A DNA stretch of 62,591 nucleotides, filler included, from Platydemus manokwari (lineage: Eukaryota): NCBI GenBank assembly GCA_037951405.1. It is 6 parts of 6 records of this genome, joined end to end, with 100 filler letters (N's around TTAATTAATTAA, not from the genome) between each part and the next. Parts side by side here need not be neighbours in the genome. Positions count along the whole stretch, not along the records: positions 1 to 11,962 come from JBBMOY010375555.1; 5 more parts are not named here. One strand, given 5' to 3'. The notes under the pieces are model-generated. The model saw only the letters and a list, made by a program, of their open reading frames with translations. It had not been told where the DNA came from and ran no database searches. The position numbers were made by a program, and so were the translations under genes. How positions within the stretch are numbered: position 1 is the stretch's first letter; the number at the start of each line of letters is the position of its first letter. This document shows positions 1-62,591 of this stretch, piece by piece.

Positions 1-3000
1 GCTTCGAGTATGAACTCAGTTATTTATTTGTTGATTATACGATAATAAAATTATTTATTGGTGTAAACGAATTTTTATTTGATTAAAATATTCCTTGTCC
101 GGTTTCAATACAAACAACAATTAATAGGTTTTAAAAAATTATTTATTTAAAATATCGGGGTACGTTTGGGATAATTTTCTTATTCTCAAAATAAAATATC
201 CATTGCAAGGATTCTCTGGGAGGAATTTTTATTGAATCCAATAAATTGATGAGGGAATTCAAAATTAACATTGCTTTTGTTAGGTTTAATAAAGTATAAG
301 ATTGCAAATTTTAGCTTTACCAAAAGGTACTGATCAGCATTTACATCAACAGCTCCAAAATTCATCAAAAATGCTACAAAAATCAAATACAAAAATGTCA
401 TATTACTTGGCTTCCAACTACCAGTTAGTCATCTTTACATCAGTACTTATACGTGAAATTTGTGTATCACGTTTTGATTTGTTATTTGGTTTCTCAAATT
501 TAAATTGGATTTATCAATTTTCTAAGATTTGTATTTATATTGCACAACGAGTGACATCTTGGCAGAGACTGCCAGTCTATCTTTGTCAGTAACTTTGCCT
601 ACTGCGATTTGACAATGTTCTTTAGCTCTTAGCGAATTCAAATTCAAGAGAACTTTGTGACTATAATTTTTCGAGTGTATTTTGGAGTTAAATTTTCAGT
701 GCACATTCCCTCACCATACTTCCTCACGATCATATTTCATATTGAACACGATCCTCACTATTTATAAGGTTGTTTGTTTGTTTTGTTTTATTTTAACTGC
801 CTACATTTTTAAAACTTATTTTCGGACCAATCACAAGCACACAAAATTAAAATCTAAAATAAAAAAATTCCATGCACACACAAAATTTGAATTCAAAACC
901 AAAAATTCATAAATAATCTTTAAAACTCTTCGCAACTGATTCGAATCTTTCAGAAAGAATTTTTTTATGAATTCGCAAATTTTGTTTCCAAACTAGTTTT
1001 TGAAATGCGTTTTTTTTTATTTCGACAAAGACAATTGGAGTCAGATGAAAAAATGGTCAGCTTAGAAAAAATAATGTCAATAAAATCAACAATATAACCA
1101 ATATCGATACAGTATCAGCTTCATTTATTACTTTGTTCTCCAGAAGAGATCTTAAAAAGTCGCGCAATAACTAGAAATTACTAAATATACTTTTATATTT
1201 AAATAAAAATGAAAAACAAAGAACTTTTTATATAAATGATAAAAATAATCTTTGTAAATAATGATGTAACAAAGGGAAATTGATATGTAATTGATAATGT
1301 TTTCTATATCGTGATTTAAAATATAAGATTTTGTATCAGGTGTTTGTTAGTTATTTTCCCGGGTATACAAATCCAAAGTCTGAAATAATGAAATCACATA
1401 ACGAAAGAAAAAAAAATCAAATTATCTCATACCTAGTTCTAGGACGAAAGTATTAGTGATTGATGGAGAAATTTGTTTTCAATAAAGAGAATAAAATTTC
1501 TATGACGAAAACGCATATTATGATAAAATAATTCCGTATTTTTCAGACAATTTCTTCAGTAAATCTATTTTATTAATAAAGTTATTTAAGATAAAACCTT
1601 GAATTAAAACATTAAACATGGGAAATTTCTTGGAAAAGAAATCCTTAGAGAAGAATATTCATGCCCCAAGATATTAAATTAAATTATTATTTTATTATTA
1701 ATATAATATTAGTTTGACGGATCGAATATTGAGAGGTGGAACATTATTTGCATTCGACATTGGTCCTAATTTCAGACAATTTTGATATAGCCTGCATATG
1801 TTGTTTCTAATGTCATTATAAATCGATCTTCAATAAAATTTCTTTTCCTAGTGAATCTAACTTTAGGAGTAAGAGTGAAAATAGAAAATTTAATTAAATC
1901 ACAACATACTGCTATTAATATGATTAGAATTATTATTAATGTTATTTTTTATAAAATTATTATAACAAATATTATTATTGTTAGCATTGTTGTAAAGAAA
2001 TATATTCTGAATGTATTTTTAAAAATTTAACAAAAGAAATTAAAAAAATTGCATTGCATAAAAATAGTTTTGTGAATAATGAAAGACAAAAGAGAGAACA
2101 AAGAAGCATTATAAAAATTTAACAAAGATTCTTACTTGTATTTCTCGAGAAATAATTTAAGAAGCTATGCTGGCATATGAGAAAATTCTTCTAAAATTTT
2201 TTCAATAAATATACTGCTGAGATTCACAAAAAAATGACAAAATTAAAATAATCGGTAAAGTAACCTCTGGAATAATATTTGAGAATTAGAAATGCAAATT
2301 AATTATATGAAAGTGGAATAATTTACAAATCAATGAAAATATAAAGGGCAGCAAAAAATTTTAAAAAAAAAAGTCAAAGTAATTGCGAGTATTCATTATG
2401 AATTAAAATTTAAAAAAATTTGAAAATCCGAATTTTATGAAATATTAATTGGTTTGAATAATTGTTATCAAAATATAATATGATGTCGTGACTTTTCAGT
2501 TCGTCTTTAATGCGTGATTTACAAAGTAGTAGCGGCTTACAGTATTAACGAAAATTTCAAATCAAATAATAAGAATAAAATAAATAAATATCAAAAAATA
2601 ATAAGAGAAAATCCAAAATATTAAAAATCTAAGCAATTTATGAAATATTTAATGATTCTAATTTTACATCAAACGCCGGCAAATAACAACCAGTAATAAA
2701 ATTAGAATGAAGGCAAACTCATAGGAATCTTAAAATAAAATTTCGCCATCAATCACATTTCCAAACATTGCTTATGAGGAAACAAAAACTCAAAAACTTC
2801 AATGTAGAAGTAAAATTTATATATTTTGTTGAAAATCTTTTGTTGAGAATTTTGAAAATGATGATAAAATATAAAAAAACTGCCCATTATAATTTGGTTA
2901 TTGATTTGAACAAAAGGATTCCTTTTTAACAGAAAAAAATTGATTTGCCAACGAAAACTTTTTTTGCATAAATTTCCGAAATGCTTATTTGCCACTGGGA

Positions 3001-3869
3001 ACAGTATTTTGGGGAATTAGTTGAATGACAATTTGTCAGTAGTAAAATATTGTAATTATGATTTAGATGACAACAAACGAAGTCAAGATAAAGAATCATT
3101 AAAGGACAAAACATTCCACTGATGAATTGGTGGTTAAATTGATTTCAGCTTGTTTAAATGATTCGATTTATGCTTTAAAGGCTGATTTAAGATATTGTTA
3201 ATTAGAATTATTATTTCTATTTTATGGAGATTTTTCAATGAATTACCATCGAGAAATTGAATTGATTGAGATTTATCTGATTTGTGGCAGATTTCACTGA
3301 TTTAGTTTCATGAATACCAAAAATGTTTCTCTCATAGCGTTCGGATTTTTACAAAACGGTTTTTTATACTCATTAATATGCTGGTTTTGAACTTATTGCT
3401 CTATAATCTTTGATCCAATGAATTGAAGCCCAAGACTGATTTTGACAAAACCATTTACTTTTTAGCGTTACGCAGTTGTTATATTGGGATATCCCTCACA
3501 AATATAAAATCAATTTTAATCCTGCAAACAACAATTAGTTGAAATATAGATATAGGGAATCTCAAATTTCGATATACCATAATTCATAACATAAAGTAAA
3601 ATATAAATGTATTACAGAACGATAATTTGCTTGAATATTTTGGCTAAATATGCTTTTGCGCCCAGAAGCTTTTAGATTCGTTTTTGGTTCAAATTTTATG
3701 AAATATTAATAAGCAACATTGCAACCATGCTTTTGGATTTGATTCTGAGAAGAACAATGTCAAAAAAGCATATAAGATAAATAATATGATGATGGAAAAT
3801 GTAAAGAACATATAATATATAGAGAATATTTAAAATATATAAAATGCATAAAAATGAAAGATATAGAAA

Positions 3870-4406
3870 TGTTGGGTATTAATGAACAATTAGATCTCAA
3901 AATTATATTACCAAAATCGTTACAATCTTAATCACAACAACTACAATTAAATATATTTATTATCAAAGCTGGTTTATCATACAAGATGAAATCAACACCC
4001 AAACTCAAATACAGAATAGAAAGTAACCAAAAAAACTGGTTTCTGAAAATCACAGAAAGTTAAGATTAATACACAAGTTACCGACCAAACAAGACTGACA
4101 GTTACTCATGGAACTCAACCTCTTTCATATACCTATTTGGTGTGTCTGCTTGATATAAGAGGTATTCGTTTTCCATTTGCGGAATTTGTTCTTAGGTCGG
4201 TCTGCTTACTATTTGCAGATATTTGAGCTTGATGCCTTTTTTAGGTATGTGCCAGTCGATTCTTAGCTTCTAAATGTAGATTAATATTAAATTAATCTGA
4301 TTGACTGATGGCACAAGTGCTTATTTGATCTGTGTGTGTCGACTCCTTTGAGAATTATTTCCTTTGTTCCTGCATTCATTTTGATTGATTTGTGATTTAC
4401 CCAACA
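3870..4406. mobile_element. Solo LTR (537 bp)
   Basis: Begins TGTTGGGTA and ends TACCCAACA, a perfect 9-bp terminal inverted repeat with TG...CA ends. Flanked by a 4-bp direct repeat GAAA (3866-3869 and 4407-4410). No internal coding sequence. Confidence 0.7.
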
Positions 4407-5100
4407 GAAAAAATGGAACTTTTGAGAATTTTATATAGACTATTAGCCAAACATATTATGATGTGCATGTTTTAAAATGGGTTTTTATTTGTTCGTAAGG
4501 CACGTGTGCATACTAACACCAGAGTCTGTGTATCGAGGCTTTAAAATGATTTTTTGAGATTTATTTGAGATTAAGTTTTTGCGATTGACTTCCTCTACCT
4601 CAAACACAAGCTAGATATCATCTTGGTATTTATTGAGAATATAATAATAATAATAGAATGATCTACCTTTGAAAAATGGTGGTTTAAAGTTTATAATTAT
4701 TTTTCTATTTAAAATTCTTGCAAATCTTCCCATCCAAGTCACAATAAAAAAGCTTCAAAATTTCAAAAATATTTTAATATACAATTAAAAAAATCTGCAA
4801 AATAATTATTTTTCTTCTTCACAAACATTTATTATCAATTTCAGTAAAAATTATCTTCCGAATATACAAAATTCGTTGACTTCCTCAAATTATATTATAA
4901 ATAGTGAAAATCACTGTTGGCATATATGAATGCAATTCGAGCAAAAGAAATCACCCGTGCAGTCTGATAAATTGTTCTCCGCTATAATCACTAATTTTAT
5001 GACAAAGGCACGTAAAGATTTTTCTATTTATATTAGTTGATAAAAAAAAGATAAATAATTTTATCTGTATTCGCTGTTGTAGACCCACGGACCATGCTTC

Positions 5101-5126
5101 ATATATATATATATATATATATATAT
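5101..5126. repeat. (AT)n microsatellite
   Basis: Uninterrupted atatat run. Confidence 0.95.
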
Positions 5127-7453
5127 GAACTAAATTGCTTTGGTACCAAATTACCTTGGTGCCAAATAGAGGTCTAAATTATGTTTCGGTTAAAAGAGTA
5201 GGAGTCGCATCACTTCCCTATGAAATTCGCCAATCATATTTCATATTATAGATATAATAGTTAATATAGTTAATTTATATTATCGATAATATATAATCTG
5301 GTATATGTGATGTCATTCTGTCGAATCATTTTTTGATGATGAATTTATTCTCATTTGGATCTTATTAATAAAATTCTTGTGAATTTGTTAAGATAATTAA
5401 CAGAATTAATCGATCGATCGATGATATAATTAATAATTTTAAATTTAAAATATTCAAAAATAAAATCTTATTTACAAGTATTTAGAATTAAAAATAATTT
5501 TCTTATGAAAATTTACGCAGATATGAGTCCAACCCCGAATTTCTTTTAGTTAATTTAGTTATAAATTAAAACTAAATCTCACAAATTCAGGTTAAATATA
5601 AGCTAAGAATCTCCTTCTGATTGTACAACAAACATTCATAACTGAAACCATTGCTTTTACTTAAATAAAGCAACAACAACTCCACTAATAGTGCTACTGA
5701 TTTTACACAATGTAACGCTCTACTGTTAAAATCTTGCAACTACACTTGCTTCAGGAAAATACCGTAAATTGCAAATTATTATTCTAACTTAAATTTTTGT
5801 TCTTATTAGAAATGACAAATTTGGACCCTCCTAACATTTCGGTTTCGACATGATCTTTTGAAAATCCAAACATGCTTTTCTTTAGATCAAGCTAAATCCA
5901 GTTTATTTTGACAGTCTGAAATTAGTGAAAAATTGTTCCAGTATATCCAATAATCATTAAGAATAAAATTAGTTTCAGGAGTACATATTTGGAAAAGCTC
6001 ATCTGACGTTCAGCTGATCTGCAACGAGGATTCAATGTATATAAATCTTCTTGTTTCATTAAAATATCACAATTATAATCGTATTTCACGAATTCATTTA
6101 GACATGAGAAGCATTTATAATAGCTTTGACATTTTTATTAAAAACAAATCGATAAAATCAATAATTCAAATTTATGATATAATTCTTATCAAGCTAAATA
6201 TTTCATATTTTATCAGATAATATAATTAATACATAATTAATATATAATTAATTATTAAAGATATTTAAACCGTACCTGATAGCAACTATCAATATTTTAT
6301 TTATTCCATTGTTATTCATTTTTACATATCTAAATTGATGTATCAAAGCAAATCGAGTTCAATTTTAAACGAGATGCACACTGATTACGATAGGGAAGCT
6401 GAGCTGCAATAGATACAAATCCCAATAGATGTTTGAATATCTAATCTATTCCCAGTTGCATGCTGGTAGCTATTAGTATTTAAAACATTGTATTTTCAAA
6501 TATTCGACTATCTTTCCATCATTTTAAGCCGACTTTACAAGCTACGATCAGACATGGCAATGTTTTACATAGTTGAGCTAGTCAAAAAAGATGTAAATGA
6601 AGACGTTCAGTTATATTTTCCATAATAGATATTCCAGCTTAATCCACATTGTATACATCAACCTGATAAACTCGCTTTGCTCTTCATTGATTGTAAAAGT
6701 TATTATTTAATTAGATAGGATTATAATATAGTCCGGAATTAAGCTTCTTTTGGTATCATTTTGGAGGGTTGATGCTCTACTGTGCTTTAGATTAATATCA
6801 GTTCCTTTACTTGATTATTAATTCACTCCGGCGGAAGTGCATTGGGAAAATTATAGGTTTTCAAATCAACATTCACTGATTGGACTTCTGCTTTCAATCC
6901 AAAGCTGCCAACAGAAAATAACAACCTATCAGATAGGTGTTATTTAAGCTAGTATTTATTTTATTTAATTAAAACAAATAAATATACAGAATATAATTTA
7001 TATAGGGTAACCTAGTGCACACTTTGACACCCTAAAATATGACAATAAAATATCGTTAACATACTTTATAAGAAATTTTTAAATTTGAACATAAATTTTT
7101 ATTTTTGTGTAATTTTGTATCATATTTTTCAACTAGTTATACTAGTTGATAATATGTATTTTATATAATAATTATAATTAATTATATTATAATAATTATT
7201 TTTTAATTAATTATGAGATTGAGCTACAATCATCTATCATACACGGAGCTCAATCTGTAATCCGTTATGAATTTGATTTTCATTCTCCGATGGGATTTAT
7301 TCTTAAGGCAAAAATGCGTCGTAATTTATTGCCTGTCAGTGTTTTAAAATCCTGTCGGGTCCTGCGTGAATTTTAAGCCACAATATAGTAATCCTGAGCT
7401 TTGTATTACTTGATGAATTGTTCCCAAAATTATTATATAAACAATTTGTTATT

Positions 7454-7510
7454 TTCTATATTTCTTTTAGGCCCGGGCACTGATGAGGCCTATGGAAAGC
7501 CGAAATAAAA
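7454..7510 (+). ncRNA. Hammerhead ribozyme motif 1 (type III topology, partly decayed)
   Basis: Core CTGATGA at 7480-7486 and GAAA at 7502-7505. Stem II is GGCCT-atgga-AAGCC (one mismatch). Stem III is TTCTAT/ATAAAA (one mismatch), with an AUA cleavage triplet ending at 7460. Stem I (TTTCT/GGGCA) is weak. Confidence 0.6.
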
Positions 7511-7560
7511 CTACCATCATCATCATTGTAGCTATTGTTCTTGAAGGTTTCGAGGGGTCG

Positions 7561-7616
7561 TCCTATAAATCTCTGAACTGGGATACTGATGAGGCCTATG
7601 GAAGACCGAAATAGGA
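7561..7616 (+). ncRNA. Hammerhead ribozyme motif 2 (type III topology)
   Basis: Stem III TCCTAT/ATAGGA (6 bp), cleavage triplet AUA ending at 7567. Stem I ATCTC-tgaact-GGGAT, with an A.A mismatch next to the core. Core CTGATGA 7586-7592, stem II GGCCT-atgga-AGACC (one mismatch), GAAA 7608-7611. Confidence 0.8.
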
Positions 7617-7650
7617 AGAATTTTCAACAAAAGGTAGCTTATTTATTTAT

Positions 7651-7948
7651 TGTAACTTGACCATTTAATATAGGACAATAGCAGTGAAGAACAAAGAAAA
7701 AACTCCAACAGAAACTCTTAGAAATCTTTTACAAACAAAAATAAAGGCACAAGGCATAGATCAATGCACACAAAACTAACAAAATATATCAAGTGAGTTC
7801 TGAGCAAAGCTTGCTGGTCCTTCTTGATTCGAAAATATTCATTTTTTCGGGTATTGATTCCGTGTGTGATTTGATTTTTGACTGAGACTTATTCTGTAGT
7901 CGCGATTCTGATTTCATATTTTACTGGGTATCCTTGTGATCAATTACA
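7651..7948. mobile_element. Possible short solo LTR
   Basis: TGTAACTTGA...TCAATTACA imperfect terminal inverted repeat with TG...CA ends. Flanks TTTAT/TTTAC (5-bp TSD with one mismatch). Confidence 0.35.
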
Positions 7949-9039
7949 TTTACATTTCAGACAGTGTAAATTAACACGAACAATAATCTAATGCAGGAAT
8001 TGGTGGCAGTGATAATTGTGATTGACACAACGACATTATTAAAACTTCCACAGTAAATGATAACACAAAGAAAATCAAAACCATTGGCTGAGTTAAACAC
8101 CAAGGTTTGATAACCAATGTTATTATAAACTGTATTTTGTGATAAAAACCGATGAAATCAATTAAAGGCGGTAAAAAGATAAATATCGCAACTAATTTTA
8201 ATATGAGTTTAGAATATGTTAAATTTTATACTGTCGAATATAAAACTTCAAAATTTAAAACCGCCTTTGCTTCAATAATCAATCAAATTTTCTCTTTCAA
8301 TTGTAGATGTCTTTGTTGGATGAAATTCGTTCATCTTCCATAGTGGTTGCAACTCCTTAACACGGTTGTGATTAAATCTCCTGGAAAATAATTCAATTTT
8401 TAGATTGATTGAGAATATCGATTTCTTATATTTGAGTTTCAGATATAATTAAAAGGCTGGTTTTTCAATATTACCACGCATCAATAAATCCTAGATTTTC
8501 TTTAAATAAATAATAATTTCTTTCGAAGGGTTATATTAACGAATAGTTGTTTTTGGAAATTCATTAATGATACTCTGTTCAGATACTGATGAGACTTGTG
8601 AAATAAGATTTGAGTCACTTTTATTTAATGTTGTTTTATTCCTAATTTTCTTTCATATTAGAAAACGGACGAAATTTATAATTTAGAAATTAGCCTGTAA
8701 TTGTTTGGAATTAAGAGCAATTCAATTAAATCTTTACTGACTACAAAGACTCGTTAAGAAATTAAGACTCATTAAGAACCTTTTCATTTGACAACACATT
8801 GACAATGATTACTGATAAATTCGTTGTGGTATAATATATCTTTTATTATCGATTTTTGTCTTTCTAAGGTTCCTTGGTGGCCATAGTAAAGAGATCTATT
8901 AAAATTTTTTTTGATAGATATGTATTTAATTTCAGGTTCATCAATGGCTGATTCTGAAATTTTAGAAATCTATAAAATCAGATTTAAGGTTGATATATGT
9001 GTATAAGGCTGTTCAATAGAGACGAAATCTTGCAAAAGA

Positions 9040-9479
9040 AAAATGGTTTGACATGTTGGAACCCTTGTTTTAATACTTAAGCATTTGTAATTGCAGAACC
9101 ACACAGCCATGGCAATCAACCAATCAACAGATGGCTTAGATGGAAAACGATAATTTGAAAAGTGGAAATAGCCACACAGCAATACACACACAGGGATTGA
9201 CCAATCTCGCATAGAAAAAAACCAAAAAAGCCAATAGAAACATGAGAAATAAAAAATCAAATGAAAATGTGGTATAAACGTTATAAAAAAATTGTGCACA
9301 GATTTCGAATATAAATACTGATATAAAGGTGGAAAACTGACACTTGAAAGTTAGGTTTTGGTTGTAATTTTCAAATACTGTGCTAAGTTTTAAAGTCGTA
9401 CTGATTAGTACGTGTTGTGGAAATAAAATTTGCAACCTTCGATTTTTGGTGTCAGCAATTATTTCGTGAATCCAGAATT
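9040..9479. repeat. Dispersed repeat, copy 1 (copy 2 in opposite orientation at about 51739-52205)
   Basis: The reverse complement of this segment (e.g. AAATAATTGCTGACACCAAAAATCGAAGGTTGCA) aligns with AAATAATTACTGACACCAAAAATCGAAGGTTGCA from 51752. Diverged similarity continues for about 450 bp. Confidence 0.8.
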
Positions 9480-10055
9480 TAGAAATAACGGAGCTTTTAA
9501 CCTTTTCAAAAAATTTCTGAACAGCAATTTTATTTCATGTAGCGTTAGTAGCGATGTTTTATTTTTTTAATAACATTACAACAGATAAATATTATGGCAA
9601 TAATAATTTTATAATCATTATTTTTTGTATTCATTATATTAACTCCATAAGAAGCAAAACAAATTATTCTTTGTTTTTAAATTAGTCTGCACTTTTAATG
9701 TCAATGTAAATGCCATTAGTAGAATCGCTGTAATTATTCTCACTCGGGGTATAAATGAAAGATTAATAATTTTATTACCCATATTGATAATGTGCATTAT
9801 AAAAGGAAATATTAAATCTACATTGAAACCGAGTTGTAACAAACACTTTTGCCTTGTAAACCCAAAATTGAACAACAAATATCACTCTTTGAAATTGGTT
9901 TTCTCAAGAAACAAGAAATCAATTAAGCTAACAGTGACCTTAAAATAATAATGATAATAGATAAAATTAATAAATCCATAAAAAACAGATATAAAGATCA
10001 TATTCTAAGTAAATTAACGTGATGAAACTTAATAATTCCTTATTATGATCTATAT

Positions 10056-10552
10056 CAGTGATTTCCAAACTTTTCGGGCGTATCACCCCCTTTTCAGAAT
10101 AAATGTTACTTAGCGCCTCCAAACTAACCCTAACTAAATTTTTTAACTTTTAGCAGCAATTTATAAAAAAATTTATCGTTTGTTACTTAATTTTAACTTC
10201 TCTTAATATCACAACAAACTAACCTTTCTTTTAGTTTTATTTCAGTTAATCATTAGAGGGAATCGCAGAAATCCTACCACTCTACTACCAGACTTCGGCG
10301 TTGCAAGCGACAAAGCACACAAGCAGTAGCATTGAACATATACTTCAATAAAAATTAGTGAGAACGTACAGTACGTTGTTTAAAGACAAATTAAGCATTT
10401 TGAGCAAACGAGATACATCAAAATTTTTAATAATCATTTTCTTACATTCTTATAGTATTATCACCCCCAAAATGAGCTTGTATTCACCACCAACCCTCTG
10501 AATCCCTGCAGCGCCTAGCTGGGGGCGGTAGCGCCCACTATGGGAATCACTG
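10056..10552. mobile_element. Non-autonomous hAT (Charlie/Buster-type) element, 497 bp
   Basis: Terminal inverted repeats CAGTGATTTCCAAA and (reverse complement) CAGTGATTCCCATA. 8-bp TSD ATCTATAT/ATCTACAT, resembling the NTCTAGAN target preference of Charlie/Buster hAT elements. Confidence 0.88.
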
Positions 10553-11962
10553 ATCTACATGATGAAAGTTTTCGAGACATGTATTCTGCGGACTGTTTTC
10601 GTTACCCCAAAATGCGGTATCAATATTAAAGAAATGATAATATATGTTGTTAATAATTTCGATTATTAAACTCGAATTCATTTTCAGACAGACTTCGCAA
10701 TTTATTAAGAATCTAAAAACTTAAAAAATTATATTTTTAATATTATAAAATTTTTTCCCCAGGTATTTAAAGTAATAACCATTCCGATCAATTTCTTTAG
10801 CCAATTTATTCTTTAACCCTAATTTGGTATGGAATGATAGTGAATGCATTTGTTTTGAATCTAAAACAGCAAACTGAATTAAGTTTTTATGCTCAGAAGT
10901 TAAAGAATTTCTATTTATACAGTCCTTACCAAAAAAGTGATTTTAATATCTCTACTTATTTACTCTCAATAAAACAACATAATTTTGTAAAATCAAGTTG
11001 CAGACCTAGTAAAAGAGCAATGACTCTTGAATCACAGCAGATATTCCATTCATAATCTTTATAAATAATTTTATCGTGGAAATGTCACATATTGCCATAA
11101 ATTTATAATTATGTTTGTAACATGAGCAGCAGGAATTGTGTAAACAAATGTTTTCAAATTGATTATAGAAAAATCTATAGATAAACTTTCTTCAGTATGA
11201 TATTTCTAATTAAAGGTTTTATAATAGACTCAAGATCATTAGACAAAACAATATCATCTTAACATGACAAGCATATCGTTATATTATCATGTCGGTTTCG
11301 AAAAATGTGATAGAAAACCTAAAACCAGATCTAAATAAAGTGCAAAAACATTTATGAGGATAAATTGTAATGATGTGAGATAGATTTACTGGAAATAATA
11401 GACAACCTTACATTATAAAGTGCAAAAAGTTTATTTTGAATAAAATTGCAATGCAATCACAAATTTTTCATTTGATAATACTCATTCTCTAAAAATTTCT
11501 CAAGAGAAGTTCAGTGTTTTGTCGTCCTACAATAAGGCCTTCTTATTAAGGGCTTCTTATTATGTAATTTCCCAAAAACTAGGTAATGTTCTCATAATAA
11601 AGGAACGTTAATTATTTATATTTGAATTTCTTAATGAGTCATTTCATTTGGATCATTTAATTGGATCAATTCTAGAACTGCATGATTATGCCTGTGTATA
11701 TCATTCAAGGTTTGAACAAATTGTTTGATGTGCATGTGTATTTGGTTTGTTGAACCTGGAAACATGAATGAAAAGGTTTGGAAATTAACTTCATAAAATA
11801 TAAATAAATAATGAAAATATTATTAAAATATTAATTTATATTATTAGTTTATTTCAACATTAATTATCTCAACTTCTGGTTTGCATTGACACAATAAATT
11901 ATTGATTATAATAAAATTTTTCTCCTTTTAATGTGTCACTTGAGAGATATTTTTTCTATCTC

Positions 11963-12062
11963 NNNNNNNNNNNNNNNNNNNNNNNNNNNNNNNNNNNNNN
12001 NNNNNNTTAATTAATTAANNNNNNNNNNNNNNNNNNNNNNNNNNNNNNNNNNNNNNNNNNNN
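11963..12062. other. Artificial contig linker (N44-TTAATTAATTAA-N44)
   Basis: 100-bp N run carrying a six-frame stop spacer; identical at five places. Confidence 0.97.
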
Positions 12063-14697
12063 ACTGTGAGGTGCTATAATGATAGGAATGATGAAGTTTT
12101 AGAAATCTCTTATGAATGTGCACATAGAAGCCCATATATTTTTAATTTAGGTTCTAAGTAAATGAGTTTCAAACTAGAACTTTTATATGGAAATAAATGT
12201 AAAATATGATTTTAAAATAATTAAAGTTACTTGATAGATGAGTTTAAAATAATATCCAATCAGCACTAGAAATAATATTGCACAACGGTAATTGGATCAA
12301 AATTATTCTTTGAAAGACAGTGAGATAAAACATTTTTTTGGAATTGATTATTAATTCTTCGTCTTCGTAAGGTACAATGATAAAACGGTTTGTGAATTAA
12401 CGTTTAAAGAATTCGATAGTGTGTCGAAACTATTTCGTAATAGATTGCTTTATTTTGTTCTTATAATCTAGTCTCTAATCCTTTGTTTTATTTTCTGTTC
12501 AATTATTAGAATTAATTAACGCTGTTTTTACTAGTCTATTTTCATAACTGCCCTATTTAGTAATTAGTTCATTTAAATTATATATTTGAATTTCTTTTAT
12601 TCTATGCTTAGTTTATTATTTTTATATTTTTATTTTTGGGTGAATTAATATTCTGAAAAAATATATTAATTATTATGACTATTATTATTTAAAGGGCTGT
12701 ACCAAACAATCACACTGAACCTCAAGTCAAATAAATGGTTCACTGATGTATTCAAACCTACTTTATATAATTAAATTATTCCTTGTGTGAAGAAAGCACC
12801 TATTGTGATTGAGTTTTGGTTTCATATCAAAATTTCTTTTCCACTAAAAAGTATTATTATTAATATTGAAAACAATATTAATATGAAAGTAATAAAATGA
12901 AGATAATAGTAATTGCTAGCAGTTGCTATTTCATTAAATGCAAATTGAAAATTAATTTAATATGTTTAATCCAAAAATATATTTTGTAACAATATTCAAA
13001 CCCATTGTTTAATTTTCAATGTAAGTATATATTTTTTTATTTAAAATGATCATTTAAAAACTGTGTCATTGATAATAATGATAATAATATTTAAAAATTT
13101 TAGTGAAATAAAAAATATGAAATCGATTTAAACCACACTGGATTTTATATAGAAAATAGCTGAAGAGGACTTGATCAAAGAATTCAGATCGAATTTGAAT
13201 ATAAAATCAATTTGAACAAAATAATCATGAATACTGGAAAATTTGGGTAATAAATGATAAGAAATAAAGGAATAATGATTACGATTTTGGTTTTACTTTA
13301 TTAAATGGAAAATAAAATAACATTTATAACATTGAATATGCAAAATAAACTATCAAGATTGTTCACCTGTATGATTATATAAATGATAGGAAACCGAAGA
13401 ATTCTGAACCAGATTACCGCCATAAACTCGTACAGATTTTGGTAAAACTTGAAATATTGAGTTCTAAGTCAATAAATTTATATTATTATTAAATTACCAA
13501 AAAGTATTTAAATAATTAAACAGGTTTTAATTATTAATCAATCCAACAAAGATAAGATCAAGATGTTAAAGTCAGTAGATAACAGTTTGTTCTTGTCACT
13601 CACTAATTCGTATCAGTGTGATGTTATTTAGAGTTCGTGAGGTCCAGTTGATTAATATATGAGTTTAATAGTTTATTATTAAAAAACGAAAGCATCATAC
13701 AGAGCAAGCAAAGATTATACATGGTTAAACATAAATTCGAAGAGTAGTCGTATTTTTGTTAGCGTTGAATTAGTAGTTATTTTCTGTAAATGTAAAACTT
13801 TAAATAAAAGTTGAAAATTATCAAAGGCTTCGTTGCATAAAATAATTTTTCATTTTGATTTTCGATTGTTATTTAGTTAGTTTTGGAATTACAAGGTTTG
13901 TAAGATTTTTCTAATAGTTGGTAAGTCAAAAATATTTTAAGAGACAAATAAAATTAATAATTGATCAATATTTTGAATGTGATTTGATAACAGCGAAAAT
14001 AAAAAGTAATAAGAATTAAAGTGTTAATAAAATTGGTATAGAAAAAGATTTTATATAATATTTTTGATTAACAACTTTATATCACCGTCGGTCAATGCTT
14101 GCCGTGAAATTAAATTCAAAATTGTTTGCAAAAAATGATTTCACACTTAATGATAATTGGAGAAAATTGTAATATGGTTTGGTTTATGATAAATCTTTTT
14201 CCTTTGTTAATTTTGTATGCATAATTCGAATGTGGATATTTTTAGCCGATTCATTAGATTCCAATCATTGTTTTAATGAATTCAATGATTTTCATAGTTA
14301 TTTTAATTTGTATGATGAAGTTCTGACATAGTTTTATAGAATACAGATGACCTGTGTGTTAAAACTCAGCGATACGTATCTTAGTTTTGATTAATCTAAA
14401 CGAAAAAAATAGGACGGTTAGAAAATGGTGGTGTACATAAATTTCTCTTTAAGCATCTTACAAGCATTCACAAAAGCAAATTACAAGTACTCATTAAACA
14501 AGTAATAAAGCGTATAAGCAGCTTCTATTTTATAAAACACGCATTGAAAACGAACTGAAAAGTGATAGCACTAAAAACTACAATTATGTAAACAAATTAA
14601 AAATTTTTAGACATAAAATAGGATTATAAAATCTTTTAAATTCATTTTTTAAAAACCGTCATCATTTCTTATACTTTTACAAGCATAATGAACAAAT

Positions 14698-15820
14698 GAT
14701 GATCCTTCTACAAATTTACGTATATAAACCTTGTCACAACTTTTACTTCATCTAAATATTCAAGTTTCGGTGTTCTTTTCCCAAACACAAAAATGCTGCC
14801 ACATCTTAGTCCAGAATCCAACAATTTGATTAAACCATTTAATCGGTGCACAAATGAAAGAGATGATTTGTATTCACTTGAAATTCCTCGTTCAAGTGGA
14901 GAAATTTTAAACCACTATTCCGTATACGGCAATGTTTTAACAAATTGAACTAATATTTCTAACAGGAAATGAGAGCTGTTATTGCTCAATTTCGTTTAGT
15001 TAAACAGTGTTAATAACATTAAAAAGAAGTAATTACTTTTTGAACACAAATATACTAGTTAGCAAGTTAGTGTCCCGTCCATCATCGCTATTAACTAGAT
15101 AAATCGCTCTGCAAACTAACAGAGCTCATGTACTACCACGTACCAAATATTAAGAGTTATCAATCTTTCAATCCTCTCATTACTAGAACTGAGTGAGATT
15201 CTGAATATTGAGTTAAATTAAGAAGCAAGCTCTACACCTGTTTTACTCTTCCGACAATTCCTTTAAGTTTCAATTTTGCAACCATACTTCCGCGGAATTC
15301 ATAGACTTAGGTTCCTTGATAGACTCTAGCAAGGATAAATGATATTACCATAACTAAATGTCCTTCTCAATCGTTGAAAACGTTCTTGGTAAATGCTATC
15401 TCAGTAGTTTGTCATCTGACGATCCAAGAATTTCATCAATAACATAGACTTCCAGTAGTCTCTTTTGATCATTATAACGGTTTAGAAAATGAAAAAAACC
15501 GAAGTCATTTTTAATTATGCCCTACAGCAATATACAAGCAAAAGTCTGTTTTGAACAAGCTAATTTTTTCAACATAAACTTTTGCGTTTCTAACGATATA
15601 CAATAAAGCACCTTAATTATAAAGAAGGCGTTAAAGAAGAAAATGTTAATCAATTATAGATTTCTAATCATTTTGTTTCTCTAATTTCAATTACAAGATT
15701 ATTGACATCAACGACTTTAATATAAACGATTGAAGCTGGAGAAATCGTAACTGATGGCAATAAACATAGACATTGGAGAAGGTATTAAAGATCATCATTT
15801 TGATTAATTCCTTTAAAATA
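14698..15820 (-). pseudogene. Degenerate 18S (SSU) rRNA pseudogene fragment, roughly the 3' two-thirds
   Basis: Colinear decayed matches to the reverse complement of conserved 18S blocks: TGATCCTTCTACAAATTTACGTATATAAACCTTGTCACAACTTTTACTTCATCTAAAT (3' end, about 14700); CTGTTATTGCTCAATTTCGT (about 14975); CCGACAATTCCTTTAAGTTTCAATTTTGCAACCATACTTCC (15251); TCTTGGTAAATGCT and TCCAAGAATTTCA (about 15385-15435); CAACGACTTTAATATA...GAAGCTGGAG (about 15710-15740). Confidence 0.9.
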
Positions 15821-17164
15821 CTCAATTATAATCAAAGCAATACATATGTAATATTAGAAAAGAATTAAGAAATTTAATCAAAAGATGCTTACGTTTGATA
15901 CATTTGATACAGAAATCTGGAATTTGTAAGATGTCATTCCAAATCGGGGTGTCATACTGTCCATATCAATAAATATTAAAATGACATTAATATTCGGAAC
16001 AAATTTCACAGAGCTGTCATTACCATTCTTATTCTTAATGAAATTAATAATGAAACCGAGAAATTCTCATCACAAAATTTGCAGAATAAATTTATCGATA
16101 AAATGTTTACAAATTTGACTTTTACGAAATAGTAATTTTGATTAAAATTTACTTTTAAAAATGTAATATGTTTTGGATTTACTTTAATAATAAAAATATG
16201 TGATCAAAAATATTCCTGATATTGATTATTAAAGGATAATATGAACTGTAATACACAGTGAAAGTTTCATATGTCTATCTTTAGTTTACACCATAAAAAC
16301 ATTTTATCCGATGTAAAATTTTAAAAATAAAACTCACTTTAAAAATAATTTTCAAATTGTAATTATTATCATCATCAATATTTAGAAACTTCTTATTAAA
16401 AATATAAACCTATTAAATACGTATTAAGCATATAATTCATTTAGAATATCATACTTTTGATAAACTAGTAAAGTTTGGAGAACGAGAAATGTCCTGCATT
16501 AAAATCAATTAATCGATTTAGAAAATTTTAATAAAATTTTCAATGAATTATTTAATTGAAACAGATTCATAAGCTTAATTGAAATTTATTTTGAAATTAT
16601 TTGAAAAATTAATCGCAGCAAATCGAAGATCTCAAACATTTGATTATGATCTGTTAAAGTTTCACATCAAATTCAAAGTCTTCATTATTTTTTTAAAATG
16701 GAACTGTTCAATATATAACACAAGAAAGTCATTATCAGAGTCTTTCTTCTATACTTTTTATTTTGGTTGAGAAAATAATATCGGATATTATTGTCATCTA
16801 GTGTACATCAATCGATTGGCTATTTTCCATGTCTCAATCATATTATTAATTATCAGATAAATAAAGAAAGATTTTTGATGATGTAGTATCACGAACTTTT
16901 GATATACTTTCGTCTGCAGATTCAAAAAGCATTAAATTAATTGTTATAACTACTATGTTGTTGTATCAGATTGTTTATAGAGCGGAACAAAAGCACATCA
17001 TCCGTAAACTGTATTAATGATAAATTCATTCCACCATAAAAGAGGAAGAAAATTATTGAATATAAAAACCAAGCCAAACGGTCGGAAGTTTTTTAAAAGT
17101 CAGCGACGTAAGTGGAAATCAATTCAGAATGTATGAAGTATAATCTACCGAAGAAGCTACAGCA

Positions 17165-18640
17165 CTAACACTTCCTCTTTGTATAAGGAGTTTGAAAAGC
17201 ATTTGCCATGAAATCCTGATTTCAAAAACATCATATACATAAATCATTTTATAAAATGAAAATTTTCAATTATCATTAACAAAAGTATACCAGAGATGAT
17301 TGATAACGTTTATAAAATATCTGACAATGTGGAATTAGTGGAAAGTTATATTCAAGGCATATTAAATATATCCGATCAAAATTAGCACTTCTAATCAGAC
17401 AAACAAATTTACTATATTACTTACTAATGCGAAAACTATTATATACAAATATGGGACAATCAATTGGCCCAAATTGTAACTCTGTTTGATATGCAAGCCA
17501 TATTTTATGATAAAAAATATTAAAATCAATACGATTTTAAGTATCAGATGAAAGTCACAAAATTTTCGCATATGAAAAATAAATAAATAAAGATCAAAAC
17601 AATTAAAAAATTCATCTTGAATATGAAATATATATAAACAAATTAAAAATAATTTACATCGCTTGGATCTATTTCATGAAAATGTTGATTATAAATAACA
17701 TTGAACAATGATCGAATGTTGAATGTTAGCACTGTGCTATTACTGGAGTCCTAAAAATAAATAATGCATTATTCATTACTAAATGATATCGTCTCTTGAA
17801 TATTATTATTTAATAATCATTATAAAATAAGCAGCCATAAGCGTATTATTGTAAGTTCAAAAATTAATTAACGGATATCTTATGTGTGTTCCATTAGTTA
17901 TTATTCCCGCTTTATTTAGTATGGTATTTAGTATGTAAACCAATATGAAGTGGACTTCAAAATTATTTAGATTAATTTAACTAGTAAACGCATCAGATAA
18001 ACAAATCAAATAAAACACAAATAGATCTTTTATTCTTTGATTTAAATAATTAATAAAATAAAAGTCGTATAATATAATTATGAATTTAAAATAATTTTTG
18101 AATTAGATACTTAGAAAATAATTAAGATTTCTGATGAAATTTTCTTACTTCAGTTGTGTTTGTAATGTGATTTGGTAATTTGGAAAGAATCCACCTTTCT
18201 ACATTGGTATTGCTATTATGAATATTTATGGTTGGTTTGAAAATTTTTGGAACTACAGAGTTACACGATATTGGAAATTGAATTATATTACTGTTTTCTA
18301 CATTGTTATTAGAAAAAATCAAACCAATCAACTGTAATTTCCAAATATCAGAAGAAAGATATTTAGTATTATTAGTCCAAACTGATTGGAGGAATTTTTC
18401 AGATGTGTTGTGAAGCACGGTGAAGTTAAAATTCATCGACTCTAAAGATAATCACATAATTATTTAAAATTTATAATTATTAGACTTTTACTAATAAATT
18501 TTACAATACTTACCATTTTTAAAGTTTTCGTTTGTCCAAATGAACCCATGGTCAATTCTCACTAGGCATGAATTTTCATTTGCCAAGTCGATGGTTTTAA
18601 TTAAAATAAAACTGCAAAAAATGCTAAGAAACTTCAGCAT
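17165..18640 (-). CDS. Putative 4-exon orphan secreted glycoprotein (about 187 aa)
   Basis: Phase-consistent GT-AG exons 18640-18514 (MLKFLSIFCSFILIKTIDLA..., signal-peptide-like), 18441-18149, 17750-17658 and 17215-17165 (ends TAG). Several N-X-S/T sequons (NFT, NTS, NNT, NTT, NST). No recognisable domain; the last exon is the least certain. Confidence 0.5.
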
Positions 18641-21161
18641 GTTTATGAAAAATGTAAGTATTCGATTGCGATAGATATCGAAGCGATTTAATGATCGTCA
18701 GGATGATTTGTTTTCATCCGAAAACAAAAGAAAGATTATCATTGATTTGATCCAAGTACCAAAATGTAAACACAACACCATTCGGTATCAACCATTTTGC
18801 ATTTGTGTATGTCAAAGAGATAGAAATCTAGAATTCATTAATAATGCTATCGAATTTTATTTATTTCGTGTTCATAAATCGTTATTTGTATGTTGTAATC
18901 AATAAATTTATAACAAATCACACAATTAGCCGGACTTTATGTAAACGAGATAAATTACCATAATTAATTTCTTCTAAAAGTACTAATGATTTTCTCAAAT
19001 AATAAAATTTCAAAAACCATAATAAAAATTTCAGCTAAGTTAAATTATTATTTGAATTATTATTCGAACTATTATCAATGAAAATTACTAATTTAATTAC
19101 TAAATTTACTAAATAATTACTAATTTAATGTATAAATTTTAGCCAGTAAGAATATTTTTAAATAAGATAAATTATGAATGGAATTTAGTAAATTGTTTAA
19201 AAATAATATAATAAAATAATGATCACATTTCTGAGGTTTCGAATTTGTCAGGAACAATCGTATTTTTGTCTTGAATTGCAGATATTTATAAAAATAGCTA
19301 AGAATTAAAGAGAAATAAATCAAATGATCCAAAATCATATCATTATAAACTTCAAAGAACTATAAATGTCGAATTAAAACTCATAATAAAAACAAAGCTT
19401 CTGATAAAGTAATTCCGAGCGGATTGGAAACTAAGCTGCTATTTTAATATGAATTAATAAAAATATAATTAATATAATTGAATATATATATATATAATTT
19501 GCTATCTGCAAAATAATATAATAATTTTCACAAACATTCTACATTTATCATTAAAGGCATTTTTGTCCAATAATGAGTGTCGAAGCTCGTATTTTAATCT
19601 TTTAACTAATTATAATTATTAATTAAAAATTCTTTATAATTTTGGAAATTTATAAAATTTTATTTATAAATTTTATTTTACTTAATTCTTTGTGGGAATC
19701 TGATAGAATCAATATTGATATTTGGTGAACTCAATAAACTGAATATAATATTTTCATTTGATAATTTCTTTAATCACAATTTTTCCAAAATGGTCGATAA
19801 ATTGTAAGCATAAAGAGTGAGAATCATGGGTAGAAAGCACTGAAAGCTGTTACTAATAAAGGGAGACTCTGGTATTTTTGCCAGTTGTTAGAATAAATCG
19901 GTAAATCAATAGGGAGAAGATCTTATTGAATTTATCTATTTTATGAATCATTATTTTATGTTTGATTCATAGCTCGAATAATCGGAGAATTATATATTAT
20001 ATCTAAATGATTCTTCCAAAAGGTGTTACCACAATTTCTGAATATTTAAGATAGATATTCAGTTTCTTTTCGAATATGGTTGCAATTATTGTTACTTTAT
20101 TTTCTCATATTTACCACCTGATATTTATTCCTTCTACGATAATTCTATTAATTTACAAGAAGCTTGGTGGCGCAGAGCAGCACAACATTTGTCTATTGTA
20201 TTTGGTTATTGTATTAATGCGAATATACAACAATATTATCAGCATACCCTTAGAAGATGCCATGATAGAAAAGTTGTGATCAAAATTTGTATAGCATTCT
20301 CATTTAAATAATTTAGTTTATTGTTAATAAATATTTTAAAATATAATTTATTAATAATATCAAAATAATTGTTGGGTTTACTTGGTGTAAATCACAACAA
20401 CATTTGTTAACTTAATAATCTGATTCAAAAAGACAAAGAGTTGATAACTAAGCTTTGTTTTATATCACAATATACAAATTTATACACGAGGGCTCATTCC
20501 TTAAATAAATTTTATCAAATTAATGAGAAAAATTCAATCGAGTCTATTCACAAATACTGGTCAAGTATCTACACCTGACATTTACCACCACGTTCGTGAA
20601 TACTTTTATGATACTACCAATATTTACCATCCTTCAAAAATAACTATCACTATCACTCTTTTGCGCTAATATGAAATAATGATAATGATATTCGTAAATG
20701 CTTTTACGAACAGATTTTGAAATGTATAATTAATAATCACCTGACTATAAGAATTCTTCTATTATAACTTTAATGGTAATCTGCAACTGACTGTCATGCC
20801 TTTTAGTACTGTTTCAATGGCAACACTGTGCAGCAATTTATCCCTTATTGGTTTGACATTTATAAGATGCCAAGACAATAATTGTCAGCATTTTCCTAAT
20901 TATTTACCAAATATATATTTCAATTTAAATAAACAAATTGTGTTTGTTTAATTATTTTATTTAATTTTATTATTATTTTGTTTTAATACTTATTTTTCGT
21001 CATTATTATTTTATCTTAACAATGTCTATTTTTTAACTCTAAAAATATCAAGTTCGATTTTTATTAGTCCATTTTAACAAATTTTTTATTATTTTATTTT
21101 TTATTTATAATTTCATTAGTTGGACTCTTGAATAATATTAAAAATAACAATGACAACAACG

Positions 21162-21190
21162 ATAATAATAATAATAATAATAATAATAAT
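21162..21190. repeat. (AAT)n microsatellite
   Basis: Run of ataata. Confidence 0.9.
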
Positions 21191-23334
21191 GTGCTTATAA
21201 TAGTAGTAGTATTATGAATGAGAATAATGGTATTAATAATAACCATAATAATATTAGTATTGTAAACCTGAATAAAATTATTGTAATAAACTAATGGCTA
21301 ATGTGAAAATTGAATATCGATTATAAAGTAAATAATAGTTAATACAATCATATCGATTTAAGAGTATCGAGTGTTAAAGTTAAGAGTCGTTAATAAAATC
21401 ATTCGACGATCTGAGTTAAGTGCACGGAATTAATTTGCTAAAATTATTGTTAGCTAGGAAGTAAAATTACTGATGGAACCATGCCCAATAATATAACCAG
21501 AAATTTAATAAAACAAAAATAAATAAAATTTTAAAGGTGTCCTAATGATATTACTAAAATCGGAAATTATTTTTTTAAATACAAAAATTATTATTTCCAA
21601 TGTTTGCTGTTAAAAATAGAAGCATGCGATTATAATTGCTAATAGCGGTTATGTTTATGAAAGCATTAGATGTATTAACATTAAAGAGCAAGTGAAACCA
21701 CAAATCGTTGGAGTTTGTTAAGGAGATGGTATAAAATGAATTAGCAAAACACTCAATTTTCCATTTCAAGACAAACGAAGAATAAAGGTAAAATGTTTTT
21801 GTTTCCTATTTTTTGTGGTAATCATAACCAATGATGTTGTCGTTTAGGGTATAGTAAAGGTATAATAGTATTATATTGTACAGTAAGGTATTGAAGTAAA
21901 AGTTGACTTAAAGTAGATTCTGTTGTCAATAGTATGCGAAGAGATATGAGACTTCTAATCTATGTTTTGGTAATAGATTATTAACAGGTTTCATTCCTAA
22001 CAATTGTTGTTATATGCAGGCCTAATCGTTGTTTGCTTGTGTATTTTTAATAATAAACCATTATTAATTAGATTAATTCGTGATTTTTAATTAATAATCG
22101 GAATCAGATAAATTCAGACCCAGTTAGTTTATAGCTAAAGTTAGCCCTAACAAGATCGATGTCGTTAGAAAATTTTTAAAAAATTAAAATAATAAGAAAT
22201 TGCCTTATCAGTATCGGCTTTTTAATCGAAAAAAAGGAATAAATTTTCAAACCGGATTTTGGTCTTGGACTGACATCCCAGTGTCTCGGGTTTAAGACCA
22301 GAAAAAGTAAACAAATTATATTTCACACTTAAATGTTAATGATAAATCATATAAACGCACATTATAAACATATAACAACCCTTAAATTAATAAAACACAT
22401 TTAATCAAATGTTTTGTATTCTCAAGATATGAGTTTACAATTAAAATTATTCGCATGAAATTAATTCAAGAAAAACTGGAGTTTCAAGGCAATGATGTTT
22501 GGATTTCACATAAAATCAATATACGAGAGTTCTCAAATTTGGAAATTAGGCATTAATAAAAAACTAAAACATAAAGTAAGATTATGTTTAGAAACCTCAT
22601 ATGTTCTCTTGCGACCAGTGTAGCTGTCAGTTTATATTTTTTATTTGTCTAATTCACAGTAAGTGCAGTTTTAGGTAGTTGGTAATAGCAGAAATTGTAT
22701 CAGTTACCGAGAGTTTATTATTATCCAGGCGTTTCTATTCTAGTAAATCGACAAAAGTGATTGGATAATAATTCAGATTTCACTCCATTGACCTTTTACA
22801 TATTGTTATACTAAATTTATACGGAAGGATTGTGTGTGTCAGTGAGAACCTTTTATATAGTAAATATTAATTATAATAATAACAATAAAGATAATAATTT
22901 TTTAATAATAATAATGATTATAATGATATTATTGATAATAGTAGTAATAATAATATTAATGAAAATAATAATATGAAAATTAATAAAAACAAAATTTAAT
23001 TAGTACTGAATAATTAAATCGTATTATTAGTTGAGAAAACTCTTCAAAAGCAAATCAAAATTCATAATTAATCCAGGTCATTAAAACAAAATCAGGAAAT
23101 TCAACAAATATATCAGACACACTGTCTACTATATATAATCGTTTAATAAATATCGCATTTATTCATGGTTGTATTACGTATAAATCCAATCTGCTCTACT
23201 GTCTAACATGCGATTTCCAGATCGTATTTCTTTTTTGAAAAAACGAATTGCTTTTCTCTTCTCTTCTCAGTAAATGATTGCATTCGAATTCTTACAAGAC
23301 ATGTCAATCCATTTCAACCAAAATCTGGAGCAAT

Positions 23335-23434
23335 NNNNNNNNNNNNNNNNNNNNNNNNNNNNNNNNNNNNNNNNNNNNTTAATTAATTAANNNNNNNNNN
23401 NNNNNNNNNNNNNNNNNNNNNNNNNNNNNNNNNN
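23335..23434. other. Artificial contig linker
   Basis: N44-TTAATTAATTAA-N44. Confidence 0.97.
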
Positions 23435-24243
23435 TTGTTTTAAATAAATTTATGTACAACAAATTTTTATTTCCAATTTTGTCCGCGAACTTTATTTACA
23501 ACCTAATATTTACTACTTAATCCTTAATTTTCATTTATCGATGCGCCTTGATTTGGCATGTATTTCTGAACATGAATTATCAATGTTTTTTTCATTTTGT
23601 TTATTTAACGAAAAATAAAATATCAATAACTATGACTTTGAAATTCAATGAAATTATGTAACCTTCATATTTAAATTAAAAGAATTTAATAATTTTTCAT
23701 GACTATGTAACGGAGAAAAATATCTGCTTATTACAAAAAAGAAGTCATAATAATTGTAATAATATTTGTCCATCACAAAATTGGTATGATTTACCAAATA
23801 ATTCAGTTAGGATTAATTCAAATTTTTTCTAAATTAAATAACAGAGATAAAGATTCAATAAATCCTGCTTTATTTCCGAACATTATATATAAAATGAAGA
23901 TTTTACCTTTCCTGTAAATAAACAATAGAATGAGAAATATAAATAAATATCTATATAGCTTTCGATAAAGATGGAGGTCGAAATCTTGCTGACGTGTTTA
24001 CAATCTATGAAGAAGAATAAAAACTTAAATTCTAATTCAAAAAGGGAACTTTTGATATAAAAAAATAAATTAGAAAAATTTATTTCCTTTAAAAATATAA
24101 TAAATACGGAAGCTGAGGCAAATCAATATTCTAAAATTTTGTTGAATCGAGGTATCAGTGAATTTGATTAACCTTTATATATATAACCTTTATATATATT
24201 TCTATTGTTTTTTTTGTAACTTTACAGCCAACATTACTCAATG

Positions 24244-25185
24244 ATATTATTACCAACTTCTAGGGGCATAGAGTCACAAAAAATCAGCATTATGTACATT
24301 GAATATGTTCATGATATCTATAGGTTTTTATCTAGCTTATGTTAGAAATGTCTTAGTACTGCTATTGATTCTTTTATAATAATGTACATCTAATGTACTA
24401 CTTGATATCTATTATCCAATGTTGGAGACATAAAAGCATATCAATGTGACTCATTATTTGTAAAGAATTATTCCATTTTATCCGTCTAATTTATGAAAAA
24501 TTACATAAGATACCCTTCACCATTTGACCAAGTAAACGAACGAAATAAAAGTATGAAAAAATTGTAAAGAATTCATCTTGAATATGTTTTGCAGCAATGC
24601 CTATTGTTTCTAAAGAAACATTGACAAAGCTAGATCAATATTATTGATAACCAAAGAACACATTTTCAGTGTGACTTGTTAAATTTTCTTTGTCAGTAAA
24701 AATTTTTTTTATAAAATTTTACTTATTCTTCCAAAGAAAATGATGACAATTCCTCTCTATTGTTACTGTTCAATATTATTACCAACTTATGTTAACATAA
24801 AACATCACAAAATATCAGCATTGTGTTTACTGAATATATCCCTGTTATCTATAGGATTTTATCTAGCTTATGGCAGAAACGTCTAGTAATGCTATTGTTT
24901 CGTTTATAATGATGCACATCTACTTTACCGCTCGATATCTATTATCCAATGATGGAGAGATGAAACCAAATCAATACGATCTATCATTTACAAGGAATCA
25001 TTCCATGAAAATGGTAAATTATCTGTCCAATTACATAAGATTTTCTTCAGTTTTTGTCTTAGTAAATGGTTTAAATAAAAGTATTGAAAAATTTGCAAAA
25101 AATTCGTCTGAAAATCTTTTACTGCAATGTCCAGACTTTCAGAAGAAATGTTGACAATACTATAACAAAATTAATGATAACCAGG
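24244..25185. repeat. Diverged direct duplication (about 410-bp units at about 24244-24655 and 24773-25185, period about 530 bp)
   Basis: Shared blocks ATATTATTACCAACTT, ATCTATAGG(T/A)TTTTATCTAGCTTATG, GATATCTATTATCCAATG(T/A)TGGAGA, ATTACATAAGAT and GATAACCA, in the same order and spacing. Confidence 0.88.
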
Positions 25186-26394
25186 TAATCAATTTTTCTA
25201 CGATTTTTAACAAATGTTTTATTCCTTTTTAAAGAAAATAATTGTAATTTTTTAATATCTCATTAATAAATTGCTGTAGAATAAATTATTACAAGTGATG
25301 AATAAATATAAATTATTTTAATACATCGAGAAGCATGAATGAAAATAATACTAGTACATTAGAACAAGTTGGAATAAGAATAATCCTATAATCCTATTTT
25401 AAGAATAAAGTAAAATACTAGTAGCTTTTAAAGGTGGACATTAAAGTGTTTATATTTCAACAAATAGTATTTTAATAAAATAAAATAAATTAAAATATAT
25501 AATTAAATAAAGAAAAAATTAGATACTCATAAAGAATTTTTGATATAACAAAGTACGTACTTCGAAAACATTTTTAGTTAAAGATTTCATAATAAAAATG
25601 GTGTGCAAATTAGATAAAGATATTTACAAAGTTTTCATGAAATAAAATCTTTGCCAATTTATTTATTTAATTTCTTTTAACACATTAAGTGTGATATTGT
25701 TTAAATGCATTTGTACTAATCAAAGAAAATGAACACGGTACAATAAAACTTGTATGAAATGAAAATAACGATAGTAATTTATTTATTTAAATTGGGGAGG
25801 TAAAACAAATTACATTACCATTTTGTTTTCATAACATGTATTTAATAATGATAATATAATGTTGATAATATTTTTGAAACTATTTATTATTCAAATAAAG
25901 TGTTATTTTGGAATGTATTCAATGTCATTATATTAATTAATTTATCTCCGACAAATATTTCAGCCGAATCTTGAAAGGCTTTCAATGCTTGTTAAGCTTT
26001 TTATAATTATTTCTAACGTACTGCAAAAAAGTAATGTTTATGTTATGAAATATTTTTTTATTGTCTGTCTGCTCAAATTGTTTTAATAAGCCGTCGTCCA
26101 ATCGTGCTAATACGTATTGGACGTGCTTTGAGATTTTCCCATACCTTAAAATATTGATTAATCGACGAACCTCCAAAGGAATACAACCAACACGCGTGGA
26201 ACACATTCCCCTACCAGTTCTCAACTGTACGCCAGGCAAGAACTCAAGGTCGGATGATGAAAATTATCCCTTCAAAAATCTTCAACAACTGGCCGACAGA
26301 TACGATGTAACAGCACAAGAAGAAATCATTACCATCCCACCCAGTCAAAGCCTATTAGATACAACGCAATACAGGATTCACCGAATACACCTTA

Positions 26395-29300
26395 ATGGTA
26401 CAAGAAACATTTAAACAACTGCAGCTCACAAGGATATGGGGAAACAGGAATTATGTCCTCGCACTAATTGACACCGGGGCGGATACGACAATCGTCAGCC
26501 CACGCATATTAAATCATAACGAGTTAAGCTGTATGCGAGATACCGACATCACCATCACAGGAATCGGTGAAGAAATCGTACGACCAAGCACATTACTGCC
26601 TTGTTAAATCCATTTCACCGATCATACAATTATGGTAACAGTACGAGTATGTAAAAATTGTCCGATCGATTGTATAATCGGAAAAGATGCCATGAAGCAA
26701 TTTAAGGGAATTCACAACGGGAAAACTAATCCGGATAACCAAGGAACGCGACAGAAAAAATCAAGATGTATACATGAGCGACGATTTTTTTAGTCGAACC
26801 GCGTACAGAAGTAATATGTTTTGCGCACACTAGCGGGCCCGATGGCATCGATATGGCATTCGAAAAAATGAAAAATTCGTGGATAAAAGCGGCATGCCAA
26901 TTGGAGCATGTCTTGCAACAATAAAGGATGGAAAAATCTCAATTAGAATAGCTAACCCATCACAGCAACCCCTTCGCATATATGCCGACTCAAAAATGGG
27001 GGAAGTGACCGAATACTATCTAGTCTCGCAAGAGGTGGTTACTACATCGTTGTATGGACCCTTGTAAGCATAAAGCCCATACATAACCAGTTAACAGTGC
27101 AACAGAATCACAGCATTGCTAAATAAATATGAACAGGCATTCGCCAAAAATGAGTATGATCTAGGCCGGTGTAATCTTTTGCAACATGAAATTGAACTAA
27201 TTGATCCACATCCCATTTGTCAGAGAGCTTATTGAGTACCGGTAAGCATGGAGGCGGAAATAAAACGACAAATCGATGAATTATTAGAGCAAGGACACAT
27301 CAGACCCAGCCATTCACCGTGGCGCTCACCTATAGTAATGGTGAAAAAGAAAGGTGGAGCTATGTGCATGTGCATAGACTATCGGAAAGTAAACGAGCAA
27401 ACACGAAAGGACACGTTCCCACTACCTCTCATCGACGAAATGGTCAACCGCGTCAGAACAGCTGATTTGTTCTCTACGCTTGATTTGAAAACAGGCTATA
27501 ATAACATTCAGATGGAAGAGAAGTCCATCCCAATCAAGGCCTTCACAGAAGGAAAAGGGTTATACAAATATATCGTCATGACGTTTGGACTCACAGGAGC
27601 TCCCGCCACCTTTCAGCGAGCAATGAATTTGATGTTAATGAATATCCAACATGCCATGGTGTACATCGTGCGAATGGGCACGAAAGGAGGTCAAATACCT
27701 CGCACATGTAGTATCGGGACAAGGGATCAAACCGGATAGAGCATATATCACGAAGGTAGAACTCTATCCTCGACCAAAAAACATGAAGCAAATCCAAGAG
27801 TTTTTAGGACTCGTCAATTATTGCAGGAAATTCATCAGAAACTGCGCAGCTATATCTGCACCACTAACACAGTTGTTACAGAAGAATAAACCCTTCAGAC
27901 GGGAGAAGGGGCAAGAAGAGGCCTTCACGCAATTAAAACAAGCCCTAATCGCTGAGTCGATACTAAGACATCCGGATATGTCCAAACCGTTTTTAATCAT
28001 GACCGACGCCAGTGGTTACGCAATAGGAGCAGTGTTAGGCCAGATAGACGACACGACAAGCACCACGAGAAAAACTACGCGGTCATAGAATTAGATGCCC
28101 TAACCATAGTGTATGCAGTCGAAAGATTTCGCATTTTTGTCTATGGGCACGAAATACACGTTCTCACAGACCATAGCCCATTACAATGGCTGCTTCAGCA
28201 CCGAGATACGGTGTCACCCCTCATCAGATGGGCGTTGAAACTACAACAATATAACATAAAAATTTGTTATAGAAAAATGAAGACAAATGGAAATGCCGAC
28301 GCACCATCACGAGCAGACCCATGTGAATACAAAATCGATAAGGAAAATGTGTTCACTGCCCTATACTCGTTAACACATGACAATAATACGCAAGAGCAAT
28401 AGCAAGGAGAACACTTATCCTTTCGAAAGACCCATTGGCGCATCCGGCAGAAATATTACTGGTCAGACATGAAATCACACGTAAGACAATGGTGTCAATC
28501 TTGCCAGGTTTGTCAAACCCGGCTAAACACGGGAAACAGACTGAAGGTACTATTGAAGCCATTGCCGGTACCCAGCGCACCAATGGAGAGATTAGCCATA
28601 GACATAAATGGTCCCCTACCACTAAGCAGAAATGGGAATAAGTACATTTTAATGTTTACAGACCACTTAACTCGATGGTCAGAAGCATTCGCACTACCGG
28701 ACAAACAAGCTCGCACCATTTCCAAGACATTTGTTGAAGAGATCGTGTATAGATACGGCGCTCCGCGTTGTTTATTTACCGATTGAAGTACGGAATTCAT
28801 CAATAAAACATAGGAAGCCATTAACGCGCAATTTAAAATTACAAAATTAACCACCACGGCGCATCATCCCCAGTGTAATGGGCTAGTGGAAAGGATAAAT
28901 TAAACCCTAGTGAGCATGCTCACTTCCTACGCCAATTCAAGTCAAATCAATTGGGATGTCCATATATCCTCATGTCTATATGCATACAGAGTAGCAGAAC
29001 AGGCTAACACACTCTACTCACTATTCTTCCTTATGCACCTTTGGAACAGCAATATGCCAGTAGACGTAGAGATAGTGCCCAAACTATCACAGTATATGGA
29101 CGAAGAGGACTACGTGTACGTGATGAAAGAAAGACTCTCAGAGGCTTGGAGCAAAGCCCAACTAAAAATAAAATTCGTCCAGGAGCAAATGAAAGATGCT
29201 CACGACCAGGATGCCAAACCTCATAATCTAAAAGTTGGAGACAATGTCATGCTGGAGAGCAAGGCATGCAAAAAAGGGGTATCACTTAAATTGATCAGAC

Positions 29301-29530
29301 CCTTTAAAGGACTATACGTCATTGAACAAGTCTCAGATGTCAACCTAGTAATACGAGCATGTGGAAAGGGCACGACGGAACCTATATGGGTTCATGCCAA
29401 TAGATGCAAAAAATATATTCCCACAGAATCCTCAATAGAGACGGTCGCGGGAAAACAACGGAAAGAGGCCACCAAGAAGCCGAAAGCAATAACATCCCAT
29501 ACCGGACAATCATCTCATCGATATCCACTC
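26395..29530 (+). pseudogene. pol: Gypsy pol pseudogene (protease, RT, RNase H, integrase)
   Basis: ORF pieces 26395-26607, 27248-27739, 27651-28088, 28109-28402, 28469-28786 and 28910-29677 carry consecutive pol motifs. An internal deletion near 27669 joins VYI directly to the CEWARKEVKYL segment and removes the YxDD aspartates. Confidence 0.93.
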
Positions 29531-30493
29531 GGATCTTTAGCGGTGTTAACAATCTTAAGCATGTTGTCGCTAACCTCGGCAGAAATGGCAGCATTGATAG
29601 AACCGTCTCATGTCATACGATGGAACGATTTTTTGGATAAGTATTCATGCAGCGGACACGGCCGGCTATATCACTAGAGCCAGTGTCGAGTCGGAAAAGG
29701 GTCGAAATGACAGTAAGCTTATAAAAAAATATTATAAATTCACGGATTTGGTACCACAAAGCGTGGTCACCTTGACAATAACCCAATGGAAATGGGACCC
29801 TCACACATGGTATCGAAGGAAAATTGAACCAGACCGCATACGCTGTCAAAGAAAGGTTGAAATTAAAATGAAGGCATATACAAACAGGCCTATGTCTTGT
29901 AAAATGAAGCCGAAATAATCATAACCAAGATGAGGAGCAAGCGTGGTATGATCATCGGAACCATAACTAGTCGAGATATAAAAGACTTTTTCATGCTAAC
30001 GGACAAGAGGTAGAGAACACCTCGAGACAGATGTGTCACATACCGGATACGGTTGAAAGTCGTAATTTCACCAACAAAACATCTTGTATCGGGAGCAAGT
30101 CAAGTATGTTGATCCGGACCCTGGCTGTTACAGGAACTTTAAGCAGTCATCAACCACCAAGATAACAAGCACAACAGTGAGACCAGCGCACAGGATTCAA
30201 CGACCATCTTGGTTTAAAGCTCGCGACAAAAAGAGGAAACGGATAACAGTTAAATAGGAGACAATCCCGGAGGACTTAACAACGGGACTAATAATACTAA
30301 GCAACATCACACACAGTATGCAAGTCAAGACACAAAAGAAGGACAGGAGGTAGCAGAGAATATGGCAATAATCCTGACTACCTGCCTAATTAGTTTAGCA
30401 ATAATCGTGCCCATCACGATATGTGTCATGCTACACCTCGAACAGAGGGAGCATCAGTACGTTGATGAAACGTACTATGCCTCGACAGTATAA
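29530..30493 (+). pseudogene. Putative env-like type-I membrane protein region fused downstream of integrase (decayed)
   Basis: In frame after integrase: HRYPLGS, then the hydrophobic LAVLTILSMLSLTSA-E (signal-peptide-like). Further downstream, NGT and NNT sequons precede a TM-like MAIILTTCLISLAIIVPITICVML (from 30362), a 20-aa tail, a TAA stop at 30491-30493 and AATAAA. Confidence 0.45.
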
Positions 30494-30670
30494 AATAAAT
30501 AAATCTACGTACCTTAAGCCTTATATATGTATGTAAATAAAATATCCCTATTATAAATGGGATGACAAAATAGCGAAAGCAATATTGATCATTCCAAACC
30601 GTTCATCTCAATCATGATAAAATTGTTGTCTCAACATTATTACTTCTGCTAATGTGTTATTATTTTTTAG

Positions 30671-31430
30671 AAATCATCAACTCAGAAGCCATCCACTCAG
30701 AAGCCAGCAAACAGGCCAGCGATGCAAAGACAACCAATTCCTCTGCATAACTACAACATTTCTTCCTCCCCCACCAATCTCCCAGTGTTTGCAAGTACAT
30801 ATCGAAAAAGGCTCCTGGGAAGAGCTATCACCAATTAATGCTCCAACATAGAGCTAGAGGCGAGCGAATAAAATGCTTCGCCGACCATACGCGGCTGCCA
30901 AACGACCTCAAGTTTAGGACGGCACGGCAGTCATTATGGAAGTTGCCGGAAGACAATAAGACAATACCGCTTCCAGTGGGTGTATGGAAACAAGTTCATG
31001 TTTACTTGCACACCACTACGGAGCCCGTGTCAATATGGATGGGTGTTGCCGAGGAAATGATAGAATTGGCACCACACTACACCTTCGACATAGATATCTG
31101 CGACCAGAGATTGTGCAAGGCCACCATAGAAACCTTCGCACCAAACACAACTCTGGTAATGGAAAGAGAAGGACCCGAACAAACTGGGTACCACTCTCTC
31201 TAAGAGAGGTGTACTCGTACCACTCATTTATCCGCCAGAAGCTAAGTGTAGTAGAAATCAGGAAACAATTATTAATTCTCAATACCCGAATGGTAGCCAC
31301 AGTGGATATGACAATACAGCAGGCAACCGAAAACTCATTAGTTGCCGTAACAATCATTGATTACTGGAGCCAAGTCATCAAATTAGCAAAAGGGACTCAA
31401 CTGACGATTGTTATGATTTTTCAACTTTAA
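30671..31430 (+). pseudogene. Additional accessory coding region of the Gypsy element, unknown product
   Basis: GC-richer, codon-like sequence (ORFs 30838-31203 and 30984-31430) starting after an acceptor-like TATTTTTTAG (30670) and lying upstream of the putative PPT/LTR. Confidence 0.4.
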
Positions 31431-31625
31431 TTATTGTGATACTCATCAACCTTCTGTCTCTTGTTGCTATGTTAAGACTCCATTATGGGTATGCATGTAA
31501 ATAATTTAAAAAAATAATAATTAAATTATGTAAAGTGTAGTTTCCTAAACTCTTTCAATGTTGACCGTCTTACTTCTAATCTTTAAACTGTAATTAATTT
31601 TCTGGACGAAAATCCGAAGAAGTGA

Positions 31626-32499
31626 TGTGATATATCACCATAGCAACACTAAATTCGAAATAAAATAAATCATCAAATCCGACGAACGCCCACATTAAAA
31701 ATTTCTATAAAATAGCGGGCAACGTAGGCGATTTGCCACAAAATTTTTGCCTCAATACATCATAGATTGGGATTGAAAATTTCCACAAAATTTTTTCCCC
31801 CAAAAATTCTGTATTCGTAAGTTGGATACATTTCTCGGCATTGTCAAATCCTCAGCCACCTTCGTACATTGTTATCTTCATTCCTGTATATATCATGCCT
31901 TCAAGTCTCATCAAATTTACATTATGATGCAATCAGTAATTTTTACAATTAATTATATGAGTATCGTGCAAACTCGAAAGAGTTTGTACTGATACTCATT
32001 CTTAAAAATCATTTAGCGGGACAAAGGCTGGAGCATTTGTACCTAGTTCATCGTAAGCTGTAAAGCCGCAAGGATTTGCAGACGTCATCTTTAATTTATA
32101 AGTTAAAATCACATCTCTTTTAGTTTATCGTCCGAATCAAGGAGGCACTTAGTTCATTACGTCGGTTTGTTTTAAACTCTTCAAGATACGACACTACTCT
32201 CTGTCAAATTCTTGCACGACACATTCGTTAATTTTTATTATGATAAACGTATTGTATTACGATTTCGTTACCATTCTTATCATTACTATATTTTACAGTA
32301 TAACGACACGCAACCTATTTACTGATTAAAGTCGGATTATTGGTGGAATAATCATTATTCCGGTTCTAATAATCACTTAATAGTGCATAGATAATTCATC
32401 GAGTTCTGCTAGTTGAATTATCTCTTAGAATCACTCACCAGATACTAATTAACACAGGCTAGTAGGATTCCATCAAAACCAATAAAGACCCACGTAACA
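31626..32499 (+). repeat. Probable 3' LTR of the Gypsy element
   Basis: Purine-rich GAAAATCCGAAGAAGTGA (decayed PPT) followed by TGTGATA. TATA-like CTATAAAAT near 31705. AATAAA (32481) shortly before the CGTAACA end. No partner LTR in the contig to confirm the boundaries. Confidence 0.45.
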
Positions 32500-33989
32500 T
32501 TTGAGCCATTCTTGGGGTACGGTATCATTGGTGAGAAATTGACAAATAAAATAAACAGAGTTGCATTTGAATCGTGTTCTATGATCTTCTCCATTATTAA
32601 TAGCGACGTTAGTAATGAAGTTGGAACTGATTTCTATTTTTTCTAATTTTCTCTAAGAAACTGAATCCTAAATTTGTAGTCCGTTGTAGATTAGTCTGAG
32701 AAGTGCAACTTTGATGGTTTTACAAGCTTTTTCGAGCTAATCTAGATATCTAAAATGATGTTATTGCAGCTTGAACGATAATCAACATTTGTGGTGGGTC
32801 ATTAGCACTGGCTACTGTGTTTTCAATTTCTTTCACCAGCATTAAATGTGTTAGATAACTAGTTCCTGGCTCATTATTAAGTGACAGTTTGCGAAATATT
32901 TGGATATTGTTTGGTTTTTGAAGGAATGGAGTATGAAACACCACTACTTCATTAATGTGGTCCAGGACGTGTGGGTTGACTAAATGCCATAGTTGGATCA
33001 TATCAGTTGCTTTGAACTATCTATAAGTTAAGAAAGTTTGAACAGGATGGATTCTTTGACTTAGTGTTTTATTAGATCAGTGAGTCCAGCTTATACCATA
33101 TTGATTTCTGGCCATATGATAAGTATTGGGATGCAGGATAGATAAAAGAGGCGAATGATTGAGGTTGATCAATAATATATAAATTCTAATGTTTACCAAA
33201 TCACATTGGATTAACTATAAAGCTTTTTTCCATATTGAAGTTTTTGAAATTGAAATGTTAGATAGAAACTTTCGACATTGCTTTGAGTTGTGTCGAAGTC
33301 TTCAGATTTTCTAAATGTGTACTTTCGATTTAACATGTCTGCTTTACATTGTTTAAATGATGTGTTTAAATATGATTACATTATTGATCAATAAAATGTA
33401 AAACTAATCAAAAAAATTATATTATTAATTTTAAAATTGATGAAAATGAGAAATAAGGGATAAAGTGATTATTTGATATATCATATTCTTGAGCTGTATA
33501 AAATAATATTCTAGAGGGAATTCACAACAAACATTATGCATGCAATTCCACCCAAAAACACCATATGAAAAAAATAATTATCAATTTTGATATCTTTAAT
33601 AACTCCATCCGATGTTATTAGAGGTAACTGAAAATATAGATTTAAAACATGATAATGGAAATTTCAAAAAAAAATTGAACAATACCAGAACATGATAATT
33701 AATAAATTAGATAAACACTGGTACATAGCTTATGATAACGAAACTGAAATGAAATTGAGAGGAAATGTTATAATATATCATGTAATATTGGGTTTCTACT
33801 TTGTTGTATTATATTGAATTACAATAGTTAAAATTTCGAAATTGTCTGTGCAAGTTAATAATTCGAATTTAAATATTTAAAAACTTCATCTTCCAAATGT
33901 TCATTGAAATAATAATTTTAAATATTGTAAATTATTTTGATATTTTTCAAAATTGTTATAAAAATAAACCTTTTTATTGAAATGTTTTG

Positions 33990-34099
33990 ATAGTCAGAAG
34001 GCGCCAAGTCTGGGCTATATGTCGGGTGGGGCAGAACTTCCCACCCGCTATTTTCTAAATAGGTTTTAACGGGTTGAGCAACATGTGGCCGAGCATTGT
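33990..34099 (-). mobile_element. Mariner transposase fragment at contig end
   Basis: Minus strand translates (D)NARPHVAQPVKTYLENSGWEVLPHPTYSPDLAPSDY, containing the diagnostic mariner YSPDLAPSD motif. Confidence 0.93.
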
Positions 34100-34199
34100 N
34101 NNNNNNNNNNNNNNNNNNNNNNNNNNNNNNNNNNNNNNNNNNNTTAATTAATTAANNNNNNNNNNNNNNNNNNNNNNNNNNNNNNNNNNNNNNNNNNNN
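34100..34199. other. Artificial contig linker
   Basis: N44-TTAATTAATTAA-N44. Confidence 0.97.
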
Positions 34200-34545
34200 A
34201 AACGCATATAAAAATGTTACATTTATTACTTAAGTAATTTTTGCTATAAACAATCCATTACAATTAATTTTTTATCTAGCATCAAACATAAACTAATTAT
34301 CAGAATTTAAATCAAGATCTTTCAGAGCAATCTTTATCATATATTATGTAACACTGTTATTAAATTATTTTAATTTTATTTTATTAAACATAAATATTCA
34401 AAGTAAAGATAGGGCATAAAGAATTTAAAAGTGAATATATTTAAACATAAATGCGGCGTTTAAATTTTTCAAATCTTAGCAGATTAATTAATTTGAAAGT
34501 AATGTTTTTGATTTTACACTTTTTTGAGTTAAATATTTTGATTAG

Positions 34546-35987
34546 ATGGCATCTAAAATAACAGGAAAATTAAACCCTTCAATCACTGGATTGGATCCAA
34601 GTTTTAAATTAACAAAGTTCACCAATTTGAAAGGATGAGGATGTAAAGTTCCTCAAGCGGTACTGAAAGAACTGCTTGTGGAACTTACAAACTCCGGATT
34701 TAACAACGAAGGTGACACTAAATCATCTCTTGTTAAACCATTGATAGGTTATACATTATTGCAACTAGTATATGAACTAATATCGGATTTTAGGTGTTGG
34801 CTTAGATTCTTGTGTTATTCCTTTAAAATTTAATAATTTACAACTTGTTCAAACAACTGATTTCTTTTATCCATTAATTGATGATCCATATACTATGGTT
34901 ATTTGTAATTTTATTATGAAGTTTTAAATAATATTTTCCATGTACATTGGTTGTTGTTTTCTAACGACGTATTTAATTGTAGGGTCGTATTGCATGTTGT
35001 AACGTTTTGAGTGATTTATATGCTATGGGAGTGGATTCGTGTGATAATTTGCTCATGCTTCTTGGTGTTAGTAGTCTTATGACCGAAATGGAACAAAAAA
35101 TCGCAATACCTCTTATGATTAAAGGTTTCAATGTATGTTTATTTGAATCATTTTAAATATGGTGAGGAAAACAATAGGAATTTATTGATGTTTGATTGTA
35201 TCAGGAATGTGCAGCAGAGGCCGGATCAAGTGTTCAAGGAGGACAAACTGTTGTTAATCCTTGGCTTCTCATAGGTGGTGTGGCTACATCTGTGTGTTCA
35301 AGAGATGAAATGATAATGTTTATTTACAATAATTGTGTAGAATATCCATTGAAATCATCTAATATAGGCCTCATAATGCTATTGAAGGTGATGTTCTCGT
35401 GCTCACAAAACCATTGGGTACCCAAATAGCTGTCAATGCGTATCAGTGGATGACAGATCAAATGCCTCGATATGATAAAATCAAAACCCTTGTCAAACCA
35501 GTCGAGATTGAAGATCTATTTGAGAAAGCCACCAATCAAATGGCTTCACTTAATCGACAGGGTTGTGACACACACACTATATATGAGGTTGATATTTGAT
35601 TTCAATGTTTGTCATTTAGGTGCATCACTGTTGCGCAAATATCAAGCGCACGCTTGTACGGATGTGACTGGATTTGGTTTGCTTGGACATGCGACAAATC
35701 TTGTCGAAACCCAACAGGCCAGTGTTGATTTTGTGATTAATAGGCTGCCATGTTTGAAATTTGCCATGGAGATCGATACGGCTTTGGATGGAGCTATGAA
35801 GTTGAGGAGGGGATTTTCACCTGAAACATCTGGTGGACTTTTTGCTGCTATAGACAAAGATCGAGTTGATGCGTTTGTTGAGGAAATGAATTCTCTCAGT
35901 GGATGTCGAGCTTGGATTGTTGGAACTGTGACGCGAGGTTCGAGAAAGGCTTGGATTGAAGAAAATGCGGAAATTATTAATGTTTAA
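34546..35987 (+). CDS. SEPHS2: Selenophosphate synthetase 2 (selenoprotein; Sec at codon 31), 6 exons, 376 aa
   Basis: Exons 34546-34747, 34794-34897, 34983-35132, 35205-35317, 35368-35561 and 35620-35987; all GT-AG, phases consistent, 1131 nt in total. Motifs LTKFTNLKG(UGA)GCKVPQ (TGA at 34636-34638), [48 protein letters not shown] and PETSGGL. Confidence 0.96.
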
Positions 35988-36000
35988 TGCTTTAAAAGTT

Positions 36001-36069
36001 GCATCAATCTTATGAGTTTAGAGCCATAAAATAGTTTCTATTCGGCCCTAGACGATGCTTTATTGATGC
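36001..36069 (+). promoter_or_regulatory. Eukaryotic SECIS element (type II) in the SEPHS2 3' UTR
   Basis: Helix I GCATCAAT/ATTGATGC. Core A-UGA-G (36012-36016) opposite C-GA-U (36053-36056). Helix II TTTAGAGCC/GGCCCTAGA with one mismatch. An AA run begins 11 nt after the core, and an apical mini-stem AATAG-ttt-CTATT follows. Confidence 0.92.
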
Positions 36070-37304
36070 CGCTCTCATTCTTTATCATTCCAGTGTGTGT
36101 GTGTGTTTATTTGTGTGGCTTTATAAAAATATATACATGCTTGTTGTCATGAGTTACCATTTAACCTGGATATTTCGTTACTTAGATAATATTGATTGTG
36201 ATTTCAGCACACAATGATTTACAGAGCCAGTTCAAATTGTATTAATTCCAATCAGTTTATAGAATTTATCGATTTAATTCATTATCAGTGAAATAAATAT
36301 GTGGTGCTGCATGTGCTATATTTCATTGATTTATTGATTTCACTATGTGCACTTTGATTTTTAACGAAGAATTGTAAATTCGTATATATATGAAATGGTT
36401 AGAAATATCTCAGAAGAATCGATAACTTTTATAAGTTGATTTTTACTAAATTTCAGTGCATGTAATCAATTTATTTTTCTTTGAAACTGCCACTCAATTG
36501 AACATTATTTACACAATGAATTAATTTATACTCAATTAAAATTAAAAATAACTTATAAATAACATGTGTTGAAGTAAAATATTGTTAGAGTTGGATATTG
36601 TAGCCGTGATGTCTAAGCAATTGAAATTTATTTGACAATCCATTATATTGTTAAATTATTACAAGGAGGATATTAATATGATAAAATTTTATGATTTAAC
36701 ATCAAGTCATTGGAATATTTAATATTTGAATATAAACTTTAAAATTATATAATTTCCTGTCTATTACAAGAGAAACAGCATTCTCTTTTAATATAAGCTT
36801 TAAATTTAATGAATTAACTAGTAAACTTGTTGTAAATTTAAGTAAAAATACTATTTAAGTATTAACTGAATACGAGCAGCCATTGAGGGGATTGATATTT
36901 CAGTTAAATGTTTTTTATAAAGCCAAAACAAAGTAAATTATTGAGATCGAAATAAAGATTTTCTTCTCTCAATGTTTATGTTTCAATTGATGCCAACATT
37001 TGAATGACTGAATAAAATTAATTGAATTGAATACTTGTCAATTTTAAAATACAAAAAAATAAAAATTAATTTTATTAACTTCTATTTAATTGTTTTTTTT
37101 AATTTCTCGATAATAATCAAGAAGATGGAAAGATGGGCTAATTATGATTATTTAAAACTTCATTTTAGTGTTCATATTAATTGTAATATTATAATTTATC
37201 TAATGAAGCTATGACGAAAAATATGTTATTCTGCTTGAAATATTCATTTATGAAACAATTCAATTAATCGATAAAATATCGAACAGTACATAATCATAAA
37301 CGAT

Positions 37305-38219
37305 CTAAATATGACTCAATGTTCCCATCATTATACTCTTCTGTCTATTATGAATTGAGTATCGAAATTCTTCATTTTGATAATTGTAGAAATTTCGAAG
37401 ATAATTTTTTGCCGTGAAAACAATCCACACAACAAGGCAAAATATCAGAAGCATAGCCAGAACGACTAGTCCCATCCCTCTCCACTGTGCTTGAGATTCT
37501 TCATTACTAGTTTGTGGAGAAAATAGAAACAGTGCCGCTTTTATGCAAAAATATACTGCTGTGATGGTGCTTGGCACAAGGAAAAGAAAACACAAACTAT
37601 CACCTACGAAGGATTTTTGGCGAGAAATTTGTTGGAACCACATTCTGCAATTTGGTTTCTTCTTTCGCATATCATACTTGCATTTACAAATCTCACAGTG
37701 TTCATTTGCTGAAATCTGTATCCATTGCTCCAAGCACGAAGAATGCATCAAGCCCACTGTTCCTTTACAACGGCATGGTGAAAGTAGCTTTTCATTATCC
37801 TTCTCGTAGTCGAGACAAATCCGACATTTCAACATTGATATTCTAGACGAATTTCTAAAATTTGAATTCTGTTGCTCACTAAACGAGGAGTTTTGAACGT
37901 TCCAAGAACTACTTTGATTCGTAGATATTTTATCTGGGGTTGTTTGAACTGATATTGATACCACAGCGTAATTGGTTAAATCAAAAGACACTTTAGTATC
38001 AGGATTCCCAGAAAGTCCTGGTTCTGGGGATAGACTCAATCTTGGGATCGCAGATAAAACACTGCCTGAATTGATTGAATGATCTGATAAACAATCAATG
38101 GATTGATTGTGTAAATCCAAATTGACTCCAGAAGGCCTCGGGGTATCTGGGAATCTATCAGTTATCATTTTATTGCTTTCAGTTGGTGTTGAAGTTATGT
38201 AATCCTCTCTGAACTGCAT
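37305..38219 (-). CDS. MARCH-family RING-CH E3 ubiquitin ligase (MARCH2/3-like), 304 aa, single coding exon
   Basis: C4HC3 RING-variant CRIC...SPCRCKGTVGLMHSSCLEQW...CEICK, followed by two hydrophobic TM segments (DSLCFLFLVPSTITAVYFCI and GLVVLAMLLIFCLVVWIVF). Ser-rich low-complexity N-terminus. Confidence 0.92.
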   Translation of the reverse strand: MQFREDYITSTPTESNKMITDRFPDTPRPSGVNLDLHNQSIDCLSDHSINSGSVLSAIPRLSLSPEPGLSGNPDTKVSFDLTNYAVVSISVQTTPDKISTNQSSSWNVQNSSFSEQQNSNFRNSSRISMLKCRICLDYEKDNEKLLSPCRCKGTVGLMHSSCLEQWIQISANEHCEICKCKYDMRKKKPNCRMWFQQISRQKSFVGDSLCFLFLVPSTITAVYFCIKAALFLFSPQTSNEESQAQWRGMGLVVLAMLLIFCLVVWIVFTAKNYLRNFYNYQNEEFRYSIHNRQKSIMMGTLSHI

Positions 38220-41200
38220 GGAAAATTGTTACAGATGTAATAGAAATGAGTAAAATTGCATCGATCGAAATTTACCAATCAATAACCAATCACCTGTTTG
38301 TGTGTGTGTGCGTATTCGATAAACTCGTTGACTGCAGCTATTGACGCAACCAATTTGTGAGACAGCAATGAGCAATCGAATACAAATTTCACTACATGGT
38401 TTTCCATGCACTCTTTCTCTGTAGTTACCGCTAGTGATAATGTGAGATGTCAGAGAAAATTACTACTATCTATAATCTGTTATCAGAGATTTCAGAGGTT
38501 TGATACATGATAGTGAATGTTTTGATTTCAAATCATTTTATTCTCCCTAGTTTTCAGCATACTACTGACCGTATATCTCATGGAATTGCATGCATTAATC
38601 AATTTATCAGACAGAATATATCGATTAATATTAGACAACAAAAGATTAACAGAACACGTTTCAGACATTTATTAATTGCACGTGATTATTGCCATGAATC
38701 ACATTTCTATTTCTTATCTTTTTTATTTTGTTTAGGCTCAGATTTGTAGTGCCTCGATTGAATTTTGTGTTTGTGATGGAAAATATTTTTGGTCATCAAA
38801 GTTTACAGTTGCTCTTCCTTATCATAGACAAGTTTTTTGAAAAGATTTTTTTGTATAGTTCAAACAAAAGTTTTGCTAAATATAAAGGATAAAATTGAAT
38901 GTTGAATGTTGGATAATTAGTTGAGTAGTAGTGATAATTAATTGTTGAGATTACTCATGGAATAATGATTGGAAAGAACAGGAAATCACATGATAACGCA
39001 ATAAATCAATAATTTCAATGACTTACTTGACGATACAAAATATTTGAAGTTATGCAAATATAAAAATGGCATCTTTTATTGCTAAGTGATCAAGCAATCA
39101 CAAACTTTTAACATTGGCCCTTATATTTTGATTGAAGAATATCTGTTTCTTCATATTTAATAAATCTATTTTTATTTCTTCTATTCTATCAGTTGGTTTT
39201 TATTTTTTCGTTGTTCCAGATTTCCTAGTTTTTTATATTTCTGATTCTCACCTCTCCATGCATTATTAATCTGTTGCAATTGTAAAGCCGTGTTCCTTTA
39301 CCACTTTCAATTGAAATATAGCTGTAATTTGTGAATATTAGCGTGATACTTATATGGGATGAAGTCTTAAAAAAAATGAAAATTACTGTGAAGTATGTGA
39401 CAAAAACGATCAAAATACCTACCTAGACCATGGAATAATCCTCAATGAGTCGATATGTACGCACGCTTAGTGCTTGTGTCAGTGGCCAATCAGATGCCTC
39501 CAAAATATGTTTGAGTACAACCTCTAATAATAAAGATAGATAACAATTAATATAACATTTTTTCCAATAGAAGCGAGTCATCCCTCACAGAAAATATATC
39601 AAACCTAAAATAGGATAAAATAAATACATAAATAGAAAGAAAAATTATTAATATTTAAGAATAATAATTACAAAAGATAAATAATAAAAATAGTATCAAG
39701 ATGATATACTAATACTAACATGCAAAAATAAAATAAAAATAAATCAATATAAACAATCATCGAAGTCATAAAATTTTGAACAAAAAATACTATAACCGGA
39801 TGCTTGACAGAATAATCGACAAATACTAAAGTCTACTACGAAATTAGCCTTGTTATTTACTCTCATCATTGTTATCGACAAATAATTACTCTACTGTGGA
39901 ATTGGTCTCATTCAACGCACTACTCTTATAGTTAATTACTCTCCAAAGGAAATATCATCATTCAAAGCTAACGGTAAAAGTATAAATTCCCGATCATCAA
40001 GCTTCAGAAATCTTAAAATCAAAGAACAATCTTAAAGTAGTAGTTAAGGTACCATTGGACCTAACCACTGATAAAATCTATTTATAACTTTTATGAACAA
40101 GGCCATAAGAGGCTTACAAAATCAATAAAGTTCTATCAAAATAGAACAACACAATAGTGCGATAAATAAAAAGTCACCCCTGCTGGTTATTTGCATAAAT
40201 TATCATTAATATTGCAATCCAGTTCGAATTTTGTCATTATCAATCTTATTGTGTTTATTGTGATATTAATTATATTTTATTCAGATCAATAAGTTATTTA
40301 TTCAATTATTGATTTATAGAATAATATCATATCTAGTTCATAATTTACATACATCTTTTGGAGTCAAGTGTACTTATCGAATATTATTAATAAACAATGC
40401 AATGGAACTCAGCTTATTTATAGGGTTTCAATACTCACTGAATTTTAAATACTCACACTTATTTCCAATTATTAAATATTGATTTTTAACTGATAGAAAA
40501 TGATAATCCTTTTGGTGGTAATTTTTTGTTGCAAGCTGTTACGAGAAAGACAAATGGTGCTTATATAAACAATAGAGAAAACAAATTATTTATAAAGGTC
40601 GGGTTAAATAAGAAATGAATAATGAATATTAAATAAAGAAAAATTAATTAAATATGAAGACATTAGAATTAAATGATAAAAGTGCTATGTAAAAGGCAAG
40701 CATGGGTCGAATACTTGCATAGGGTTAAGCAATACTCTCTTACCATATCAACAATATTCTTTTGAAATAATTGTTGGATACAATACTGCAGAGGTGGCCT
40801 TTTCATTTGAATAACATCTCACACGATCGACTAAAATTGGCTTCAAGATCGACCAGTTGACCACCCTACAATACTGTAATGAAATAATCAATAAATTATG
40901 CATAAAAATTTTGTCGTGACTCATCTCTGAATAATAAATACAAAGAATATTTTTCACCCGAAATAAGAAAATACAGGAATAGAAATATAACTAATATTTA
41001 CCAAATATGGGAAAACACATAAATAAAAATAGTAATAATAAATACTAATAATAACAAAGAAAATAATTAATTAAAAAAGTATCAATTAAACTTGATCAAA
41101 ATAAAGTCGCCCTTTTATAAACTCCAGTTAATTGTCGAATATGATAAAATGAATAATCACATAAACTATCACAGGTTTGCGAGTCTCATTTAAATAATAA

Positions 41201-44200
41201 ATTATGTTGAATTTGCAAATTACAAATCGAAACTTTGGGAATACTAAATTTGTCAATTATAATGTGAAAATTTTGTTAAAATCGATGAAGATCATTATCA
41301 ATGTAAACAAATCCAAAAATATAAATAATAAACACTAATGGTGAATTGTTAAGTTTCTATGACAACTCATACAGTTATCATAGGAATCTAGAAAAGAACG
41401 TAAATAAAAAGAAAAGGCAACAATAACTAATTATAAACAAGCACGTACAAGGAAAGTACAAAAAGGTATAAAAGGGGTATTAAGCAGTAAGAGTACGCAT
41501 AAAAATTTGAGAGAAAATTATTTCAGAAAACAGGTTAATTATAGATCACGAGTACCTTTTTTATTTTAATTAGTGGAGTGATATTGTTCGAAAGTTAATT
41601 TGATTTCCTTCTAAACTACCCCTTCTTTGACTTCTTTTTTCTCTAGAACTGGGTAGCATTAGTTCCAATTACTGGTTGTTTCACATCTTCCGGTCATTTC
41701 AAAGTCACACAAAAAATTACCAAACCGCACATTGTATTGTATTGATATCAATTTTGTTGTGATTATCAGTTTGCAAATAAATTTTATTAGTTTTAGTTAT
41801 TTTTATCTATACATTAAATTTAATTTATAAACACAACATACACTTCGGCACTGCTAACAGTCAGATATTGGTGGAATAGTACATTCATATCTCAACCCCA
41901 GCAGCCAATGAATCATAATCGTCATCAAATTCCATCAATTATTCTTCCATAATAACTAACACAGAAAAAAAATTAATAGAATAAATCTTGCGGTTAGAAA
42001 TAACCCTTTAAGAATTGGAATAATTGAAATCTTTTGAATGGCAATCTTAAAATATATAAAAATCCTGAAAATCAAAAGAATAAATGAAAATTGAGAACAA
42101 TTAAATCCCCAAGTAAATCAAATAGCTATCAACAATCATAACCTTGTCCATTTTCAAGGACAAGGAAATCATTAGAAAACATTTGTAGTCAAGACATCCA
42201 AATTTATCTATGGCCGGTTATAAACTGGAAGAATCTTGTATTGACATCATCAGCTTTACTGAGACAATAATCTAGCCATTTTCCCTAGAAGATCAAGAAG
42301 ATAATGTTAATGTTATAGTCACATAAGTATTTATACCAACATTTTATATTTATTTGAGCAAGACTTATTATGAACTGGTTTTACTCCAGTATGAAGCAGA
42401 TTAACTACTAAAGTCTTTCTGTGAATTGTTTGGAATTTACGGAGTTTTGTGCATATAAGAGTACTATTAAAATTGATTCTATTTTTTGTTGTTAGAATAG
42501 AATTTTTGTATTGAGAAAATGTTATTTTTTATTTCGATAACTGATCAGAATATATAACCCTGTCATGATAATTGTTACGTCATTAACCTTTCTTGGCAGT
42601 AGTTTAATAAATTAATTAAGTGGAAGATTGATAAGTATAACATTGAATCGAGTAAGAAGATTTCTATCAAGAAATCGAATTTTCTATCTTAGAAGTGGTG
42701 TAGCATTAAATAGCTTTACAATAATAGAGATCTGAGAGGCATCTGCTGAGTTGCAAATAAGTTTGACTTACAGTTTATTAATAAATATATTGTCCAACAC
42801 CAATCACATTGTCTTCACATGGAATATAGAGTGTTAATGACAAAAAATAATAAAATAATAAAGTTTATTACTACACATAGGTCATCAGAATTCTGTAGAT
42901 TGATTAAGTCGAGAACAATGTCAATAAATGCGAATAATAGTAAAAGGAAAAAAATCGAGTTTGGACCTGAAAAATAAAGTTCCAATGCTTTATTTATTAA
43001 CTCTAAAGATTCATAAAAATAAATATAAAAAGATTTGTAATGATACACCAAATTGACTATCTAAAGATATAAAATGAGATATAATATTTTTATCATACAT
43101 TACACATCGAGAATAAATTATAACAAGATCAAAAATAATAATTTCTATATACTGATTGTTATTGTTTTTCTTGGATTTATTTTCTGCCTTTGGGATGTAT
43201 TCCTAATTTGTTGTGTCTATAACCGCCTTGCTCTTGTCCTATCTGTTTTTGGATAATATTCTTCGATCTATGTTCTGTTCTGCATATATTGCATCGATTC
43301 TTACCAAATATATTGCCCTATTATCCATTACGATGACTGTTCTCACCCTCTTCTCATGTTGTCCATTGTGTGTGTGTGCAATCAACTGAATGCTTTCATA
43401 ACTCTTTCGAAATCGTAGACATAATCCAATGACTGATGTAGGTACATCTCAAACCATTAATACTATCGTTCTAATAAGTTATCATATACAGCCCGTGTTA
43501 AGATCACCATTTTGATTTCTTCTAGTTTTAATAATACTTTTTATAGCATAGTTTTATCTTGGTTGAAGTGCTTTGTACAGTCTGATCTACATGTAGGTTC
43601 TCTCTTATTTCATTTTTAGGCCTATTTAACATAGGGATTTCCTTTTGATGCGGGTTTTGAGAAGTTAGATACAACAATCTCCTCTCTATCACCAAAACAA
43701 ATTTAAAAGAGCAAGGATATTTTCAAATATAGATTTTCATAAGATACATTCGCAAGTAGAAATGAAAGGTTTTACCATAACCAAAGCGTTACACAAATTT
43801 CTAAAAGTTCATTACGGTTTAACGTGTGTGCCAGCAACATATCAGAAAATATTGAATATCATATACATTTATATATCTATCATACAAAATGATATATTTG
43901 TACGATATTATTATATTCTTAAAATATAAAGGCGATCTGAGATTAGATGGCGAGAGCGATAAAACATTTTGATGGGCAGTATTTAAATCAAACCAACGAA
44001 ATGGGTTTGGATAAAAGTAGAATTGTTTGCTTTGTTTCCAGAAAGGAATAAACTTGACCTAAACCATTTGGATAAGGAATATAAATTCCCTGTAGCCAAT
44101 AAGGACAAACGGAGATTTCCAGGATCATCAGTTTATTATCACGAATATCAGATATTTGATATGATTTGTGCCGTTGATATTGAAAGTAGTGTAAGTCATA

Positions 44201-44358
44201 TATTTCTTGTTTGGAAATATTAAGGGATTTGTATGTTAAATAATTAAAAAATATTTGTTTATTATGGAATGAAATATTTTCACAATTAATTAGCGTCGGT
44301 AAATCAGCATTTAATATGATTGTGAAATTTATTACCATTTTTAAATGGAAATTTGGTT

Positions 44359-44458
44359 NNNNNNNNNNNNNNNNNNNNNNNNNNNNNNNNNNNNNNNNNN
44401 NNTTAATTAATTAANNNNNNNNNNNNNNNNNNNNNNNNNNNNNNNNNNNNNNNNNNNN
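44359..44458. other. Artificial contig linker
   Basis: N44-TTAATTAATTAA-N44. Confidence 0.97.
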
Positions 44459-44819
44459 GTCAACTGTGATTCTTCTGTCATTCACTGATCTAATTACTAT
44501 CAAACTATCCAGTATATTTTATCACAATGTCTTCCATTGTCGCTTCTGTCACCAATTTTACCAATTGTCATAATTTTTTAATATAGTTTTAACAAAGGTG
44601 GTTAAATCTGGTTGAGTAAATTGACGGTAAAAGTAATTTACAAACTTGACATCAATTGTATGCAAAAATAACTCAAGGTAGCCTGACATTTTTAGTTTGG
44701 CTAATTGCGATTGGTCGAAACACAAAATATCTAGCCATATCTTAATCTGTAATGTATGTCATTGATTGTGTTAATTTTTAAATTAATTTATACCAATATT
44801 TTCTTGAACTATTTAAAAA

Positions 44820-46671
44820 CTATTTAACTGAAACAGATTGGGTGATATTAAACGGGATTGATTGTTTGTCTGTCTGTTAAAATATTAATAAAAACAATAA
44901 CAGAAAATCAAAATAATATTTACAAAACCATATCTCAAATAAACAAATAATCGCTTGATAATTATTAAAAAATATTTATAAATAAACAACCTTCATGTGT
45001 GATAATTCCAAATTGATATTTCTGGCAAAATCATCAAACTCGTGTTTCATTCGTTTCGTTTGTTCATTATTATTGATCAATTCCTATTTATCAAACATGA
45101 ATAATATCAATTCAATAATATTATGTCAGCACAAGATTACTAATGTCAAAGCATCGATTAATTCTTTATTTTTGTTTAATTCTGTATTTAATAAATCGAT
45201 TTTGATGGAATTCTGTGAATAAAATTCCAATTATCTCTACAAATAAAAAATATCAATTAAATAAAACTTTTCTGTCAATATTTAGCAAATGGCTTATGAT
45301 TTTATCCGTGATTTCCTTGTTATTGTTGGAAATTGTGTATTCAGCAGGAATTGACGGATCGGTATTGCTGATTTTGGAATAAGAATAATTCAATAAGCCA
45401 TTCAATTCATCACTCGATATGGTTTCTGTGCTGGTATCGACCATTATCTTTGTTTCTAATATTATATCTCTATCATTTTGATGAGATGTCCAACATTCAA
45501 TACTTGGTTTGGTGAATTCTTTATGATTTCGACGATTTTCTTGAGCATTTTCAACTCTTCTTTCATTTTCAATGAAAGCTCGAAACTTGGACAAATCATC
45601 ATCTTTTTCTGTTGAAGTAGTTCTATGAGATTTCATTTCAGATTCTGATAAATCACTTTCATCATTCGAACATTCATTTAATGCTTGACAATTGTTATTC
45701 TATGGAGATTTGTATTAAAATCAAGAATGACAAAAATGATTCAATCAATGAATATACATTTATATTCATAAATAGAAATTTTATTATTTTAATAGATAGA
45801 TGATAATTATTTTTATTTTTAATTATATTTAACAATAATCAAAATTTGATTTCAAAAAGCACATTGAATATCTTATCAAAGATATTGACGCTAGATTATT
45901 AGATATTATGTTAATTATATTTTTGGATATAATTAAATATTGATTATAGACCAATATTGAAGATAGACAAATTATAGATAAATAAAACAACTGATCATTT
46001 GTATTTTGTCACCAAAATTTATAAATACACACTCACCAACCAATCAATAATATCAACCAATCATCAACATCAACCAATCATTAATATCAACCAATTATCG
46101 ATATCAACCAATTATTGATATCAACCAATCATTATTATCAACCAATCAATAATATCAACCAATCAATAATATCAACCAATCAATAATATCAACCAATCAT
46201 TAGTATCAACCATTAATCAATATCAACCAATCATTAGTATCAACCAATCATCAATATCAAACATTCATCAATATCAACCAATCAATAATATCAACCAATC
46301 ATCAATATCAACCAATTATCAATATCAACCATTAATCAATATCAACCAATCATTAGTATCAACCAATCATCGATATCAACCATTCATCAATATCAACCAA
46401 TCATTAGTATCAACCAATCATCGATATCAACCATTCATCAATATCAACCAATCATCAATATCAACCATTCATCAATATCAACCAATCAACAAGATCAACC
46501 AATTGTTACAATAGGTATTCAGAAAATGTTTAATAAATATCAATAGAACTTGAGCTAAATATATTGATAACATAAAAGTTATATCAAATAAATTAATTAA
46601 TTTCACATTACAAGAAAAATTGTGTATTGAAATTATAAATTAGATTTAACCATGTGAGATGTCCAAGATGA

Positions 46672-46718
<47 letters not shown>

Positions 46719-48542
46719 GGACAACTATGATTTCAATATTATTTTTATTACAATAAAGTAATATCATTGTTATTAGTGTATTTTTATTATTATCTTATTA
46801 TATTAGTTAAAAATAAATGTAAATATATATAATGTAAAAAAATGAAATTATAATTAAAATAAAGCTAATTAATAAAATCATTTTATATCACCCGCTATAT
46901 ATAAACACTTTTTCAACCATTTATCAAATAGATTACCAAATAAATTACATTAATATATTTATTCAGTGTTGAGAAATTCCTATGTATAATAATTATTATC
47001 ATTATTATAAAATGCTACTCTGTTTTTATAAAACACGCTTTATAAACGAACTGATATGTCATGACACAAAATTATATTTGGAACTGTAATTATTTAATCA
47101 AATTAATACTTCATAAAAATCTGATTTTAAAATCTTTCAAATATAACTTAATTTAAAAACCTCACATCCCTCTTTCGAGAACATTTATGATTTTCTATCT
47201 TTTCCTAATTAAATATGTATCGAATTCTCAAAAATACTTATCTCAAAGAAAATATCTATTTCTTCTCTCTAATTTATATATTCTTATATTTTATATCTTC
47301 TCAATATCTTCCATATATATTCTCTATTTCTTCTTTATATCTTCACTTAATCTTCTGTACAACTTCTCTATATCTTCTCAATTCTCTCTTATATTTTTGT
47401 GCCATAGGACTTCACAAAATCTAACATAAATGCATAATCACCATGTCAGCTGATACCTTTTATAAAACACGCTTTCTAAACGAACTGACAAATCATGACA
47501 CACAATTATATTTGGAACTGCAATTTTTTAAACAAATTAATATTTTATAAAACTCTGATTTAAAAATGTTTCAAATATAATTCAATTTAAAATCCTCACA
47601 ATTATAATGCTCATTCAAATGATAATCATAACAATAATTAAACAGAAAATATTTAAATTATAATAATTGAATAATAATTAATTTAATTATAAAATATTAA
47701 TAACCTAAGTTATAGTTATTATTTTTAGTTAATAAAATGCGAGATAAATAGGAGAGAAAAATGAATTAAATTTCAAAACTGATTTCAAAAATATCGAATG
47801 AGTTCAAATAATCCAATGCCTTAAAGAGAAATATAGGAAGATAATAAAGGAAATTATTTACAATGTAGTATTCAACCTTAAAATATTAAATTTACAAAAT
47901 AAATAAATAATAAATTTACATTAGAATTGGATTTCTTAATAATTTCATTGAAATCTGGAGCTGGAGTCAGAGTTGGTTTGACTTTATATCTCTAAATAGA
48001 TGGACAATACGCATTGTTATTTTAATTATTCTACTTTCAATGGATCACCAAATACATTCTCTACAGTCGATAAAGCTCTTTCCGATTGTTCAAATAAATC
48101 ATATAACTCTTTGTCTGATGTAAACATATCACCAATTAATTTCTTACGTTGGTTGACATCGTTTTCTTTTATTTGATTTCCATCTAACAAATTTAATCTC
48201 ATCATAAAACATGAAATAAAATTTACATCGAATTTTCGTTAATCTATCGAAAACTGATTCGACTTTTTTCAATTTTGGAACATCTTCATTAAAATTAATT
48301 TGTTGATTTTTTGAAATATGATCAATTCTCCTTTGTAGCTAAATTTCCAGTTAAAATTTTAGTAAAAATGATCGAAAATTGTTTACTAATTCTTCAGGAG
48401 TTAATTTGTGAACACTAAGGTCTGAAACTGTACTCTGAATAATATATAACATTTATTAATTCAATGAATAATATCTTACATCCCAAGCGGGTTTTTCTTT
48501 TATTTTCCTGATGGGTTTATGTTTCACTGTTTTATTCATCAT
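44820..48542 (-). CDS. SPICE1: SPICE1/CCDC52-like spindle and centriole-associated protein, 9 exons, about 364 aa
   Basis: Phase-consistent GT-AG exons 48542-48480, 48434-48387, 48338-48227, 48183-48035, 47991-47920, 45699-45268, 45212-45141, 45083-44991 and 44873-44820. Spliced KPAWDSTVSDLSVHKLTPEELLQRRIDHISKN resembles the SPICE1 N-terminal [29 protein letters not shown] motif (from memory). Also FGDPLKRYKVKPTLTPAPD and a coiled-coil LIDALTLELI. Confidence 0.8.
46037..46504. repeat. 17-bp minisatellite (consensus approx. ATCAACCAATCATCAAT), about 27 copies, in the SPICE1-like intron
   Basis: Head-to-tail TCAACCA(A/T)T units at 17-bp period, with variants ...caataata, ...cattagta and ...catcgata. 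Confidence 0.95.
46671..46718. repeat. (ATT)n microsatellite
   Basis: Run of attatt. Confidence 0.95.
47025..47600. repeat. Two approx. 142-bp direct repeats (47025-47166 and 47458-47600) around a pyrimidine-rich spacer
   Basis: TTTATAAAACACGCTTT(A/C)TAAACGAACTGA...ATTATATTTGGAACTG...TTTCAAATATAA...CCTCACA is present in both copies. Confidence 0.92.
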
Positions 48543-51500
48543 ATTAATCTATGTTTTTGTGAAAAATCGGATACAAAAATTATGTGTTAAAATATATCGT
48601 TAATATGTAACCACAGACGCGAATTCAAATTTCGCGGATTACTTTTGTAATATCTAAACAATTACTATTATGTTTTTAATTCAAAATCCAAAAATTTTGC
48701 ATTTAATTTTATTTATGCATAACCTTTTTTCGAAACTTATCATATAATTGAATTTTCTTTACACATATCGAAAAAATTAATTAATTAGTTGTAATTTAAA
48801 TAATTAATGTGTACTGAAACTCAAAATGTTTGAAATTTTATAAAAAGAACATTAAATTAATAAAAACAATGCAAGTTAAATAATTATATCTGAAGTTAAT
48901 ATGTGTGTTTGTTTATGATGTCGGTTGCGATATAAATGTTAAAAAGATTACTATGTTTTTGTTGGGAATCTAGAATATTTCTTCAGATTTTCAAATCATT
49001 TACAAAAATTGGTTCAAGAGATATAACACAAGCATTGAGTATGTGAATCTCTAAAGTTTGTGAATATTTCAGTTAGAAATTATTATTAGAACAGAAGGTA
49101 ATGGAATTGAGTTTATATATTTATCATGCTTTTTAAATTTTTTTTCAGCATCCACATAAAATTTATAAATTACTAAAATATAATTGATCTTATGGTTATT
49201 GATTTTTTGAAAAAAATTAATAATTCATTAATATTTTAATGAGTCAATATTTTTAATCAATTAAAAATCATTGCAGAATGGAAAACAAGTAATATTAAAT
49301 TATTAAACTTTTCAGCAGTTTATAAAGTCGATTCATAATTATAAAAAATTAAATTTACAAAATCAAAAAAACATAATTTAATAAAAAAGGGAACTTGGTT
49401 CATCATTTCTGCTTGATCCATACTTTGCATCCTAGAATGTCATATGAACTACATGAATAAATTAAATATCACAAAATGTTAAAAGAATTAAATAAGCTAA
49501 ATATTTTAGAAATATTTATTATTACATAGAACTTGCTGTTAACTTGATTTCAATATATTTTCCAAAACTGACATAACATATTACATAATAAGAAATTTAA
49601 ATTATTTTATTAGTATCAAATTTTATGGATATCTAACAGACATCTTCCAGACTTTAAATGATGCTATCAACCATTTAAATTCTTCTTCAATCATTACCAT
49701 CGAGAAATATAAAACATATTACCGAAGAATTCATATAAAATTTAAAAAATATATGAAAATTAATTTTTACATTAAATCTGAGAAAAATATATGTGAAATC
49801 AAATTTTAAATTTTTTTACCTCATACTCAAAAATTCATAATAGATCAAAGCACTAATTTTCTTAACATTTACCAGAATTTTGGTAATAATATGATGTCTA
49901 GTACTCATTATTGACCACGTCTTTCAAAACTTTCTCTGGACTTTCAATGTTAAAAGCGCAATACAACTGCTAAAACAACGCACGCATCTTTATTAATTGT
50001 CAGCTTCCCTTAATTGATACACCAATATCACATTAGGGTTGAACATTCCATTAGTCAGTTTATACAAACACATGGATCGGATGTTTATGTTGACGCTCAG
50101 CCTCTTTAATCAAATCTGATTTTTTAACAAAAACAAACATATTACAATAATTTGGAATTCCAGAGTATCTTAAAATGCTCAAAAAAATTCATTCATTTAG
50201 CATTTATGAGCCATTTCAAACACCGAATGTAGTTCTCAAGCAATTATTATAAGCCAAAATGTAATAAATATTGTTTGTCGAAAATTTTGGTCTTGTTTCC
50301 ATCATTAAGATTAATTTCTTCTCATTTATAATCTTCATCACTATAATTATTATCACCTTTATTATACCTTTATTATATTATATAAGTATTTATCAACTTC
50401 GAGCCACTTAGTTTAAGATTGTCTGAGTTTGGGTGAACTCTTTACGGGTTGATTATGTTACTTATGAATCTACAACCGGATGTTGGCAACCAGTACATCA
50501 ATTTGAAAAACATAGTACTCTATAACTTCATAATATTAATCCATGCGTGAACAAACACATGTGAATACGATAAAATAAAAGATGAGATAATTTTTTAAAA
50601 TTAATAAAATATCAATAAGTCCAATAGGAACATGAGAAATGAAATATTAAATTGATTGTACGAATATTAGGGTGTTGGGTGGTTGTTGATTTATGTTTGA
50701 ATGATGTTTAATTATTTGGCGCAATTTAATTTAAAGTTACCGGTCCTAAGGGGCTTCAACACCTGGTATTGGAGACCAAGATGTCGGCAAGTGAGTTTAA
50801 TATATTAACTTTCAGCTTGAAGCACAGAGAATGCGTTGTCTCTCTGGGCTGTGATTGCGGTATGAAATTCCAATCTGGCACGGATCCTAATAAAGTTGAT
50901 GGTTGTTTCTTGGGGCAATTCTGGTTCCATCTTTAAATTTCCTCGACAGATTTCGTTCTTTCTTTTAAATTTATTATTATAACTAGGTGTATGTAACGTT
51001 TAGTTAGAACTTGATTAGTTCATCGATTTAAAATTTCTTCGAATTTTCTGAATATTCTGACAATCTGAAAATGATAACCCGTTGCTCATTTAATAATTAT
51101 ATTTTTAATTGATTTGATGTTAGTAATGTAGCTTCGATTCACTTTCTCAAAAATGTTTTTAAACCTTTTCATTTAATGAGTTGCTAATTTTACATTTGGT
51201 GAATTGTATTGATTGAAATGAATAGATTCATATTTCCTCAATGAAAACAATAGAGAAAACAATTTTTTTATGCCCGTAGAAATGATAAAATTTTCATTTT
51301 TCTTCGTTGATGAATCAGCAGAAAAGCTATTGATATTTTTTGAAAATTCTTTTTTCTAATCAATCCTCTTTTCTATAAATCTTTTCTCCTTTTCAGCATG
51401 TATAAATGAAAAATGATTTCTCCTTCGAAAAGAGTTTATTCAAAAGTTTATTTGCAAAATCTCTAACGATTACCATAATAATTATTCCTCTGTTCAGAAT

Positions 51501-51738
51501 TAAAATCTTCTCTTAATCATTATTTTTTGTATATACAATATTTTTTAAAAGTTTAAATTTTCCCCCTAACGTTATGAGTTAAAAAAATATTTTTTTTTAT
51601 TCAAGATCTACTTTCAGGTTTTTGCATCGTAAAATTTGAAAATTTTCTGAAGCACATTGACAACATTATTTTGATTTACTGCAGGTAAATGAAAAGTAGT
51701 GAGGACCATTCTCTTAGCATTGAAAGTGTTGGTATTAC

Positions 51739-52205
51739 ATTCTGGATAGCCAAATAATTACTGACACCAAAAATCGAAGGTTGCAGGCTTTATTTCTATT
51801 ACACTTACTAATCAGTGAGACTCTAAAACTCAATACAATATCTCAAAAACTAAACAAAAACTTGGCTTATAACTAGCAGTTAACCAACTTTTGATCGGTA
51901 TTAATACTCGAGATCTGTGTGAAATTTCCGTGTCAAGTTTGTATCACATTTTGATTTGATTTTTAATTTCTCATATTTATATTGAGCTTGTAGGTTTTGT
52001 ATATAAAGGATTGGTCAATCCATATGTGCTTGTTGTTGTATGACTATGTCCCTTTTTAAAATTATAGTTTTAAATCTAAGTCACAAGGTTGGTTGATCAC
52101 ATTTACTTAATAAGAAAAATTAATACTATATTTTTAAAATATGCCAGGTGTTTGAAAATGAATATAAGTGTTATTAACACGTGGGATATACATGTCAGAA
52201 GCATT
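51739..52205. repeat. Dispersed repeat, copy 2 (inverse of 9040-9479)
   Basis: Aligns with the reverse complement of 9040-9479. Confidence 0.8.
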
Positions 52206-53376
52206 TAGTTGAGGAAATCCTATAACCATTTCTTGTCAATAGCAATGCCGCGAATGTAAAGAGAGAATTGTGATTAGATTAGGAACCTGCTTTGACTTTT
52301 CTGTTATATTCTTATTTGATATCCTAAATATTTTTTACATTTACTAAAGTACAGGGTCCACAAGAAGTGTGCCATCACATGAACTCCATATGAAAATCAA
52401 TCCTCATAAAATGATAAATTTTTTATCAAAATAATTTTTAATAATTTATTAATATCCAAAATTTGTCGATTCTTATTAGCAGTTCTAAATCGGAATGAAA
52501 ACCCTAAAACAAGAATTACGAAAACGACAATTTTAACATTTGGTATATTAATTGACGTTTAATTGGATATTGGTGAGACCAGGTAAATCATTTAAATGTC
52601 ATCTTACAGTTCTATTTATATTCGGTGGTATTTATTCGATTTATAGAACTAGTCTCAACCCCTCAATAAACGGATTTGCTCCAATATTACGAAAGAGTCT
52701 TATAAATCATTTTGATTTAAAAATTATATTATCGTTGGTTAGATTTTTGGCGTATATGTAATAAAATTTTAATTTGTTTATATATTAATAAAATTTATTC
52801 AATCAACATTTTAGTGTTCTAGTTGCAGCAAAGTAGTATTAAGGATTCACTTCTTTAGAATAAAAATCATCAAAAATTTTTATTTCACCATATTTTGGTT
52901 GAAAATGTGCTACATATAAGCTGATAATCTATTCAGAGAGAAACCAAACAGATAGAGTACCAAAGGAAAAGAAAATATCCAAACGAATCGTGTAAAAGTA
53001 AAAATAAAAAGACAGAGTGATCAAGATATACGACAACATCAAAGAGATACGAATAAAGAATAAAGAAAGCGTTTTTGAACAGGAATCTCACAACACTTGG
53101 TAACAATGGTCCAATTTGAAAAAAGGCTGGAAAAAGTTAAAGAAAAGAATCCCGAGTGTAGACTTAGACGCATTAAAAACCAATCCTAATCAATTTTCGA
53201 AGCTGAAAATTTCAATTCAAACTGTATCTATCCAATACGATTCTATATTATTATTAATGCTTTTACTTTATCATTTAATTTTTTTATTATTTTACTCTTT
53301 TGACTCATTTGAATATGTATAATTCCGTTCACGTAACAAATGTTTTGAATAAATTTTGATGTAAATAAATATTACA

Positions 53377-53500
53377 CAGGGGGATTCATAAATCTTCGTC
53401 TCTATAACTAAAATAAAACAACAGTAAGAACAAACTAAATGTATTGCGTTACTTTAATGTAAAACAAAACACAATAACAGTAAGAACAAATAACTGTAAG
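53377..53500. mobile_element. Partial copy (left end) of the MITE at 57544-57785
   Basis: GATTCATAAATCTTCGTCTCTATAACTAAAATAAAAC...GTTACTTTAATG...ACACAATAACAGTAAGAAC matches the first approx. 125 bp of that element. Confidence 0.8.
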
Positions 53501-53591
53501 TAATACACAACTTTATAGTACCAGGTTGAGTCAAAAGTTATTCATGTTTTTATGCAGGTATTTTATTAACACAAATTGTTATAACGCTGAA

Positions 53592-53691
53592 NNNNNNNNN
53601 NNNNNNNNNNNNNNNNNNNNNNNNNNNNNNNNNNNTTAATTAATTAANNNNNNNNNNNNNNNNNNNNNNNNNNNNNNNNNNNNNNNNNNNN
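53592..53691. other. Artificial contig linker
   Basis: N44-TTAATTAATTAA-N44. Confidence 0.97.
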
Positions 53692-56600
53692 TTTCCGTTT
53701 TTAAATTTTGAATTATAATATTTTCCGTTCTCAACTAGTGTGTCATATTTTTTGGGCTAGGTTGGACTTTACCTATTTAATATTCAAGGAATATCTTCAA
53801 ACAACTGTATTACTCTAAATTTGTTAATAATAAATAAATATTTCATAATCAAAAAATTCAATTTCAATTTACGCTCTTTCAGCAACTTATTTAGAAAGTT
53901 TTACGTCGTTAAATATTGAACCATAAATTAGTATTATACAAAACTAATATAAAGCATATGACCATATTAATTGCGGGGGTGAGACAGACTTATTGCAATG
54001 TTATCATTCTTGTGTGAAATATTAAGATAATAAGATAAAATTATTGGATGAAATGCATAGTAAATTATATATTGGAAATGTTAGATTCTGAAAATAATAA
54101 TTAGATTAATGAATACTCAAATATTGAAACTATCAGAGATTTAGAAAATGTAATTGATAAAAATTATTAAAATGAATCACATATAACAAAGCGGAAAGTG
54201 CATTCTACCTAGCAACATACGAAGAATTAAGGAAAAAACCATGAAAGTTATTATGTCTAGAAATAAAGGAACATTGGTGGCTACAATGGCAAGTAAATCT
54301 GAAATCATGAAACAATAAAAATATCTAATCCAGATGAAGCACTTGATAGAAGGGATTTGTTTTACGATTTCGATTTTAAAACTATAATAAAATATTTTTG
54401 AAAAACTGTCTCTAAAATGGCAATAAACAAGAATAAGCTAGATAAATACTGGTTAGGATGTTAATAAATGGATGATTATCGATATAATCATTGTTAAAAA
54501 TATGGATTCATTGTTACAAAATGTTATATCAAATAATAGTTACAAATTAAAGAATGAAATATCATGCATTAAGTAAAGAAGCATAAGTCACCCGTTTCAA
54601 ATGTGAAGAAAAATATGATTTTTTTAGATGCAGTAATGCAAAGATGAAATTAATAAAACTTTTTGAATAAGATGATAATGTATAATATTATTGAGATTTG
54701 GCCACCGTAGCTCCTCTTATTCACAAGTACCTAACAATGCTTTTCTCTATCTGTTTTATCGATTGAATACTAGGATTTCAAAATGTATACAATATCTACC
54801 GTCTAATGGCTTAATCATCGAATAATTTGGAAAAATACCAGCTTTTCAAGGTTTTTAAAATCGTGACAAATTGCTTGCCCTTTGAATATTACTTTCACTT
54901 CGATTGTTGAATGTATTGGCCTAGTTTTCTTTCTATCAGTTCTTTGTATTAATTCGACATTTTATTTCGAAATCTTAGGCTTGGTATATTTAATTACAAA
55001 ATTCAAAAATTGTTAATAAAATAGAACGCTATGATTGAGCAGTTTGTGCATTTGAAACCATTAAAGTATGGTCAATCCAGTTATCATTAATTGATTTGTT
55101 GATTGTTGTTCTAGGACTGGTGTGGTTCATTGTAAATGAAATGTATTAATTTATTTCGTTTCAGCCTTTTCCATTACCCAATATGTTTTTTCGTTTGACA
55201 CTTCTAACTGACGAAATAGTGAGAATTGCGCCTAATGTAGATTCTGGTTCTTCTTTGATTTATGTGTTATTATCTGTTTGATGTGGCAACTACCTTTGTC
55301 AGCAAGTTACTGAACCAAAACATTGATAAACCCGTAAATTCTTCTCTTTTATATGCAATGAAAATCTTCATTTAATTATTATTAATTTACAATTAAGGTT
55401 GAAGAATTTATCGCTTTGACCTGTGAAAATCAATTAAAATTTTAGCTCCGTTTTCTATTCGCATCAACGGAAATAATGCTTCATAATTTATGGCTTTTCA
55501 GGATTCTTAATTCCTTTCAATTTAAGTTATTTTCTCCACAAAGTAATTATCCATGATTTTAGATTGATATATTCATCACCAATTTGTTTTATACATCGAT
55601 AAAATCAGTTAGCTATTCATGAAAATGTAGTCAGTTATATATGGCTGACATTGACATGTTATATCAAATCTGCTTACATTTCATTTGTTAATTGATTCAA
55701 TATTTCCAACAACCATAGATGATCATATTATTTATACTCTTATTTATATTTATTGTAAGCCTTTGCCATGTTATAAAGCACACATTGAAACCAACTGAGA
55801 AGTCAAAACACAAAATTATATGTATTTCAATGAAATTATATAAACAAATTAATCTAATTTTAAATAAAATTTGAATTAAATTTTTTAAAATTTTATTCAA
55901 TGAAAAATTCTCACATTTATGTGACTTCTTAATTACATTTATAGTTGCATATATACATGCAACTTCTCGTAATCATATTATAAAATTTTTTACAAAATAA
56001 ACATCGCCTCCGTTGGTTTATCTGGTATCGTCGTTTAACTATATCATTTATATATTGATTTATTATCCATGTTTGTTTTCTTACTTCACAACGTCTCTGT
56101 GAATTTCCATTGGATTGAGTAAATAAATATTTAAATTCATTAATATATACATGATCTTTAAACTAATATAAAATTCGATCGTCTTTTTCTAAACAATAGG
56201 ATCCTATTTTGTGAACAACCGAACTTTGATATTCATTTTTCTGTTACTAGATTTCTCGAAAGCCAATTTTCGTTAAAAATCTTAATTTTTGTTCCAGTAA
56301 CGATCCTGTTCCCTAATTTATATTATCCTTACTTATATTAACGCTCGTTCTAGGATATTTGTAAGAACACGTTTGGTAACAAATCTATGAATTAATAAAT
56401 GTATAGGAATAATGAATTTCATACTATATCATTTGTTCGTAAATTGAAATGCAGTATGGATTAAGTATAAAAATTATAAATTACATTTTCAACACGGTTT
56501 ATAACTTTAGTTCTTGAATCAACCATATCGATCGATGAAAGAAAAGATATCATTCAAGTATTCAGCAATTCTATTATCGATACAGGTAAATATTGATTAT

Positions 56601-57150
56601 AAATTATTGATTATTACAACATACATTGTTAAATAAAATGTAACCCAATATTGTCGTGAAATGTTTTCAAATTGAAAATTTTGAAATAATGGTAAAGTTA
56701 TGTAAAACAATCAATTATAATTACATTAATATCTTTAGAGTCATATGGACATAAATGCCATTTATATTATTAACTGACCATTAACGATATCTCGTAGCAC
56801 AATTCTATTTCTAAACAGTGTTATGCTTGTCCAAACTGCTCCACCTAAACAGTTCCAACGAGATTTTAAATTATGTATATCTTACGAGTTTTATATTCGC
56901 CACTTTAAGCAGCTAAAGCTTAATATAGAATGGAGATCGTTCTTTCTTAAATTCATTATTATAAAGATAAAATAGCCAATTATTTTTTTTAATACTTATT
57001 TACTTAGTTTGATTTGATTCTCCCTTACTAATAAAATACTTTGTAGTGTATAACACTGGTATAACACTCTAGTATAGCAACTGTTTCATAATTTATATAT
57101 TTCAATTATAAAATTCTGATGATAATTTATTATTATTGAATTCATAAATG

Positions 57151-57407
57151 TGTGTTTTACAATTCATCTTCAATGTTTAGCCATCACAAAAAATGACCAA
57201 TCAACTTCATCCGTACTGACAAGTAATTATAAAACATTATTATTATTGTTTTCGTTAGTATTATTATTATTGTTGTTGTTTTCGTTATGATTATTTTAAT
57301 GATTTATAATAAGTGTGTTTTACAACTCATCTTTAATGTTTAGATTTCGAACCAAATGATCAATAAACCTCATCTCTACTGGCAGGTAATTAATTATAAA
57401 ACATTAC
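57151..57407. repeat. Local direct duplication (about 90-bp units at 57151-57240 and 57315-57407)
   Basis: TGTGTTTTACAA(T/C)TCATCTT(C/T)AATGTTTAG...TACTG(A/G)CA(A/G)GTAATT...ATAAAACATTA occurs twice. Confidence 0.85.
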
Positions 57408-57543
57408 TATTATTTACATAATTAGGCAAGGACCAAACATATTTTCAATATATCATTGTGACATTTCATGATAAACTTATACCTTAAATATTGATGTACT
57501 ACCTATATTTTATAATATATTATGTTATTACTAATATAATATA

Positions 57544-57785
57544 CCGTATGATTCATAAGTCCCTGCCTCTAAAACTAAAATAAAAACAGTAAAAATAAAC
57601 TAAATTTATTGAGTTACTTTAATGCACAAAAGACACAATATCAGTAAGAACGAATAACGGTAAATAATAAGCAATGTCTCGTTAATTTGCGCCATAATTC
57701 TCTTACAAAACTTACCACCTTTTCCTTCTTTTTGTGTTTTGTTGTTTATTTTAGTTTTAGAGACGAAGACTTATGAATCACACGG
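57544..57785. mobile_element. TA-target (Tc1/mariner-type) MITE, 242 bp
   Basis: Approx. 40-bp TIRs: CCGTATGATTCATAAGTCCCTGCCTCTAAAACTAAAATAAA versus reverse complement CCGTGTGATTCATAAGTCTTCGTCTCTAAAACTAAAATAAA. TA dinucleotide on both flanks. Confidence 0.88.
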
Positions 57786-58452
57786 TATATAAATATTTTG
57801 TGTTATTAATAAGATTTTGGTAAATTTTAAGACAGATTGGCACGCGAACCAATAATTATAAAACTATTATTTTAATTACAATGTCAAATATTCAATATTA
57901 AAATCTTATTGACCATCACTGTCTTTGAAAAATTATTTCTCATCAACTTTAAAATCTGTATTTCTAATTTGATAAATTGATAAATATTTAGGCATTACAG
58001 TTTTCGGATTTATTTACTTATATGGTTCTCATATATAAATTTTATATTTGCATCCTCTTACTTGTGATGTTTGTGTAATATTTTAGTAGACCACAAATGT
58101 TTTGTACGTATAACGTTCATAAATCATTGTATTTTACATTTTGTGATGAAGACGCTAGATGAATCTCTTATGTTTTGATTTTAGCACTTGCAGAAAAGTG
58201 TATGACGATACCAGATCAATTGAAATGATGATATCTACAACAAATAACTCATTGATAAAATAAATTCGTAAACATTCCCACTCATCGAAGATAGAATTTT
58301 CTATTCACTAATGAAATTAAATAATATTTGACATTTTATAATTTCTTTCAAATATTGTTTTCCAATCATTGAGCATAACATATGGATTCATTTAGAATTA
58401 TATATGAAATAATAATTTCGCTTTTATCGATAACTTTAATGCTCTATTATAG

Positions 58453-61400
58453 ATTTCAATGTGTCTTTGACTGATGAAGATGAATTAGATTTTGACGCTT
58501 TATTTGGAGAAGTAAAAAATAAATCTCTAAAGGAATTCTTAGATTTTCAACCCGTTACAAATGGTAATAGTAACAGATAACATTGTATCTGGTGGCTATC
58601 TTATTTTAGAGTCAGAAATACTCCGAGTTCGAAACTATCAACAAGAGCTTGTACATGACGGGATATCTGGAGAGAATGTGCTCATCTGTGCTCCAACTGG
58701 TAGCGGGAAAACGATTGTTGCTATTAAAATTGTCGAGGTTACACCATTTCTAAATTTTTGACATATTGATAATTTTTATGAGAAAATATGTGTGTATGAG
58801 CGTATATAGGTAGGGTTTGAATTAATATTTCTAATTCAGGAGAAGATTAATCGATACTTTGATTCCAAGCCTGTATAGTTTTTACTATAATTATAGGATT
58901 AAAAATTTTATATTAACTCCTAATTAGAATTGACTTGTAAATAATCAATCTTTGGTTTGGCATTTCTCATGAACATATTAATATGGTTGGTTTGTAATTA
59001 AAAATTCATCAAGCTATGAATTATATATACGAAACCGTGATCAACTAAATTAAAATACAAGAAATTGATGTCTAAAAGTGTCATGAAAATGTTATGTCGC
59101 GCAATGTTTATTAAATTTCTATTTTATTTTAAATGAATTTCAAAGCCTCAAATCTTAACAGTATATCATTTTATCAATTGTCTCTTGGTGACTGATCTTG
59201 GTGATGGTAAGTCGATATTAGTGGCCCAATAGTTTCCATCAAAAATTTTCAATAAATTATGTCAGTTATGATTATACCTGTGAAAATTAATGTTTTTTTT
59301 AAAAAAGTGCCTAATAAAATTTTGTTGATAAAATAGTTATCTTAAAAATACCTTTGAACATATTCTTTAAAAATAGATATAATATGGTTAATTGATATCA
59401 AGTATATTAACTCTTTCAAATGTACTTCGGACTAGACTTGTATGAAGAAGTATGAAGAAGTGATCTTTATCGATGAATGTAGATTTTAAATGAATGAGGA
59501 AATTAATTATAATTTTTACAATTTATTGTTCTTTAATACTCTGAGCATTGTTTTATAAATTTGATAATTGCTTGACAATTTTAATAAATTCAAGATTCCC
59601 CTAGTAAAACCTAATATTTACATTGTTTTTATTATTAATAATGTTGTTATTGTTCTAATTTTTTATGGATTATAAATAATATTTGAAAACGAAAGTTAAG
59701 AATTACTTTTTTTATAAACCAGGAACATTTTAAATCCAATTCATCGGCCAAAGTTGCATATATCGTACCGACGAACGAACTGGTAAAGCAGCAAACAATT
59801 AAATTTATGAAATATCTCAGTCATCTTAACATCATCCAAAGGAGCGGAAATTTAAAATCTGGAAACATTGCTCTAAATTATCTGATTCCAGGAAATGATG
59901 TATTTATATTGACCCCTGAAATATTGAAAAATGCCATAACTAGAAATAATGATGATTTGACAAGGTTTAGTTCATATATGGTCGTAATTCTCTATCAAAA
60001 TATTTGATTATAGTTCCATTGGTGATTTTACTATGTTAATCTTTGATGAATGTCATCATTGTGACAAGAGTCATTCATATAATCAGATTATGAATTTTTA
60101 TTTTAAAAACAAAGATTCAAAACAAAAGATTCCACAAATTATTGGGATGACAGCCAGTACTGGTACGGGTAAAGCAAAATCAATTGATGAAGCAGTCGAA
60201 TATCTGTTTAGTTTATGTGCGAATCTCGATTGTAAAAATGTCTCGACAGTCAAGCTGCACATTGCTGATCTTCTGGAAAATATTAACAAAGCAGCTCATG
60301 GTAAGGATTTCAAATATTGATTTTGACACGTCAATTTTTCGGACAATCAAGCACAATTTTCTTCTTTTCCTCTTTATGCTTACGTTTTATTTGGATTCTT
60401 TATCCGGCTATTTTATTTATCTTTCGTTTTTTTTTAAATTCTATTTTCATTGTAAAATTTATTTGTATTGATTATCACTTGTATTATAGAAATTTTAACT
60501 CCAAAACAGCGCACTTTCGATAATTTTGAAACTAATCTTATTGGATTGATGTTATCAACTGAAACAAGGATTCGACAATTATTAGGTTTTTTATATTAAT
60601 CAATAATTATGTAGAAACAACATTTAATAGGTTCAGTGCCCGTCACTATTCCAGAAGATAAATGGCATGATAAATATATCAATTTTATAAGTACATTGCG
60701 CCAACAATCGACTTTAAAACAAGAAACCGTCGGTAAAGAATTGAGGAATTTAGCGGAATATCTTGAGGTTAGTTATTATCATTACTGAAATGTCGGACTT
60801 CATGTTAATTTTCGATAATTTCTTTTTATTGAAGATCTTTGATGTGATTTGAAAACAAGCGAATGTGATTAAACGAATGGTATTTATTTATCAATTTGTT
60901 TATCCAGAAATACGATTTATCTATCAAAAATAAATATCCAACAAATTCATCAACAAATGGAACATTAATAGAAAAATTGAACTAATAATCAAAAACTATG
61001 TTTATCGTTTGTTTAAAGTTATATCGTTTTTGTTATTTTGTTTGTCATAATAATTTCAATTAATCTTCTCGAACCAATAGTTCTCTCTTTCACTGGACAC
61101 CAGAATGAAAAATAAGAATTATTTAAAAAATCAGAGAAAAAAGGTTAACTATTGTTGGTTGAGATACTTTTCTAAAGTTGTTGTCATTGGGATATTTGTT
61201 TATTGACAACATCAGAAATATAACAAAAATTGTTCGAATTGTTGGCTTGAATAATCGTTCCATATAAATTTCACTTGATTACTATATTCGACAAAATAAA
61301 TCATTGAAAAGTTGTGTATCTTTTCTGAATTTTTATATTTATAATAATTATTATAATTAATGAGGATTCCTAGTAATTTCTTGGTCATACATTTAAATTA

Positions 61401-62071
61401 TAATGACAACTTTCAATGGGGAAGCCAAAGGTGTTTATTAAGTTTTTTTTAATTTCTTAAATTGGACTATCCAATAGTGCTAACAATGTGTTTTTTCCAT
61501 AAAAAATGTAAATTTAAGTTTCGTATTAAACCTAGCATATGATTATTTAAATTAAAGTTATTTCTTTGTGCGAAATCAATATTTTAAAAAATACATTGTT
61601 TAAAATCCCGATTGACAAACAGTATGCAATCTCTCAAAGACAATTAATGTATGTTATTTCTTTAAAAAACCTCGTATTATTTTTCATGTTATATAATAAT
61701 TAATCCAATATTAAGAAAAAGATAATAAAATTACACTTTAAAATATATACTTACATAATTATATTTATTTTAATCTAAGTAATACAAAAGAAATTCTATT
61801 GTTACTTTATCAATTTATTAAAAATAAAATTAATTATTTTGAAAATATTCAAAAATTATCTCTTTACACATAAACCAAAATCATTTTAATTTTAAAAAAT
61901 TCGAATTTTTCGAAAGCATAATATCGCATTGAAATTTATAAATTTAGGTATTCTATAGAGCATTATTGGTAAATAATTTGTTTACCAGTTCTCAAGCTTT
62001 GAGAATGATTAAAACTTTGGAGAATAATTTAATGGGAACAGTTGATAAAACCATTGAAGACCAAGTAAAAA
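58453..62071 (+). CDS. RIG-I/MDA5-like (RLR/DRH) DExD/H-box RNA helicase, partial (Hel1 and Hel2i; 5' exons unresolved, 3' part missing)
   Basis: Phase-consistent exons 58453-58563, 58610-58737, 59723-59964, 60014-60300, 60490-60585, 60631-60767 and 61948 to about 62071. Motifs RNYQQEL, ICAPTGSGKT, IVPTNELVKQQ, LTPEIL, IFDECHH and IGMTAS, plus the RLR-typical GTGKAKSIDEAVEYLFSLCANLD. Confidence 0.9.
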
Positions 62072-62591
62072 GTAAAATTTATTATGGTTTTATTTTTCAT
62101 TTTTGTTGTAATGAATTTTCAGACATTTTAAAAATCGTTATTATTCTGTAGTAACGATAAAATCTAAGTGAAAATTGAAATATAATTCTATCACAATAAA
62201 AATTATTTATTAATTGGTGCATTTAAACAGTCTGAGTAATTGAAGTTTTATTTAAGGTAACTGTCTCTCGGCATCAATCTTTAAAATATTAGTATTTGAA
62301 TTAATATTTGAATTAATATAAAACAAATTTTAAAATTTAGTTATTTTGTCAAAGTAAAGTATTAGCGCTAATACCTCAAATCTAACGGAATTCTCAAAAT
62401 TAGTAAAACTTTTATAATGTTTAAAGTACTAATGTTTGCATTTTATGAATAATTTGAGAATAAATATATAAAAATAATATTAATTCTCAGGATTTATTTT
62501 CAATTCGAAAATGTATTATGCTTCAACTACATACATTAATCTATAGTTTATTGATTCTTTAACAATTGAATTAAAAATTTTATATAATCTA

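What the first reader, a model, noticed from the sequence alone, without database searches (positions are those of the whole stretch)
7454..7616. Tandem pair of type-III hammerhead ribozymes bracketing a 107-nt unit: possible minimal retrozyme or circular-RNA cassette
Seen in sequence: two CUGAUGA...GAAA cores share stem II. Each copy has a different single mismatch (AAGCC and AGACC), so the consensus GGCCU-augga-AGGCC is perfectly paired. Both have CUAUA 18-19 nt upstream, pairing with the A-UA after GAAA, which gives type III topology with AUA cleavage triplets at 7460 and 7567. Stems I and III differ in sequence between the copies but keep complementarity, which suggests past selection on structure. 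In copy 2, loop 1 starts with U (UGAACU) and loop 2 ends with A (AUGGA), the pattern of the loop-loop contact in natural hammerheads. Established: animal genomic hammerheads are mostly type I (Penelope pLTRs, satellite-like retrozymes), while type III is typical of plant LTR-retrozymes and viroid-like RNAs; tandem ribozymes release monomers that can circularise. Inference: double cleavage would excise 7461-7567 (107 nt), short for a retrozyme monomer. This copy looks decayed, so active relatives may lie elsewhere.
Basis: partly seen in the sequence, partly recalled or inferred. Interest (0 to 1): 0.85.

Follow-up and report, generated by a model that had tools for sequence, protein, structure and literature searches.

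The report
Decayed twin-hammerhead LTR-like repeat copy
The two ribozyme-like motifs are real but belong to a worn-out copy of a roughly 0.8-kb mobile repeat, present in hundreds of copies in this invertebrate genome, whose best-preserved copies carry two plant-style (type III) hammerhead ribozymes about 125 bases apart.

Summary
Both hammerhead cores are present, at 7480-7505 and 7586-7611. This is not chance: the genome holds at least 142 near-identical cores, against 0 for the reversed control.

They are not a free-standing 107-nt cassette. They lie in the 3' quarter of a 733-bp repeat copy (6938-7670). Its family starts TGTTA and ends TTAACA, and this copy is flanked by a 4-bp duplication (TAGG). 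Perfect 4-bp duplications flank 7 of 31 copies (P about 2e-8). That is the signature of an LTR-type integrase.

Well-preserved relatives carry two complete type III hammerheads about 125 nt apart: A cleaves after AUC, B after AUA. They fold as type III by free energy alone.

Ribozyme B is nearly complete but has three helix mismatches.

I found no paired LTRs, PBS, tandem arrays or RNA data, and the 125-nt interval is not unusually structured.

Best reading: a decayed solo-LTR-like copy of a retrozyme-like element in an animal. This kind has been described mainly from plants. It is a new variant of a known kind, and its function is untested.

The parts
6934..6937 (.). 5' copy of the 4-bp target-site duplication (TAGG)
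   Evidence: The same four bases, TAGG, directly flank both ends of the element.
6938..7670 (+). 733-bp copy of a dispersed non-coding ~0.8-kb LTR-like repeat. The family starts TGTTA and ends CTTAACA; this copy ends TTTAATA.
   Evidence: Own-genome matches start sharply near here. The multi-copy alignment loses conservation outside these ends. Summed DNA contig depth is about 700-10,000 inside the element and 9-25 in the flanks. There are no ORFs of 70 aa or more.
7480..7505 (+). Remnant of hammerhead A. Only CUGAUGA, stem II (GGCCU/AAGCC, one C.A mismatch) and GAAA survive. Its own stems I and III and its cleavage site are deleted.
   Evidence: Alignment to family copies. The minimum-free-energy fold is not a hammerhead. 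The family model scores 55.4 bits, with non-canonical pairs in stems I and III.
7560..7617 (+). Hammerhead B, type III and nearly complete. Stem III 5' strand 7560-7566; predicted cleavage between A7567 and A7568; stem I 7568-7585; core 7586-7592; stem II 7593-7607; GAAA 7608-7611; stem III 3' strand 7611-7617. It has three helix defects: 1.1/2.1 A.A, a stem II C.A, and the outermost stem III pair G.A.
   Evidence: sequence. (72.4 bits with family model R1). (the minimum-free-energy fold keeps stem III only).
7671..7674 (.). 3' copy of the 4-bp target-site duplication (TAGG)

Best explanation
Window 6938-7670 is one old, mutated copy of a non-coding repeat of about 0.8 kb. The repeat was inserted by an LTR-type (retroviral-like) integrase and is most simply read as a solo LTR.

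In the founder of the family, the 3' quarter of the unit carried two type III hammerhead ribozymes about 125 nt apart:
- A: stem III UCCUAU/AUAGGA, cleavage after AUC, stem I UGUCUC/GAGGCA.
- B: the same stem III, cleavage after AUA, stem I UAUCUC/GGGAUA.

Inferred mechanism, by analogy with plant LTR retrozymes: RNA transcribed through such units cuts itself at these sites and leaves 5'-OH and 2',3'-cyclic phosphate ends. A cellular RNA ligase can then join those ends. In a complete element (LTR, internal region, LTR) this would release and circularise the transposition intermediate. Having two ribozymes per LTR would add redundancy and would shed a 125-nt by-product.

What is shown: the repeat family, its ends and TSD, the ribozyme anatomy, and the decay of the window copy.

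What is inferred: LTR identity, transcription, cleavage, and any circular RNA.

The window copy itself is very probably inactive. A has been reduced to a core by deletions, and B has three helix mismatches.
For: Repeat family:
- 142 core matches against 0 for the reversed control.
- 97 matches to the 3' end and 136 to the 5' end.
- DNA depth is 50-200 times that of the flanks.

Ends and TSD:
- A sharp 5' edge and a sharp 3' edge.
- TG..CA termini.
- A perfect 4-bp TSD in 7 of 31 copies, against a null rate of 0.97%, P=1.7e-8.
- Several further copies match at 3 of 4 bases.

Ribozymes:
- Natural copies such as L047 and L050 fold as exact type III hammerheads by minimum free energy.
- 87% of helix cells are paired, against 33-46% when the partner columns are slid.
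- A and B share only the 59-nt ribozyme, with unrelated flanks.
- They differ by a compensatory G-C/A-U pair in stem I.
- Rfam Hammerhead_3 recognises them below threshold (30.8 bits, E=0.004).

Host is an animal: the COX1 contigs use TGA=Trp and ATA=Met.

Literature: plant LTR retrozymes have type III hammerheads in their LTRs, 4-bp TSDs and many solo LTRs (PMC4918200).
Against: - No paired LTRs, internal region, PBS or PPT were found. About 200 contigs with a copy each hold a single unit.
- Flanks of 49 3' ends and 26 5' ends share nothing, apart from one different repeat family.
- None of the 3' flanks printed begins with a TGG-type PBS.
- Which strand of the unit is transcribed is unknown.
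- Only 13 of 92 motifs look intact, and no sampled A-B pair has both ribozymes intact.
- Variation within the family looks like neutral decay: 87.0% paired against 86.4% in shuffles.
- RNAalifold predicts no consensus structure.
- Rfam scores stay below the gathering threshold.
- There are no RNA runs, so expression, cleavage and circles are untested.
Confidence: 0.6

Rival explanations
1. The ~0.8-kb unit is the LTR of an ordinary protein-coding LTR retrotransposon (Gypsy or BEL type) that happens to carry hammerheads. It would not be a non-autonomous retrozyme.
For: The same TG..CA ends and 4-bp TSD. No internal region has been seen, so its coding status is open.
Against: No copy is followed by a shared internal sequence, a PBS or a pol-like ORF. 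Hammerheads in the LTRs of autonomous LTR elements are not described in the papers read (PMC4918200, PMC7761336).
Confidence: 0.15
2. The ~0.8-kb unit is itself the complete mobile element: a single-LTR-like non-autonomous unit integrated directly, not a recombination product of a two-LTR element.
For: Every sampled copy is a single unit, and many have their own TSD. The retrozyme model allows solo-LTR-length cDNAs made from circular templates (PMC4918200, Discussion).
Against: The unit has no terminal direct repeats, PBS or PPT inside it. No known mechanism fits. Old LTR families are commonly all solo.
Confidence: 0.12
3. One reading: the tandem pair is a minimal retrozyme or circular-RNA cassette. 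Its 107-nt monomer (125 nt in the family) would be the functional, mobile product.
For: Two same-strand type III ribozymes with identical stem III strands would, after double cleavage and ligation, rebuild a complete ribozyme on a 125-nt circle.
Against: No locus has more than two ribozymes and there are no tandem arrays. The repeated part is only the 59-nt ribozyme. The interval is not more structured than shuffles. The pair always sits inside the larger unit with its own ends and TSD. At this locus ribozyme A is a remnant.
Confidence: 0.08
4. A non-autonomous DNA transposon (for example Ginger-like, with a 4-bp TSD and TGT..ACA ends) that carries hammerheads.
For: The 4-bp TSD and the 5-6 nt inverted termini TGTTA/TAACA.
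Against: The terminal inverted repeat is only 5-6 nt long, typical of LTR ends and not of longer transposon terminal inverted repeats. This contrast with Ginger elements rests on my own knowledge.
Confidence: 0.04
5. A chance resemblance to hammerhead cores in AT-rich DNA.
For: Rfam gives no hit in the window.
Against: 142 matches against 0 for the control. Family copies fold as complete hammerheads. The family model gives E=5.6e-18 for copy B.
Confidence: 0.01

Closest known systems
Plant LTR retrozymes (Cervera, Urbina and de la Pena 2016, PMC4918200)
   Same: Type III hammerheads lie inside an LTR-type unit with TG..CA ends and 4-bp TSDs. The element is non-coding. Many copies are solo LTRs. 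The ribozymes occur as monomers or dimers.
   Different: The host is an invertebrate animal. The unit is about 0.8 kb, against about 0.35 kb. There are two ribozymes per unit only 125 nt apart, instead of one per LTR with 600-1000 nt between sites. The sequence is AT-rich (window 27% GC) against >55% GC. No full-length copy, PBS, PPT or circular RNA has been found. The cleavage triplets are AUC and AUA.
Metazoan non-LTR retrozymes and Penelope-like pLTR hammerheads (PMC7229834; bioRxiv 10.64898/2026.07.22.740005)
   Same: Hammerhead-bearing, non-coding, low-GC repeats in animal genomes.
   Different: Those carry type I ribozymes, often with a weak stem III, in multi-copy tandem arrays of 150-400 nt. 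They have longer or no TSDs and highly self-paired monomers. Here the ribozymes are type III with a 6-7 bp stem III, never more than two per locus, the TSD is 4 bp, and the interval is unstructured.
Rfam Hammerhead_3 (RF00008)
   Same: The same core, three helices and an open stem III. cmscan aligns family copies end to end.
   Different: Scores are 19-31 bits against a gathering score of 48.5, so standard annotation misses the family. The window copies do not register at all.

Membership tests
Hammerhead ribozyme, type III | Conserved core: C3 U4 G5 A6 N7 G8 A9, G12 A13 A14, the A15.1-U16.1 pair, and H17 not G | tested here: met
   All are present in window copy B (7566-7567, 7586-7592, 7608-7611) and in 47 of 92 sampled family motifs. 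Window copy A keeps the two core strands but has lost its own U16.1/H17.
Hammerhead ribozyme, type III | Three helices, with stems I and II closed by loops and stem III open | tested here: met
   The minimum-free-energy folds of natural copies L047 and L050 give exactly this structure. 87% of helix cells are paired across 55 copies. In window copy B the helices are weakened, and in copy A they are absent.
Hammerhead ribozyme, type III | Rfam RF00008 gathering score (48.5 bits) | tested here: not met
   The best family copy scores 30.8 bits. There is nothing in the window at E<=10.
Hammerhead ribozyme, type III | Mg2+-dependent self-cleavage at H17 | not testable with these tools
   This needs in vitro transcription of natural copies.
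LTR retrozyme | A hammerhead embedded in an LTR-type unit with TG..CA ends and a 4-bp TSD | tested here: met
   (7 of 31 perfect TSDs, P=1.7e-8). The window copy has TAGG on both sides.
LTR retrozyme | Two LTRs flanking a short non-coding interior with a PBS and a PPT | tested here: not met
   No contig holds two spaced units. There are no shared flanks. No TGG-type PBS follows the 3' end in the copies printed. The fragmented assembly limits this test.
LTR retrozyme | Expressed as self-cleaved linear and circular RNA | not testable with these tools
   No RNA run holds the sequence.
Metazoan non-LTR retrozyme | A type I hammerhead in every unit of a tandem array, with a highly self-paired monomer | tested here: not met
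   The topology is type III. There are at most two ribozymes per locus. The interval z-scores are +0.1 to +1.5.

The most novel reading that the evidence does not exclude
This may be an animal lineage of LTR-type retrozymes. Its LTR would carry a ribozyme pair that, besides processing the element's RNA, sheds a ~125-nt RNA able to close into the smallest hammerhead-bearing circle known. It might also reflect transfer of type III hammerhead elements between plants and invertebrates.
Probability: 0.12. Interest if true: 0.85.

Novelty: new variant of a known kind. Interest (0 to 1): 0.55.

Why it matters
Current accounts place type III hammerheads and LTR retrozymes essentially in plants, and type I non-LTR retrozymes in animals. 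A family of hundreds of copies in an invertebrate, with an integrase-type footprint and two type III ribozymes per unit, blurs that split.

The family falls below Rfam's threshold, so routine annotation would miss it.

It gives a concrete test case for two questions. Do LTR-type retrozymes exist in animals? Where did the plant elements come from?

The window locus itself is only a decayed relic.

Tried and rejected
- Rfam on the whole window and on a 281-nt slice: no hammerhead hit.
- RNAalifold on 55 copies: no consensus pairs predicted.
- Exact-pattern scans of metagenome and viral contigs: 0 hits.
- Sequencing-run search: one DNA run and no RNA. Laying that run's contigs gave only depth and boundaries, with no empty-site allele and no circular junction. 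The 'go back' joints at 7613>7505 are cross-alignments of family copies that lack the deletion.
- Search for terminal direct repeats inside the unit: none longer than 11 nt apart from the A/B ribozyme repeat.
- All-against-all comparison of flanks, looking for an internal region. Only loci L023, L025 and L026 clustered, and they proved to be a different repeat that shares just the last ~150 nt.
- Pfam scan of the window's 8 ORFs: nothing.
- ORF lists of the long related contigs: no ORF of 150 aa or more.
- Conservation profile along the unit: ribozyme B looks most conserved. I rejected this as evidence because the loci were chosen by matching the ribozyme.
- Type I / Penelope reading: rejected on topology and TSD.
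- I did not try to name the host species. From memory its COX1 resembles that of heterobranch gastropods; this is untested.

Full report
**Observation**

The sequence holds two hammerhead cores on the + strand:
- CUGAUGA at 7480-7486 and 7586-7592.
- A shared stem II, GGCCU-AUGGA-AAGCC in copy 1 and AGACC in copy 2.
- GAAA at 7502-7505 and 7608-7611.

The repeat finder reports them as a 29-nt direct repeat, 93% identical and 106 nt apart. Rfam's cmscan finds no hammerhead in the window, not even at E<=10 in a 281-nt slice.

**It is a repeat family, not chance**
- The core pattern with up to 2 mismatches occurs 142 times in the window's own genome (911 Mb in about 2 million contigs). The reversed control occurs 0 times.
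- A covariance model built from 55 copies with the type III structure returns at least 150 matches of 62-90 bits.
- In the window, that model scores copy B at 72.4 bits and the copy A remnant at 55.4 bits.
- Contigs of the only public run that holds the locus (a DNA run) give a summed depth of about 700-10,000 across 6949-7680, against 9-25 in the flanks.

**Anatomy of the family**

In better-preserved copies two ribozymes sit about 125 nt apart on the same strand.
- Ribozyme A reads ..GUCCUAUC | UGUCUC UGGUCC GAGGCA CUGAUGA GGCC(C)AUGGA(A)GGCC GAAA UAGGAC.
- Ribozyme B reads ..GUCCUAUA | UAUCUC UGAACC GGGAUA CUGAUGA GGCCUAUGGAGGGCC GAAA UAGGAC.
- Both have every conserved core base, a 6-7 bp open stem III, a 6-bp stem I with a 6-nt loop, and a 4-5 bp stem II.
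- Natural copies L047 (A) and L050 (B) adopt exactly this type III fold as their minimum-free-energy structure.
- Across 55 copies, 87% of helix cells are standard pairs, against 33-46% when the 3' partners are slid by 1-3 columns.
- A and B are alike only over the 59-nt ribozyme; their flanks do not align.
- A and B differ by a two-sided G-C/A-U exchange at stem I position 1.2/2.2 (19 against 30 copies) and by U-G/U-A exchanges at two other pairs. I read this as both ribozymes having been kept by selection in the founder lineage.
- Within the family, variation looks like neutral decay. Shuffles give 86.4% paired against 87.0% observed, and RNAalifold predicts no consensus structure.
- Of 92 distinct motifs sampled, 47 keep the core and 13 keep the core plus all helices. 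No sampled pair has both members intact.
- Rfam Hammerhead_3 aligns family copies end to end, but at 19-31 bits, under its 48.5-bit threshold.

**The window copy**

Aligned to family members, ribozyme A has two deletions.
- About 16 nt are missing upstream of the core. This removes its stem III 5' strand, its cleavage site and its stem I 5' strand.
- About 19 nt are missing just after GAAAU. This removes its stem III 3' strand.

That flank happens to resemble the ribozyme's 5' part and was brought into range by the deletion. The resulting helix would be a few A-U pairs, and the minimum-free-energy fold does not use it. So 7460 is not a credible cleavage site, and the 107-nt product is an accident of this locus.

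Ribozyme B (7560-7617) is nearly complete, with predicted cleavage after A7567. It has U-to-A at position 1.1, the stem II C.A mismatch, and a lost outer stem III pair. Its minimum-free-energy fold keeps only stem III.

**What the ribozymes sit in**
- Own-genome matches to the upstream sequence all begin sharply near window 6960. Alignment of more copies moves the true start to a TGTTAUAUAAGC motif, at window 6938.
- Conservation ends about 60 nt after ribozyme B, at ..CUUGACCACUUAACA, window 7670.
- The unit is 0.7-0.85 kb. The window copy has no ORF of 70 aa or more, and the unit has no terminal direct repeats.
- In the window it is flanked by TAGG on both sides (6934-6937 and 7671-7674).
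- Among 31 copies with both ends, 7 have a perfect 4-bp duplication and 5 match at three of four bases. Pairing the flanks of different copies gives 0.97% perfect matches, so P=1.7e-8.
- TG..CA termini with a 4-bp duplication are the footprint of an LTR-type integrase. Plant LTR retrozymes are described with exactly this TSD (PMC4918200).
- Pattern matches for the 5' end (136), the 3' end (97) and the ribozymes never place two spaced units on one contig.
- Flanks of 49 3' ends and 26 5' ends share nothing that could be an internal region.
- None of the 3' flanks printed starts with a TGG-type primer-binding site.

Every sampled copy therefore looks like a solo unit.

**A second context**

In three loci (L023, L025, L026; full contigs L054-L056) only the last ~150 nt of the unit, ribozyme B plus the tail, is embedded in a different, low-copy repeat longer than 3 kb that continues past the TAACA. 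It has no ORF of 150 aa or more. I could not classify it.

**Is the 125-nt interval a small circle?**

Four natural A-to-B intervals fold no better than dinucleotide shuffles, with z between +0.1 and +1.5. This is unlike the highly self-paired retrozyme and viroid-like RNAs described in PMC4918200 and PMC7229834. There are no arrays of three or more ribozymes. No RNA run is available. The circle is therefore possible in principle, because both ribozymes share stem III and ligation would rebuild a complete ribozyme. It is unsupported by data.

**Host**

COX1 contigs of the assembly read TGA as Trp. They give the canonical Met residues only if ATA is read as Met, which is the invertebrate mitochondrial code. 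The assembly is therefore an invertebrate animal. Four full-length COX1 matches were found; three were fetched, and their DNA is 71-79% identical. This suggests several mitotypes or species in the sample. I did not try to name the species.

**Comparison with what is known**
- The papers read state that LTR retrozymes with type III hammerheads are found primarily in plants, with 4-bp TSDs and many solo LTRs.
- They state that animal hammerhead repeats are type I, tandem and non-LTR, probably dependent on Penelope-like elements (PMC4918200, PMC7229834, PMC7761336, bioRxiv 10.64898/2026.07.22.740005).
- PMC7761336 mentions elements with type III hammerheads in insects only as work in preparation.
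- This family therefore works like, and is built like, the LTR part of a plant retrozyme, but in an animal. It has two ribozymes per unit, is AT-rich, and lacks a demonstrated two-LTR form.
- It fails the membership tests for metazoan non-LTR retrozymes and for Penelope pLTR hammerheads.

**Verdict**

The locus is a relic. The family is a new variant of a known kind and deserves experimental follow-up on its intact natural copies.

**Note on method**

Before I recognised the LTR-like nature of the repeat, I computed a majority-rule profile of it in scratch files. I used it to locate the boundaries, as a query to place the unit in other contigs, for a self-comparison and in the window alignment. 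It is not reproduced here. No repaired or consensus version is proposed.

Noticed in passing
L054:2997-3142, L055:2075-2220, L056 (reverse strand) about 6117-6254; also L057:189-298: The last ~150 nt of the unit (ribozyme B plus the tail ending TAACA) is embedded inside a different, low-copy, non-coding repeat longer than 3 kb that continues past the TAACA. It is a shared 3' module between two repeat families, and I could not classify it.
   Followed up: partly
L088 (G000:C1153215:4691-4747, minus strand): An unrelated, seemingly perfect type III hammerhead: AUC site, stems GAUUGAU/AUCAAUC, UGCAG/CUGCA and GUCC/GGAC. It scores 44.6 bits with Rfam RF00008, just under threshold. It is single-copy at up to 3 mismatches.
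   Followed up: partly
L089 (G000:C1699800:796-850, minus strand): Another type III hammerhead candidate, scoring 43.6 bits, with a GUC site and a CUGACGA core. It lies in a GC-rich context unlike the rest of the assembly, so it may come from another organism in the sample.
   Followed up: no
L051, L052, L053 (G000:C1514745, C1389203, C1344449) and C1440324: Four full-length COX1 matches were found. All use TGA=Trp. DNA of the three that were fetched is 71-79% identical. The assembly probably holds several mitotypes or species.
   Followed up: partly
window 7161-7214: An AT-only microsatellite-like stretch inside the element (periods 5-24). In the DNA run its summed contig depth exceeds 10,000, far above the rest of the element.
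   Followed up: no
window about 7215-7256 and about 7284-7360: Two long imperfect hairpins are conserved in the family upstream of the ribozymes (perfect 14-bp and 12-bp stems in well-preserved copies). Their role is unknown.
   Followed up: no
L082 (G000:C1199655:1359-2326): Two partial copies of the unit overlap in inverted orientation, giving a palindromic contig. This is probably an assembly artefact.
   Followed up: no

Follow-up and report, generated by a model that had tools for sequence, protein, structure and literature searches.

Whether a Gypsy retroelement of Platydemus manokwari (GenBank assembly GCA_037951405.1) carries an envelope-like membrane protein in frame behind its integrase, and what such a protein might do, is the question raised by a stretch of 62,591 nucleotides, filler included, which joins six parts of this genome and is referred to here as the window. 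The element sits in the third part (positions 23435-34099, contig C1114775). The original prediction proposed the capture of an envelope or membrane protein by a non-insect Gypsy lineage, with an ectodomain possibly shortened by internal deletion.

The window copy and its reading frames

The window element is a decayed Gypsy copy on the plus strand, in which protease (PR), reverse transcriptase (RT), RNase H (RH) and integrase (INT) are scattered over several frames and occur in the order PR-RT-RH-INT that defines Ty3/Gypsy elements. An aspartic protease remnant (26443-26712, recognized by sequence and profile matches) is followed by decayed RT and RNase H sequences in several frames (27158-28330; Pfam RVT_1 and RT_RNaseH) and by an integrase with H2C2, core and C-terminal parts, basic linker and internal stops (28406-29518; Pfam and profile matches). 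Gag and a gB-type env are missing upstream of the protease; the copy is truncated at its 5' end near 26160-26283, hence its lack of a gB-type Env, and sister copy L026, 79% identical from 26283 onward, carries gB sequence directly upstream. No 5' LTR is present in the window, the copy being 5'-truncated, and a probable 3' LTR (TGATG...CATCA) occupies 31623-32475, its right edge common to four other copies and its left edge inferred. An ORF3 remnant (30769-31430), comprising an AlkB/2OG-oxygenase-like fold and the start of an ISG20-like exonuclease fold, has lost about 1.0-1.1 kb near 31370. The window copy is dead, a fossil whose 5' part, including gag and gB, is lost.

Several other features of the window were recorded in passing. 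A short abundant repeat (26090-26160; 38 further matches at 80-87%) adjoins the truncated 5' end, and at 24244-25183 lies an old tandem duplication whose units, about 530 nt apart, are 72-84% identical. Two host gene pieces are found at 35454-35987 (plus strand), which contains an AIRS_C domain and which we take to be selenophosphate synthetase-like, and at 37305-38228 (minus strand), where a RING-variant ORF, presumably MARCH-like, is uninterrupted and has two hydrophobic segments.

As originally predicted, the integrase frame (28904+3k) runs on past the linker through the motif RYPLGS (29519-29536; RYPLRS in relatives) into a 15-residue hydrophobic stretch ending S-A-E (29537-29584), and this segment (29519-29584) comprises the motif and a predicted internal signal peptide with its cleavage site placed by eye. 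The prediction of an integrase ORF extending beyond the linker thus stands, while the implied continuous frame to the transmembrane (TM) segment does not exist: the ORF terminates at a TAG at 29675, and 13 internal stops follow in the integrase frame between 29675 and 30251, ahead of the TM segment. Pairwise comparison with other copies revealed a 1-nt indel at 29634 in two of them relative to the window, and further frame breaks in the window near 29887, 30060 and 30290. A family ectodomain profile built from 11 natural fragments, with the window row left out, matches at 29616-29849 in the +1 frame (E 1e-5 at Z=1000) and, back in the integrase frame, at 29882-30082 (E 1.3e-5). These two segments correspond to a first fibronectin type III (FN3)-type domain, its fold taken from relative L073 and its frame broken near 29634, and to a second one, with the breaks near 29887 and 30060 as well as internal stops. 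The Cys/Trp-containing stretch after WNDF, which had been read as an in-frame continuation, is most likely off-frame, beyond the break near 29634.

Further downstream, a broken stalk rich in Lys/Arg and Ser/Thr/Pro (30083-30361) holds a KKRKR in the +1 frame (30228-30242) and two sequons (30281-30298). It is followed at 30362-30493 by the predicted TM anchor, a 24-residue hydrophobic segment (30362-30433, KD 2.8), and a short Tyr-containing tail that ends in S-T-V, a class I PDZ-type ending, before a TAA at 30491 and an AATAAA at 30494; anchor and tail share 75% amino-acid identity with copy L002. Sequons, TM-like segment, tail, stop, AATAAA and the off-frame KKRKR had all been located correctly. 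KKRKR was considered as a furin site and rejected, as it does not conform to the canonical R-x-K/R-R and no such site exists in three intact relatives. From the RYPLGS motif to the stop the window measures 973 nt versus 1038, 1140 and 1182 nt in three open-frame relatives, lengths close enough that nothing large can have been deleted; the suspected internal deletion is thereby contradicted, and the ectodomain is naturally short. A single public run covering this stretch contains no alternative letters and no small gaps, and is not independent because it is possibly the assembly's own source; no RNA data set was listed as containing the sequence.

Family relatives and the predicted fold

A DNA search of the genome returned 24 matches including the window element itself, the others at 64-94% identity, and an integrase search returned 149, of which 30, self included, were examined. 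At 17 of the 29 non-self loci, counted after removal of five spurious rows, an RY-P/N motif and then a hydrophobic stretch occur right behind integrase. In L064 (1472 aa), L065 (963 aa) and L073 (479 aa) the frame is naturally open from Pol sequence up to the tail's last codon, and no stop right after integrase is seen in these relatives; all three are open through the junction and encode Pol, signal peptide, ectodomain, basic stalk, TM segment and short tail as one polyprotein. Their stalks contain 16-24% Lys+Arg and 24-27% Ser+Thr+Pro, and the post-integrase ectodomain including the stalk comprises 267-322 residues with 3-5 Cys. For the ectodomain, dN/dS is 0.10 in two pairs; the stalk has 0.23, and TM segment and tail have 0.07. 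These values are rough because synonymous sites are near saturation. Fragments of the window give 0.16-0.73 versus close copies, as expected of decayed sequence. Given the many breaks in the window frame and the AT-rich DNA, the hydrophobic stretches might be due to chance or the region to a nested insertion unrelated to the element, a reading that is hardly credible in view of the same layout at the 17 other integrase loci, the open frames, the low ectodomain dN/dS and a confidently predicted fold. The post-integrase membrane-protein extension is real at the family level and under purifying selection. As a separate observation among the loci, a frame at L010:6-581 resembles by eye the Rep helicase of circular DNA viruses (Walker A motif), with no Pfam match at E 0.01.

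Pfam yielded nothing useful for the ectodomain, and fn3 in particular had no match there, its best trace (E 0.21) lying in protein P0048 from outside this genome. An AlphaFold2 model of the L073 ectodomain, obtained from an alignment of 12 natural fragments, consists of two beta sandwiches with about 180 ordered residues, strands only and no helix (mean pLDDT 75; about 90 in the first domain, 58-84 in the second). Foldseek against the PDB gave 103 matches at E up to 0.001, and the listed rows are nearly all FN3 (best E 2.7e-5). A VIA comparison of the L073 model with one FN3 domain resulted in Z 9.6 and rmsd 2.2 over 80 residues, and one with tandem FN3 in Z 10.9 and rmsd 9.3 over 167 residues; L073, the source of the fold, is 22% identical to the window fragment. 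Hence, the prediction for the ectodomain is a pair of fibronectin type III domains, firm for the first and weaker for the second.

In a viral fold search the named matches were mostly FN3 or tail proteins, and no fusogen occurred among its named rows (many rows being unnamed) or in the PDB fold searches. Class I and class III fusogens possess a long central helix and an ectodomain of several hundred residues, and class II fusogens a three-domain, Cys-rich ectodomain of about 400 residues. Identity as a class I or III fusogen was rejected on the small, strand-only model and the lack of a PF24664 match in the post-integrase part, and identity as a class II fusogen on the length, the few Cys and the two separate sandwiches. 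A Drosophila-type env, a separate ORF after pol encoding an F-type fusogen, does not apply either, since the protein is fused to Pol and modelled with no helix. By its model, the protein is not a fusogen but a small type I membrane protein built like a host receptor. The proposal of a membrane or env protein in frame behind integrase therefore holds for a membrane protein and for its being part of the element, and fails for an envelope fusogen.

In a nematode BEL/Pao element, Atlas virus, the glycoprotein is reportedly fused to pol through an internal signal peptide. It is likewise a membrane glycoprotein placed after pol, as portrayed in parts of the source, although Atlas virus is BEL/Pao, not Gypsy, and its glycoprotein is a phlebovirus-like class II fusogen (PMC9094657). 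The signal-like stretch, sequons, TM segment and post-pol position resemble this env (PMC9094657, in part) and could be taken to indicate a captured envelope fusogen shortened by deletion. This is very improbable, given a length as in intact relatives, the helix-free model of about 180 ordered residues, the 3-5 Cys without an R-x-K/R-R site in the three intact relatives, and a true class III fusogen encoded upstream.

With host tandem-FN3 type I proteins (neogenin, Tie2, LAR, CD45, interferon receptors), the element's protein has the predicted fold, the single anchor and the short tail in common; it differs by a sequence identity of 6-15% and by its encoding inside a retroelement polyprotein. 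No host donor gene was found. Sequence relatives of the ectodomain outside the genome numbered 0 of 92 and 0 of 251 candidates in two weak searches, the ESM Atlas gave no usable ectodomain match, and the PDB searched by sequence gave none. FN3 is a general scaffold, and the common fold by itself shows no function.

A gB-type fusogen upstream and the wider clade

In L062/L063, one open frame of 3304 aa (L062:1515-9998) encodes gag, a gB-type env, pol and a post-integrase membrane protein, in the order zinc knuckles, hydrophobic leader, PF24664 (E 3e-95), TM segments, protease, RT, RNase H and integrase, followed by a C-terminal extension with signal-like and TM segments that the FN3 profile does not match. 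PF24664 has 76 matches in the genome. The gB and FN3 genes lie in order on one strand at 8 of 47 loci tabulated, and L153 unites gag, gB, RT, RH, INT, FN3 and ORF3 in one locus. A gB-type env between gag and pol occurs in L023, L025, L026, L079, L153 and L062; the first three are copies of the window's family (70-87% DNA identity) with gB upstream, but internally deleted.

An RT tree of 41 rows places the window in a clade of 11 with support 100/100. Among its ten neighbours there, seven have gB upstream and nine the FN3 protein; of those without gB, L064 and L150 begin inside pol and L075 has none in 4.6 kb upstream. The window's subfamily includes no copy with gB and FN3 gene both intact, its linkage of the two coming from decayed, internally deleted copies in a fragmented assembly. 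The family layout reads gag - gB - PR - RT - RH - INT - signal-like stretch - ectodomain - stalk - TM - tail - ORF3. Judged by profile matches and gene order, the clade's fusogen is a gB-type Env of class III that is encoded between gag and protease, apart from the FN3 protein. Since gB of L062 resembles by eye a planarian errantivirus Env (22 of 33 residues alike to Smed_errantivirus_1 in one stretch), the proposed non-insect Gypsy lineage is likely.

Errantiviruses of the GAG-ENV-POL type with a gB-type Env are said to have been reported by Sacco et al. in 2022, as cited by Chary and Hayashi. Such elements, with HSV/gB-type Env, are known in Platyhelminthes, Nematoda and Bryozoa and, in the portions of the source bearing on them, resemble the present family in having a Ty3/Gypsy Pol and, between gag and pol, a gB-type Env of class III (PMC13524379, Chary and Hayashi). 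In contrast to this published layout, so far as those portions extend, the family adds a second membrane protein behind integrase and ORF3. The searchable main text of that paper contains none of the words 'fibronectin', 'readthrough', 'exonuclease' and 'accessory', and the seven files of its supplement, long cells being covered to 400 characters, do not contain 'fibronectin' (PMC13524379). Bdelloid rotifer LTR elements are Gypsy-type as well, and the relevant passages of their description give them short TM-bearing ORFs and DEDD-family exonucleases after pol, with a separate ORF3, a nuclease of the DEDDy (RNase D-like) type with the motif DEED, and no FN3 named (Rodriguez et al. 2017, PMC5408684). 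Here, in contrast, Pol continues into the TM protein, and the nuclease resembles ISG20 and is without the acids of the first motif. Literature searches, with subscription papers sparsely covered, listed no paper on an FN3 protein encoded behind the integrase of a Gypsy element. The second, FN3-type membrane protein fused behind integrase thus appears to be new, and the GAG-ENV-POL layout with a gB-type Env is known.

Pol proteins from outside this genome exhibit a similar arrangement. The eight closest of 120 listed (seven ena records and one ncbi record, P0048) are 55-58% identical; judged partly by eye, all eight continue past integrase with a signal-like stretch, and seven reach a TM segment and tail, the remaining one being truncated. 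P0022 and P0106 carry protease-like and ankyrin domains between integrase and membrane protein. The outside proteins and the elements of this genome fall into one integrase clade with support 99 in a quick version of the tree that gave long-branch warnings among outgroups. The outside ectodomains do not match the FN3 family profile (hhalign probability under 2%). The outside Pol proteins thus appear to share the layout, and the FN3 fold is predicted for the family protein alone. Separately, P0021 was seen to have a signal-beta domain-TM unit before its protease as well.

Tail, ORF3 and possible roles

Class I PDZ-binding motifs follow the pattern S/T-x-V/I/L at the C-terminus. Of 30 rows with a hydrophobic segment and stop, three were dropped as not representing the element's TM segment, and 16 of the remaining 27 tails end in this pattern; premature stops or frameshifts affect most of the remaining 11, and the tails of L063 and L066 have other endings without a PDZ-type motif. 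The pattern also ends five of seven complete outside proteins versus 4 of 112 other Pol matches. It spans subfamilies with ectodomains 16-31% identical to L073, related copies not being independent of each other. HTLV-1 reportedly offers a precedent for a PDZ motif in a retroviral Env tail.

Directly behind 12 of the 27 tails stands TGA-CAR-YYA (e.g. L064:2150-2152, L065:2890-2892 and L073:1984-1986), and eight of these sites are open in frame into ORF3. As background, 10 of the 1973 TGA triplets counted across eight of the loci have this context, a figure that includes the real sites, and the window's subfamily ends in TAA without this sequence. According to the pertinent part of one source, CARYYA is the tobamovirus-type (Type I) readthrough signal and functions with UGA (PMC3542737). 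Between L064 and L065, pS is 0.15 in the linker versus 0.6-0.9 elsewhere, which points to suppressed synonymous change; a two-sequence fold of the readthrough linker gives hairpins and no covariation. ORF3 itself consists of an AlkB/2OG-oxygenase-like domain (Z 11.0, rmsd 2.7, 143 residues) followed by an ISG20-like exonuclease domain (E 1e-9 to ISG20L2; Z 15.5, rmsd 3.0, 152 residues to ISG20), and is longer in L064 (323-2149). By eye, the first-motif D-x-E positions are non-acidic in nearly all rows, and the ISG20-like domain, without the first-motif acids of DEDDh, seems catalytically inactive. A hydrophobic stretch lies within the linker, and the topology proposed below leaves the membrane side of ORF3 unexplained.

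We regard it as moderately likely that the FN3 membrane protein is an adhesion or attachment protein beside gB in this Gypsy family. The polyprotein would thread the ER membrane twice, and signal peptidase would free the FN3 protein from integrase. Its S/T-x-V/I/L end would bind PDZ scaffolds and, together with Tyr or PPxY-like motifs, would place it at cell contacts, where the protein would tether particles or donor cells to target cells and gB would fuse. In many subfamilies, that of the window excepted, ORF3 would be appended through a leaky TGA.

Two FN3 domains, a TM segment and a PDZ-type tail are also the layout of a host receptor, and the element has an ORF3 with folds of RNA-defence enzymes. 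The protein might accordingly have no role in entry and, on the host-cell surface, mimic a host receptor with two FN3 domains as a decoy or in signalling, or else promote release as glyco-Gag does; glycosylated Gag of gammaretroviruses, found on cells and not in virions, aids release (PMC3542737). We consider this rather unlikely, as no host donor was found and the FN3 protein, where frames are open, shares one polyprotein with Gag, gB and Pol and is therefore tied to particle production. A further possibility rests on herpesviruses, in which gH/gL or gD are folding or triggering partners of gB: the FN3 protein co-occurs with gB throughout the RT clade and could be such a partner. In line with this, herpes gB acts as part of a glycoprotein complex; however, the same source describes, in the sections concerned, insect gB-type errantiviruses with gag, pol and env only (PMC13524379). 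Moreover, gB is conserved in the wider clade, whose ectodomains differ greatly from one another, and we hold a role as folding or triggering partner to be unlikely.

An attachment protein beside gB is hence the preferred reading. Env-bearing retrotransposons have been described with one envelope protein, and the second surface protein is, to our knowledge, a first concrete candidate for what lets the gB-type ones recognize target cells, be it an attachment protein or a triggering partner. Surveys that look for env genes by their fusogens miss such cargo at the Pol end. Quite tentatively, a broad invertebrate Gypsy clade may practise two-glycoprotein entry like large enveloped viruses, with a conserved class III fusogen before Pol and, after it, an FN3 attachment protein that would be of host origin and exchangeable, aimed at cell junctions by a PDZ-binding tail and accompanied by a readthrough-controlled decoy of two inactive RNA-defence folds.
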